Shown in pieces: positions 1 through 55,908 of a DNA stretch of 55,908 bases. Numbering within the stretch: the first letter of the stretch is position 1; the number at the start of each line of letters is the position of its first letter. The DNA is from an uncultured Solirubrobacteraceae bacterium (GTDB lineage: Bacteria > Actinomycetota > Thermoleophilia > Solirubrobacterales > Solirubrobacteraceae). Location: the NCBI GenBank assembly GCA_964588985.1, contig CAZPQW010000023.1:1-55908 (forward strand), in the 5' to 3' direction. The translations under genes were made by a program, and so were the position numbers. The notes under the pieces were generated by a model. That model did not search any database. It saw nothing but the letters and a program-made list of their open reading frames with translations, and had not been told where the DNA came from.

Positions 1-540
1 GGCGAGGCGATCGTCACGAGCGACGTCGGCCAGCACCAGATGTGGGCGGCGCAGTACTACGACTTCCCCGAGCCGCGCCGCTGGATCAACTCGGGCGGGC
101 TCGGCACGATGGGATTCGGGCTCCCAGCCGCGATGGGCGCCGCGGTCGGCTCGCCCGATCGGCTCGTTTGCTGCATCGCGGGCGACGGGTCGGTGCAGAT
201 GAACGCGCAGGAGCTCGCCACGTGCGCGCAGAACAACATCCCGATCAAGGTGTTCATCATGAACAACGGCTATCTCGGCATGGTCCGCCAGTGGCAGGAG
301 CTATTCTGGGACGGCAAATACAGCCACGTCGACATGGGCGAGTTCCCCGACTTCGTGAAGCTCGCCGAGGCCTACGGAGTGACCGCGATGCGCCTGACCG
401 ACAAGACGACGCTGGTGGAGGACATGAAGCGCGCGATCGCAACCCCCGGCCCGGTTCTCGTCGACGTGCGCGTCACGCGCGAGGAGAACACCTACCCGAT
501 GATCCCCGCCGGCTCGGCCGCTCGGGAAATGGTGGGCTGA
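1..540 (+). CDS. ilvB: Acetolactate synthase large subunit, 3' part (5'-truncated by window)
   Basis: Frame open from base 1: [29 protein letters not shown] motif GDGS...[13 protein letters not shown]; followed by ilvN. Confidence 0.96.
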
Positions 541-543
541 GCG

Positions 544-1101
544 ATGGGTGAACCGGGAACCAAGGAGCCCCTGAGCCTCGAGGAGCTGCAGGCCGCGACG
601 AGCCGGCGCACGGGCCGCAAGCACGTGCTGTCGATCCTCGTGGAAAACAAGTCCGGCGTCCTCACACGAATAGCCGGCCTGTTCGCGAGGCGAGGCTTCA
701 ACATCGACACGCTCACCGTCGGTCCGACCGAGGACGCGCAGATCTCGCGCGTCACGCTCACCGTCGACGGTGCGCTTCACCCGATCGACCAGGTCACCAA
801 GCAGCTGCACAAGCTGATCAACGTGCTGAAGATCCGCGACCTCGAGCCGGCCGACACGGTCTCGCGCGAGCTCGCGCTGTTCAAGGTCTCAGCCGACGGC
901 GTCCAGCGCGGCGAGCTGATGCAGATCGCGGAGATCTTCCGCGGCAAGGTCGTCGACGTGACCAAGCGCGCGATCATCATCGAGGTGACGGGCACGACGG
1001 ACAAGATCGAGGCGTTCGAGACGATGGTCCGCCCGTTCGGCCTGATCGAGATGATGCGCACGGGCGAGATAGCCATTTCCAGAGGACGTAGCGAGACGTA
1101 G
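544..1101 (+). CDS. ilvN: Acetolactate synthase small (regulatory) subunit
   Basis: ACT domain LSILVENKSGVLTRIAGLFARRGFNI; position after ilvB. Confidence 0.96.
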   Translation: MGEPGTKEPLSLEELQAATSRRTGRKHVLSILVENKSGVLTRIAGLFARRGFNIDTLTVGPTEDAQISRVTLTVDGALHPIDQVTKQLHKLINVLKIRDLEPADTVSRELALFKVSADGVQRGELMQIAEIFRGKVVDVTKRAIIIEVTGTTDKIEAFETMVRPFGLIEMMRTGEIAISRGRSET

Positions 1102-1105
1102 CCTG

Positions 1106-2566
1106 TTGCTGGAGACCGGCTCACGCGCCCCCTTCCAGCTGACCGACACCGATCGAGAGCGGCTGGCCGCACGACTGCGGCTGGCCGTGCGTCGGGCGCG
1201 GCGCACCGGGCGGGAGACGCTCGCGTCGCTGTCGCTGCCACTGCCGCGCGACGTCGACCCGTCGGCGGTCGTGTGCGCCTCGCGCAGGCCCGGCGAGCCG
1301 TGGTTCGTGTTCGAGCAGCCCGACCGTGGCCGCGCGGCGCTGGCGGCGCTGGGGGAGACGTTAACCCTCCAGGCGACCGGGCCGGAGCGCTTCGCGAACG
1401 TCGCTGACCGCTGGCGCGCGCTGTCCGCCGCCGCGGTGTCAGATCCGGCCGATGAGCCCGCGGGAGCCGGGGTGGGTGGGGGTCCGATCGCGGTCGGCGG
1501 GTTCGCGTTCGCCGGCGACGGCGGCGGGGCGCCGCACTGGCAGGGGTTCGAGCCGGCGTCGCTGGTCGTGCCCGAGGTCGCGCTCACACGCAGCCGGCAC
1601 AGGGAGGAGACGAGAGTCGGTCTGACGCTGACGGCGCTCGCCTCGCCCGACGACCTGCCCGAAGAGCTGCTCGACCGCATCGAGCAGCGCCTCTCGGAGC
1701 TGCGCACGAGCGAGCTGCCGCTGCTCGACCCCGCCCCGACCGGACGCTTCCAGGTCGCGAGCGCGATGCCGCCCGAGCACTACGAACAGGCGGTCGCGCG
1801 GGCGGTCGAGCGAATCGCGGCGGGGGACCTGGAGAAGATCGTGCTCGCGCGCGAAGTGCAGGTGCATGCGCCGCAGGCGTATGACCCGGCGGCGGTGTTC
1901 GGGGTGCTGCGCGAGGAGTTCCCGTCGTGCTTCGTGTTCTGCGTCGGGCGCGGCGACGCCACCCTGATCGCCGCGAGCCCCGAGCTGCTGATCCGGCGCG
2001 AGGGCCACCGAGTGAGCACGCTCGCGCTCGCGGGCTCCACGCGCCGCAGCGCCGATCCGGCGGTCGACGAGCACCTCGGCGAGCGGCTGCTGCGCGACGA
2101 GAGCTACCGCGAGGAGCACGCGATCGTGGCGCGACGAATCGAGCGCACGCTGCGCCCCCACGCGATCTGGGTCGCCGCCGCCCCCGAGCCCGAGCTCGTG
2201 AGGATCGCCAACATCCAGCACCTCGCCACGCCAATCCGCGCGCAGCTCGCCGCGCCGATGGAGGCACTCGAACTGGCCGGCTTAATGCACCCCACGCCCG
2301 CAGTGGGAGGCGAGCCGCTGGAGCGCGCCGCGCCGCTGATCCCGGCGCTGGAGGGACTCGACCGCGGCTGGTACTCCGGCCCCGTCGGCTGGACCGACGC
2401 GACAGGCGACGGCGAATTCTGCGTGGCGCTGCGGTGTGCGCTGCTGCGCGGGAGCGTCGCCCGCTGCTACGCGGGCAACGGCATCGTGCGCGACTCCGAC
2501 CCCGCGAGCGAGCTCGCCGAGACTGAGGTCAAGCTGCAGGCTCTCCTGCCTTTGCTCGCGGGTTGA
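1106..2566 (+). CDS. menF: Isochorismate synthase
   Basis: KIVLAR, ASPELL, LAGS, HPTPAVGG, RGWYSGPVGW, EFCVALR, AGNGIV chorismate-binding motifs; men cluster context. Confidence 0.9.
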   Translation: MLETGSRAPFQLTDTDRERLAARLRLAVRRARRTGRETLASLSLPLPRDVDPSAVVCASRRPGEPWFVFEQPDRGRAALAALGETLTLQATGPERFANVADRWRALSAAAVSDPADEPAGAGVGGGPIAVGGFAFAGDGGGAPHWQGFEPASLVVPEVALTRSRHREETRVGLTLTALASPDDLPEELLDRIEQRLSELRTSELPLLDPAPTGRFQVASAMPPEHYEQAVARAVERIAAGDLEKIVLAREVQVHAPQAYDPAAVFGVLREEFPSCFVFCVGRGDATLIAASPELLIRREGHRVSTLALAGSTRRSADPAVDEHLGERLLRDESYREEHAIVARRIERTLRPHAIWVAAAPEPELVRIANIQHLATPIRAQLAAPMEALELAGLMHPTPAVGGEPLERAAPLIPALEGLDRGWYSGPVGWTDATGDGEFCVALRCALLRGSVARCYAGNGIVRDSDPASELAETEVKLQALLPLLAG

Positions 2567-2573
2567 GGGCTCC

Positions 2574-4325
2574 TCAGCCGCCGCTGCGCGGGTTGAGGGC
2601 GCGCGACACGGCCTGCCAGACAGTGCGATGCAGTTCGACATTGTCCGGCCGTGCGGTGCGCACTTCGACGATGCTCGACTCATCATGCGCCATCGCCCGC
2701 TCGAGCGCGGCCCGGAAGCCGGCGACATCCTGCGCCTGCTCGTGGGCTAGCCCGAACAGCGCGGCCGCCTGTGCGAAATCGAGGTCGGTGGGCGTCGCAA
2801 CGTGTGTGGTGTAGATCTGCGCCTCGACGGTGTCGGCTTGCGCGACCGGAAGGAAGTCGAAGATCCCGCCGCCGTCGTTGTTGATCAGCACGATCGTCAG
2901 CTTCGATTGGGTGCGCCGCGCCGCGAGCAGGCCGCCGATGTCGTGGGCGAGCGCCACGTCGCCAATGAGGAGGACGACCGGGTCGTCGTCGGCCGCGGCC
3001 GCTCCGAAGGCGGAGGAGACGGTGCCGTCGATTCCGTTGGCGCCGCGGTTGCAGAGCGCGCGCGGCGGGTCCGAGCGCACGGGCCAGAACGTCTCGACAT
3101 CGCGCACGGGCATCGAGGAGGCGACGAACAGCGTCGCGTCCTCGGGCAGCAGCACCCCGAGCTCAGCCGCGACGGCGGGCTCTGACAGGTCGCTGGCCGC
3201 TAGCACACTGTTCATCGCCTCCGCCGCGAGCTCGTCGGCGCTGCGCCAGCTGGAGAGCCAGTCCTCGTCGGCGGGCGCGAGCGCGTCGGTCGCTTGTGCG
3301 AGCGCGTGGACGGGGTCGACCGCGAGAGAGTCAGAGAGCACCGACGCGGGGTCCTGCCACGCGCCCTCCGGGTCGAGGGCCACCTGGCGCACCTCTGCGC
3401 CCGCGAGGCTCGCGAGCCATTCGCGCAGGGGCTTGGACACCGGCAGATCGCCGACTCGCAGCACGAGGTCGGGCACAGCCCATTGCGCGAAGGACTCCTC
3501 GCGCAGCAGCGCGTCGTAGTGGGCCACCGCCGCGAGTCCGCGCCTGGCGCCGGAGAGCGGGTCGGCGAGCAGCGGCCAGCCTGCCGTCTGCGCGAACTCG
3601 GCCGCGGCCTGGCCAAGCGGCGTGTTGCGCTCGTGCCGGCCGGCCACAATCACGCCTCGCTGTGCGCCGGACACGAGCTCGTCCAGCGCGCTGGGCTTGG
3701 ATCGTGCGACGAGGCGGGTGTTTGGACGCGACAGGTACGGCGCTCCGTCAGGACGGCCGGTCTCGTCCTCGGGCAGCTGCTCCTCGGTGACGAGCGGCTC
3801 GCGCAGCGCGAAGTTGAGGTGGACGGCGCCGGGGCGCCCGTCGAGCGCGGTCCAGTAGGCGCGGCAGGCGAGCGTACGGATCCAGCGCAGGCGCTCCGGC
3901 GTCGCGTCGTGGATGCCGACGTCGAAGAACCACTTCGCGGCGTCGCCGAACAGCTTGAGCTGGTCGATCGCTTGTCCGGCGCCGTTCTCGCGCAGCTCCG
4001 GCGGCCGGTCGGCGGTGAGCACCAGCAGCGGAACCCGCGCCTCGTGTGCCTCGATCACTGCCGGCAGCAGATTCGCGACGGCGGTGCCCGACGTGCACGT
4101 GACCGCGACCGGCAGCCCCGACGCCTTGGCGAGTCCGAGCGCGAAGAACCCGGCGCAGCGCTCGTCGACGTGCGAGTGGCAGCGCAGGCGCTCCTCCCGC
4201 GCGAGCGAGAGCACGAGCGGCGTGTTGCGAGATCCCGGCGAGGTGCAAGCGGCGCGCATGCCGCAGCGCGCGAGCTCGTCCACGAACGCTCGCAGGAGGG
4301 TGTAGGTGTCGGTGGTGGGAGTCAT
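2574..4325 (-). CDS. menD: SEPHCHC synthase
   Basis: SPGSRNTPL, DERCAGFFALG, CTSGTA, TADRPPEL, NRGANGIDG, NNDGGGIF. Confidence 0.96.
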   Translation of the reverse strand: MTPTTDTYTLLRAFVDELARCGMRAACTSPGSRNTPLVLSLAREERLRCHSHVDERCAGFFALGLAKASGLPVAVTCTSGTAVANLLPAVIEAHEARVPLLVLTADRPPELRENGAGQAIDQLKLFGDAAKWFFDVGIHDATPERLRWIRTLACRAYWTALDGRPGAVHLNFALREPLVTEEQLPEDETGRPDGAPYLSRPNTRLVARSKPSALDELVSGAQRGVIVAGRHERNTPLGQAAAEFAQTAGWPLLADPLSGARRGLAAVAHYDALLREESFAQWAVPDLVLRVGDLPVSKPLREWLASLAGAEVRQVALDPEGAWQDPASVLSDSLAVDPVHALAQATDALAPADEDWLSSWRSADELAAEAMNSVLAASDLSEPAVAAELGVLLPEDATLFVASSMPVRDVETFWPVRSDPPRALCNRGANGIDGTVSSAFGAAAADDDPVVLLIGDVALAHDIGGLLAARRTQSKLTIVLINNDGGGIFDFLPVAQADTVEAQIYTTHVATPTDLDFAQAAALFGLAHEQAQDVAGFRAALERAMAHDESSIVEVRTARPDNVELHRTVWQAVSRALNPRSGG

Positions 4326-4336
4326 ACGATGGGCGC

Positions 4337-5152
4337 GTGCCGGAGAACCTTGTCCTACTCCACGGGTTCAGCGGAACCAGGCGTGCTTGGGACGGCGTGA
4401 TCGAGCGGCTCGACCCCGAACGCTACCTGCCGCTGGCTCTCGACCTACCCGGGCACGGCGAGGCGGTGGACGCTGAGCGGCCGATCACGTTCGAGGGGTG
4501 CGCTGAAGCCGTGCTCGCGGAGGCTCCGGAGCGCTTCGCTCTGTGCGGCTACTCGATGGGTGGGCGGGTGGCGCTGCATGTCGCGCTGGCCGCTCCGGAG
4601 CGCGTGTCGCGGCTGGTGCTCGTGGCGAGTACGGCGGGGATCGAGGACGACGCGGAGCGCGCCGAGCGACGCCTGGCTGACGACGCGCTTGCCGATGAGC
4701 TTGAACGAGTGCCGTTCGAGGAGTTCGTCGAGCGCTGGCGCACTCAGCCACTGTTCGCCGAGGATCCGCCCGAGGTAGACGAGTTGGCGCGCGAGGATCA
4801 GCGCCGCAACAGGCCCGACGCGCTTGCCGCCGTCCTGCGCGGGATCGGCACAGGGGCGATGGAGCCGCTGTGGGGCAGGCTGGGGGAGCTGGGGATGACG
4901 GTGACGGTGGTGGCCGGGGATCGGGATGCGAAGTTCCAGGCGCTCGGGCGGCGGATGGTGGGGCTGGTGCCTGATGGTGAGTCGGTGGTCGTGCCCGGGG
5001 GGCACGGGTTGCCGTTGGAGAACCCGGGGGCGGTGGCTGATGTCTTGAGTCAGCTGTCTGTGCGACGCGCCGGCGCAGGTCGAGAGCGCTGTTCGGTGCC
5101 CGGCACATTCGATGCTGAGCTTGCTGATTCGCGGAAAGCGTTCGGACAGTGA
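4337..5152 (+). CDS. menH: SHCHC synthase, alpha/beta hydrolase
   Basis: LHGF, DLPGHG, GYSMGGR nucleophile elbow, D-x-KF; divergent from menD; the last ~30 aa look like a non-conserved extension. Confidence 0.85.
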   Translation: MPENLVLLHGFSGTRRAWDGVIERLDPERYLPLALDLPGHGEAVDAERPITFEGCAEAVLAEAPERFALCGYSMGGRVALHVALAAPERVSRLVLVASTAGIEDDAERAERRLADDALADELERVPFEEFVERWRTQPLFAEDPPEVDELAREDQRRNRPDALAAVLRGIGTGAMEPLWGRLGELGMTVTVVAGDRDAKFQALGRRMVGLVPDGESVVVPGGHGLPLENPGAVADVLSQLSVRRAGAGRERCSVPGTFDAELADSRKAFGQ

Positions 5153-5313
5153 AGCGGTGTTCCATATCGATCGTTACACGCGCAGGCGAGCGTCACTTGG
5201 GCAGTTTTGTCGTGATGGCTCCTCTGGACTCAAGCGCTGCATAACAGTCCTATTTCAACTGGGCACGCTCGTGCGACGACTCGGCATCGCATAGGATCCG
5301 TCACAATTCAAGC

Positions 5314-7104
5314 ATGCTGACCATCTCTAGCCCGCCGGATCGTCGTGATGTGTTCGTATCGCACGCCAGCGAGGATAAGGACGTTATCGCCAGACCACTC
5401 GCCGATGAGCTACTGCGGCGAGGTCATAGCGTGTGGTTTGACGAGTACGAGCTCGTATTGGGCGATCCCTTGAGACAGAAGATTGATGAGGGCCTTGCAG
5501 AGAGCGTGATCGGTGTCGTGATCCTCAGCCATGCCTTTTTCGCCAAGCGCTGGCCGACGCGCGAGCTCGAAGGGTTCAACGCGAGGTTGATGGGCGGCGA
5601 GAAGAACGTGATCGTCCCGGTCTGGCACGAGCTTGATGAGCAGGATCTTCTGCGCTACTCGCCATTGTTGGCCGGACTGCTCGCCGGAAATTCGGCCAAC
5701 GGCGTTTCTATGCTTGCCGATGACATTGAGCGAGTGCTTGCTCGGCGCACTGCGAGCAGTCACCGGTTAGAGCTAATCCCGCAGGCTATCCCGGGCGTGA
5801 CCATGTCAGCCACGCACGCAACCCGCCCCACGGTGCTCACCCCGGCAGCGCCTCCCGAGGAGGACGGCGGGTCCGCCTTCGCAGACCCATATGAGGAGGA
5901 GAAGCCCCGCGACACTGCCGAAGTCGTCGTCACAGAGGAACTCGTCGATGCTGGTGAATATGCCAGACCCACCATGGCTGATCGGACGCAAGGGCCCGCG
6001 CCGGACCCTGAACCCGCTGCGCCCGCTCGGTGGCCGTGGCCGATCGCGGTGGGGCTCGTGGGTGCAGCGGCCGCGGCGCTCGTCCTCATCGCCCGGCTGG
6101 GGGGAGAATTGGGTGGCGCGCACGCCTCCACCTTCCGGAGCGGTCATCTTGTGCTCTATGCCGATCAGCAATGGCACACCGACAAGGTCGCAGCGCCCGG
6201 CATCTCCCTCATGGCTCCGGTTGCCATATCGAAGGGCCAGACACAGTTGCATGCGGGCACCATCAGCAAGCCGGGCAGTGTCGTCGCCGAATTGCCGCCC
6301 GCACTTCGGTCGATCTATGGTGCTCCTGCCCAATCGGGCGTCATCACCCTCCCGCTCGGTCGTGCAAGACGTTACCTCTGGCCGGACCCCGCCGAGCACC
6401 CACCACTCGCCTTGGTGATCGTGGCAACCGGCACCGGGGAAGTGGCAATCGATTGCAGTACGTCCTCCAACATCGCATTCAACAGCTCACTAGGTGTATG
6501 TATGGGTATCCTGGGCAAGGCACGGATAGTCGGGGCGTCGGTCGAATACCCGGGGCCCGATCCGAGCGTTGGGAGCAAGCTGTCAAGTGCGCTTCGTCCG
6601 GTCGAAGTCATAGCGCCAACAACCCTGACCGCGCTTTTGGCATCTCGGTTGACCATCAGGGCTCAAGCCCTCAAGAAGCTGGCGCTTGCATGGGCTACTG
6701 CGGCCAACGCTGTCCGGGCGATTACCTCGTCGCCACGATACGCTGAGGTGATCGCACAGTTGTCCGCGGCGCTGAAGAGTGAGGCCGCCATGGCTGCAAG
6801 GATCGCCGCAGCAGCACAGCAAGGCAGACGTGCCACATACGCGGCACTCTCGTCGCGTTTCCCGGGCGCCAGATCCCGCGTTGAGCTGAGCAGTCGGCGA
6901 CTCGCGCTCATGGGCTTCAGGTTGCCGAGCTTGGCGCGCGTCAACATCGCCGCTCTTCCACACGTGGCGACCGTCCAGCACACGGCGGCGACCGTGGCTG
7001 CAACCTCCACGCTCCCGACACCGATTGTGACAACACCCAGCACTCCGGTCCCGGCCCCCAAACCCAAGCCGCGTGAAGAAACGATCGAAACGGAAGGGCG
7101 GTAG
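5314..7104 (+). CDS. TIR-domain membrane protein (N-terminal TIR, Pro/acidic linker, single TM helix, C-terminal extracytoplasmic region)
   Basis: DVFVSHASEDK, VWFDEYEL..GD, VVILSHAFFAKRWPTRE (WxxxE), IVPVWH; hydrophobic WPWPIAVGLVGAAAAALVLIA. Confidence 0.85.
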   Translation: MLTISSPPDRRDVFVSHASEDKDVIARPLADELLRRGHSVWFDEYELVLGDPLRQKIDEGLAESVIGVVILSHAFFAKRWPTRELEGFNARLMGGEKNVIVPVWHELDEQDLLRYSPLLAGLLAGNSANGVSMLADDIERVLARRTASSHRLELIPQAIPGVTMSATHATRPTVLTPAAPPEEDGGSAFADPYEEEKPRDTAEVVVTEELVDAGEYARPTMADRTQGPAPDPEPAAPARWPWPIAVGLVGAAAAALVLIARLGGELGGAHASTFRSGHLVLYADQQWHTDKVAAPGISLMAPVAISKGQTQLHAGTISKPGSVVAELPPALRSIYGAPAQSGVITLPLGRARRYLWPDPAEHPPLALVIVATGTGEVAIDCSTSSNIAFNSSLGVCMGILGKARIVGASVEYPGPDPSVGSKLSSALRPVEVIAPTTLTALLASRLTIRAQALKKLALAWATAANAVRAITSSPRYAEVIAQLSAALKSEAAMAARIAAAAQQGRRATYAALSSRFPGARSRVELSSRRLALMGFRLPSLARVNIAALPHVATVQHTAATVAATSTLPTPIVTTPSTPVPAPKPKPREETIETEGR

Positions 7105-7150
7105 TACGCGCCGCTGCCGCTGACCTGCCTAATCGCTCGCGATACCTCTT

Positions 7151-8350
7151 ATGCACTCATCCAACCCTCACCCCGTTTGGGCTCCGGGCGCTCCACGGCA
7201 ATCCCCTGGCGCAATTCGCAATCTGCGGCGAACAGCCGCTCAAAAAGCGACCGCGTTGTGTCTGCTGCTCGCCGCCCTAGCGATTGCACCAAGCGCGTGG
7301 GCTGCACCAGCGCGCGTTCTGCAGTCGGCGCCAGTGGCGCGTTCGTCAAGCACATCGATCACGTGGGGCCCGGCCGCGCAGCAGTTCGTGGGCCCCTTTG
7401 ACGTGTTCTTCCGCGAGGCGAGGAACTCGGCGAGGCCGAACCAGGTACGCATTACGCGGGTGAGGATCTTCGGTCTCAAGCCCGGCGACGATGTTGCGGT
7501 GTCGTGCGTCGCTTGCCGCGGCTCTCACCGGGTTGGGCCGATCACTGTAGACGCCGGCTGGGTGGACGTGACACCCCATCATCTGATCGCCACCTCCAGG
7601 TCGCTGGTTAGCGTGTTGGTCAGCGGACCATTGGGCAAGATCGGGCGCTTCAAGGAGTATGCCCTGAACCCCCACACCGGAACGGACCGTGTGGTCTCGG
7701 AAGGCTGTGAAAAGACACCAGCGCACGAATGCGCGCCAACGTCGCTGCTCGGACTTGGGTTCTCGCCGGAGAGTTTTCGCCGGCCCACCTGTCCGCAGGA
7801 ATGCATCGCGATGAGTCGCACGACTGGCTTTCAGGAAACGATCGAAAACTACACCCCGATCCTCGGTGAAAGCGGCGTCGGGCGGGCACAGAAGGTGCCA
7901 TATGAAGGCGCGATCGTAGCGTGGGAAGTCTATCTGGGCAAGCCCACCCGGCAGCAGACCTCCTTCTTCGATGCCCACGAGGATGGTCCGGCGGAGGCTG
8001 GCATCGCAGTGCTGCGCCCTCACGGTGGTTCACCCGATAGCTACGAACTGGTAGCAAGCTCACCCGTGGAGATCCTTGAACCATACTTCGGCCGGAGAGT
8101 CAGCTTTAGTCTAAAAGCTCGTCTTCCCGTGCTTCCAGGCGATGAGATCGCGCTCGTCGTACCCACCTGGGCTCCGGTACTCGGGGTGGGTTTCGGCAAT
8201 GGCACCACCTGGCGCGCCAGCCGACCGCCGACACAGTGCACCGGCAGGACCGAACAGGCCGCGCAGAGAGCGGTGGGTAGCGTGATCGAGTACGCCTGCC
8301 AATATCAGGCGCACTTGATGTACAAGCCACTGCTGAGCCCAGAGACCTGA
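7151..8350 (+). CDS. Secreted Cys-containing hypothetical protein
   Basis: Signal-peptide-like ALCLLLAALAIAPSAWA; several Cys pairs; exact start uncertain. Confidence 0.7.
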   Translation: MHSSNPHPVWAPGAPRQSPGAIRNLRRTAAQKATALCLLLAALAIAPSAWAAPARVLQSAPVARSSSTSITWGPAAQQFVGPFDVFFREARNSARPNQVRITRVRIFGLKPGDDVAVSCVACRGSHRVGPITVDAGWVDVTPHHLIATSRSLVSVLVSGPLGKIGRFKEYALNPHTGTDRVVSEGCEKTPAHECAPTSLLGLGFSPESFRRPTCPQECIAMSRTTGFQETIENYTPILGESGVGRAQKVPYEGAIVAWEVYLGKPTRQQTSFFDAHEDGPAEAGIAVLRPHGGSPDSYELVASSPVEILEPYFGRRVSFSLKARLPVLPGDEIALVVPTWAPVLGVGFGNGTTWRASRPPTQCTGRTEQAAQRAVGSVIEYACQYQAHLMYKPLLSPET

Positions 8351-8387
8351 CGGCAAGCACAGTGAGCCGCTCGGTTTGTGAGGTGAG

Positions 8388-8819
8388 GTGAAACCCAACC
8401 GCTCCATACCTCGATCCACCGTCATCCCGGTGCTGATCTACCCCGACGTGCGCGAGGCCGTGAACTGGCTGGGGGCGGCATTCGGGTTCGCGGAGCGCGT
8501 CCGGATCGGCGAGAACCACCGCGCGCAGCTCAGCTTCGGAGATGGCGCGGTGATCGTGGGCGACGTGCGAGGAGAGCGCCGGCCGCCCCGTCCGGGCGAG
8601 GTGACGCATTCGGTGATGGTGCGCGTCGAGGATGCTCGCGCTCATTGTGAGCGCGCTCGAGCACATGGTGCGAGCATCGTCATGGAGCCGACGGACTTCG
8701 AGTACGGTGAGCGGCAGTACACCGTCGAGGATCCGGCAGGGCACCAGTGGACGTTCTCTGAGACGCTCGCCGACGTGGCGCCCGAGGGGTGGGGCGGGAC
8801 GTCGGTCGTGAATGACTGA
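8388..8819 (+). CDS. VOC/glyoxalase family protein
   Basis: IPVLIYPDVREAVNWL..AFGF; YGERQYTVEDPAGHQWTF. Confidence 0.88.
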   Translation: MKPNRSIPRSTVIPVLIYPDVREAVNWLGAAFGFAERVRIGENHRAQLSFGDGAVIVGDVRGERRPPRPGEVTHSVMVRVEDARAHCERARAHGASIVMEPTDFEYGERQYTVEDPAGHQWTFSETLADVAPEGWGGTSVVND

Positions 8820-8875
8820 CTCGGCGCCCAGCCCCACCGGTTACGCTCACCCGAAACCAGCAACGGAGGAGCCAG

Positions 8876-9160
8876 ATGCCCGAGAACCCGACGTTGTACG
8901 TGTGCCACGGCGATGACGGCGGCCCGAAGATCCACCCGTGTCGGCGCGTGCAGGAGGCGCTCCGCGAGGCGGGGATCGAGTACGAGAAGGTGATCGCGGC
9001 CCACGGCAGCCCGATCCCGTTTCTGCGCAAAGGCTCGCGCGAGGATCTGCGCACGGCGACCGGCGACACGAAACTGCCGGCGCTGAAGCTGGCCGACGGA
9101 GCGGTCATCTCGCCGTCGAAGGCGATCCTCTCCTGGATCGGCGAGCAGAGGTCGGCGTGA
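8876..9160 (+). CDS. Glutaredoxin / GST N-terminal-like small protein
   Basis: HPCRRVQEAL...GIEYE...TGDTKLPAL...SKAILSW thioredoxin-like pattern; GGAGG RBS upstream. Confidence 0.75.
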   Translation: MPENPTLYVCHGDDGGPKIHPCRRVQEALREAGIEYEKVIAAHGSPIPFLRKGSREDLRTATGDTKLPALKLADGAVISPSKAILSWIGEQRSA

Positions 9161-9181
9161 GGCTCCGCGCCGGCTGAGAGC

Positions 9182-10213
9182 CTAAAACGGCTCGACTCCG
9201 AGCCCCGGCTTGGTGGGCAGCGCGATTGCGCCCTCTCGCACCGGCAAGGGGTTCTGGAGGTCGGCGAACATGCCGAGCGTGGCGAGTCCGCAGTGCGGCA
9301 TCGGCCCGCGCGTTGCGAGCGCCGCGGCTGCGTGCAGGGCGGCGGCGACCCCGAGCGGCCCGTCGAGCGTGGACGCGAGGTAGACCTCCGCGCCGGTGGA
9401 GCGAACGAGCGCTGCAGCGGCCACGAGCCGCCCGATCCCGCCGCAGCGGGAGATCTTCAAACACACTGCGTCGGCGACCCCCGCTGTGAGCGCTCCCAGC
9501 TCGCCTGCGGTCTCGTCGATCGACACGCGCACCGCGACGCGCTCGCGCACTTCGCGCACCTCGTGCAGGCCGTGCGTGGGCTCCTCCACGAGCTCGAGGC
9601 CGGCGGGGGAGAGCGCGTCGATCGCGCGGACCGCCTCCTCGACGCTCCACGCGCCGTTCGCGTCCAGGCGCAGCATCGCCCGCGGGCCGGCTCCGGCGCG
9701 CACAGCGGCGACGCGCCCGGCGTCGTCGCCGACGCCGACCTTGACCTTCAGGCAGGTGAAGCCTTCCTGCACGGCGTTCGCCGCCTGCTCTGCCGCGCCG
9801 GCGCGATCGAGCGCGGAGAGGGTGGCGTTGACCGGTACGTGCATCGCGTGGTCGTCGCTCAGCAGCGCGGCGACGGGCTTGCCGATGCGCCGGCCGGCGC
9901 GGTCCCACAGCGCCATGTCGACCGCTGCGAGCGCCTGCGGGAGCGGGTCGCGCTCCTGGCAGGCTTCGACGAGCCGCGCGCCGCTGATCTCCTCGGCGTG
10001 CTCGACCAACGGCCGATAGAGCGCGAGCGCTTGCTCGACGCGCTCGATGCTGACGCCGTCGTATGCCTCCAGCGGCGCCGCTTCGCCGTAGCCGGCGAGC
10101 CCGTCGTCTCCGGTCAGCGTGACGAGCAGCAGCTCGCGCTCCCGCACCGCGCCGTATGAGCTCTGAAGCGGCGTGGTGAGCCGCAGTGCCCGCCGCTCGA
10201 CCGCGAGCTTCAC
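9182..10213 (-). CDS. menC: o-succinylbenzoate synthase (enolase superfamily)
   Basis: GYGEAAPL, KVKVG, RLDANGAW, EEP, IDE, K; GTG start overlaps menA stop (GTGA). Confidence 0.85.
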   Translation of the reverse strand: MKLAVERRALRLTTPLQSSYGAVRERELLLVTLTGDDGLAGYGEAAPLEAYDGVSIERVEQALALYRPLVEHAEEISGARLVEACQERDPLPQALAAVDMALWDRAGRRIGKPVAALLSDDHAMHVPVNATLSALDRAGAAEQAANAVQEGFTCLKVKVGVGDDAGRVAAVRAGAGPRAMLRLDANGAWSVEEAVRAIDALSPAGLELVEEPTHGLHEVREVRERVAVRVSIDETAGELGALTAGVADAVCLKISRCGGIGRLVAAAALVRSTGAEVYLASTLDGPLGVAAALHAAAALATRGPMPHCGLATLGMFADLQNPLPVREGAIALPTKPGLGVEPF

Positions 10214-11106
10214 GCGCCGATGCCGCCGCTGGCGAGGATGCCGGCGGAGTACAGCAGGCAGAACACCAGCTGCATCGCTCCGGTCTTCGCGAGCGCGCCG
10301 TTCAGCGCGGGGCCGTCGGTGCGGGTGCGCACGACGCCCACCACGCCGACCGCGAGCGGGATCGCGATCCACGGGAGCAGCAGCCACGCGGTCATCGAGC
10401 CGAACGCCCACGGCAACGGTGCCGCGACGAACGCTCCCGCGACCATCGCCGTGTATAGCCCGCGGGTGCGCTCCCGCCCGAGGCGCACGGCGAGCGTGCG
10501 CTTGCCCGCACGTCGGTCGGTCTCGAGGTCGCGCACGTTGTTGACGACGAGGATCGCGCTCGCGAGCAGCCCCACCGGCACGGCGCACACGAAAGCCTCC
10601 CACGGCAACTGCTGCACCTGCACGAAGTAGGAGCCGGCGACGGCGACGACGCCGAAGAACAGGAACACGAAGATCTCGCCGAGGCCCTCATAGCCGTAGG
10701 GGCGCGGCCCGCCGGTATAGAGGACGCCCGCGAGGATCGACGCGGCGCCGACCGCGAGCAGCTCCGGTCCGGCGACGGCGACGAGATACGCGCCGCATGC
10801 GACCGCGAGGCCGAACGTGACGTACGTCGCGAGCAGGACCTGGCTGGGGGGCACGAGGCCGCCGGCGGTCACCCGCACCGGTCCGAGACGATCCTCGGTG
10901 TCGGCGCCACGGCGGGCGTCGGAGTAGTCGTTCGACAGGTTCGTTCCGACCTGGATGAAGACCGCGCCGAGCAGCGCGGCGACGAACGCGAGCGGGTGGA
11001 AGTGGTTGGCCCCCAAAGCGAGCGAGGTGCCGACGAGCACAGGCGCCACAGCGGCGGGCAGCGTGCGCACGCGCGCCGCCATCACCCAGATGCGAACCGC
11101 GCTCAT
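10210..11106 (-). CDS. menA: DHNA polyprenyltransferase
   Basis: RTLPAAVAPV, NLSNDYSD, YTGGPRPYGYEGLGE, NNVRD..TD..AGKRTLAV; multiple TM helices. Confidence 0.95.
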   Translation of the reverse strand: MSAVRIWVMAARVRTLPAAVAPVLVGTSLALGANHFHPLAFVAALLGAVFIQVGTNLSNDYSDARRGADTEDRLGPVRVTAGGLVPPSQVLLATYVTFGLAVACGAYLVAVAGPELLAVGAASILAGVLYTGGPRPYGYEGLGEIFVFLFFGVVAVAGSYFVQVQQLPWEAFVCAVPVGLLASAILVVNNVRDLETDRRAGKRTLAVRLGRERTRGLYTAMVAGAFVAAPLPWAFGSMTAWLLLPWIAIPLAVGVVGVVRTRTDGPALNGALAKTGAMQLVFCLLYSAGILASGGIGA

Positions 11107-11124
11107 CTGCCCGCGCTCATCTCG

Positions 11125-11994
11125 CTAGGCCCGCTTGGGGAAGCGCGAGAAGTCGGGCCGGCGCTTCTCCTTGTAGGCGTCGCGGCCCTCCTGCGCCTCC
11201 TCGCTGCCGTAGAACAGCAGGTTGGCGTCGTGCGCAAGCTGCTGGATCCCCGACAGGCCGTCCTCGGCCGCGTTGAAGCTCGCCTTCAGCAGCCGCAGCG
11301 AGAAGGGGGAGAGGGCGAGCATCTCGCGGCACCACCGCACGGTCTCCTCCTCGAGGCGCTCGAGCGGCACGACCGTGTTGACCATGCCCATCTCGCGGGC
11401 CTCCTCGGCGGAGTACTGGCGGCACAAAAACCAGATCTCCTTGGCCTTCTTCGGCCCGACGAGGTTCGCGAGCAGCCCCGCGCCGAAGCCGCCGTCGAAC
11501 GAGCCGACCTTCGGGCCGACCTGGCCGAAGCGGGCGTTGTCCGCGGCGATCGTCAGATCGCAAACGAGGTGCAGCACGTGCCCGCCGCCGATCGCGTAGC
11601 CCGCGACCATCGCGACGACCGGCTTGGGCATGCGGCGGATCTGGATGTGCAGGTCGGTGACGTGGAAGCGGCCCGGGCGGGTGGGATCCGGATCGCCGGC
11701 CTCGTCGTCGCCCAGGTAGCCGGAGTCGCCGCGCACGCGCTGGTCGCCTCCCGAGCAGAACGCGTCGGGGCCCTCGCCGGTGAGGACGATGACGCCGATG
11801 CCGGTGTCCTCGCGCGCGTCTTCGAGGGCGCGTGAGATCTCGATGATGGTGCGTGGGCGAAAAGCGTTTCTCACCTCTGGACGGGCGATGGTGATCTTCG
11901 CGATCCCCTGATCTGGAGCGGAGGACTTCTCGTAGCGGATGTCTGTGAAGGCGTCGTCGGCGGCGCCGGTGGCTGGAATCCAAGTGGTGCTCAT
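11125..11994 (-). CDS. menB: 1,4-dihydroxy-2-naphthoyl-CoA synthase
   Basis: [51 protein letters not shown]; start placed at ATG 11994. Confidence 0.96.
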
Positions 11995-12001
11995 CGCGCG
12001 A

Positions 12002-12011
12002 AGGCTAGCCT
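12002..12011. promoter_or_regulatory. Palindromic bidirectional -10 element (AGGCTAGCCT) for leaderless menB and menE
   Basis: TAGCCT on both strands, each 7 nt from an ATG (12019 on +, 11994 on -). Confidence 0.7.
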
Positions 12012-12018
12012 GTGCGCC

Positions 12019-13395
12019 ATGGAGGTCGAGGGATGGCTCGCGCGCGCCGCCGCGTCGCGGCCGCACAGCACGGCGATCGAGACGCCGACGGGGAGCTGGT
12101 CTTACGAGCAGCTGGACCTCGCCGCGCGCTTCGGCGCGGGCGAGCTGAGCGTGCGCGGCGCCGTCGCGGGAGCGCGCGTGGCGATCGCGCTGCCGGCGGG
12201 GCTGGAGTTCGCGCAGGCGCTGCACGCGTGCCTGCTGCTGGGCGCGGCCGCGGTGCCGATCGACCCGCGTCTGACCGACGGCGAGCGCGAGCGGATCGCG
12301 TCGGGATGCGCGGTGCTGGTGGACGAGCCGCTCGGCGAGGGGCCGGCGCCGGCAGGCTCGTTGCGTGTCGCGGACGGGGAGAGCCACGACCTGGACGCGA
12401 CGGCGGTGGTGATCCACACGTCGGGCACGACATCCGAGCCGCGCCCGGTGGAGCTGACGTATGGCAACGTGCTGTGGAGCGCGCTCGGCTCGGCGGTCGC
12501 GCTCGGCAGCGACCCGCGGGAGCGCTGGCTGTGCGCGCTGCCGCTGTCGCACGTGGGCGGCCTGTCGATCCTGCTGCGCTCGGCGATCTACGCGACCACG
12601 GCGGTGGTGCACGAGCGCTTCGAGACCGACCGCGTGCTGCACGCGCTGCGCGAGGAGCGGATCACGCTGGTGAGCCTCGTCGCGACGACGCTCTCCCGTC
12701 TACTCGACGCGGGGCTCGTCGATCCGCCGAAGCTGCGCTGCGCGCTCACGGGCGGTGGCCCCGTGCCGGCTGCCCTCGTGCGCCGCGCCCAGGATGCGGG
12801 GGTGCCGGTGGGGCTGACGTATGGGCTGAGTGAGACCTGCTCGCAGGTCACCACGACGCCGGCCGCCGAGATCCACCCACGCGGTGCGGCCGGAAGGGGT
12901 GGCGAGCGCGATGACACCACACGCCTGACCGCGGGACCGCCGCTGTTTTGCACTCGAGTGCAAATTAATTCTTATGAAGAGATTCTCGTGCAGGGACCCA
13001 CCGTCGCCCCGGGTGCCGTGTCACCGGACGGATGGCTTCACACGGGCGATCTCGGCGCGCTTGACGAGCGTGGGCGTTTGCAGGTGACGGGGCGCAGGGC
13101 GGACACGATCGTGAGCGGTGGGGAGAACGTCGCGCCGGCGGAGGTCGAGGCGGTGCTCGAGGCGTACCCGGCTGTGATGGAGGCGGCGGTGCTCGGTCGC
13201 AGTGACCCGCAGTGGGGCGAGGCGGTGACCGCGATCGTGCTCGCGCGGCCGGGCGAGGAGCTGGACGTGGAGCGGCTGCGCGCGCACTGCGCCGACGCGC
13301 TCGCGCCTTACAAGGTGCCGAAGCGTTTCGAGCTGATCACCGAGCCGCTGCCGCGTACACGTTCGGGCAAGCTGTTGAGGAGGGAGCTGCGATGA
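12019..13395 (+). CDS. menE: o-succinylbenzoate-CoA ligase
   Basis: AMP-binding [48 protein letters not shown]. Confidence 0.9.
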
Positions 13396-14252
13396 GCTTC
13401 GACGCGAACGCGCACCGCGAGGCGAGCCTCGAGAACTGGGAAGAGGCGGCGTCCGGCTGGATCCACCGCCAGGAGCTGCTGCGCGAGCTGGGCGCGCCGG
13501 TGTCGCACTGGATGCTCGACGCGATCGAGCCGCAGCCGGGGCAGCGGGTGCTCGAACTGGCGGCCGGCCTGGGGGAGACGGCGATGCTCGCGGCGGAACT
13601 CGTCGCGCCGATGGGCGGCGTCGTGATCTCCGACCAGGCCGAGGCGATGCTCGCGGGCGCCCGTGCCCGTGCGATCGAGCTGGGGTTGAGCAACGTCGAG
13701 TTCCAGGTGCTGAACGCCGAATGGATCGACCTGCCGGTGGCGAGCGTGGACGCGGTGCTGTGTAGATGGGGCTACATGCTGATGGTCGACCCCGCGGCGG
13801 CGCTGGGGGAGACGCGGCGCGTGCTGCGCTCGGGCGGGCGCGTCGCGCTCGCGGTGTGGGACACGCTGGAGCGCAACCCGTGGGCGCTGCTGCCGGCGCA
13901 GGAGCTGATCGCGCAGGGTCTAGCGCCGCCGCCGGACCCCGCCGCCGACCCCCCGCCCGGTCCGTTCGCGCTGGGCGACGAGCCGCGCGTGCGCGAGCTG
14001 CTGGAGCAGGCGGGCTTCGAAGAGATCCGCGTCGAGGCGATCGACCTCGTGCGCCGTCACGAGAGCTTCGAGGACCTGTGGGACTCGACGCTCGACCTGT
14101 CGCGCAACTTCCACGACGCGGTGCTCTCGCAGCCCGCCGCCGAGGCTGAGCGGGTCAAGGTCGCGCTGGCCGAGCGCTTCGCGCCCTACACCACGTCCGA
14201 CGGCGCCCTGGAGATACCCGGCCGCACGCTCGTGGCATCGGCGAGCGCGTGA
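13392..14252 (+). CDS. Class I SAM-dependent methyltransferase (UbiE/MenG-like)
   Basis: VLELAAGLG motif I, DAVLCRWGYM, RRVLRSGGR; ATGA overlap with menE stop. Confidence 0.85.
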   Translation: MSFDANAHREASLENWEEAASGWIHRQELLRELGAPVSHWMLDAIEPQPGQRVLELAAGLGETAMLAAELVAPMGGVVISDQAEAMLAGARARAIELGLSNVEFQVLNAEWIDLPVASVDAVLCRWGYMLMVDPAAALGETRRVLRSGGRVALAVWDTLERNPWALLPAQELIAQGLAPPPDPAADPPPGPFALGDEPRVRELLEQAGFEEIRVEAIDLVRRHESFEDLWDSTLDLSRNFHDAVLSQPAAEAERVKVALAERFAPYTTSDGALEIPGRTLVASASA

Positions 14253-15293
<1,041 letters not shown>

Positions 15294-15309
15294 GCGCGGC
15301 GGTCGATCG

Positions 15310-15921
15310 GTGCTGGCCTACGTCTTCTGGCACCGCCCGCGCGACCCCGACGCAGTCGAGGCCTACGAGCACGCGAATCTGGCCTTCCATCGCTCGCTCG
15401 CCCACAGCCGCCCCGTGGGGATGTGCTCCTCGGCGGCGTTCCGTGTGACGCAGAAGCCGTGGCCGACCCACAAGGCGAGCACGGGCGCCTCCTATGAGGA
15501 CTGGTATCTGCTCGAGGACTTCGCCGCGCTGGGTGTCCTGAACGAGGCGGCCGTCGGTCGTGGGCACCGCACCAGCCACGACGACGTGGCCAAGCGCTAC
15601 GGCGGCGGGACCGCGGGTCTTTACGGTCTCATAGAGGGCGAGGCCGGAAGCGACCTGCTCGAGCGGGCATCGGTTGCGGTATGGGTCGCACGTCCCGCAG
15701 GTGCTCTTCACCGCGGGCTGGGCGAGCTGCTGGGAGACGGGATCGAGCCCGGCCACGCGAGCCTGTGGCGCCGTCAGCTCGTGCTGGGGCCGGCGCCTGA
15801 GTTCTGCCTGCTGGCGGAGGATCGCTCGCGTTTGGAGGGGGCGTCGGGTGTGGCTGAGGGGCGTCTGCCCGAGGGCTGGAGCTCGACGGTGATCGAGCGC
15901 GAGTCGCTTTGGCACGGTTAG
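15310..15921 (+). CDS. Hypothetical protein
   Basis: GTG-started ORF with host-like codon use filling the ilvC-serC gap (LAYVFWH..., YEDWYL). Confidence 0.7.
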   Translation: MLAYVFWHRPRDPDAVEAYEHANLAFHRSLAHSRPVGMCSSAAFRVTQKPWPTHKASTGASYEDWYLLEDFAALGVLNEAAVGRGHRTSHDDVAKRYGGGTAGLYGLIEGEAGSDLLERASVAVWVARPAGALHRGLGELLGDGIEPGHASLWRRQLVLGPAPEFCLLAEDRSRLEGASGVAEGRLPEGWSSTVIERESLWHG

Positions 15922-17252
<1,331 letters not shown>

Positions 17253-17253
<1 letters not shown>

Positions 17254-18869
17254 TGAGTGAGCGTTTGAAGGTCCTGGTGAAGGAGAAGATCGGCGACTCG
17301 GGCGTGGCGCTGCTCGAAGAGCACTTCGACGTGGAGCTGGGCGCGGACTGGGACGACGCGCAGCTGGCGGAGCGGATCGGCGAGTACGACGGCATCCTGA
17401 TCCGCTCGGCGACGAAGCTGACGGCGGAGCTGATCGAGCGCGGCACGCGCCTGCGCGTGATCGGTCGCGCCGGCGTGGGCGTGGACAACGTGGACGTGGA
17501 CGCGGCGACGAAACGCGGGATCGTGGTGGCGAACGCGCCGCAGTCGAACGTGGTGACGGCGGCGGAGCACACGATGGCGCTGCTGCTGGCGCTGGCGCGC
17601 AACATCCCGCAGGCCTACGCGTCGCTGACGGCGGGGAAGTGGGAGCGGTCGAAATTCTCCGGCGTGGAGCTTTACGACAAGAAGCTCGGGATCCTCGGCT
17701 TCGGGCGCATCGGCCAACTGGTGGCGCAGCGCGCGCGCGGCTTCGGCATGCACGTGATCGCGTTCGACCCGTTCGTGAGCGCGGAGCTGTATCTCGAGCA
17801 CCGGGTGGAGAAGGCGGACAGCCCGGAGGACGTGTACGCGCAGGCGGACTTCATCACGATCCACCTGCCGAAGACCCCGGAGACCGAAGGGTTCCTCGAC
17901 GCGGACGCGTTCGCGAAGATGCGCGACGGCGTGCGCGTGCTGAACGTCGCGCGCGGCGGGCTGATCGACGAAGCGGCGCTCAAGGACGCGCTCGACTCGG
18001 GCAAGGTGGCGGGCGCGGCGCTGGATGTGTTCCCGAGCGAGCCGATGACGGAGAACCCGTTGTTCGGCTACCCCAACGTGGTCGTGACGCCGCACCTCGG
18101 CGCGTCGACCGCGGAGGCGACCGACCGTGCGGGCTACCAGTCGGCGGAGCAGGTCGTGGCGGCGCTGACCGACGGCGTGGTCTCGACGGCGGTGAACATC
18201 CCGGCGATCGGCGCGGAGGACATGGAGATGCTGGGGCCGTTCCTGCCGCTGGCGACGCAGCTGGGCCGTTTGGCGATGGAGCTCGCGGAGGGCAGCTCGG
18301 TGGAGCGGATCGAGGCGGCGTTCCTCGGGCGGATCGCGGACTTCGACACGCGCCTGCTGGGCCTCGCGGTGATCATGGGGGCGCTGCAGGGCCGCACGGA
18401 GGAGCAGGTGAACCTGGTGAACGCGCCCACGATGGCGCAGCAGCGCGGGATCGTGTTCGAGGCGAAGGCGGTGTCCGAGGCGGAGGACTTCAACGAGCTG
18501 ATCCGCGTGACGGTGATCGCGGGCGGCGAGCGCGTGGCGGTGGCGGGCACGGGCATCGGCCCGAACCGCGTGCCGCACCTGGTGGAGGTACAGCGCCGGC
18601 GGCTGACGATCGAGCTGGCGCCGTACGTGACGATCTTCAGCTACGAGGACCTGCCGGGGATGATCGGCACGGTGGGCACGATCTTCGGCGCGCACGGGAT
18701 CAACATCTCCTCGGCCGCGGTGGGGCACACCCCCGACGGCGACGACGGCGAGGACCGTCGCCTGGCGGCGATGGTGGTGACGACGGACGCTCCGGTGCCG
18801 GCCGGGGTGCTGGCGGAGATCCTCGCGCAGGAGGGGTTCGTGAACGGCTGGTCGGTGAATCTCGATTAG
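17253..18869 (+). CDS. serA: D-3-phosphoglycerate dehydrogenase
   Basis: RAGVGVDNVD, GFGRIG, NVARGG, TPHLGAST, C-terminal ASB/ACT domains; TGATG coupling to serC. Confidence 0.96.
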
Positions 18870-18912
18870 CCACTAGCCAGCCGAACGCGGATCGGTTAGT
18901 GTGCGCTAAGTA

Positions 18913-19923
18913 ATGCGCGCGGTGGTGATAACCAAGCACGGCGGACCCGGTGTCTTGCAGGTCCAGGAGAAAGCGGACCCGACGGCGGGGCCGGGCGAGG
19001 TGCGGATCGCGGTGGCGGCGGCGGGCGTGAACTTCGCCGACGTGATGGCGCGGATGGGCATGTACGCCGACGCGCCCGACACGCCGTGCGTGGTGGGCTA
19101 CGAGGTCGCGGGAACGATCCTCGAGCTGGGGGAGGGCGTTGCGGAGTCCCACCCATCGCTCAGCCCGGGCCAGCGCGTGCTCGCGGGCACGAAATTCGGC
19201 GGCTACGCCTCGCAGGTGGTGGCGGGGGCGAGCGACGTGATGGCGCTGCCCGACGAGCTCACGTTCGAGCAGGGCGCGGCGATCCCCGTCAACTACGGCA
19301 CGGCGTGGGCGGCGCTGCTCGGCTACGGCAGCCTGCAGGCGGGCGACCGCGTGCTGGTTCACTCCGCCGGCGGTGGCGTGGGCATCGCGGCGACGCAGAT
19401 CGCGAAGCACGTGGGCGCTGAGGTGTACGGCACCGCCTCGCCCGGCAAGCACGCGCGGATCCTCGAGCTGGGCGTGGACCATGCGCTCGACTACACGAAG
19501 GCGGGGTGGGAGACGGGCCTGCCGAAGTTCGACGTGATCCTCGACGCGGTCGGCGGCAAGAGTTTCCGGACGAGCTACAACCTGCTGCGCCCGGGTGGCC
19601 GGCTGGTCGCGTTCGGCGCCTCCTCGGTGGTCTCGGGCGAGCGCAAAAACGTGGTGACGGCGCTGCGCGCGGTGGCGCGGATGCCGCGCTTCAACATGAT
19701 CAAGCAGATGTCCGAATCGAAGGCTGTGATCGGACTGAACATGCTGAGCCTGTGGAAGGACCGCGGGACGCTCGAGCCGTGGATCGGCCCGATGCGCGAG
19801 CTGCTGGCGAACGGCACGGTCAAACCGGTCGTGTCGGGAGCGTTCGGATTCGAGGAGACCGGCGCGGCGCAGACGACGATCGTCGAGCGGCGCAACGTTG
19901 GGAAGGTCGTCCTGACCCCCTGA
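18913..19923 (+). CDS. MDR-family NAD(P)H:quinone oxidoreductase (VAT-1-like)
   Basis: AGVNFAD, GYEVAG, VHSAGGGVG, C-terminal GKVVL. Confidence 0.88.
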   Translation: MRAVVITKHGGPGVLQVQEKADPTAGPGEVRIAVAAAGVNFADVMARMGMYADAPDTPCVVGYEVAGTILELGEGVAESHPSLSPGQRVLAGTKFGGYASQVVAGASDVMALPDELTFEQGAAIPVNYGTAWAALLGYGSLQAGDRVLVHSAGGGVGIAATQIAKHVGAEVYGTASPGKHARILELGVDHALDYTKAGWETGLPKFDVILDAVGGKSFRTSYNLLRPGGRLVAFGASSVVSGERKNVVTALRAVARMPRFNMIKQMSESKAVIGLNMLSLWKDRGTLEPWIGPMRELLANGTVKPVVSGAFGFEETGAAQTTIVERRNVGKVVLTP

Positions 19924-19971
19924 GCCGGGCGCTTGCGCTCGCCGTAGACGGTGCTAGCCTTGTCGGTCCAG

Positions 19972-20028
19972 ATGTCGTTCCAGATCTCGCTTCTGCAGCT
20001 TCTCCTCCTCCCCCCTCGGGGGGAATAG
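19972..20028 (+). CDS. leuA leader peptide MSFQISLLQLLLLPPRGE
   Basis: 18-aa ORF with 6 Leu in 7 consecutive codons, 73 nt upstream of leuA; complementary to the leuA RBS region. Confidence 0.8.
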   Translation: MSFQISLLQLLLLPPRGE

Positions 20029-20101
20029 CGCGTGGCGGCCGCGTAGCCGCATACCCAGCAGAGAGGAAGCCAAAGCGAGATATAGAAGGAGAACGAACGG
20101 C

Positions 20102-21682
20102 ATGAGCAACTCAACGACTGAACGAGACGCGAAAGACCGCGTCCTGATCTTCGACACGACCCTGCGCGACGGCGAGCAGTCGCCTGGGATATCCCTGAAC
20201 AAGCAGGAAAAGCTGGAGATTGCCCACCAGCTGGCGCGTCTGGGTGTGGACGTGATCGAGGCGGGGTTCCCGATCACCTCACCGGGCGACTTCGAGTCGG
20301 TGCAGGCGATCGCGCGGGAGGTGGAAGGCCCGGTGATCTGCGGGCTGGCGCGCACGTCGAGCCAGGACATCGAGGCGGCGTGGAACGCGGTGAAGGACTC
20401 CGAGCGCCCGCGGATCCACACGTTCATCGCGACGAGCGACATCCACATCGAGCGCAAGCTGCAGACGACGCGCGAGGACGTGAAGGGCCAGGTGCGCGCG
20501 GCGGTGGCGCAGGCGCGCGAATACACCGACGACGTGGAGTTCTCGCCGGAGGACGGCTCGCGCTCGGACGTGCAGTACATGGCGGAGGTGATCCAGATCG
20601 CGCTGGAGGAGGGCGCGACGACGATCAACGTGCCCGACACGGTCGGCTACACGATGCCGCGCGAGTACGCGGCGATGTTCGAGGAGCTGTATCGCTTGGT
20701 GCCGGGCCTGCGCGACGTGGTGGTGTCGGTGCACTGCCACGACGACCTGGGTTTGGCGGTGGCGAACTCGCTGGCGGGCGTGGAAGCGGGCTGTCGCCAG
20801 GTGGAGTGTGCGATCAACGGCATCGGCGAGCGGGCGGGCAACGCGTCGCTGGAGGAGATCGTGATGCTGCTGCACACGCGCGAGCCGAGCCTGGGCCTGT
20901 GGACGGGCGTGGACACGACGGAGATCGCGCGCACGAGCCGGCTGGTGTCGCGTCTGACCGGCTACCAGGTGCAGCCGAACAAGGCGATCGTGGGCCGCAA
21001 CGCGTTCGCGCACGAGGCGGGCATCCACCAGGACGGCGTGCTGAAGGAGCGCACGACGTACGAGATCATGGATGCGACGACGGTGGGGCTGCGCAGCAAC
21101 TCGATCGTGCTGGGCAAGCACTCGGGCCGCCATGCGCTGAGCAAAGCGCTGGAGGAGATGGGCTTCGAGCTGGACGGCCAGGCTTTGAACACGGCGTTCA
21201 AGCGCTTCAAGGAGATCGCGGACCGCAAGAAGCAGGTCACGGCGATGGACCTGGAGGCGCTGGTGACGGACGAACTGCGCGAGGAGATCCCGGGCTACAC
21301 GCTGGAGTGGTTCGAAGTGGACGCCTCGTCGCTGCGCCCGCCGTTGGCGAAGGTCTCGGTGACGCTGCCGGACGGCAGCTCGGCGAAGGGCTCGTTCACC
21401 GGGGACGGTCCGATCGACGCGGTATTCCAGGCCCTGAACCACGCGACGGGCTTGGCGGCGAAGCTGAACGACTTCACGATCGGGGCTGTCACCGAGGGCC
21501 AGGACGCCCTGGGCGAGGTGTCGATCGTGGTGGAGATCGACGGATTCACGGGCGCCGGGCAGGGCGTGTCGACGGACATCATCGACGCGGCGGCGCGGGC
21601 GTATGTGCGGGCGCTGTCGGTGGCGATCGCGCGCTCGCAGGTGGATGAGACGATCGGGCTGCCGGAGGCCACGGCGGGCTGA
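20102..21682 (+). CDS. leuA: 2-isopropylmalate synthase
   Basis: [44 protein letters not shown], regulatory domain GDGPIDA. Confidence 0.96.
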
Positions 21683-21749
21683 TCTCGTTTCTATACGAGG
21701 CCCCCTACCGGGGTCGGGCTGGGTCGCGTGTTGCCGTCGCCTCGCGTTT

Positions 21750-21782
21750 AGGCGAAGAAGTCGGCGACCGCGACCACCCAGC
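21750..21782 (+). repeat. 33-bp direct repeat, left copy (displaced 3' end of the Uma2 gene)
   Basis: AGGCGAAGAAGTCGGCGACCGCGACCACCCAGC identical to 31033-31065. Confidence 0.92.
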
Positions 21783-21836
21783 GGCGGCCAGATGACGCAT
21801 TGGAGCTCCGGCGAAGCGCGATACGGTTTCGGTCGC

Positions 21837-24800
21837 ATGGTCGCCGTGGTCGAAGATCTCCAGCCGGGCCAGCGGGTGCGCGTCGCGGCGGAAGGCATTC
21901 CGGAGTTCGCGTCGGTCCGCTTCGTTACGCCGGTGAACGCCGCCGGGGTTGCAACGGTGTTCTTGGCTGACGACGCTGGCGGCGTCTACGAGGTCGAGGT
22001 CGGCCCGGGCCTGGAAGCGATAGTGCGCGCCGTAGTCTCGGACGGCTCCGGTGACTCGGCCAGGGTCCTCGCCGGCATGTGGACACGCTGGATGGCTGCG
22101 GCCGCCACGAACGCGGAGTCGAGCGCGATCGCCACAACGCAGCTCCGGCCCTACGCCCACCAGACGACCGCCGTCTACGGGGCGATGCTGCCGCAGCCGC
22201 TCCTCCGCTTCTTGCTGGCGGACGAGCCTGGCACGGGCAAGACGATCATGGCCGGGCTCTACCTGCGTGAGATGCAGCGGCTCGGCTTGGTGCAGCGCGC
22301 CATCGTCGTCTGCCCCGCCAACCTCACGTCCAAGTGGGTCGCGGACTTTGATCGCTTCTTCGGAGGCGGTCTGCGCCATCTCACCGCGAACACGATCCGG
22401 GAGGACGCGGTCGGCGCGCACAACCTCTGGGTCGTGTCGCTCGAGCTCGCTGCGGTGAACCCTGTCGTCCAGGATGCGATCCGGCCTGACCTTGCAGGCT
22501 GGGACCTCGTGATCTTCGACGAGGCGCATCGCCTCACCCCGACCGCGACGTCGTTCCATCAGGTCGGCCGACTGCTCGCGAAGAACACGCCGCGCGCGCT
22601 CCTGATGACCGCGACGCCGCACCGCGGCAAGGAGTGGCTGTTCCGCCATCTGCTTCACTTGGTCGACCCGGAGGTCTACCCGGATCCGGGCGACAACTCG
22701 GATGTCTCGCTGCCAGCTCTGCGCCCGGGACCCATCCACTTTCTTCGCCGGATGAAGGAGGATCTCGTCGACTACGACGGCAAGACTCGCCTGTTTAAGA
22801 ACCGCACGGCCGACAACATCGCGGTACCACTGTCGTCGTTCGAGTTCGGCTTCTACAAGGTCGCGCTCGAGATGGTCGACAAGTTCTTCCCGCCCGTCGC
22901 CCAGCCTTTGGCGCGGATGGTCTACGGCAAGCGTGCGGCGTCGACGCTCGAAGCTCTGAAGCGGACTCTTCAGCGTCGTCTTGAGCACATGGGCGAGAAG
23001 AGTGAGGCCGAGGCCGTCCTCGATGCCGATCGGGAGTTCTCCGGCGATGAGACCGAGGTCGACGAGGCCAAGGTTATCCACGCCGGTTCGACGGCGACGC
23101 GCGCCGAGCGCGCCGAGCTGAAGAAGCTGATCAGCCAGCTCGACGAGATCGGCTCTGCGTGGCGTCCGTCGAAGTGGAAGCGCCTCATCGAGGACTGCTT
23201 GGCCGCCAACGGCATCGTGCCCGGCAACTCCGAACAGGCGGTCATCTTCAGTGAGTATGCCGACTCGGCGGAGTGGATCGCCGATCGCCTCGACGCCGAG
23301 GGCTTCACCGTACGCGTCTACTCGGGACGTCAGACCCATCGCGAGCGCGACGAGGTCCGGCTGGCGTTCATGCGTGGCGAGTTTCAGATCATCGTTACCA
23401 CCGACGCCGGCAACGAGGGCATCGACCTGCAAGCAGCACACGTCCTCGTGAACTACGACATACCGTGGTCGCTCGTTCGCCTTGAGCAGCGCATGGGCCG
23501 AATCCACCGGGTTGGGCAGCACCGCGACGTCTTTCTCTACAACCTCGTCGCGTCCGATACTCGAGAGGGCGGGACACTGCTCACGTTGCTCAACAACTTC
23601 GTCATCGCCGCGAACGAGCTGCACGGTCAGATGTTCGACAGCTTGTCGGCGGTTGCGGAGATCACAGGCGTCGACTACGACAAGTGGCTCACTGACCTCT
23701 ACGGCAACGACGAGGACCGCAAGGCAGCTGCGGCCCACGCGGCAGCGCAAGTGCAGGCACGGGACCTGGAGCGCGTCGCGCGACAGGTGAAGGACACTGA
23801 GCGCCGCCTCGCAAGTCAGGTCGACGCCGTCGCCGCGCTGACCTTGCTCCAGCGCGACCTGTTCGCCCGCATCAACCCCGCGATCGTCGAGGCCTATCTC
23901 GATCGTCTCAACGGCGCCGGCATCGTCACGGTCCAGAAGACCGCCGCCGGCGACGGCTTCCGCCGGATCTCACGGGAGGCCGGCCTGCCGAAGAGCCTCG
24001 GCGGAGGAGCGGAAGCGCTAGTGGCGACCAGCGGCGAAGCCGTCCGGGGCGCAACAACAATTGATCTCGGCGGCCTGGTCACTCTCGGCCCTGGTGAGCC
24101 GGCGTTCACCGAGTTGATTGAGATCGCCGACTCCGAGTTGGCGGAAGACGTGTTCCAGTCGGGCGCCGTCGATGACCCCACGAGCCTCACTCCCTACGAC
24201 CTTTACGCCTTTGAAGCGGAGATGACCGAGTCCAGCGGCCAGCGCAACAGCGTGTGGGCCACCCTGGTCAAGGTCGACGACGGTGGGAGTGCCCGTGCTG
24301 TGCGCTGGGAGACGCTCGCGAACCTCGTGCCGAGCAAGGCTCAGGGCACCCAGGCTCATCCCGCGCGCCTCCAGGCAGCGGAGGCAGCATCTGCACAGGT
24401 GGCGCAGTCAACCCTCGTCGAGCACCGCAAGGTCCGCCGCGAGTGGTTCGCCCAAGCCCGCAAGGACCTGAACAACCTTCCTTTGGAGATCACCGACTCG
24501 ATCCAGGACCGCGAAGAGCGCATCAACTTGCGCCAGCAGCTCCAGCAGCAAACGGCGCATCGCCTTGAGCAGCTCCAGCAGCTTGCCCAGGTCGAGCTGA
24601 CGACACCGCGACTCCTCGGCCGGCTGCGCGTTCTTCCCACCGCAACGCCCGAGCTGGCCGAGGCGGCCGAGTCAGAGTGGATCGCCATGAAGTACGTCCA
24701 GCAGTTCCTTGAAGCGGACGGGTGGCGTGTCGAGGACGTGCACACGGAGGGTCGCGGCTACGACCTGGAGGCACGCCGCCAGTCGCAGGTGCGCCAGGTC

Positions 24801-25049
24801 GAGGTCAAGGGCGTCGCCGACGACGCCTCCAGCGCCGGCATCCGCATGACCGGCAACGAGGTTCTCATCGCGACCCAGTACCGAACGAGCTACTGGCTCT
24901 ACGTCGTCGACCAGTGCGCCGACGGCACCGGCCGACTTTTCGGCGCCTACGAGGATCCGGCGACCCTATTCAGTGGCGACATGGTCGGAGATGCGATCTT
25001 TCGCGTGCCCGGCTCAACTCTCAAGAACGCACCCGGGAGCACGCAATGA
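21837..25049 (+). CDS. SNF2-family helicase with C-terminal DUF3883-like PD-(D/E)xK nuclease
   Basis: LLADEPGTGKT, IFDEAH, TATPH, EGIDLQ, QRMGRIHRVGQ; C-terminal GYDLEA...VEVKG; start uncertain (21792 or 21837). Confidence 0.9.
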   Translation: MVAVVEDLQPGQRVRVAAEGIPEFASVRFVTPVNAAGVATVFLADDAGGVYEVEVGPGLEAIVRAVVSDGSGDSARVLAGMWTRWMAAAATNAESSAIATTQLRPYAHQTTAVYGAMLPQPLLRFLLADEPGTGKTIMAGLYLREMQRLGLVQRAIVVCPANLTSKWVADFDRFFGGGLRHLTANTIREDAVGAHNLWVVSLELAAVNPVVQDAIRPDLAGWDLVIFDEAHRLTPTATSFHQVGRLLAKNTPRALLMTATPHRGKEWLFRHLLHLVDPEVYPDPGDNSDVSLPALRPGPIHFLRRMKEDLVDYDGKTRLFKNRTADNIAVPLSSFEFGFYKVALEMVDKFFPPVAQPLARMVYGKRAASTLEALKRTLQRRLEHMGEKSEAEAVLDADREFSGDETEVDEAKVIHAGSTATRAERAELKKLISQLDEIGSAWRPSKWKRLIEDCLAANGIVPGNSEQAVIFSEYADSAEWIADRLDAEGFTVRVYSGRQTHRERDEVRLAFMRGEFQIIVTTDAGNEGIDLQAAHVLVNYDIPWSLVRLEQRMGRIHRVGQHRDVFLYNLVASDTREGGTLLTLLNNFVIAANELHGQMFDSLSAVAEITGVDYDKWLTDLYGNDEDRKAAAAHAAAQVQARDLERVARQVKDTERRLASQVDAVAALTLLQRDLFARINPAIVEAYLDRLNGAGIVTVQKTAAGDGFRRISREAGLPKSLGGGAEALVATSGEAVRGATTIDLGGLVTLGPGEPAFTELIEIADSELAEDVFQSGAVDDPTSLTPYDLYAFEAEMTESSGQRNSVWATLVKVDDGGSARAVRWETLANLVPSKAQGTQAHPARLQAAEAASAQVAQSTLVEHRKVRREWFAQARKDLNNLPLEITDSIQDREERINLRQQLQQQTAHRLEQLQQLAQVELTTPRLLGRLRVLPTATPELAEAAESEWIAMKYVQQFLEADGWRVEDVHTEGRGYDLEARRQSQVRQVEVKGVADDASSAGIRMTGNEVLIATQYRTSYWLYVVDQCADGTGRLFGAYEDPATLFSGDMVGDAIFRVPGSTLKNAPGSTQ

Positions 25050-27790
25050 CCCGGATGATCGAGCGGTGGTTCCCTGGCCCCGAGGTCAGCGCGAACAGCA
25101 GGTCCGGCTGGGGGTCGGGCAACATGGAGGTCGGGCTGATGACGTGGTTCGCGAAGCGCCCTACCGCTCAGGCCAGGGCGGCGGTCCTCTGCTCGTTGTT
25201 GCCCTGGCCGGACGATTCCGTGGAGCAGGCTCGGCTGCAACAACTCGTCCACGACGCGATGACTGACCGGTTCGCCGACTCGAAAGAAGTCCGTGCAGAG
25301 ATCGAACGGCAGCTCGGCGACCGCGTCGCCATGCTCGATCCGTTCAGTGGTCGAGGGATGATCCCTCTCGAGGCCGCGCGGCTTGGCCTGCCCGCCTATG
25401 CGTTGGACTACAGCTGGGTTGCGGTTCTGGCATCGCGGCTCCTTGCGGAGTACACCAATCGCAACTGGGATCACGAGCCGGCACTAGATCTTCACGATCC
25501 GTCAGGGTCACTGACAGGCGCAAGGCCGCGGCTTGTCGGGGATGCTTCCGCGTTCATCGACGAAGTGGGCCGTCGCCACGCAGAAGCCATGGCGGAGTTC
25601 TACCCGGCAGTCGACGGTCGGCGGCCATGGGGTTACTTGTGGGCCTTGGCAATCCCATGCCGGGAGTGTGGTCGCACGTTCCCGCTTGTCGGATCGCTCG
25701 AACTGCGGAAGGGGACAACCAAGAAGTCTCGATCCGGCACGCTCACCGCTGACGAGGGCCAGTCGTTTGCCATCGAGACGGATCGTGCGGTGGGTACTTG
25801 GAGCGTGCGTGTTCATGACGGTCCGCCTCTTGGAACACCCACGCGGCAAGTCCCGCCTGGGAAGAGCAGATACGACAGCGGCGGGAAGCTCGCGGTCTGT
25901 CCCTTCTGTGGATTTGGCCACGACCGAGCGGCGCAAATGGAACTTCTCTCGGGTGGCTACGCGGCAGATACCCCACTTCTTGCCGCCGATATCGACTCGG
26001 CAGTGGGGAAGCGCTATCGGCAGCTTCAGCCTGAGGAGCTCGAAGCGGCGATTGCGGCAACGGATGCCCTACGTACTGAGGCGAGCTTCAGCCCGTTGCT
26101 GCCCGCCCGCCCTGACGAGCCGATCCCGGACGGCAACACATGGACGGTGCAGGCGACTGTTTACGGCGCGGTCACCTACGGAGACATGATGAATGACAGA
26201 CAGACCCTGTCGTTCATCCGACTAGCCCGAACGATCGCCGTACTTGGCGACGAGGTGCGCCGCCAGGGAGCCAGCGATGACTACGTGCGAGCGCTTACGG
26301 GGTACGCTGCTGCGGCACTCGCTCGCAAGTTGCGCAGGGCCACTCGCGGGTGTGTGCTGGCGGTTAGCCGAGATGGCGTGAGCGACATCTTCCAGACCGA
26401 GTCGAGCCTCAACTTCTCGTTCGACTACTTCGAGGTTGGGGTAGGCGGCGGACCTGGGAGCTGGGAGTCGGTATCCGGAGGCACCCTCCGATCCCTGGAG
26501 GCGATCCTCCCGCCCCCCGGCGTCCACGGCCGTCCCGTTGAGGTAAGTCAAGGTAGCGCGACATCGCTCCCATTCAGGGACGGAGAACTCGCCGCAGTGG
26601 TGACGGACCCGCCGTACGACGCGATGATCGACTACAGCGACGCCAGCGACCTCTTCTACGTGTGGCTCAAGCGGGCGCTTGTGCGGAGCTGGCCCGAGCT
26701 CGCGATCACGGCACACCCAAACGGTGTGCAGGAGAAGGATCTCGAGATCATCGTCAAGAAGGGCGGGACGAGCAACAACGACCATCGAGATCGGCGTCAC
26801 TACGACACCAAGATCGCCGAGGCGTTCTCCGAGATGCGTCGAGTCGTTGCAGACGATGGCGTCGTCACGATCGTCTTCGGGCACGGCGAGCCCGAGGTTT
26901 GGCAGCGGCTTCTCGCGGCAATCGACGCCGCAGGTCTGGTCCTCACAGGGGCGTGGCCGGCGAAGACGGAGGCCGGAGGCAAGGTCGGTTTCTCGAACAT
27001 CGTGTCCACCCTGACGATGGCCTGTCGGCCGGCGCCCGTCAACCGACCTGTCGGTCGGAAGGGCTCCGTCGAGTCTGAGATCCGGAAGGAAATTCGTCGC
27101 CGGTACCCGGACTGGGAACGATGGGGTCTGGCTCCCGCTGACATGCTGATGGCTGCGGCGGGACCGGCCATGGAGGTCGTAGGCCGCTACAGCGAGGTTC
27201 GAGACTCGCGGGGTGAACGCGTCGACATCCACACGTTCCTGCCGCTCGCTCGTGCGGCTGTCCAGGAGGCTATGGCCGTCGAGATCGACGATCGCCCGCT
27301 AGAGGCGTTCGATGCCAGAACACGGTTCGCGCTGTGGTGGGTGCGCCTGTACGAGCGCGAGCCACAGGCCAAGTCCGAGCTTCGCTGGCAAGCACTCGCC
27401 TCCTCACTCGACATGGAGCGTGTGAAGGATCTGGTGCCTGGAGACAAGAGCGCTGCGCTTGTGACCTCGGACAGGTTCGAGGCGCGGATCACCCCCGACT
27501 CGGCTGTGATCGACGTCGCACTCGCACTTGCTGCGGCATCGGAGCAAGGCCTTGCCGCGATGGGGGAAGTGCTCGCGTCGTCCTCGCTCGACTGCGACGA
27601 CCAGCTCTTGTGGGCGGCGATCCAGTTCCTGGCCGATCGTCTGCCCGACTCCGATCCGGACGCGATCGCGTTTCACCGCGTTCTCCGTGCGCGGGGGGGA
27701 ATCGGCAGCGCGGCGGAGAACGTTGCTGAGGTGGCGCGCGCTGAACGTGCCCAGCAGGACACCGAAGATCGTCAGATCAAGCTACTGTGA
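25046..27790 (+). CDS. DUF1156-type amino-DNA methyltransferase with Zn ribbon
   Basis: WFAKRP, DPFSGRGMIPLEAARLG (motif I), CRECG/CPFCG, VVTDPPY (motif IV); ATGA overlap with helicase. Confidence 0.88.
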   Translation: MTRMIERWFPGPEVSANSRSGWGSGNMEVGLMTWFAKRPTAQARAAVLCSLLPWPDDSVEQARLQQLVHDAMTDRFADSKEVRAEIERQLGDRVAMLDPFSGRGMIPLEAARLGLPAYALDYSWVAVLASRLLAEYTNRNWDHEPALDLHDPSGSLTGARPRLVGDASAFIDEVGRRHAEAMAEFYPAVDGRRPWGYLWALAIPCRECGRTFPLVGSLELRKGTTKKSRSGTLTADEGQSFAIETDRAVGTWSVRVHDGPPLGTPTRQVPPGKSRYDSGGKLAVCPFCGFGHDRAAQMELLSGGYAADTPLLAADIDSAVGKRYRQLQPEELEAAIAATDALRTEASFSPLLPARPDEPIPDGNTWTVQATVYGAVTYGDMMNDRQTLSFIRLARTIAVLGDEVRRQGASDDYVRALTGYAAAALARKLRRATRGCVLAVSRDGVSDIFQTESSLNFSFDYFEVGVGGGPGSWESVSGGTLRSLEAILPPPGVHGRPVEVSQGSATSLPFRDGELAAVVTDPPYDAMIDYSDASDLFYVWLKRALVRSWPELAITAHPNGVQEKDLEIIVKKGGTSNNDHRDRRHYDTKIAEAFSEMRRVVADDGVVTIVFGHGEPEVWQRLLAAIDAAGLVLTGAWPAKTEAGGKVGFSNIVSTLTMACRPAPVNRPVGRKGSVESEIRKEIRRRYPDWERWGLAPADMLMAAAGPAMEVVGRYSEVRDSRGERVDIHTFLPLARAAVQEAMAVEIDDRPLEAFDARTRFALWWVRLYEREPQAKSELRWQALASSLDMERVKDLVPGDKSAALVTSDRFEARITPDSAVIDVALALAAASEQGLAAMGEVLASSSLDCDDQLLWAAIQFLADRLPDSDPDAIAFHRVLRARGGIGSAAENVAEVARAERAQQDTEDRQIKLL

Positions 27791-27824
27791 TCACTGAACC
27801 AGACCCCATGGAGGCTAGCGCTGT

Positions 27825-30761
27825 ATGAGCGCCCCGACGCCATGGTGGAAGGCCCTCAAGCTGCGGCAGGAGATCCTCGACGCGTCGGGCCAGATCGACG
27901 ACGTTCAAATGTCGCTGTTTCAGGCCGTGCACGGCTCCGGAGCGTCGAAGCCGCCGTACGCCGACGCCAGCTACTACGGCGAGATCACGCATCCGACCGA
28001 TCGCCTTGTCGACCTCCTCACGGAGATCGCGGTACGGGTCGGAGGCGAGGACGACTATCTTCATACACGCGCCGTCACGCGTCTCGACCAGGGGATGGGC
28101 GGCGGCAAGTCTCACGCGTGTATTGGCGCCTATCACCTGGCCGCCAACCCTGACGGGCTCTTAAGCACACAGCTCGGAGTCGCGATTCGCGAGCGGGCGA
28201 AGGAGAAGCTCGGGCGCGATCTGCCTGCCGATCTGTCCTCGCCGCACGTAGTGGTGCTGCCGTGCGACAACATGACGCCGAGTGCTCCGATCCAGGAGTT
28301 CGACGGCCCGGCGACGAGCCTCTACGAGCGGTTCCTGTGGCGGTTGTTCTCCAAGGATTACACGCTCTACGAGCGCTATCAGCCGTACTTCAGTGACAAG
28401 AGCAAGATCGCCGAAGCGCTGAAAGCGCTCAACCGGCCGGTTCTCATCATCATCGACGAGGTCCTTGATTACGTCGGCAACGGGCTGGACGGGGCAAACA
28501 GACCCGAGCTCACCGCGCAGGACATGGGCTTCCTGCGTGCGCTGCTCGACGTCGCCAACGACGTGCCGCGCGTGGCGTTGCTGGTGGTGATGATCGCCTC
28601 GGATCGCGACACCACCTCGCTGTCGCCGGCTGCGAAGGAGCGGCGCGACGACCTCAACTCGCTGCTCGAGCGTAACGGCACGCCGGCGACCGTGACCGAG
28701 GTCGGCGACTTCGCGGACATCCTGCGGCGCCGGCTCTTCGACGGCGAGCCACCGGCCGAGGTGCTCAGCGCAACGGCAGCGCAGTACGAGCCGATCCACT
28801 CCGACCCGGCGTGGACGAAGAGCGTCTGGGGCCAGATCGGCGCGAGCTGGTGCGAGGACTGGGCACAGCAAGTCGCCGCGTGCTACCCGTTTCACCCATA
28901 CCTCATGGCGATCGCCCGGGAGGAGTGGAGCCAGGTCACCGGGTTCCAGCGCGTCCGTTCGACGATCCGGATCTTCGCGGCGACCGTCTACGCCCAGCAG
29001 CAGCGCGGCAACGCCGGCAATTGGGCGCCGGCCTTGATCGGGCCTGGCGACCTCCCGCTTGGTGACTCGGCTGTTCGCGAGGCGTTGCTGGGCTCGGGTC
29101 TCCTCGAGGACGACAGGACGATCGCGAACTACCGCAGCCTGGCCGAGCTGGAGGTTGTCAACAATGACGAGACCGGTGGGACCGCGCGCCGGCTCGATCT
29201 TGAGCGCGAGTCGCTGTTGTGGGGCTACGCGAATCCTCGGGCGTCCGAGCGGGCAGCGACGTTCGTGTTCCTCGCGAGCATCGTCGGTACGTTGCGCCCC
29301 GGTCGTGGGCGCGGTGCCAGTGCCCCGGAGGTCAAGGCTGCGTGCAGCGTGCCCGACCTAGCCTTCACGGTGACCGACGCTGATACGGTCGTCGACGAGC
29401 TGGTCGGCCCGGACACCGGCATGTCTGCGATCGAGGTGGTCCCGGGCCAGGGGCACAACAAGCCCGCGCGCTACTTCCTCTCGACGCGGCTGACCCATCG
29501 GATGCTGGTCAACAACATCCGCCACACGATCACCGAGCCCGAGCGCGACGAGGTGATCTGGGAGTTCGCGCAGCGCCTGTCGAACGGTGGGCCTTTCCGT
29601 GAGTGTCTCTTCGTCGCGGCAGACGGCGCTCGCACGCCGGCCGAGGTTCTGTCCACGGCCGGGATCGACAAGGCGCACACGACGCGACTGGTCGTGCTCG
29701 ATCCAGCCCAGTTCAGCCTTCGCAATGGCAGCGAGGCGCCGACGATCGAGGGGCTCACGGTGGCGATGGGGCTCGGCGCCGGCACGGCGCAGCTTCCGGT
29801 TCAGTGGGCGTCGAGCTGTGTGTTCGCGGTGGCGAACACACAACGCCGATCGCACGCGCGCGGCGTCGCTGTCGAGTACCTCACGCGACAGCGAGCACTG
29901 GCAGCGCCGGAGGTGCAGAACGACGACGACCTCAAGGCGACCGGCACGAAGGAGCTCGCGGAGGCCAAGGACCAGCTTGAGAAGGCCGTCAAGCGCGCCT
30001 ATCAGCACATCGCCTACCTCGCCCAGCCCGACCCCGACGGCGAGCGTCGCCTGGGGCAGCACACCTTCGATGCGGAGAACAGTACGAGCCTTGATGGGAC
30101 GATCGTGTGGAAGGCGCTCGCCGAGCGGGACAAGGTATTCGACACCGGCGCGTTCAACGGGAAAGCGCTCGTCCACAACCTGCGCGACAGCGACTACGGG
30201 CGCACGCTGTCGGACTTGCGGGCGGCGTTCTACTCGGCGCCGAGGCTGCCGCTGCTCTTCGGCGGTGATCACGACTTGCAGCAGGCGATCTACGACGCGG
30301 TCACAGAGGGAAGAGTCGACATCATCGATGGCGCCGGCGATCCGGTGGTCGTGACAGCACCCAACCAGGTGAATCTCACGAGCGCCGGGCTTCGGCTCGC
30401 CAAACCGAAGGCTGCCGAGGTGAGCGCGGGGGCTGGCGGCGGTGCGCCCGAGGAGTCGTTGGCGCCGGCCGCGCCTAGTGCGCCTGGGGGCTCGCGGGCT
30501 GGCGACGGCGGCGGCAGCCCGACGCTCGCTCCGACGCAGGAGCAGCAGGTGGCGTTCTCGTTCACGAAGAACCTGCTCGGCGATGATGCATCCGCCGACG
30601 ATCTGGCCGCGCTGTTCAAGGCCCTCTACCAGGCGCTCGACGAGCGCACGATCTCGTACGGCCAAGGCACACTCCAGCTAGTCATCAGCGGCGATGTGGC
30701 CGATCGACTCTCTGAATGCCTGCAGGCGCTCGGGATCACTGCCACCGTCAAGCCGGTGTGA
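27825..30761 (+). CDS. DUF499-type AAA+ ATPase
   Basis: PWWKALKLR N-terminus, Walker A GMGGGKSH, Walker B IIIDEV, ILRRRLF, YPFHP, FQRVR. Confidence 0.88.
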   Translation: MSAPTPWWKALKLRQEILDASGQIDDVQMSLFQAVHGSGASKPPYADASYYGEITHPTDRLVDLLTEIAVRVGGEDDYLHTRAVTRLDQGMGGGKSHACIGAYHLAANPDGLLSTQLGVAIRERAKEKLGRDLPADLSSPHVVVLPCDNMTPSAPIQEFDGPATSLYERFLWRLFSKDYTLYERYQPYFSDKSKIAEALKALNRPVLIIIDEVLDYVGNGLDGANRPELTAQDMGFLRALLDVANDVPRVALLVVMIASDRDTTSLSPAAKERRDDLNSLLERNGTPATVTEVGDFADILRRRLFDGEPPAEVLSATAAQYEPIHSDPAWTKSVWGQIGASWCEDWAQQVAACYPFHPYLMAIAREEWSQVTGFQRVRSTIRIFAATVYAQQQRGNAGNWAPALIGPGDLPLGDSAVREALLGSGLLEDDRTIANYRSLAELEVVNNDETGGTARRLDLERESLLWGYANPRASERAATFVFLASIVGTLRPGRGRGASAPEVKAACSVPDLAFTVTDADTVVDELVGPDTGMSAIEVVPGQGHNKPARYFLSTRLTHRMLVNNIRHTITEPERDEVIWEFAQRLSNGGPFRECLFVAADGARTPAEVLSTAGIDKAHTTRLVVLDPAQFSLRNGSEAPTIEGLTVAMGLGAGTAQLPVQWASSCVFAVANTQRRSHARGVAVEYLTRQRALAAPEVQNDDDLKATGTKELAEAKDQLEKAVKRAYQHIAYLAQPDPDGERRLGQHTFDAENSTSLDGTIVWKALAERDKVFDTGAFNGKALVHNLRDSDYGRTLSDLRAAFYSAPRLPLLFGGDHDLQQAIYDAVTEGRVDIIDGAGDPVVVTAPNQVNLTSAGLRLAKPKAAEVSAGAGGGAPEESLAPAAPSAPGGSRAGDGGGSPTLAPTQEQQVAFSFTKNLLGDDASADDLAALFKALYQALDERTISYGQGTLQLVISGDVADRLSECLQALGITATVKPV

Positions 30762-31030
30762 GGAGATCAAGCCCCGTCCCAACCGGCCATCCTCGGTTTC
30801 CACGCGCAGCGATGAAGGCGCCGTTCCGCAGCCATGCCATTCCAGTTCCACCCGCGGACCCGTCTCCGCCGGGGCTTGATCCGGGCGTCTCCGAGTCGCT
30901 GCTGGGTCGGTGGGAGTTCAGCGATGCGCAGCTAAACGAGGCGGCACGCCAGATAGGCGCCTGTGAGCCGCTCGCTGGGCTGTGTGCGTCGGCAAGTGCG
31001 TAGGGCTCGACTGTTGGCCGGACCTGCGCG

Positions 31031-31597
31031 TCAGGCGAAGAAGTCGGCGACCGCGACCACCCAGCCGGGTACTGCGTCGCTGAGGTCGATGTCGCCGTCG
31101 GTGTAGGTGCGCACGTTGTCGAGCGCTCTGTAGGCGGTCGCGGTTCGCTCGGCGGGGTCAAGCACAAGGATTGCCAACGTCCCGGCCGCCAGCCAGTCCA
31201 GCGTCTTGGAGTGCACCTCGGGTCGGCTGTCGTGAGGCGCATCGGCCCCGGAGGGGGAGATGACCTCGATAGCGAAATCTGGCGGGCCGGGCCAGAAGTG
31301 CTCCGTCCTGCCCACGGCCTCCACTCGGTCGCGACGGACGAAGGCGACATCCGGCGCGCGGACGGTGTCCGGATCGCTGGCCAGGATGAATCCGGTCCCG
31401 GCGGCGACCGCCACGCCGATCTCGGTCTCGTGCACATGGTTGCCCAAAAGCCAGCTCGCGGTGGACGTGACACGACCGTGAGCGACGCACGCGAGAGGCA
31501 TGACCCTCAGCTGTCCTTCGACCAGTTCATGACGCACACCGTCGTCGTGGAGCTTCAAGAGTTCCTCTACGGTGACTGTGGTCATGTGCGTGCTCAC
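31031..31597 (-). CDS. Uma2 (DUF820) family putative endonuclease
   Basis: ELVEG..MP..HG, VRAPDVAFV, PDFAIEVISPS, VLDP, PGW.VADFF; GTG 31597 lies 7 nt after a TAGCCT -10 (alternative starts 31585, 31633). Confidence 0.88.
   Translation of the reverse strand: MSTHMTTVTVEELLKLHDDGVRHELVEGQLRVMPLACVAHGRVTSTASWLLGNHVHETEIGVAVAAGTGFILASDPDTVRAPDVAFVRRDRVEAVGRTEHFWPGPPDFAIEVISPSGADAPHDSRPEVHSKTLDWLAAGTLAILVLDPAERTATAYRALDNVRTYTDGDIDLSDAVPGWVVAVADFFA
31033..31065 (+). repeat. 33-bp direct repeat, right copy (inside the Uma2 3' end)
   Basis: Identical to 21750-21782. Confidence 0.92.
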
Positions 31598-31632
31598 GTT
31601 CAAGAGGCTAGCGATGAGCAGGGCGTCGCTCA

Positions 31633-32829
31633 TCACGATCGGCTGCGTGTCTGGCTTTGCTTGCGTGGCGAGCGGTAGGGGAGTTGGCGTCTGAGGTATT
31701 GGTCGAAGCGTGGCACGGTGAAGTCGATGTGGCCGTAGTCCTCGGTGGCGTAGATGAGGCCCTTCTCGAGCAGGCTTTGGCGGACGGGGGAGAACGCGGT
31801 GGTCGGCTTGCCGGCCGCGCGGGCGACGTCGCCGGAGCGGTAGGGGCCGGGTCCGAGCTCGGCCATCGCGCGCATGTAGTGTCGCTCGGCGTTGGTGGAG
31901 CGCTGCATTCTGACCTCGTACATGGTCTGGTTGAGCGCCGCCTGGGCGGCGGGCTTGGCGCTTTCGATCACCGCGAGTGAGATCGGCGAGGCTGAGGCGA
32001 GGTTCCACGCGTGCTTGCCGAGTTGCTGGATGTAGAAGGGGTAGCCGGCGGTCCAGACGAGTGCTGCGGCAATCGCGTCCTCTTCGAACGCGACGTCGTG
32101 GGCATATGCGGGCTCCACGAGCGCTGCTTCGGCGTCCTGCTGTGAGAGGTTGCCGATGACGGGGAACGTGAAGAGTCGCTCGGCGTAGCTGCGAGCCTCG
32201 CCGGTGAGCTTCGGGATCTGGGGCAGGCCGGCCGCCGCGAGCGTTACTGGCAGGTTGCGCTGTGTCGCTCGGTGCAGTGCGCTGATCATCGCGCGAAACT
32301 GGGCGGGCTCGGCGAACTGGACCTCGTCGAGCAGGAACACAATCCCGCTCTTGGCCGCGCGCGCGGCTTGCCCGAGCTGGAGGAAGAGCTGTGTGAGGTC
32401 GCTCGCGAGCGTCGCTTCGTCGGCGCGGCGTAGGTCGATCGACAGGCCGATCCCTTCTGGGCCGGAGAGTTTGATCGACTGCAGCTGTCCGAGCGCGCCT
32501 CGGATCGTGGCGAGCATCTTCGCGGTGAGCTTCAGGCGCGCGAGCGCGAGCTGAGTGTCTCGGGCCAGTTCGCCGGCGAGTCCGGCGTGTGGTGTCAGCT
32601 CGTGGTAGAAGGTCAGGAAGCCTGCGTTCTCGGCCTGGTCCTCGAAGATGTTCAGCAGTGCGGTCTTGCCGACTCCTCGCAGGCCGCGGATGATCATGCT
32701 CTGCTCGGTCGCACCACGGGCCATACGGCCGACCAGGACGCGGAACTGCTCGAGCTCCGCGTGGCGGCCGGCGAGCGCGGGCGGCCGGGAGCCGGCGTTG
32801 GGGGTGTAGGGATTGTTGAGCGGGTCCAT
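31633..32829 (-). CDS. AAA_16-like ATPase with C-terminal winged helix
   Basis: NPYTP..G..PPALAGR, GLRGVGKT, FLLDEVQ, AGLP, GYPFYIQ, wHTH-like C-terminus. Confidence 0.85.
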   Translation of the reverse strand: MDPLNNPYTPNAGSRPPALAGRHAELEQFRVLVGRMARGATEQSMIIRGLRGVGKTALLNIFEDQAENAGFLTFYHELTPHAGLAGELARDTQLALARLKLTAKMLATIRGALGQLQSIKLSGPEGIGLSIDLRRADEATLASDLTQLFLQLGQAARAAKSGIVFLLDEVQFAEPAQFRAMISALHRATQRNLPVTLAAAGLPQIPKLTGEARSYAERLFTFPVIGNLSQQDAEAALVEPAYAHDVAFEEDAIAAALVWTAGYPFYIQQLGKHAWNLASASPISLAVIESAKPAAQAALNQTMYEVRMQRSTNAERHYMRAMAELGPGPYRSGDVARAAGKPTTAFSPVRQSLLEKGLIYATEDYGHIDFTVPRFDQYLRRQLPYRSPRKQSQTRSRS

Positions 32830-32845
32830 GGGCTATACAAAGTTA

Positions 32846-32881
32846 TATGGACTTATAGGATAATCACTATAAGTGTCCATA
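32846..32881. promoter_or_regulatory. AT-rich imperfect inverted repeat, possible operator
   Basis: TATGGAC-TTATAG-N8-CTATAA-GT-GTCCATA between the divergent ATPase and XRE genes. Confidence 0.5.
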
Positions 32882-32960
32882 GCTCGCTAGAACTCACGAT
32901 GACGCGCGCTTGAGACGAAACGCTCGGCCGCACAGTGCGTCTGTGATAGCGTACGCTTGT

Positions 32961-33563
32961 ATGGCGGCTGACACCCCCTCTGGAGACCAGTTCGACTCGG
33001 CCGTGATCGGCGCGCGCGTGAAGGCGCTGCGCGAGGCCTCGGGCTTCTCCCTGCGCGACCTGGCGGAGCGCAGCGGCGTGAGCGCGCCGATGCTCTCGCA
33101 GGTCGAGCGCGGGGAGACGAGCCCCACGCTGACCGTCGCGTCGCGCATCGCCTCGGGCCTCGAGCTGCGCCTCTCGCAACTGCTACGCCTCGACGAGGGC
33201 GGCACGGTGACGATCGTCCGCGCCAAGGGGCGCCAGCACGGCGGCAACCGCAAGCGCGGGCACAGCTTCGAGGTGCTCACATCCGCCCAGCCGGGCCAGC
33301 GTGCCGAGCTGTCTCGACACACGCTCGCCCCGGGCGGCGCCACGGGCGCGTCTGATGACCCGCCGATGCACGAGCCGGGCAGCCGCGAGACGGCGCTGGT
33401 CGAGCACGGCGCGATCGCGCTGATCTGCGACGGGCAGCGCCACGAGCTGAAGGCGGGGGACTGCGTGACGTTCGACGCGGACCTGCCGCACCACTTCGAG
33501 AACCCCACCGACGAGGACGCCGCCTTCCTGGCGGTCGTCTCCGCCGGGTTGAGACGCAGCTAG
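32961..33563 (+). CDS. XRE-family transcriptional regulator with cupin domain
   Basis: [30 protein letters not shown]; [16 protein letters not shown] cupin. Confidence 0.92.
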
Positions 33564-33586
33564 ACGACCCCCGACCACGAGGACCG

Positions 33587-34990
33587 ATGACGATGCCAAA
33601 GACGCTGTTCGACAAGATCTGGGAGGCCCACGAGGTTACGCCGGGGATCCTGTACATCGACCTGCACCTGGTGCACGAGGTGACGAGCCCGCAGGCGTTC
33701 GACGGGCTGCGCTTGGCGGGGCGCACGGTGCGTCGCCCCGACCGCACGCTCGCGACCGCGGACCACAACACGCCCACCGACGGCACGCCGGTGGCGGCGC
33801 GCATCAAGGACGAGCTGTCGCGCGTGCAGGTTGAAACCCTGGAGCGCAACTGCGCGGAGTTCGGGATCCCGGTGTACTCGCTCGGCTCGGACCGCCAGGG
33901 CATCGTGCACGTGATCGGCCCGGAGCTGGGCGTGACGCAGCCGGGGATGACGATCGTGTGCGGCGACTCGCACACCTCCACGCACGGCGCGTTCGGCGCA
34001 CTGGCGTTCGGGATCGGCACGAGCGAGGTGGAGCACGTGCTGGCGACGCAGTGCATGGTGCAGAACAAGCCGCGCTCGATGCGCGTGCGCTACGAGGGTG
34101 AGCTGGGCTTCGGCGTGACCGCCAAGGACCTGATCCTGGCGACGCTCGGCCAGGTCGGCGTGGGCGGGCTGACGGGCCACGTGGTCGAGTACGCGGGCCC
34201 AGCGATCGAGGCGCTGTCGATGGAGGGCCGCATGACGGTGTGCAACATGACGATCGAGGGCGGCGGACGCGCGGGGATGATCGCGCCCGACGACACCACG
34301 TTCGCGTGGTTCACCGACTCCGAGCGCCCCGGAGCGCCGAAGGGCGCGGAGCTGGACGCGGCGATCGCGAGCTGGCGCGAGCTGAAGACCGATGACGGCG
34401 CGAGCTTCGACACCGAAGTGGTCGTCGACGCCTCCGCGATCTCCCCGCAGGTGACGTGGGGCACGAACCCCGGGATGGTGCGCGCGGTCACCGAGAGGGT
34501 CCCGGCACCGGAGGAGTTCGACACCCCAGCCGAGCGTGACGCGACCGAGCGCGCGCTCGCCTACATGGCGCTGACGGCTGGAACTCCTATTGATGAGATC
34601 GCGATCGACCGGGTGTTCATCGGCTCGTGCACCAACTCGAGGATCGGTGACCTGCGCGCGGCCGCCGAGGTGGTCGCGGGGCGCAGGGTGTCCCCGAACG
34701 TGAGCGCGATGGTCGTGCCGGGGTCCCAGCAGGTGAAGAAACAGGCCGAGGCCGAGGGGCTGGACCGGGTGTTCCGCGACGCGGGCTTCGACTGGCGCGT
34801 CGCGGGGTGCTCGATGTGCCTCGGCATGAACCCCGACACCCTGCAGCCGGGCGAGCGCTGCGCGTCGACCTCGAACCGCAACTTCGAGGGGCGCCAGGGC
34901 CGCGGCGGGCGCACCCACCTCGTATCCCCGCAGATGGCAGCCGCGGCCGCCATCGAGGGTCACTTTGTCGATATCCGGACCTGGAACTAG
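33587..34990 (+). CDS. leuC: 3-isopropylmalate dehydratase large subunit
   Basis: [41 protein letters not shown]. Confidence 0.97.
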
Positions 34991-34999
34991 GAGGCCACG

Positions 35000-35560
35000 A
35001 TGGAGCCAATAACCGTGATCACAGGACCCGTGAGCCATCTCGACCGTGCCGATGTGGACACCGATCAAATAATGCCCAAGCAGTTTTTGAAGCGGGTGCA
35101 GCGTACGGGCTTCGGGGAGTTCCTGTTCTACGACTGGGCCAAGGAGCCGGGCTGGGACCTGCCGGCCAACCCGATTCTCGTCGCGGGCGAGAACTTCGGC
35201 TGCGGCTCCTCGCGCGAGCACGCGCCGTGGGGGCTTCAGGACTACGGCTTCCAGGCGATCGTCGCGCCGTCGTTCGCAGACATCTTCTACTCCAACTGCA
35301 CCAAGATCGGGCTGCTGCCGGTGGTGATGAGCGACGAGGACTGCAAAGCGCTCGCGCGCGCGGGGGAGGGCGAGGTCGACCTGCAGGAGCAGGAGGTTCG
35401 CTTCGACGGACGGCAGGTGGCGTTCGAGATCGACCACGAGATCAGGCACCGCCTGCTCGGCGGACTCGACGACATCGCGCTCACGCTGCAGCAGGGCGAT
35501 GCGATCGCGGCTTTCGAGCGCGACCGCGAGCGCACCGGTCCGATGACGACGGCGCTCTAG
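35000..35560 (+). CDS. leuD: 3-isopropylmalate dehydratase small subunit
   Basis: DVDTDQI.PKQFL, NFGCGSSREHAPW, SFADIF, GLDDI. Confidence 0.97.
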   Translation: MEPITVITGPVSHLDRADVDTDQIMPKQFLKRVQRTGFGEFLFYDWAKEPGWDLPANPILVAGENFGCGSSREHAPWGLQDYGFQAIVAPSFADIFYSNCTKIGLLPVVMSDEDCKALARAGEGEVDLQEQEVRFDGRQVAFEIDHEIRHRLLGGLDDIALTLQQGDAIAAFERDRERTGPMTTAL

Positions 35561-35573
35561 GGAGGGGACAGAT

Positions 35574-36617
35574 ATGGCACATCGCATCGTGACCCTTCCC
35601 GGCGACGGGATCGGCCCGGAGATCATGGCCCCGACGCTCGAGCTGCTCGGACGGCTGGGCGACTTCGAGTTCGAGGAGCACCTGTTCGGCGGCGCGTCGA
35701 TCGACGCGCACGGAACCGCGCTGACCGACGAGACGCTCGCGGCGTGCAGGAGCGCCGACGCGGTGCTGCTCGCGGCCGTGGGCGGGCCGAAGTGGGACAC
35801 CACCGACCCGAACAAGCCGCGCCCCGAGCAGGGACTGCTGGGGCTGCGCAAGGGGCTCGGGCTGTACGCGAACCTGCGGCCCGTCAAGCCGATCCCCGCG
35901 CTGTATGACGCCTCGCCGTTGCGGCGCGAGCGGATCGAGGGGACCGACCTGCTCGTCGTGCGCGAGCTCACCGGCGGGATCTACTTCGGCGAGAAGACAC
36001 GCACCGCGACATCCGCATCCGACGTGTGCTCCTACACGACCGAGGAGATCGAGCGGATCGGCCGCTCGGCGTTCAACGCGGCGCTCGCGAGGTCGTCGAG
36101 CCCGAAGGTCACGAGCGTCGACAAGGCCAACGTGTTGGAGACCTCGCGGTTGTGGCGGGAGGTGATCGTGGGCCTGCGCGAGCGCGAGTTCCCGCAGGTC
36201 GAGCTGGAGCACGTGCTGGTGGACAACGCGGCGATGCAGCTCGTCTCGACGCCGACGCGCTTCGACACGATCGTGACGGAGAACATGTTCGGAGACATCC
36301 TCTCCGACGAGGCGGCGATGATCACCGGCTCGATCGGCATGCTCCCGAGCGCTTCCCTGAGCGGCGACGGCCCCGGCATGTTCGAGCCGGTTCATGGCTC
36401 CGCGCCGGACATCGCGGGCACCGGCGTGGCGAACCCGCTGGCGATGTTCCTCTCCGCGGCGATGCTGCTGCAGCACGGACTGGGCTTGGCAAGCGAGGCC
36501 GCGGCTGTAGAATCGGCCGTGCAGAGCGCACTGGCCGCCGGCCTTCGCACCCCCGATCTGGGCGGTGACGCGGGTACCGAGCAGGCAACAAGGGCAGTAA
36601 TGGGAAACCTCGAATAG
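35574..36617 (+). CDS. leuB: 3-isopropylmalate dehydrogenase
   Basis: LPGDGIGPE, RELTGGIYFG, VDKANVL, NMFGDILSD, EPVHGSAPDIAG. Confidence 0.97.
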   Translation: MAHRIVTLPGDGIGPEIMAPTLELLGRLGDFEFEEHLFGGASIDAHGTALTDETLAACRSADAVLLAAVGGPKWDTTDPNKPRPEQGLLGLRKGLGLYANLRPVKPIPALYDASPLRRERIEGTDLLVVRELTGGIYFGEKTRTATSASDVCSYTTEEIERIGRSAFNAALARSSSPKVTSVDKANVLETSRLWREVIVGLREREFPQVELEHVLVDNAAMQLVSTPTRFDTIVTENMFGDILSDEAAMITGSIGMLPSASLSGDGPGMFEPVHGSAPDIAGTGVANPLAMFLSAAMLLQHGLGLASEAAAVESAVQSALAAGLRTPDLGGDAGTEQATRAVMGNLE

Positions 36618-36625
36618 GAGCATTG

Positions 36626-37618
36626 GTGAACGTGGACCCGACCGACCTCATCTGGATGAACGGAGAATTCGTCGCCTGGGAGGATGCGAAGGTCCACGTC
36701 CTGACGCACGGCCTGCACTACGGCACGGGCGTGTTCGAGGGCGTGCGCTGCTACGACACGGTGCTCGGCCCGGCGGTGTTCCGCAACGCCGAGCACGTCG
36801 AGCGCCTGTTCAAGTCCGCCGAGCTTTACTACATGGAGATCCCGTTCTCCGCCGAGGAGCTGCGCAACGCCACGACCGAGCTGGTGGCGCGCAACGGGAT
36901 GAGCTCCTGCTACATCCGCCCGATCGTCTACCGCGGCTACGGCACGATGGGCCTCAACCCGATCGACGCGCCCGTGGACGTGACGATCGCGTGCTGGGAG
37001 TGGGGCGTGTACCTCGGCGAGGAGGGCCAGCGCGACGGCGTGCGCGCGAAGGTGTCCTCGTGGCGGCGGATCAGCCCCGACTCCTCGATCCCGCACGCAA
37101 AGGCCGCCGGACAGTACCTCAACAACGTGCTTGCGAAGGTCGAGTCGGTGAAGTCGGGCTATGAGGAGGCGATCCTCCTCGACGACCACGGCTACGTGTG
37201 CGAGGGCACCGGCGAGAACATCTATCTCGTGCGCGACGGGGCGATCGTCACGCCTGGCCAGTCCAACTCGATCCTCGACGGAATCACGCGCAAATCGGTG
37301 ATCCAGATCGCCCGCGATCTCGGCTACACGGTGATCGAACGCGACATCGGCCGTGCGGAGATGTACCTCGCGGAGGAGATCTTCATGTCCGGGACCGCCG
37401 CCGAACTGGTGCCGGTGCGCGAAGTCGACGACCACAGGATCGGCACCGGCAAACCCGGCGAGATCACGCGCGTGCTGCAGAAGGAATTCGACGATGCGAT
37501 CCACGGGCGCACCGAGCGCTACCGCGAGTGGCTCGACGTGGTGCGCCCGCGCGCCCTGGAGACGCCCAGCGGCGACGATGCCGCGGCGAGTGCGCAGCAG
37601 CCCGCAACCGCAGGCTAG
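36626..37618 (+). CDS. ilvE: Branched-chain amino acid aminotransferase
   Basis: LHYGTGVFEG, YIRP, AKAAGQY, EGTGEN, LDGITR, GTAAE. Confidence 0.95.
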   Translation: MNVDPTDLIWMNGEFVAWEDAKVHVLTHGLHYGTGVFEGVRCYDTVLGPAVFRNAEHVERLFKSAELYYMEIPFSAEELRNATTELVARNGMSSCYIRPIVYRGYGTMGLNPIDAPVDVTIACWEWGVYLGEEGQRDGVRAKVSSWRRISPDSSIPHAKAAGQYLNNVLAKVESVKSGYEEAILLDDHGYVCEGTGENIYLVRDGAIVTPGQSNSILDGITRKSVIQIARDLGYTVIERDIGRAEMYLAEEIFMSGTAAELVPVREVDDHRIGTGKPGEITRVLQKEFDDAIHGRTERYREWLDVVRPRALETPSGDDAAASAQQPATAG

Positions 37619-37626
37619 GAGCCCCT

Positions 37627-39255
37627 TTGCCCGACATACAGCTATACGACGCCACCCTCCGCGACGGGATGGGTGGCGGCGGTCTGACCCTCACGGCGGA
37701 TGAGAAGCTGCGCGTGGTGCGGGCCCTGGACGCGCTCGGGGTGCACATGATCGAGGCGGGCTTCCCGTCGTCGAACCCGAAGGAGCAGGAGCTGTTCGAG
37801 CTGCTCGCTGGCGAGCGGCTGAGCGTCGCGGAGATCGTCGCGTTCGGCATGACCCGCAGGCGCGAAGTCGCCGCGGAGGAGGACGAGGGCCTGCGGATCC
37901 TCGCGGGCTCGTTCGCGCCGGTGTGCACGATCGTGGGCAAGGCGTCGGTGCTGCACGTGGAGAAGGTGGTGCGAGCGACGCGCGAGGAGAACCTCGCGAT
38001 GATCGCCGACTCGGTGCGCTTCCTGGTGGGCGCGGGCAAGCGCGTGCTGCTCGACGCGGAGCACTTCTTCGACGGTTTCTCCCTGGATCCCGGCTACGCC
38101 CTGGACTGCCTGCGTGCGGCCGCGGACGCGGGCGCCGAGCGGCTGGTGCTGTGCGACACGAACGGCGGCTCGCTGCCGCCGCAGATCCGCACCGCGTTCG
38201 CGGTCGTCACCGAAGCGCTCCCCGGCGTGGCGCTTGGGATCCACACCCACGACGACTCCGGATGCGCGGTCGCGAACACGCTCACCGCTGTGGAAGCGGG
38301 TGCTACACAGGTGCAGGGGACGATCAACGGGATCGGTGAGCGCACCGGCAACGCGAACCTCGTGACGATCATCGCCGACCTGCAGCTGAAGATGAACTGC
38401 GAAGTGCTCGCGCCCGAACGCCTCGCGCGATTGACCGAGACGGCGCACTTCCTCGACGAGCTGCTCAACCGCACGCCCAACCCCGCTCAGCCGTACGTCG
38501 GTAAACACGCGTTCGCGCACAAGGCGGGGCTGCACGCGGCGGGCGTGAGCGCGGACTCGCAGACGTTCGAGCACATCGACCCGACGGTGGTGGGCAACGA
38601 GAGTGACGTGCTGATCTCCGAGCTCTCCGGCCGTGCGACGATCGCGGAGAAGGCCCGCCAGGCAGGCATCTCCGGCGACGAGGGGTTCGCCCAGCGGGTG
38701 GTCGAGCGCGTGAAGGAGCTAGAGCACGAGGGCTTCCAGTTCGAAGCCGCGGACGGCTCGTTCGAGCTCCTGATGCGCAGGGAGGCGGGCGTGTACGAGC
38801 CGCTGTTCCGTCTGGAGTCCTGGCGCGTGACCGTCGAGAAACGCGCCGACGGCAAGGCCGAGACGGAAGCGACCGTCAAGATTTGGACCCCCCCGCCCGA
38901 TGGCGAGCGCTACGTCTCGAGCGCCGAGGGCGACGGTCCGGTGCACGCGCTCGACAAGGCGCTGCGCGCGGCGATCGGCGAGCTGTACCCGCACCTGCAC
39001 GACATCGAGCTGGTCAACTTCAAGGTGCGGATCCTCGACGAGGACAAGGGCACCGATGCGATCACACGCGTGCTGATCGACGCGTCCGACAAGCACGGCG
39101 TGTGGGGGTCGATCGGGGTCTCGGAGAACCTGATCGCGGCGTCGTGGGACGCGCTGGTGGACTCGCTCGAGTACGGCATGCAGCCCGGCGGGCGCGGCGG
39201 CGAGGATGCCGCCGGAGCGGCGGCGAGCCCGGCCGGCACGGCCGACAGGACGTAG
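37627..39255 (+). CDS. cimA: Citramalate synthase
   Basis: YDATLRDG, SNPKE, DAEHFFDG, LCDTNGG, QPYVG..AFAHKAGLH, FEAADGSFEL, GVSENLIAASW; TTG start after AGGAG. Confidence 0.9.
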   Translation: MPDIQLYDATLRDGMGGGGLTLTADEKLRVVRALDALGVHMIEAGFPSSNPKEQELFELLAGERLSVAEIVAFGMTRRREVAAEEDEGLRILAGSFAPVCTIVGKASVLHVEKVVRATREENLAMIADSVRFLVGAGKRVLLDAEHFFDGFSLDPGYALDCLRAAADAGAERLVLCDTNGGSLPPQIRTAFAVVTEALPGVALGIHTHDDSGCAVANTLTAVEAGATQVQGTINGIGERTGNANLVTIIADLQLKMNCEVLAPERLARLTETAHFLDELLNRTPNPAQPYVGKHAFAHKAGLHAAGVSADSQTFEHIDPTVVGNESDVLISELSGRATIAEKARQAGISGDEGFAQRVVERVKELEHEGFQFEAADGSFELLMRREAGVYEPLFRLESWRVTVEKRADGKAETEATVKIWTPPPDGERYVSSAEGDGPVHALDKALRAAIGELYPHLHDIELVNFKVRILDEDKGTDAITRVLIDASDKHGVWGSIGVSENLIAASWDALVDSLEYGMQPGGRGGEDAAGAAASPAGTADRT

Positions 39256-40377
39256 ATGGAGGAGGTGATCCCGCTCGCGCGCCCGGTGTTGGGGGAGGCG
39301 GAGGAGCGCGCGGTGATCGACGTGCTGCGTTCGGGGCAGCTGTCGCTCGGCCCGCGGGTCCCCGAGTTCGAGCGTCTGTTCGCCGAGCGCGTGGCCGCGC
39401 CGCTGGCGTGCGCGGTGAGCAGCGGGACGGCGGGGCTTCACCTCGCGCTGCGCGCGGTGGGCGTGGGGGAGGGCGATGAGGTGATCACGAGCCCGTTCTC
39501 GTTCGTGGCATCCGCGAACGCGGCGCTGTACGAGCGCGCGCGTCCTGTGTTCGCTGACATCGACCCGATCACGCTCAACCTCGACCCGCAGGCGGCCGCC
39601 GCGGCGGTGAGCGAGCGCACCCGGGCGGTGCTACCGGTTCACATCTTCGGCTACCCAGCCGACATGCCTGCGTTTGAGGGGCTGGCCGGCAAGCACGACC
39701 TGGGGATCGTGGAGGACGCGTGTGAGGCGCTCGGCGCGACACATGCGGACGGGACGCCGGTGGGCGGTCGCGGGCACCCCGCGGTGTTCGGCTTCTACGC
39801 AAACAAGCAGCTCACCACCGGTGAGGGGGGGATGGTGACACTCGCGGACGCTGCGCTGAAGGAGCGGATCGACTCTGAGCGCAACCAGGGCCGTGCACCG
39901 GACATGGGCTGGCTCGACCACGACAGGCTGGGGTTCAACTATCGCCTGTCGGACATCGCGTGCGCGCTCGGGATCGCGCAACTGCGGCGGCTGGAGGAGA
40001 TGCTCGCCGCGCGTGCTCGGGTCGCGCAGCTCTACCGCGAGGCGCTCTCCGGGATCGAGGGGCTGGAGGTGCCGTGTCTCGACAGAGACGGAGACACTCG
40101 CGGCTGGTTCGTGTTCGTCGTGCAGCTGCCCCACGGCGTCGATCGTGATGAGACCGTGCGCGCGCTCGGACACGTCGGCATCCAGAGCAAGCCATACCTG
40201 CCTGCGATTCACCTGATGAGCTTCTATCGCGAGCGTTTCGGTTACCGCGATGGCCAGTTCCCTGTCTGCGAGGATGTTGCCAGGCGCTCTGTTGCGCTGC
40301 CGTTCTTCCCCGGGATGGGGGAGGAGCAGGTTGCTCGAGTATCCGAGCAGCTCGCTCGCATCGTGCCGACCGCTTGA
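39256..40377 (+). CDS. DegT/DnrJ/EryC1/StrS family PLP aminotransferase
   Basis: SSGTAGLHLAL, VEDACEALG, FYANKQLTTGEGG, GFNYRL. Confidence 0.92.
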   Translation: MEEVIPLARPVLGEAEERAVIDVLRSGQLSLGPRVPEFERLFAERVAAPLACAVSSGTAGLHLALRAVGVGEGDEVITSPFSFVASANAALYERARPVFADIDPITLNLDPQAAAAAVSERTRAVLPVHIFGYPADMPAFEGLAGKHDLGIVEDACEALGATHADGTPVGGRGHPAVFGFYANKQLTTGEGGMVTLADAALKERIDSERNQGRAPDMGWLDHDRLGFNYRLSDIACALGIAQLRRLEEMLAARARVAQLYREALSGIEGLEVPCLDRDGDTRGWFVFVVQLPHGVDRDETVRALGHVGIQSKPYLPAIHLMSFYRERFGYRDGQFPVCEDVARRSVALPFFPGMGEEQVARVSEQLARIVPTA

Positions 40378-40485
40378 AGCTCTTTCCACTGTTCTGCGCT
40401 TCCGGGATGTCGAACGTCGAGCGCCGGCCGACGTGTAGTCAGACGAGTGCGACTGCATAGGCCTATCGTTGTGGGCCAGATAGTA

Positions 40486-40503
40486 AGAAACATCAGCTAT
40501 TCA
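40486..40503. promoter_or_regulatory. Candidate operator, copy 1 (AGAAACATCAGCTATTCA), next to TTGACA at 40509
   Basis: 15/18 identical to 41576-41593. Confidence 0.5.
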
Positions 40504-40674
40504 TTTCCTTGACATAGATCAAAGGTTGTGCTGCAGTGCGAGTGCTGTTCCATCCGTCGGCAAGCGGGCATCGCATGTCGGCCGGTGGTGGGATCGGCGT
40601 GAGGGGCATCCGATCTGAGATGACGAGCACCTCTAGGTCGATCGAACCCAACCCTCCATGGGAGCACGACGACA

Positions 40675-41376
40675 ATGAGACTCATGAAAATGATCGGGCT
40701 GTGCCTTGCGGCGATGTTCGCGGTCAGCGGACTGACTGCTACCGGGGCGTTCGCGGCGCCGGAATTCTTACACGAAGGCAAAGAACTCGTCAAAAAAGGA
40801 TTCACGGTAAAAAGCAAAACCGGGGCGACGTTAGTGGAACTCGGCGAAACGAAATACAAAATTGTCTGCACCAGCAGCATCTCGTCGGGAAAGGTCACCG
40901 GCAAGACCGAAGTCGAAGGGGTGGTCGCGAGGTTCAAAGGATGCAGGGCCAAAGAAGAATCAGAATCGACTGAATGCGAAGTGAACAGTACGAGCCCTTT
41001 GGGGGGTCCGGAAGAAATCATCACGAAGACGCTCAAAGGCCGACTCGGGTTAGTGGGCAGTGCCGAAGCGGTCACCGAACGCGGGCTGCTGCTGTTACCG
41101 GCGAGCGGCTCGGTGTACGTCACGATCACGGGGTCCACGGTCTGCCTTCCGGCGGAAACCTCGGAAGTCAAAGGAGGCCTGATCGGGGAAATCAAGCCGA
41201 TCCGCACTCTGAAACTCAAAGGCGAACTGATCTACAAGGCCAAGGAACAGAAAACACAGTTAATCAAAAAATTCGTCGGCGAAAGCGCGATGCACGAACT
41301 GGAAATCTTCGGCGTCAAAACGCCGCTCGAATCCACTGACATGGTGGACTACGAAGAAGCCGTCGAAGTGACCTAG
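40675..41376 (+). CDS. Secreted Glu/Lys/Thr-rich protein, paralog 1
   Basis: Signal peptide ending AFA; 4 Cys in the mature part; aligns gap-free with the next gene. Confidence 0.88.
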   Translation: MRLMKMIGLCLAAMFAVSGLTATGAFAAPEFLHEGKELVKKGFTVKSKTGATLVELGETKYKIVCTSSISSGKVTGKTEVEGVVARFKGCRAKEESESTECEVNSTSPLGGPEEIITKTLKGRLGLVGSAEAVTERGLLLLPASGSVYVTITGSTVCLPAETSEVKGGLIGEIKPIRTLKLKGELIYKAKEQKTQLIKKFVGESAMHELEIFGVKTPLESTDMVDYEEAVEVT

Positions 41377-41405
41377 GTGGCGATCGCCGGACGAACGAGT
41401 CGCAA

Positions 41406-41437
41406 GCTGCGTGGGGCCCGCAGGGGCCTCGCGCAGC
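41406..41437 (+). terminator. GC-rich 14-bp hairpin after paralog 1
   Basis: GCTGCGTGGGGCCC-GCAG-GGGCCTCGCGCAGC (with G-U pairs); no U-tract. Confidence 0.5.
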
Positions 41438-41575
41438 GCTGATGGGGAGGCGATGAGGGTCGCGGCGTTGCTCGCACGGCGTAGCGGGAGGCGCGTCGGC
41501 ATGGCGATGCAGCCGCCAGAATCCAGCCTACAGAGCTGTTTTTAGGGCTCGGATGAAGCCGACGCATCGGCCATC

Positions 41576-41593
41576 AGAAACATGATCTATTCT
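41576..41593. promoter_or_regulatory. Candidate operator, copy 2 (AGAAACATGATCTATTCT)
   Basis: AGAA-N10-TTCT dyad; matches 40486-40503. Confidence 0.5.
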
Positions 41594-41636
41594 TCCCGGC
41601 GCAGTTGTCGCGTTGAACAACGTCCGGGGGAGGATG

Positions 41637-42344
41637 ATGAGGATGATACGGCCAAAGACGATCGGCCTTGGTCTCGTGGCTGCGCTCGCGATGAGCGGGC
41701 TCGGATCCACGTCGGCTCTAGCGGTGCCCGAATTCCTGCACGAAGGCAAAGAAGTCGTCAAAACGGGTTTTACGACCAAAAGCAGCACTGGGACGATATA
41801 TGTCGAAGTGGGGGAAACGAAATACAAAATCGTCTGCAAATCGAGCACGGCATCGGGAAAAATCAAGGGGACGAAAGAAGTCGAAGGCGTAGTCATCAAG
41901 TTCAAAGGATGCAAGGCGAAAGAAGAAGGAGAATCAACCGAATGTGAAGTGAACAGCACGAACCCTCTTGGGGGTACGGAAGAAATCATCACGAAAACAC
42001 TCAAGGGCAGGCTCGGCACGGTGGCGGCGGGCGAAGCTGCATCCGAACGAGGGCTGACTCTAGAAGCGACCACGGGGTCCGTGTTCGCGGCGATCGTGGG
42101 GTCGACGGTCTGCCTGCCAGCGGAAACCTCCGAAATCAAAGGAGTCTTGATCGGCGAAATCAAGCCGGTGAAAACTCTGAAACTCAAAGGCGAACTGGTT
42201 TTCAAAACGAAAGAAATGAAAACCCAGCTGATCAAACATCTCGTTGGAGAACTTGGAAATCATGAACTGGAAGTGTTCGGAGTCAAAACGCCGCTCGAAA
42301 CGACGACTGTCGCCGAATACGCCGAAGCCGTCGAAGTGACATAG
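41637..42344 (+). CDS. Secreted Glu/Lys/Thr-rich protein, paralog 2
   Basis: Signal peptide ending ALA; PEFLHEGKE...EAVEVT shared with paralog 1; start among ATGs 41634/41637/41643. Confidence 0.88.
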   Translation: MRMIRPKTIGLGLVAALAMSGLGSTSALAVPEFLHEGKEVVKTGFTTKSSTGTIYVEVGETKYKIVCKSSTASGKIKGTKEVEGVVIKFKGCKAKEEGESTECEVNSTNPLGGTEEIITKTLKGRLGTVAAGEAASERGLTLEATTGSVFAAIVGSTVCLPAETSEIKGVLIGEIKPVKTLKLKGELVFKTKEMKTQLIKHLVGELGNHELEVFGVKTPLETTTVAEYAEAVEVT

Positions 42345-42524
42345 GCTGATAGTGCTTTGACGAAGGAACGAGTGGTGCTGCGCGGAGCGAGGAACGGCTC
42401 CGCGCAGCCGCTTGGGCGAGGTGTTGCGCCGTGCGTTGGTGCTGGACACGACGATCGGAATCTCGCTAGCATGCGGGCGCGTGAACATGGGGGTCGCCAC
42501 GTGGCCATAGGCGGGGAGAGGCGG

Positions 42525-45065
42525 ATGCGGTTGCGAGCGCAAGCCAAGCGCCGGATGACAGGTCGGGGGCTGGTCGCGGCGCTGGTCGCAATCGTGGCTC
42601 TGCCATGCGTCGGCGCTCGCGCGGAATGCCATGCCAACAGCGCCTTCGGTGGGGTGCGCTCGTTTCTTCCGGATTGCCGCGAGTACGAGCTCGTTACGCC
42701 TCCCTACAAAGACGGCTCGCCGCCCGAAGAGCTACCCAGCGGCCTGTCGATGATCTCGAGCGACGGCAACCACGTGCTCGCATCCGACACGGGAGGCTTC
42801 GTCGGGACGGAAAACGACGAATTGAACGGCAGGCAGAAGGGCGCGATCTACGAAATGACGCGTATCGCGGGCGGGTGGACAGCCGAAGCCATCTCGCCGT
42901 CCGCCGAAACCGCGGCTCACAGCGACTTCATCGCCGAGAGCTCCGATTTCGCCCGCTCGCTGTGGGAGATCGGCGCACAGAGCGAACCGGGCGAAGAAGT
43001 CACGTCGACGAACGTGCCTTTCAGCCTGGCCCTGCGCGAAAAGCGCTCGGGCGCAGCCGCTGCGATGGTCGAAGTTGGCCCAGAGGACCTGCCGGGGGCT
43101 CCCGCTCACAGCTTCGTCTTCGAAGGGGCGTCCAGCGATCTGGGCACGATCGTGTTCACGACCGTCGGTAAAAAAACGCACTGGCCGGGCGATCTGACCC
43201 GAGCGAGCGGCAATTCGCTGTACGCGTACACAGGCACGCACAACCGTGAACCGGTTCTCGTGGGTGTGAAGAACGAAGGGCCGCTGGTCGGCGCGGCGGA
43301 GCGCAACGAACACGCCGAACTGGTCAGCGAATGCGGCACGGTGCTCGGGGCGGGATTCGCGGGACATGGAAACACGCGCAACGCGATCTCGGCCGATGGC
43401 TCGACGATCTACTTCACCGCGCTGCGTGGGAGCTGCGAAGCGCCGGCGGTCAACGAACTGTATGCACGCATCGACGGCGACAGCACGGTGGCGATCTCCG
43501 AGCCGGCGATGGAGGGGTCACGTTTGGAAGAATGCACGGAAATCTGCCGTGAAGACGAGCTCTCGTTGGAAGGGCACGGTCCCAGCCCGGCCACCTTCCG
43601 AGGAGCCTCGAGGGACGGCAGGAAGGTGTTCTTCACGACCGAACAGCCGCTGCTGAATGTCGACCGAGACACGAGCAACGACATCTACGAGGCGGAACTG
43701 GAAGGCGGCGCGCTCACACGTCTGACCATGGTTTCACGTGGTCTCGCGAACGGCGGGCCCGCAGTGGAAGATCCGGCTCCCGGCGAAAACGCGGACGTGT
43801 ATGCGGTCGTCCGCGTCTCGGACAACGGGGCGCATGTGTACTTCATCGCGCGCGGCGTCCTGACGCAAGCGCCGAACGGCGTGAAAGAAATGGCGCAGGC
43901 CGGCGCATACAACCTGTACGACTACGACAGCACGACCGGCACGACGAGGCTCGTGGCCGTGCTGCTCTCGGCGGGAGAACTGCAGAGCATCGAAGAAGCG
44001 GTCACCACGAGAATCGAAACACCGGCGTTGGTACTGCAGGCGCGTTGCGAAGCATTCGTGGAACTCAAAGGCTCGCCTGAAGAAGTCGAAGAATGCGAAG
44101 CCGAACTGGCTCTCTTGCGAGAAGCGATCCCAGCCGAAATCGCTGCGGCGCTCGAAGCCGAAGTGAATGCGACTCTGGAGCTCGGGCCGAAAGAAAAGGT
44201 GTTCTCCACGTCGGCCGGCGGCCGATACCTGATCTTCGAGAGCCTCAGGCACCTCACCGGAGCGGAGGACACGAGCACCGTGGGTCAGCTGTTCGAGTAC
44301 GACGCGGCGACTGGAGAACTTGCGAGAGCGTCGATCGGACAGAGCGGCTACAACAACAACGGCAACACGGAAAACGCCGAATACGTGCCACGGATCGTCG
44401 TTCCCGAAGACGCCTCCGGTGGAGAACCCACATCGGCGTCCGCCTCGCTGTCGGTCTCCGAAGTGGGCGGCGTGTTCTTCACGAGCCGCGACCGGCTCAC
44501 GCCGAGCGCGATCGAAGGGCATGAAAACGTATACGAGTACGAGCCGCCCGCGACGGGAAGCTGCGGAGCGGAAGTCCTCGGCGGGTGCATCGAGCTGATC
44601 TCGCCTGGCGACGAAGCGTCGCCCGCCGAAGTGCGCAACAAACCGAGGCTGCTGGGAGCGGACATCTCTGGCAATGACGTCTTCTTCGTGTCGGCGAACA
44701 GCCTCCTCACGCGGGACACCGACACCCAGCTCGACTGGTATGACGCGCGGGTGGAAGGCGGCTTCGAAGAAGTCGCCGCAGCCGAAGGCTGCAGCGAAGT
44801 CGCCTGCCAGGGCCCAGCGCCCCTTGCGCCTGTCCTCCCGTCACTCGGCGGGAGCGCGACGCTAGGTGGCGAACCCCCGGCTGGCGCTCCCGGACCGCTC
44901 CCGAAGGCGCCGAAGTCGAAGGCGTCTGCGCTGAAGCTCGCTAAGGCTCTGAAGGCGTGTCGCAGGGGTCCTCGCAGGCAGCGCCGCACCTGCGAAGCCC
45001 GCGCGCGGAGACGATTTGCCAAGAAGGCCGTCGTCGGCAAGAGCGCACGCAGGGGGACGCGATGA
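42525..45065 (+). CDS. Large secreted beta-propeller-like protein with basic Cys-containing C-terminal tail
   Basis: Hydrophobic N-terminal segment; repeated (I/A/V)SxDGxxVxF...(D/N)(L/I/V)YE blades; tail KLAKALKACRR...CEARARRRF. Confidence 0.8.
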   Translation: MRLRAQAKRRMTGRGLVAALVAIVALPCVGARAECHANSAFGGVRSFLPDCREYELVTPPYKDGSPPEELPSGLSMISSDGNHVLASDTGGFVGTENDELNGRQKGAIYEMTRIAGGWTAEAISPSAETAAHSDFIAESSDFARSLWEIGAQSEPGEEVTSTNVPFSLALREKRSGAAAAMVEVGPEDLPGAPAHSFVFEGASSDLGTIVFTTVGKKTHWPGDLTRASGNSLYAYTGTHNREPVLVGVKNEGPLVGAAERNEHAELVSECGTVLGAGFAGHGNTRNAISADGSTIYFTALRGSCEAPAVNELYARIDGDSTVAISEPAMEGSRLEECTEICREDELSLEGHGPSPATFRGASRDGRKVFFTTEQPLLNVDRDTSNDIYEAELEGGALTRLTMVSRGLANGGPAVEDPAPGENADVYAVVRVSDNGAHVYFIARGVLTQAPNGVKEMAQAGAYNLYDYDSTTGTTRLVAVLLSAGELQSIEEAVTTRIETPALVLQARCEAFVELKGSPEEVEECEAELALLREAIPAEIAAALEAEVNATLELGPKEKVFSTSAGGRYLIFESLRHLTGAEDTSTVGQLFEYDAATGELARASIGQSGYNNNGNTENAEYVPRIVVPEDASGGEPTSASASLSVSEVGGVFFTSRDRLTPSAIEGHENVYEYEPPATGSCGAEVLGGCIELISPGDEASPAEVRNKPRLLGADISGNDVFFVSANSLLTRDTDTQLDWYDARVEGGFEEVAAAEGCSEVACQGPAPLAPVLPSLGGSATLGGEPPAGAPGPLPKAPKSKASALKLAKALKACRRGPRRQRRTCEARARRRFAKKAVVGKSARRGTR

Positions 45066-48000
45066 GCGGGAAGTGTCGCCGAACGGCCTCGAGGTGGGCG
45101 ACGGTTCTGACCGCGGCGCTCTCGCTCGGGCTGCTGTCACTCGGTGCTGGCGTGGCACCTGCGGGAGCGGTGGGGGTCGCCCCCGGGTGGGCGATCAGCT
45201 CGTTGCCTCAGCCGAGCAACTTCTCCAACGCCGAAAACGCGCTATGCGAACAGGCGAGCGAAATCTGCGACGCCTACGTCGTGACCGTCACGAACGTGGG
45301 GGAAGCTCCGTCGGATGGCACGCCGATCGTGATCACCGACAAGCTGCCGCCGGGCCTCGTGGTCAACAACGCGGTGGCGGAAGACATGGAAACCAGCGAA
45401 CTCCTGGAATGTGTGCTGGAACCGGTTCATCCGCCTGAAGAAGAAGGCGAAGAACTGCCGCCGCCCCCTCCGTACACCGAAGTCACCTGCAGGGACACCG
45501 GTGTTCTGCGGCCTGGTGACGTGATCTACCTCAAAGTCAACGCTCTCGTCGCCACCAACGCGACCATCCCGCTCGTCACGAATGTCGTGAAAGTCACAGG
45601 CGGCGGCGCCGCGAGCGCGACGGCCTTGGATCCGTCCGCGTCGGCGTCGTCGAACAGCGTGAACTCCGAAACTCCGGCATTCGGGCCGCAGATCTTCAGC
45701 GCACGCGCGTTCGGCTCGGATGGGTCACCCGACACACAGGCCGGCGACCATCCGGGCATACTCATCACAACGCTCGACTACAACACGTTCAACTTCGCGT
45801 TCACGCACCCCGGATCGTCCACCGCGGAGGACTCGATCCAGGCTCCCAAGACGATCATCGTCAACCTCCCCGTGGGGCTGGTCGGCAATCCGCTTGCGGC
45901 GGCGCAGTGCCCAGAGGCCGACCTCCGCGAAAGCGGCCCCGGCTGCCCGGCCGACAGCCAGGTTGGGACGGTCATAGCGGACGAGCACGGCCTCCTGACC
46001 GACAGCGAGAGCACCCTGGGAGGCACCTCAAGCAGCATCTACAACATGGTGCCGCAGGACGGAAATCCGATGGAGTTCGCGTTCAACGTGGCCAATGAGG
46101 GCGAGATCGCGATGTACCCCCGGTTCATCCCGACCCCGTCGGGCTATGCCCTCAGCATCCCCGTCCCGGCCCAGCCGCGGTCGGGGCTGACGCCTGTCGG
46201 CACCACGCTGATGTTCTTCGGCGATCCGGCGCTGCGCGATGCGGAACTGCACCAGCGTGCGGCAGAACGTGAAACGGGCCACCCTGTCGCACTGGAAGCG
46301 ATCGCGCCCGCGGCGATGTTCACCAACCCGACCGACTGCAGCGCCGAACCGGCGGTTGCGAGAGTTGAAATGAACTCCTGGGTCCAGCCGCACAACTGGG
46401 TTACGCAGACCTCGCCGCTATACGAAGCCAACCCCCTGCAGCAGCTGACCGAGTGCAGCGGCCTCCAGTTCGACCCGCAGATCGAAGTCAAGCCCGAAGC
46501 AACTCAGACCGACACCCCATCCGGGTACACGGTCGACATCAAGGTGCCGCAGACCCCGAACTTCGCCCCGGATCTCGCCAGCTCGGACCTGAAGGACGCA
46601 GAACTGCGCCTACCCGCCGGGGTGGCCATCTCTCCGGCCGCGGGAACTGGGCTCGTGGGCTGTCCTGCGACCGGTCCCGAAGGGATCAACATCACGCACG
46701 GCTGGACGCCCACAGGCGCGCAGCCGCTCGATCCAGCGGATCCGGAGGCCATGGAAATAGGCGCGGACGGCCTGCCGCGCATCGCCCCGGGCCACTGTCC
46801 GTCGGCTTCACAGGTCGGCACGGTCGAAATCACGACCCCACTGCTCGCCCAGCCGCTGGCCGGTGACGTGTACATCGCAGAACCGGACTGTGGGCGGCCC
46901 GCGTGCACCCTCGAAGACGCCGAAAAGGGGCGCCTGTTCGGGCTGTACGCGGAAGCCAAGGGCTCGGGCTTGATCATCAAGCTCGAAGGTCGGATCACGG
47001 TCGACGGAGCGGGGAACATGACGGTGAGCTTCAACGAAGCACCTCAGCTTCCGTTCACCGATCTGCAGATGAAGCTCAAGGGTGGCGACAGAGGGCTGTT
47101 GGCGAACCCGCAGGGCTGCGCCGTCGCCCAGACCACGAGCACGATGACGCCGTGGGGTGCTCCGGAAGCCAAGATCGCCGAACCCACCTCGTCGTTCTCG
47201 CCGACAGGCTGTCCGGCCTCCGAGCCCTTCGCCCCGGGGTTCCTGGCGCAGACGTCGATACCGAGCGCTGGGGGCACGAGCCCGCTCACGGTCCTCCTCA
47301 CGAGACACGATGGCGAACAGGGCCTCTACGGATTCGAGTTGAAGACCCCGCCCGGAGTGCTCGGGATGCTCTCGCAGGTGACGCCGTGCTCCGAGCCGCA
47401 GGCCTCGCTCGGCACCTGCCCTCCCGAAAGCCAGATCGGTCACGTGGTGGTGGCTGTCGGCGCCGGTACGCAACCGGTGTGGGAGTCCGGAGCGGTCTAC
47501 CTGACCGTGGGTTACGAAGGAGCGCCCTTCGGGCTTTCGATCGTCACGCCCGCGAACGTCGGACCGTTCCACCTCGGGAACGTGATCACGAGGGCGGCGA
47601 TCCACATCGATCCGCACACCGCGGCGCTCACGGTCGATGCGAAGCTGCCATCGGCCGTCGACGGCGTTCAGCTACGCCTCCAGGCGATCGACATGACGAT
47701 CGACAGGCCCGGGTTCATGCTCAACCCGACGAACTGCGGTCCGCAGCAGGTGACGGCGACCGTCACGGGCGCCCTTCCGGACGAGAGCCAGGGGGCAGCT
47801 GTCGCAGCATCGACTCCATTCGCGGTGGCCGGCTGCAAGAGCCTGCCGTTCACGCCGAAGATGACCGCGGTCGCGCACGCGAAGACGAGCAAAGCGAGCG
47901 GCGCCTACCTGCAGGTGAACATCGCGGCCACGCCCGGACAGGACGACCTCGCCAAGATCAAGGTGGTGCTGCCCAAGCAGCTGCCGTCGCGACTGACGAC

Positions 48001-48493
48001 GCTGCAGAAAGCGTGTGTCGCGGCCGTCTTCGAAGCCAATCCCGCGAGTTGCCCGCCCGGATCCGTGGTGGGGTCGGGCACCGTAGTGACGCCGCTGCTG
48101 AAGAGCCCGCTCACCGGCCCCGCCTACCTGGTCTCTCACGGCGGCGCGGCATTCCCCGACCTCGAGATCGTGCTCCAGGGCGAAGGCGTGACGGTGATAT
48201 TCGATGGAAGCACCCAGATCGCGAAAGGCACGACCTCGGATGCGTTCAAAGCGCTACCAGACGCGCCCTTCAGCAGCTTCAAGCTGACCCTGCCGGATGG
48301 ACCCAACGGGCTGCTCGGCGCGAACGCGAGCCTCTGCGGCGTGAAGCTCTCGATGCCGACCGCGCTCGTCGCTCAGAACGGCGCGACAATCAAGCAGAGC
48401 ACGAAGATCGCGGTCTCGGGCTGTCCGAAGCACAGAGCCAAGACCAGTGCGCACATGGGCCACGGGGGGAGACGCGCGACCAAGAAGCACTGA
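45062..48493 (+). CDS. Very large secreted multi-domain beta-rich protein (DUF11-like N-terminal domain)
   Basis: Signal peptide; YVVTVTNVG...ITDKLPPGL; repeated LPxG..C...CPxxSQ(V/I)G and NPTxC modules; ATGA overlap with upstream gene. Confidence 0.85.
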   Translation: MSGKCRRTASRWATVLTAALSLGLLSLGAGVAPAGAVGVAPGWAISSLPQPSNFSNAENALCEQASEICDAYVVTVTNVGEAPSDGTPIVITDKLPPGLVVNNAVAEDMETSELLECVLEPVHPPEEEGEELPPPPPYTEVTCRDTGVLRPGDVIYLKVNALVATNATIPLVTNVVKVTGGGAASATALDPSASASSNSVNSETPAFGPQIFSARAFGSDGSPDTQAGDHPGILITTLDYNTFNFAFTHPGSSTAEDSIQAPKTIIVNLPVGLVGNPLAAAQCPEADLRESGPGCPADSQVGTVIADEHGLLTDSESTLGGTSSSIYNMVPQDGNPMEFAFNVANEGEIAMYPRFIPTPSGYALSIPVPAQPRSGLTPVGTTLMFFGDPALRDAELHQRAAERETGHPVALEAIAPAAMFTNPTDCSAEPAVARVEMNSWVQPHNWVTQTSPLYEANPLQQLTECSGLQFDPQIEVKPEATQTDTPSGYTVDIKVPQTPNFAPDLASSDLKDAELRLPAGVAISPAAGTGLVGCPATGPEGINITHGWTPTGAQPLDPADPEAMEIGADGLPRIAPGHCPSASQVGTVEITTPLLAQPLAGDVYIAEPDCGRPACTLEDAEKGRLFGLYAEAKGSGLIIKLEGRITVDGAGNMTVSFNEAPQLPFTDLQMKLKGGDRGLLANPQGCAVAQTTSTMTPWGAPEAKIAEPTSSFSPTGCPASEPFAPGFLAQTSIPSAGGTSPLTVLLTRHDGEQGLYGFELKTPPGVLGMLSQVTPCSEPQASLGTCPPESQIGHVVVAVGAGTQPVWESGAVYLTVGYEGAPFGLSIVTPANVGPFHLGNVITRAAIHIDPHTAALTVDAKLPSAVDGVQLRLQAIDMTIDRPGFMLNPTNCGPQQVTATVTGALPDESQGAAVAASTPFAVAGCKSLPFTPKMTAVAHAKTSKASGAYLQVNIAATPGQDDLAKIKVVLPKQLPSRLTTLQKACVAAVFEANPASCPPGSVVGSGTVVTPLLKSPLTGPAYLVSHGGAAFPDLEIVLQGEGVTVIFDGSTQIAKGTTSDAFKALPDAPFSSFKLTLPDGPNGLLGANASLCGVKLSMPTALVAQNGATIKQSTKIAVSGCPKHRAKTSAHMGHGGRRATKKH

Positions 48494-48526
48494 GCGCGCC
48501 GCCCGGTTCGGGTCTTCGGACAGGGC

Positions 48527-49918
48527 TCAGTCCAGGCGCTCTGTCGCGAGCCTTCCGGCCTCCTCCGCGCCCACGAATGGGGCGAGCGCGAAGTAGGTCG
48601 CGCGCGGCACCAGCTCCGAGAGAGCCTCGGCGCGGTTCTGCAGCGTGTAGCTCAGGCAGAGCTCGAAGATGCCGCCGATGATCGCCTCGACGGCGACGGA
48701 CGGGGGACCGCTCCTGCCGCGGCCGCGTTCGAAGCCGGGCAGGAGCATCTGCGCGTATGCGCTCACGCCCCTGCTGGCCCGTTCGGCCGTGCGGTCGGTC
48801 GCGATGCGCGCGTCCACGAGCGAGAGATGCGCGAACGCGGGCTCGGAGGCGAGGAAGTCGAATAACGCCGCGATCGCGGCGCGAATCGCCGCGCGCCAAT
48901 CAGGCGCGGAGTCGTACGCGTGCTCCACGATCGTGAGGCCCTTCGCGTGACCCACCTCGTAGGCGACCAGGAACGCGTCCTCCTTGCCCGCGTAGTGCTC
49001 GTAGAAGGCGTCCAGCGAAACGGCGGCCTGTTCGGCGATGTCCTTGACGGTCACCGCGGTGTAGCCCTTGCTCGCGCTGAGGTTCGCGACGGCGTCGAGG
49101 ATCCGCTCGCGCTGGCTGTGCACCACGAAGCTGTGCGAGCCGATGTGCTCGCCGCGCAGGCCGCGGCGTTTCGTCGAGGACGGCGTCGGCGGCGAGAGGC
49201 TCCCCGGCGCGCGGCCGCCGACGAGACCGGCGAACGGGCGCTTCGGCTGGGGGTCGCGCAGCGTCAACATCGCTTCAGGCGCCGGGTAGTAGGACGTGAA
49301 CCAATCCACCAGATCGGGCACGAGCTTCTTCAATCGCCGCTCACGACCGATGCTCACCCATGAGTGCAGCACGTGGGTCACGCCTCCCACGAGCGCTCGA
49401 AGGATCGGGTTCGGGATCGTGCCGGAGCCGCGCTCGAGTTTGATGCCTTCGCGCAGCAGCTGTTCGTAGGCGCTCATGAGGAGCTCTCGCCGCTCGGCGC
49501 CGGCGCTGCCGGCCGCGCCGATCTCGACGAGCACGATGCGCACCTCCAGTGGGTTCTGGATCGCTCTCGTGAACAGCGCTTCGATCCCCGACGCGATCGC
49601 CTCTTTGCGCGAGCCGGCGGAGCGGTAGGCGCTCGCCACTCGCTGCACGCCTTCGGCGATGATCGTGTCGTAGGTCTCCAGGAAGCACTCCTCGCGATTG
49701 GCGAAATGTTCGTAGAACGCCTTGCGCGAGACGCCCGCTATCGCGATCACGTCCGCCACCGTCGTCTTCGCGTAGCCCTGTTCGCCGACCGCGGTGGTCA
49801 TCGCCGCGATGAGTCGTTGGCGTTGATTGCTGAGCACCTCTTCGCGCGAGAGCGAGTGCGGCCCACGGGGCAGCTCGCGGTCCGAAGGGACACGAGGACG
49901 TTCCGGCGGCGGTACCAC
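48527..49918 (-). CDS. Tandem (double) TetR/AcrR-family regulator
   Basis: Two HTH units: QRQRLIAAM..GYAKTTVADVIAIAGVSRKAFYEHF and QRERILDAV..GYTAVTVKDIAEQAAVSLDAFYEHY. Confidence 0.9.
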   Translation of the reverse strand: MVPPPERPRVPSDRELPRGPHSLSREEVLSNQRQRLIAAMTTAVGEQGYAKTTVADVIAIAGVSRKAFYEHFANREECFLETYDTIIAEGVQRVASAYRSAGSRKEAIASGIEALFTRAIQNPLEVRIVLVEIGAAGSAGAERRELLMSAYEQLLREGIKLERGSGTIPNPILRALVGGVTHVLHSWVSIGRERRLKKLVPDLVDWFTSYYPAPEAMLTLRDPQPKRPFAGLVGGRAPGSLSPPTPSSTKRRGLRGEHIGSHSFVVHSQRERILDAVANLSASKGYTAVTVKDIAEQAAVSLDAFYEHYAGKEDAFLVAYEVGHAKGLTIVEHAYDSAPDWRAAIRAAIAALFDFLASEPAFAHLSLVDARIATDRTAERASRGVSAYAQMLLPGFERGRGRSGPPSVAVEAIIGGIFELCLSYTLQNRAEALSELVPRATYFALAPFVGAEEAGRLATERLD

Positions 49919-49965
49919 AATGTGGAATTATGGCGCTCCGGGCGTCGCGACGTAGACTGACGCGC

Positions 49966-51357
49966 ATGTCGCGCTTCCACGAGCCTCAACACCCCGATTT
50001 CTACCGCCTCAACGCGTCCATCGATATCGATCGGCGTCTCTGGCCGCAGGATATTGCGCAGTCGCGGGCGCACGCGAACATGCTCGCCGCGCAGGGGATC
50101 GTCGAGGAGGCCGACCGCGACGCGCTGCTCGCGGGTCTCGACGCGGTCGAACGCGAGCTGGCCGAGGAGCGCTTTCCGTTCAGCGCGCAGGACGAAGACA
50201 TCCACATGGCGATCGAGCGGCGGCTGACCGAGATCGTGGGCCCGGTCGGCGGTAGGCTGCACACCGCGCGCTCGCGCAACGACCAGGTGGTGACCGACCT
50301 TGCGATGTATACGCGCGAGCGTGCCGCGGTCGCGCAGGACGCGCTCACGAAGGTCATGGCGGTGCTGCTGGAGCGGGCCGAGGAGCACCTCGACTGGCCG
50401 ATGCCCGGCTACACCCACCTGCAGCGAGCCCAGCCCGTCTACCTGAGCCATCACCTGCTCGCGTACTTCTGGATGCTCGCCCGCGACCGCTCGCGCTTTG
50501 CGTTCGCGCAGCGCGAGTCCGGGAGGCTGCCGCTCGGCTCGGGCGCGCTCGCGGGGGTCAACTTCGACACCGACCGCGCGATGCTCGCGCGCGAGCTCGG
50601 ATTCGACGAGGTGGCGCCGAACTCGATCGATGCGGTCTCCGGGCGGGACTTCGTCCTGGACTACCTCGGCGCGGCCGCGACCTGTTCCACCCACCTCTCT
50701 CGGCTGGGCGCCGAGCTGGTGCTGTGGTCGAGCGCGGAGTTCGGGTTCTGCGAGCTGCCCGACGCGTGGAGCTCAGGCTCTTCGATCATGCCGCAGAAGA
50801 AGAACCCCGACGCGGCCGAGCTGCTGCGCGCGAAGGCGCCTCGCGTGGTGGGCCACCTGGCGGCCTTCCACGGCGTGATGCACGCCCTGCCGCTCACGTA
50901 CAACAAGGATCTGCAGGAGGACAAGGAGCACCTGTTCGACGCGGTCGACACGCTCGAGCTGACGCTCGCCGCGGCGAGCGGGATGATCGCCGGGGCGAGC
51001 TTCGACCGTCAGCGTCTGGCGGATGCGGCGTCCGACGAGATGATCGCGGCGACGGACGTGGCGGACCTGCTCGTGCGGCTGGGGATGCCGTTCCGCGAGG
51101 CTCACGGCGTCGTTGCTGGCCTGGTGCGCACCGCAGTGGACGGCGGGAAGCAGCTGTCGGAGCTGACGGTCGCCGAGCTCGGCGAGCACAGCGAGACGCT
51201 CGCGGCGCACGACACGGAGTATCGAGCCGTGCTCGAACAGAGTTCGTGGCTCGAGTCGAAGCTCTCCGAGGGCGGGACGGCGCTCGCGCGCGTGCGCGAG
51301 CAGCTGGCTTTGGCACGATCCTTGCTCGCATCGGGGGATGCAGGCGCTGCGGGCTGA
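49966..51357 (+). CDS. argH: Argininosuccinate lyase
   Basis: DEDIHMAIE, LHTARSRNDQV, MPGYTHLQRAQP, GSSIMPQKKNPD, YNKDLQEDKE. Confidence 0.97.
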   Translation: MSRFHEPQHPDFYRLNASIDIDRRLWPQDIAQSRAHANMLAAQGIVEEADRDALLAGLDAVERELAEERFPFSAQDEDIHMAIERRLTEIVGPVGGRLHTARSRNDQVVTDLAMYTRERAAVAQDALTKVMAVLLERAEEHLDWPMPGYTHLQRAQPVYLSHHLLAYFWMLARDRSRFAFAQRESGRLPLGSGALAGVNFDTDRAMLARELGFDEVAPNSIDAVSGRDFVLDYLGAAATCSTHLSRLGAELVLWSSAEFGFCELPDAWSSGSSIMPQKKNPDAAELLRAKAPRVVGHLAAFHGVMHALPLTYNKDLQEDKEHLFDAVDTLELTLAAASGMIAGASFDRQRLADAASDEMIAATDVADLLVRLGMPFREAHGVVAGLVRTAVDGGKQLSELTVAELGEHSETLAAHDTEYRAVLEQSSWLESKLSEGGTALARVREQLALARSLLASGDAGAAG

Positions 51358-51958
51358 CTTCTACGACCGCCCCGTGCTCGAGGTCGCACGCGAGCTGATC
51401 GGCTGCACGGTCGAGCATCGCGGCGTAGCGGGCGTGATCGTCGAGACCGAGGCCTACCACGAGAGCGAGCCCGCGTGTCACGCGTTCGTGGGGCTCACGC
51501 CTCGCACGAGCACCCTGTTCGGCGAGCCGGGGCGCGCATACGTGTACCTCTCCTACGGCATCCACTCGCTCTTCAACGCCGTGTGCGAGCCCGAAGGAGT
51601 CGGCGCGGCGGTGTTGATCCGCGCGCTCGCGCCGACCGTGGGCATAGAGACGATGCGCTCGCGCCGTGGGCAGGTGCGCGACCGCGACCTCTGCTCCGGC
51701 CCGGGCAAGCTCACCCAGGCGCTGGGCATCTCGCTCGCCGAGAACGGCGTGGACCTGAGCGACGGCGAGATCCGAATCCGACCACGGGAAGAGGGGTGGC
51801 TCGAGCCGGATGTGGTCGAGGGAACCCGCATCGGGATCACCCGTGCGGTCGACCTGCGCTGGCGCTTCTGCGCGGCCGGCGACCCGAACGTGTCGCGACC
51901 CCGCACGACGCAGGGAGCAGCCGTGCTCAGCGGCTCAGCAGCTAGCCCCCGGGACTGA
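51338..51958 (+). CDS. mpg: 3-methyladenine DNA glycosylase (AAG/MPG family)
   Basis: IVETEAY, AYVYLSYGIH, AVLIRA, GPGKLTQAL, RIGIT. Confidence 0.92.
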   Translation: MQALRADFYDRPVLEVARELIGCTVEHRGVAGVIVETEAYHESEPACHAFVGLTPRTSTLFGEPGRAYVYLSYGIHSLFNAVCEPEGVGAAVLIRALAPTVGIETMRSRRGQVRDRDLCSGPGKLTQALGISLAENGVDLSDGEIRIRPREEGWLEPDVVEGTRIGITRAVDLRWRFCAAGDPNVSRPRTTQGAAVLSGSAASPRD

Positions 51959-54236
51959 CGCCGCCCGTCGGCGACGGCGATGCGGGCGGCGTGGAGGGGG
52001 GAGTCGCGCTCGGGGTTTCGTGAGAGGGAGAGGGCGTCGCCGGCGTGCTCGAGTGTTCGGGGCTGGGCGTCCCGGCGCCGGCTTTCGATTCCCCGCTCGT
52101 GCCGCCGGGAGTGCTCGACTTGCCGGTGCCTGTCGGTTTCGAGTTCTGGTTCGGAGTTGTCGCGGTGGACGACGTCGAGCTTGATTCCGAGGATTCGGTC
52201 GTCGTCGTGTTGGCGCCCGCGTGGGCGCCGGCGGCTTCGGCGACGTGTTCGGCTCGTTCTTTTTCGATCTGCAGCGCGGAGGTCATGAAGCTGTGCCAGA
52301 TCAGCGCGGGGAAGGTCCCGCCGAGCACCGGCTTGCCGCCGAACGCGGTCGTCATCGGCACGAGCTTGTTGGGGTAGCCGACCCACACGGCGACGGTGTA
52401 CTTGGAGTCCCAGCCGACGAACCACGCATCGCCGTAGTTCGAGGTGGTGCCCGTCTTGCCGGCCGCGAACTGGCCGATCGCGGCGGCCTTGCCGGTGCCG
52501 TACTGCAGCACCGTCTCGAGTACCGAGGTCTCGGTGGCGGCGATGCTCGCCGGCAGCACGCGCTTGGTGAGGACGCGGTTGGTGTCGTGGCGCGCGCCGT
52601 CCTGGAGGCGTTCGTGGCCGGCGGTGACTTCCTGGATGCCGACGGGCCCTTCGTCTTCGACCATGCTGCCGCTGACGCGCAGGCCGCCGTGGGCGATCGT
52701 CTCGTAGGCGTGCGCCATGTCCAGCGGCGTGACGCCGACGGTGAGCCCGCCGATCGTCATCGCGGGGTTCGTCGACAGCGGCGTGGTGATGCCCATCTTG
52801 TGGGCGAGGAGGGCGATGCGGCGTGTGCCGACCTTCAAGCCGACTTCCGCATAGATCGAGTTGTCTGAGAACGCGGTGGCGGCGGTCAGTGTGTTCGAGC
52901 CTGAGTAGGCGCCTTCGTCGTTGTGCACGACGAACTTTTCCAAACCGTGGGAGCTGTGAACGAAGAACACCTTCTGCTTGGAGGTCCACACCGAGTCGGG
53001 CGAGATGCCGGCCTCGAGCGCGGCCGCGAGGTCGAACGCCTTGAACGAGGAGCCTGGCTGGCGCTCGCCCTGGGTGGCGAGGTTGAATGGGCTTTCGTCG
53101 TAGTTGCGTCCGCCGACCATCGCGCGCACCTCGCCGGTGGAGTTTTCGATCGCTACGAGCGACGCGGTCGGGCCTTCGGGGCTGGCGAGGTAGCCGTTGA
53201 CGGCCTGTTCGGCGGAGCGCTGCAGGCCGAGGTCGAGCGTCGTCTTGATCCGCAGGCCGCCGTTGAACGCGCGCGGCGCGCCATAGCGTTCGATGATCTG
53301 CTGCTGCACCCAGCTGGTGAAGTAGCCGGCGTTGACGCCTTCGACCGTCTGCTCGTGCGGGGCCTGGATCTCGCTTGGCGCGGGGAGCGACTCGTTGACG
53401 CTCGCTTCGTACAGCGGTCTGGTCAGGTAGCCCTGTTGGAGCATCTGTTCGAGCACGACATCGCGTCGCCGTTTGGCGGCCATCGGGTGGTTCGCGGGGT
53501 CGTATCCGGTTGGCGAGCGGATTATTCCCGCGAGCAGCGCCGCCTCCCACGGCTGGAGCTCTTCGACGCACAGCTGCTTCCCGGGCATGCCGCAGCCGAG
53601 GTGGTTGACGTCGTGGCCGAAGTAGGTCTGCGCCGCGGCCTCGATGCCGTAGGCGCCGTTGCCGAAGTAGATCGTGTTGAGGTACGCCGTGATGATCTTG
53701 TCCTTCGACCACTTGTGCGAGAGCTGGTAGGCGAGCGCGGCCTCCCTGAGCTTCTCGAAGATCGTGCGGTGCGACTGGGCCTGCAGCGCGTTCTTGATGA
53801 ACTGCTGCTCGATGGTGGAGGCGCCCTGGACGCCGCCTTTGTGGCGGATGTCGGCGTAGAACGCGCGTGCGATGCCGCGGATGTCGATGCCGCTGTTGCC
53901 GTAGAAGCGCTTGTCCTCGATCGAGATCACCGCCTCCTTGACGATCCGCGGGATCTGGCTGGGCGTCACGATCACGCGGTTCTGCTGGCTGAGCACGCCG
54001 ATCGGGTGGCCGAGGTCGTCGGTCAGAACCGAGCTCTGCTCTTCCTTGAACTGGGAGAAGCGTGTCAGCGAGGGCAGGTCCGAGGCGACCGACACGAAGA
54101 TCCCGAACACGAACGAGACGAGGCCGAGGAGCAGGAGGGAGGAGAGGATCGCGAAGAAGCGCAGCCGCTTCAGCCGCGGCTTGCTCGTCGATCTCAGATC
54201 GGAAGGCGTTATGTCGGGGCGATCGTCATCGCTCAT
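51942..54236 (-). CDS. Class A penicillin-binding protein (transglycosylase/transpeptidase)
   Basis: EDKRFY, QGASTIEQQ, YLNTIYFG; SSFK, SDN, KTGT; N-terminal TM helix, Ser/Thr/Pro tail. Confidence 0.94.
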   Translation of the reverse strand: MSDDDRPDITPSDLRSTSKPRLKRLRFFAILSSLLLLGLVSFVFGIFVSVASDLPSLTRFSQFKEEQSSVLTDDLGHPIGVLSQQNRVIVTPSQIPRIVKEAVISIEDKRFYGNSGIDIRGIARAFYADIRHKGGVQGASTIEQQFIKNALQAQSHRTIFEKLREAALAYQLSHKWSKDKIITAYLNTIYFGNGAYGIEAAAQTYFGHDVNHLGCGMPGKQLCVEELQPWEAALLAGIIRSPTGYDPANHPMAAKRRRDVVLEQMLQQGYLTRPLYEASVNESLPAPSEIQAPHEQTVEGVNAGYFTSWVQQQIIERYGAPRAFNGGLRIKTTLDLGLQRSAEQAVNGYLASPEGPTASLVAIENSTGEVRAMVGGRNYDESPFNLATQGERQPGSSFKAFDLAAALEAGISPDSVWTSKQKVFFVHSSHGLEKFVVHNDEGAYSGSNTLTAATAFSDNSIYAEVGLKVGTRRIALLAHKMGITTPLSTNPAMTIGGLTVGVTPLDMAHAYETIAHGGLRVSGSMVEDEGPVGIQEVTAGHERLQDGARHDTNRVLTKRVLPASIAATETSVLETVLQYGTGKAAAIGQFAAGKTGTTSNYGDAWFVGWDSKYTVAVWVGYPNKLVPMTTAFGGKPVLGGTFPALIWHSFMTSALQIEKERAEHVAEAAGAHAGANTTTTESSESSSTSSTATTPNQNSKPTGTGKSSTPGGTSGESKAGAGTPSPEHSSTPATPSPSHETPSATPPSTPPASPSPTGGVSPGG

Positions 54237-54357
54237 CGGCTGCAGCGGAGCAGAGCCCTCCGCGTTTCGGGAGGCGTCGGTTTCGAGAACGCGAGCCGCC
54301 TGATTGCACGGCGCGGTGGGACCCCTCCGGATCGCGAGAGTCTAGCATTGGCATCCC

Positions 54358-55569
54358 ATGCCGAATCCCTCCGACGCGGCCGCGCGGGAAGCTGCACAGC
54401 TCGCCCGCAACGCCGTCGACAGCCTGCCCGCCGGGGCGCTCGCGGACAAGCTCCGCAAGGCCCGCGCCGAGGGACGCCAGCTGCGCGTGAAGCTCGGCAT
54501 CGACCCGACCGCGCCCGATATCCACCTGGGGCACGCGGTCGTGCTGGGGAAGCTGCGCGAGTTCCAGGACGCGGGCCACCGCGTGGTGCTGATCGTCGGC
54601 GACTACACCGCGCGCGTGGGCGACCCCTCGGGGCGCTCGAGCCTGCGGCCGATGCTCAGCGAGGAGGAGATCGACGCCAACGCCGCCACCTTCCAGGAGC
54701 AGGCGCTGAAGATCCTCGACGAGGATCCGGAGCGGCTGGAGGTGCGGTGCAACAGCGAGTGGCTGGACATGTCGATGATCGACATCCTGGGGCTGCTGCG
54801 CACGACGACGGTCGCGCAGCTGCTCGAGCGCGACGACTTCGCCAAACGGTTCTCGGCGCGCGAGCCGATCTCGATGCTCGAGCTGCTCTATCCGCTGCTG
54901 CAGGGCTATGACTCGGTCGCGATCCGCTCCGACGTGGAGATCGGCGGCACCGACCAGAAGTTCAACCTGCTGCTCGGGCGCGACATCCAGCGCGCCTACG
55001 GCCAGCCCGAGCAGGCGGTGCTGACGATGCCGATTCTCGTGGGGATCGACGGGCAGCGCAAGATGTCCAAGTCGCTCGGCAACCACATCGGGATCACCGA
55101 CGAGCCGCGGGAGATGTACGGCAAGACGATGGCGATCCCCGACGAGGCGATGGCCGAGTACCGCCGGCTGCTGCTGGGAGGCGAGCCCGCTCAGCCCGAG
55201 GGCGCCGAGCGCTCGCCGCGGGACGCCAAGCACGCGCTTGCGCTCGCCCTCGTGTCGTGGCTGCACGGCGAGCAGGCGGCGCGCGCGGCGGCCGAGCACT
55301 TCGATCGTGTGCATGTGCAGCGCGAAGCGCCGCAGCAGATCGACGAGGCGAGCTTCGAGGCCGAGGACGGGATGCTGCACCTCCCTGGATTGATCGCGAG
55401 CGAGTTCGAGATGTCGCGCTCGGACGCGCGCCGTCTGATCGACCAGGGCGCGGTGACGCTGGGCGAGGAGCCGCTTGCGGCGGGCGAGCACGACGTCTCG
55501 AGCGAGCGCGCGGACGGCCAGGTCCTGAAGGTCGGCAGGCGCCGTTTTCGTCGTCTGCGGGCAGGCTGA
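54358..55569 (+). CDS. tyrS: Tyrosine-tRNA ligase
   Basis: GIDPTAPDIHLGH, YPLLQGYDS, GGTDQKFN, KMSKS, C-terminal S4 domain. Confidence 0.97.
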   Translation: MPNPSDAAAREAAQLARNAVDSLPAGALADKLRKARAEGRQLRVKLGIDPTAPDIHLGHAVVLGKLREFQDAGHRVVLIVGDYTARVGDPSGRSSLRPMLSEEEIDANAATFQEQALKILDEDPERLEVRCNSEWLDMSMIDILGLLRTTTVAQLLERDDFAKRFSAREPISMLELLYPLLQGYDSVAIRSDVEIGGTDQKFNLLLGRDIQRAYGQPEQAVLTMPILVGIDGQRKMSKSLGNHIGITDEPREMYGKTMAIPDEAMAEYRRLLLGGEPAQPEGAERSPRDAKHALALALVSWLHGEQAARAAAEHFDRVHVQREAPQQIDEASFEAEDGMLHLPGLIASEFEMSRSDARRLIDQGAVTLGEEPLAAGEHDVSSERADGQVLKVGRRRFRRLRAG

Positions 55570-55591
55570 CCGCACGCCGCCGCGAGAGCGC

Positions 55592-55691
55592 TATACTCCC
55601 CGGTCGGCTCGCAGGCGCCCCTGGGCGTGAGTCGGATCGGTCTCCTCCAGAAGGAACCCCTTTCGGTGAGGCTTGGCGGTCTTTGAAAACT
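55592..55691 (+). promoter_or_regulatory. rrn promoter (-10 TATACT, 55592-55597) and boxA-like antitermination site (GGTCTTTGAAAACT, 55678-55691)
   Basis: Motifs in the expected order upstream of 16S. Confidence 0.65.
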
Positions 55692-55877
55692 CAACAGCAT
55701 GCGCATCTACGATCATTCGTGATCGTGGTGTGCGTCCAGGTTCGACCCGCCGACGGGAGCGCTTCGTGCGCGACCGGGTGGCGGTCAAGAGTCAAGTAGA
55801 AGCAGTACCCCGTCATGGATGCGGGACCACGGTGTATAGGTCCCGCGGTAGTGCCATGACAGCTTTTCGTGAAGTTC

Positions 55878-55908
55878 TTCACGGAGAGTTTGATCCTGGC
55901 TCAGGACG
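55878..55908 (+). rRNA. rrs: 16S rRNA, 5' end (truncated by window)
   Basis: AGAGTTTGATCCTGGCTCAGGACG (27F site) starting at 55885. Confidence 0.95.

Follow-up and report, generated by a model that had tools for sequence, protein, structure and literature searches.

Location-dependent use of the glutamate codons GAA and GAG in a genus of Solirubrobacteraceae, and a tRNA(UUC) with a D-loop hairpin

Two secreted paralogs and their neighborhood

The window analyzed here, the whole 55,908-nucleotide stretch of contig CAZPQW010000023.1 from an uncultured Solirubrobacteraceae bacterium (68% GC; assembly 96% complete), carries two neighboring paralogous genes in which every glutamate is coded by GAA. 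Paralog 1 (40675-41376, + strand) codes for a 233-residue secreted protein with 28 GAA and no GAG codons, 18 AAA and six AAG lysine codons, and five TTA codons. Paralog 2 (41613-42344, + strand) is 69% identical to it and has 29 GAA and no GAG codons, AAA at 20 of 26 lysines (the other six being AAG), and no TTA. These recounts reproduce the glutamate counts of the original prediction (28/28 and 29/29), as well as its 18 of 24 AAA and five TTA codons in paralog 1, and the signal-peptide-like N termini of both proteins agree with its view that the pair is secreted. The true start of paralog 2 is probably an ATG at 41634, 41637, or 41643, downstream of GGGGGAGG, and its glutamate count is the same whichever of these is chosen. 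Neither protein matches a Pfam family at E≤0.01. An AF2 model of paralog 1 is all-beta (mean pLDDT, 73.8) and finds no match in a PDB fold search at E≤0.001; the closest Atlas clusters are unnamed Actinomycetota proteins, with TM scores of 0.73 to 0.78.

The occurrence of GAA at 57 of 57 glutamates over both paralogs is far beyond chance (0.194^57, with the genome-wide share as base). Among the identical residues of the two proteins that have four- to six-fold codons, 45 of 94 differ in codon, and all 27 shared glutamates are GAA in both. The other codon boxes are host-like, as had been claimed: with Glu and Lys codons excluded, GC3 is 0.85 for paralog 1 and 0.77 for paralog 2 (genome median, 0.909; 5th percentile, 0.762), and C-ending codons dominate the two-fold boxes of both genes. 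Over the GAA-rich genes of the genome as a whole, the difference lies essentially at Glu and Lys codons alone, which bears out the earlier argument that a simple AT-rich donor does not explain the pattern.

Downstream of the paralogs is a gene for an exported protein of 836 residues (42555-45065, + strand) with a signal-peptide-like N terminus, no Pfam family, and GAA at 66 of 84 glutamates, followed by a member of the same GAA-rich cluster (45170-48493, + strand; 1,107 residues, start uncertain), also with no Pfam family and with GAA at 43 of 58. A class A penicillin-binding protein, PBP1A-like, membrane-anchored, and extracytoplasmic, is coded at 51942-54236 on the - strand and has 26 GAA and 18 GAG codons. 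The adjacent cytoplasmic aminotransferase-like gene (39256-40377, + strand) provides the contrast, with GAA at 0 of 29 glutamates and AAA at 0 of 4 lysines, and in the majority of genes in the window GAA makes up 0 to 15% of Glu codons, consistent with the predicted preference of the flanking genes for GAG. The region from 40 to 43 kb has a lower GC content (0.57 to 0.62) because of the Glu and Lys codons there.

Glutamate codons across the genome and across the membrane

Gene calls, signal-peptide classes, and topologies all come from crude in-house scripts. By the crude call of 2,919 genes, the genome-wide GAA share is 0.194 (12,458 of 64,326 Glu codons), and Glu-codon use is bimodal: 195 genes have a GAA share of at least 0.6, and 1,722 have a share of 0.2 or less. 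The GAA-rich and bulk classes differ in Glu GAA (0.774 versus 0.087) and in Lys AAA (0.395 versus 0.096), and no other codon share differs between them by more than 0.12. GAA and AAA enrichment correlate (r = 0.65; 959 genes), and GAA-rich genes are grouped in clusters and operons. CAA (0.095 versus 0.064) and the remaining A-ending codons are barely enriched, which speaks against the suggestion that selection for A-rich, unstructured mRNA is at work. The 1,722 GAG-type genes still carry 8.7% GAA among their Glu codons, and GAA accounts for about 1.2% of all codons.

The lower GC at 40 to 43 kb and the clustering of GAA-rich genes could point to foreign origin from a GAA-preferring donor, or to optimal codons in highly expressed genes. 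We reject both explanations and assign them a negligible probability. Highly expressed and housekeeping genes are GAG-rich, with GAA at 3/53 glutamates in GroEL, 11/71 in EF-G, 5/42 in AtpD, 2/33 in Eno, 3/44 in GlnA, 8/79 in an RpoC fragment, 9/101 in ClpB, and 4/29 in RecA (EF-Tu is absent from this comparison, as the gene is cut at a contig end and none was retrieved by script in the congeners' loci), and the enrichment of GAA in highly expressed genes that optimal codons would entail is not seen. Apart from Glu and Lys, codon use is the host's own, and the GC dip is explained by the codons for these two residues; homologs in congeners keep the bias at 27 to 36% identity (360 GAA, 49 GAG), and codon use switches within single genes. 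The GAA share therefore follows neither overall GC3, which is host-like in the GAA-rich class, nor expression level, GroEL, EF-G, and AtpD being GAG-rich, and these were the two outcomes that the original prediction had named as counting against it.

What GAA does follow is cellular location. A GAA share of at least 0.5 is found in 57% of 222 genes with a predicted signal peptide but in 4.8% of 1,496 'cytoplasmic' genes (Mann-Whitney P = 7e-42), the export-linked bimodality that had been expected. The genes with the highest shares code for Fn3, TIG, collagen, NHL, or solute-binding domains, or have no family. Within a single opp-like operon, GAA is used at 1/26 and 0/23 glutamates in the ATPases, 5/9 and 2/5 in the permeases, and 14/19 in the binding protein. 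The same partition is present within proteins: in three bitopic kinases GAA makes up 10/66 Glu codons of the cytoplasmic part versus 19/29 of the extracellular part, and for one of these across 30 congeners the counts are 87/675 and 331/431, this kinase having been chosen as a second ortholog set because the opp-like binding protein was found in just 1 of 40 congeners. It extends to the short internal loops of polytopic proteins, where GAA is used at 26 of 350 glutamates (7%) inside versus 96 of 241 (40%) outside (P = 1.3e-21), and control codons for Asp and Gln show no inside-outside difference in these loops. The terminal tails of polytopic proteins show no such difference in GAA (0.163 versus 0.155), nor does AAA differ between the two sides in polytopic proteins.

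The onset of the bias is abrupt. GAA is favored already 10 to 40 codons past the predicted signal-peptide cleavage site (0.41 to 0.43), and also 17 residues past the membrane span of a kinase (23 of 24). Candidates for twin-arginine-type export range from 0.14 to 0.70 in GAA share, some being rich (0.66 and 0.70) and others not (0.14 and 0.19), although only six candidates are credible. We conclude that GAA is used almost exclusively for protein segments whose final place is beyond the cytoplasmic membrane, and that a synonymous pair is sorted by location; the two paralogs, as small, Glu/Lys-rich, fully exported proteins, are the most extreme members of this wider pattern.

Several other mechanisms were considered and rejected. 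A membrane-localized pool of the UUC tRNA is incompatible with the inside loops and C-terminal cytoplasmic domains, which are made on membrane-bound ribosomes and retain GAG. Translation slowing timed to translocation, with a lag of 35 to 60 residues, predicts GAA in the next loop, and the opposite is seen. Nucleotide context fails as well, since the flanks of fixed GAA and GAG columns overlap (e.g., ATC-GAA-CGC and GGC-GAG-CGC) and differences in the next base are mild, as does avoidance of Shine-Dalgarno-like motifs, AGG and GGA being higher, not lower, in GAA-rich genes.

Conservation, decoding, and meaning of GAA

The PBP1A-like gene at 51942-54236 was used for a per-column test in 30 congeners. 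Of its 22 conserved Glu columns, 17 are monomorphic (pooled share, 0.51/0.49), whereas Ala, Leu, Val, Thr, and Pro columns are monomorphic in only 0 to 1 of 33 to 48. GAA is fixed in 28 to 30 of the 30 species at many columns, and the fixed columns are never mixed with codons of any canonical amino acid; the catalytic and motif glutamates are GAG and the remaining ones GAA. PBP1A orthologs in 10 sister-genus genomes have 0, 0, 0, 0, 0, 1, 1, 2, 4, and 8 GAA codons, and EF-G in the nearest outgroups has 0 to 5. GAA, and AAA more weakly, is thus under selection at nearly all noncritical Glu sites of exterior segments, and cytoplasmic segments, like catalytic or invariant glutamates, retain GAG.

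A neutral origin would have fast-evolving exported proteins gaining Glu from Asp (GAC to GAA), with weak constraint keeping the GAA. It draws on the PBP1A alignment, in which in-group GAA corresponds to conserved Asp of the outgroups in 62% of 48 cases and to conserved Glu in 2%, on the occurrence of GAA at variable columns of EF-G, and on the remodeling of exported proteins in the genus (25 Arg in the PBP domain against 44). The per-column data contradict it: GAA is fixed across the species at many PBP1A columns and at all 27 glutamates shared by the paralogs, while GAA and GAG mix in EF-G. Complete mixing of C and G at the third positions of Ala, Leu, Val, Thr, and Pro codons indicates an ample supply of mutations, under which a neutral GAA would decay to GAG. 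Neutral drift is accordingly rejected, as highly improbable.

The EF-G alignment bears on what GAA encodes. In-group GAA lies at outgroup-conserved Glu in 90% of 102 cases, GAG does so in 88%, and both codons are found together in 26 of the 58 Glu columns, including two at which all 29 outgroups have Glu. Of the invariant Glu columns, 2 of 22 contain GAA, versus 24 of 36 variable ones, and the minor codons of Asp, Gln, Asn, His, Tyr, and Phe show no comparable avoidance of invariant columns. These alignments suggest that GAA most likely still means Glu, and a Glu-like noncanonical residue would align equally. Arg was considered because Arg plus GAA amounts to 8.4% in the GAA class and because of the Arg-like body of the tRNA described below, but GAA never falls at outgroup-conserved Arg columns of EF-G and this meaning is ruled out. 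Asp is ruled out too, as GAA is hardly found at conserved Asp columns of EF-G and is present at conserved Glu, as is Lys, with which outside loops would be loaded with positive charge.

The original prediction took GAA to be read by tRNA-Glu(UUC) and proposed an inventory of tRNA and mnm genes. A single tRNA with anticodon UUC is present in this assembly (G000) and in a closed congener (G005), and a canonical tRNA-Glu(UUC) was found neither in this assembly nor in the full tRNA inventory of that congener; a similarity search detected it in only one of five closed genomes of the order and did not find it in G097, G019, G025, or G163. In its place is an unforeseen tRNA of 96 nt with a 25-nt D-loop insert that forms a hairpin and is kept across the genus. 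It matches Rfam RF00005 with 66.2 bits (threshold, 29) over model positions 1 to 71, with 25 extra nucleotides in the D-loop; its anticodon loop is CUUUCAA, and its minimum free energy structure adds a hairpin to the cloverleaf (z = -3.5). Full-length copies are present in 70 of 81 congeners, compensatory changes (covariation) are seen in the hairpin, and the insert is found with anticodons UUC, GCG, and UGU on the same tRNA body. This body is unlike that of tRNA-Glu(CUC): the acceptor stem is that of tRNA-Arg(CCG), and the 3' half is similar to tRNAs for Lys, Thr, and Trp. In RNA libraries of four studies, contigs contain the whole 96 nt, gapless and with flanks, and may derive from DNA or precursors. 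Nothing related to charging was found among the neighbors of the tRNA gene, and a search for charging enzymes found only one GluRS-family gene and one GatB, with no orphan enzyme that could be linked to the UUC tRNA. The reader of AAA, tRNA-Lys(UUU), is ordinary-looking. The mnm inventory gave a split result: a match to the MnmA family (PF03054; 212 bits) places the U34 thiolase family in the genome, but matches to PF01134 are partial only and no true MnmG was found. We note that the genus also has an Arg-tRNA-like tRNA(UAA) adjoining a divergent ArgRS-like gene and p-aminophenylalanine-type biosynthesis genes.

A codon-defined translational program for exported proteins had been proposed, and its link to export holds. 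Its gene-level form, in which GAA acts as a gate of the bldA/TTA kind or makes transcripts tunable through U34 modification, so that the supply or modification of UUC and UUU tRNAs sets the output of the exoproteome, is in our view very doubtful. The reading of GAA by a single tRNA gene, the presence of MnmA, the co-enrichment of GAA and AAA, and the clusters and operons of GAA-rich genes would all suit it, and there is a eukaryotic precedent in the AA-ending codons of Magnaporthe oryzae secreted effectors, as given in the cited part of that report (bioRxiv 10.1101/2025.11.10.687658). Yet the codon changes inside genes and between loops of one mRNA, near-100% use is unnecessary for gating, CAA is unenriched, and column-wise fixation of GAG inside GAA-rich genes would be unexpected. 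Moreover, the UUC tRNA cannot be dispensable, because bulk and essential genes carry about 9% GAA (11 of 71 in EF-G).

Recoding is a bolder proposal, which we consider unlikely. The recruited tRNA would have captured a nearly lost GAA and would deliver a residue that is Glu-like but distinct, whether noncanonical, a tRNA-modified Glu, or an ambiguous mixture; such a residue would be beneficial in the exterior, acceptable at surface positions within the cell, and damaging at catalytic Glu. Its appeal is that a single protein-level principle would cover the loop-scale partition, the immediate onset, the column fixation, and an avoidance of invariant Glu shared by no other minor codon. Codon capture has its preconditions in place, with GAA near-absent in sister genera and tRNA-Glu(UUC) not found, the new tRNA body resembles Arg and Lys tRNAs and not tRNA-Glu, and no canonical amino acid has codons mixed into the fixed GAA columns. 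The cost is the great size of the claim, since 1.2% of all codons would carry a new residue, and the proposal sits poorly with EF-G, in which GAA lies at conserved Glu as often as GAG and mixes with it even at two invariant columns. The single GluRS-family and GatB genes leave no orphan enzyme tied to the tRNA, AAA shows a weaker form of the bias with its ordinary-looking tRNA, and Arg, Asp, and Lys are each contradicted as the meaning of GAA. In a broader form, to which we also give a low probability, the genus would in effect have a split or expanded code, with a Glu-like residue or specially delivered Glu reserved for the extracytoplasmic proteome; GAA and tRNA-Glu(UUC) would have been lost under GC pressure and GAA then recaptured by the D-loop-hairpin tRNA. 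If this is true, GAA and GAG are functionally different codons, and more than one codon may be affected, because a second Arg-tRNA-like tRNA, with anticodon UAA, lies near an ArgRS-like gene.

The reading that we favor, with a probability of about 0.45, is that GAA serves in this genus as the glutamate codon of the cell exterior by way of its decoding by the odd tRNA. The residue inserted would be glutamate, and selection would act on the decoding event itself: the speed or accuracy of the tRNA, or a factor drawn to the ribosome by its hairpin, could confer a small per-codon benefit in translocation-bound segments, at the price of a loss of fidelity that would keep GAA off critical residues. 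This tentative explanation has its own difficulties. If GAA is ordinary Glu, only the process of translation can differ, and there is no obvious way for it to sense location in loops no longer than 40 codons, or to account for GAA setting in right after a signal peptide or kinase span, when the targeting segment should still be in the ribosome. The mixed twin-arginine-type candidates and the lack of an inside-outside difference in polytopic terminal tails, and for AAA in polytopic proteins, also fit it poorly.

The usual assumption is that synonymous codons differ in nothing but speed, accuracy, or gene-level regulation. Here, a synonymous pair is sorted by the side of the membrane on which each residue lies, down to single loops and genus-wide, together with a new kind of tRNA. 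If GAA is plain Glu, this would be a strong example from nature of the importance of one particular decoding tRNA for making exported segments, and a direct handle on the coupling of translation to export; if it is not, it would be natural recoding of a sense codon at about 1% of codons. In both cases there are consequences for gene prediction, for codon-capture theories, and, in these Actinomycetota, which are abundant in soil, for heterologous gene expression and for inferring secretion and topology from DNA only.

Comparison with known systems

The Streptomyces bldA gene codes for the tRNA-Leu with anticodon UAA, the targets of the TTA regulon carry one or a few TTA codons, and the tRNA is dispensable for growth, with control at the level of the gene. 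The system described here is similar in that a rare A-ending codon of a high-GC actinobacterium is served by one dedicated tRNA gene and is concentrated in a functional gene class. It differs in that GAA reaches 100% of Glu codons, occurs in essential genes, and follows membrane topology within genes instead of acting on whole genes, and in that the reader tRNA is structurally aberrant. In codon capture, as in the Osawa-Jukes theory and for AGA/AUA in Micrococcus luteus, GC pressure strips a genome of an A-ending codon and its tRNA, and the codon is later retaken. The small numbers of GAA codons in sister-genus PBP1A (0 to 8), the failure to find tRNA-Glu(UUC) in four closed genomes of the order, and the replacement of the cognate tRNA by one of another lineage all conform to this. 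The EF-G alignment gives no different canonical amino acid for GAA; unlike in the theory, the recaptured codon seems to keep Glu and gains a location-specific use.

The use of AA-ending codons in Magnaporthe oryzae is reportedly linked to tRNA thiolation. The mRNAs of its secreted cytoplasmic effectors are described as using AAA, CAA, and GAA (bioRxiv 10.1101/2025.11.10.687658), so that, in the part of that work cited here, AA- versus AG-ending synonymous codons mark a secreted protein class, as in our genus. As described there, that case is a eukaryotic, gene-level marker of one secretion route that includes CAA, and has neither a special tRNA nor a within-protein partition. In the present genome a thiolation enzyme is present, and AAA and GAA are enriched jointly but CAA is not.

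Functional tRNAs that depart from the standard cloverleaf include tRNA-Sec, tRNA-Pyl, allo-tRNAs, and mitochondrial tRNAs, and the D-arm shape of tRNA-Sec is recognized by SelA and PSTK (PMC7609411). The passages considered from that review, on the D-arm, D-loop, or insertions, describe no D-loop hairpin insert like the covarying 25-nt one here. The main text of the Codetta screen, whose per-genome calls are in its supplements, has no GAA reassignment and no mention of Thermoleophilia or Solirubrobacter (PMC8629427), and our literature search found no described precedent for location-dependent synonymous codons or a D-loop hairpin tRNA.

A further parallel is with translational pauses. Fluman, Pechmann, and Kepes are said to have worked on these. 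Rare-codon clusters and programmed pauses are described in secreted and membrane proteins (PMC2833160), and in the sections cited, synonymous choice is tied to export or membrane insertion, as it is here. Effects of this kind are weak and local, lying at 5' ends or about 35 to 70 codons past a targeting signal, and draw on a variety of rare codons, whereas in this genus a single codon extends over the whole of exported segments, with fixation at individual alignment columns.

GAA-rich genes in the window and genome

The two paralogs at 40675-41376 and 41613-42344, both on the forward strand, have signal-peptide-like N-termini and are 69% identical at the protein level. They encode Glu exclusively with GAA and Lys mostly with AAA, as originally observed; a recount gives 28/28 GAA, 18/24 AAA, and 5 TTA codons in paralog 1, and 29/29 GAA and 20/26 AAA in paralog 2. 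A third paralog, on contig C14 of the source assembly, has 29 GAA and 1 GAG. The local GC dip is mostly due to the Glu and Lys codons, because without them GC3 is 0.85 and 0.77 in the paralogs (genome median, 0.909). The predicted structure is all-beta (18 strands, mean pLDDT 73.8, pTM 0.71) and there are four conserved Cys residues. A Pfam search yielded no family and a PDB fold search no match at E≤0.001; the closest Atlas clusters contain unnamed proteins of Actinomycetota, some with fused phosphoesterase and Fn3 domains. From 40675 to 48493 all four genes are GAA-rich, the surrounding biosynthetic genes are GAG-type, and a PBP1A-like anchored gene at 51942-54236 is mixed (GAA 26/44). We note that positions 42555-48493, downstream of both paralogs and on the same strand, code for two large exported GAA-rich proteins, 836 and 1107 aa long, that match no Pfam family, and the four genes may constitute a single surface-protein locus.

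In the source assembly (3.41 Mb in 48 contigs, the window being C23; 68.3% GC, 96% complete), 2919 genes were called with our own crude codon-model caller, and the overall GAA and AAA shares are 0.194 and 0.175. The GAA share has a bimodal distribution over the 2358 genes that contain 10 or more Glu codons, with 1665 genes below 0.2 and a second hump at 0.5 to 1.0; genes with a share of at least 0.5 contain 5802 of the 12458 GAA codons. Between 195 genes at ≥0.6 and 1722 at ≤0.2, GAA differs by construction (0.774 versus 0.087, Glu being the criterion itself), and AAA, which is not part of the criterion, also differs (0.395 versus 0.096). All remaining codon shares differ by ≤0.12 (e.g., CAA, 0.095 versus 0.064), in agreement with the original view that the other boxes are largely host-like. 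The GAA-rich class is high in T, S, N, G, and K and low in R, D, and L, and the 20 top GAA genes have Pfam matches to Fn3, PhoD-N, TIG (11 repeats), collagen repeats, NHL, or Big_10, or none, with no housekeeping family among them. Housekeeping genes mostly use GAG, as had been noted for those flanking the paralogs, with GAA counts of 3/53 in GroEL, 5/42 in AtpD, 9/101 in ClpB, 4/29 in RecA, 11/71 in EF-G, 2/33 in Eno, 3/44 in GlnA, and 8/79 in an RpoC fragment. The sole EF-Tu-like match (C29:1-261) is cut at the contig end, leaving tuf codon use unreadable there, and the region around tuf is probably repetitive or badly assembled.

TTA is very rare genome-wide (112 of ~102000 Leu codons) and is concentrated in small secreted GAA/AAA-rich proteins, the type to which nearly all genes with at least 3 TTA codons belong; per 1000 Leu codons there are 3.57 in signal-peptide genes versus 0.97 in cytoplasmic genes. 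Opposite the 5 TTA codons of paralog 1, paralog 2 has CTG (2), Tyr (1), Thr (1), and GAA (1).

The Glu codon pair is split by location

With export classes from our own crude signal-peptide and hydropathy classifier, the expected link between bimodality and secretion is evident, as 57% of 222 signal-peptide genes have a GAA share of at least 0.5, compared with 4.8% of 1496 "cytoplasmic" genes (Mann-Whitney p = 7e-42). The 195 GAA-rich genes include 94 with a signal peptide, 35 single-span, 9 with signal peptide plus span, 8 multi-span, and 49 "cytoplasmic," part of which must be classifier or start-codon errors. The extreme codon use of the paralogs follows from their small size, full export, and richness in Glu and Lys.

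The split is also seen within operons and within proteins. One operon has GAA counts of 1/26 and 0/23 in its ATPase genes, 5/9 and 2/5 in the permeases, and 14/19 in the SBP_bac_5 binding protein. Across the membrane span of three bitopic Hanks-type kinases, GAA rises from 10/66 to 19/29 (Fisher p = 2e-6) and AAA from 0/19 to 6/23, with no difference in CAA. For one such kinase in 30 congeners (60 to 74% identity), the cytoplasmic part has a pooled GAA count of 87/675 (0.129) and the extracellular part one of 331/431 (0.768), with a flat Asp GAT control (0.184 versus 0.193). Short internal loops (≤40 residues) of polytopic proteins, with K+R counts used to assign topology, have 26/350 (0.074) GAA inside and 96/241 (0.398) outside (p = 1.3e-21), and long loops 0.26 and 0.44; no inside/outside difference is seen in the Asp and Gln controls or for GAA in the terminal tails (0.163 versus 0.155). 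The onset is early: the first conserved extracellular Glu column of the kinase, 17 residues past the span, is GAA in 23/24. Predicted signal peptides have 32/175 GAA, and the share past the cleavage site is 0.22 over residues 0 to 10, 0.41 to 0.43 over 10 to 40, and about 0.5 further on, with the last 40 codons the same as the rest. A benefit arising from the decoding process itself is the most conservative explanation and is compatible with GAA encoding Glu, although it is strained by this loop-scale resolution and early onset.

Codon choice is also conserved column by column. In a codon alignment of PBP1A orthologs from 30 congeners (72 to 80% identity), 17 of 22 columns with Glu in at least 25 species are monomorphic, with pooled usage of 0.51 GAA and 0.49 GAG; Ala, Leu, Val, Thr, and Pro have 0 to 1 monomorphic columns out of 33 to 48. 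GAG is found in 30/30 at reference positions 107, 143, 161, 165, 199, 512, and 569, and GAA in 30/30 at 316, 343, 364, 464, and 536 and in 28 to 29 of 30 at 299, 433, 441, and 684. The two column types are interleaved inside a single domain and nothing in their neighbouring codons distinguishes them, and the catalytic and motif Glu codons are GAG, including the catalytic position 107 within SIEDKRFY. Congener homologs of the paralogs have 360 GAA to 49 GAG despite just 27 to 36% identity.

In PBP1A of ten sister-genus genomes, GAA makes up 0 to 8 of 21 to 49 Glu codons and AAA numbers 0 to 1; in other families of the order GAA is mostly 0 to 4, with 9 to 14 in two lineages. Outgroups have E or D at GAA-fixed columns, and E or a non-acidic residue, almost never D, at GAG-fixed columns. 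The extracytoplasmic part of PBP1A has ~25 Arg in the genus versus ~44 in sister genera (about 19 fewer), and acidic residues number 60.7 versus 55.8 when GAA is counted as acidic. We note that T, K, H, and Q take the place of these Arg residues, that the net charge shift is about -26 if GAA is acidic, and that genome-wide Arg content is 3.9% in exported proteins versus 8.4%.

We conclude that the Glu codon pair is split by location, under selection, and genus-specific, with a weaker split for Lys. Neither gating at the level of genes nor expression level, foreign origin, or neutral drift fits the data.

An unusual tRNA and the meaning of GAA

ARAGORN and Rfam find tRNA-Glu(CUC) in the source assembly and no canonical tRNA-Glu(UUC), and a complete tRNA survey of G005, a closed congener in one contig, agrees on both points (51 Rfam hits at E≤1, 47 distinct tRNAs). 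Both genomes have a 96-nt gene that ARAGORN leaves unnamed and that spans the whole Rfam tRNA model (66.2 bits), its D-loop carrying a 25-nt insertion; it folds computationally as a cloverleaf plus a hairpin, and its anticodon is UUC because the anticodon loop is CUUUCAA. This novel tRNA is the sole reader of GAA. Its acceptor stem is identical to that of tRNA-Arg(CCG), its 3' half is similar to tRNAs for Lys, Thr, and Trp in other genera, and its body is unlike tRNA-Glu. Full-length copies (≥85% identity) are in 70/81 congeners, counted from the listing (an automated tally of 73 takes in three partial or divergent matches), and no full-length match is found across 150 other genomes from the class. 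In a 19-copy alignment the hairpin stem has compensatory substitutions and UUC is kept in 17. The source assembly codes for one GluRS-family and three class IIb synthetases and one GatB. The original prediction invoked U34-modified tRNAs; an MnmA is present, but no true MnmG and no canonical tRNA-Glu(UUC), with the 96-nt tRNA instead.

The same body and acceptor stem with a D-loop hairpin occur with anticodons GCG (L379, G210:C71) and UGU (L380, G001:C374; longer hairpin) on short contigs, making up a small family of hairpin tRNAs that differ in anticodon and are possibly on mobile elements. Additional 40- to 50-nt 3' copies lie a few to tens of kb from the full gene in G009, G011, G188, G189, G216, G248, G249, G266, and others, and look like attachment-site repeats of elements integrated in it. 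By BLAST with a canonical tRNA-Glu(UUC) query, only one of five closed genomes of the order (G145) has a UUC gene. In the other four (G097, G019, G025, and G163) only tRNA-Glu(CUC) is detected at BLAST-level sensitivity, their PBP1A and EF-G genes are almost without GAA, and GAA may be an unassigned codon in these lineages.

Cytoplasmic EF-G from 29 congeners was compared with class-level outgroups. GAA and GAG are mixed in 26/58 Glu columns, two of them Glu in 29/29 outgroups; at outgroup-conserved columns GAA is opposite E in 90% of 102 cases (GAG, 88%), never opposite conserved R and hardly opposite conserved D, and GAA therefore most likely still specifies Glu. A chemically distinct residue at GAA would be the simplest account of the location rule, but it is strained by these EF-G data and by the parallel AAA bias. 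GAA occurs in 2/22 invariant Glu columns versus 24/36 variable ones; no such avoidance is seen in EF-G for the minor codons of Asp, Gln, Asn, His, Tyr, and Phe, and Lys shows a trend (1/10 versus 9/21). This rarity, together with GAG at PBP catalytic and motif Glu, indicates that GAA and GAG decoding are not equivalent at critical sites. We infer that two opposing forces act on GAA, a per-codon benefit in segments that end up outside and, at critical sites, a cost in fidelity or identity.

A second unusual tRNA

Locus L279 on C5 of the source assembly (about 97924-104243) and a congener locus (L083) include a gene for a class-I tRNA of 73 nt that has the anticodon UAA and discriminator A73; its body is like tRNA-Arg(CCU), and a normal long-arm tRNA-Leu(UAA) is also present. 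Immediately 3' are genes for an ArgRS-class protein that is divergent (its Pfam PF00750 match scores only 27.9 bits), a PabAB-like aminodeoxychorismate synthase, a GNAT, a deacetylase, and a type II chorismate mutase, a set reminiscent of p-aminophenylalanine biosynthesis. The tRNA and the ArgRS-like gene are also paired in G005, the closed congener (64% identity); they could be dedicated to a non-standard amino acid or belong to a tRNA-dependent natural-product pathway.
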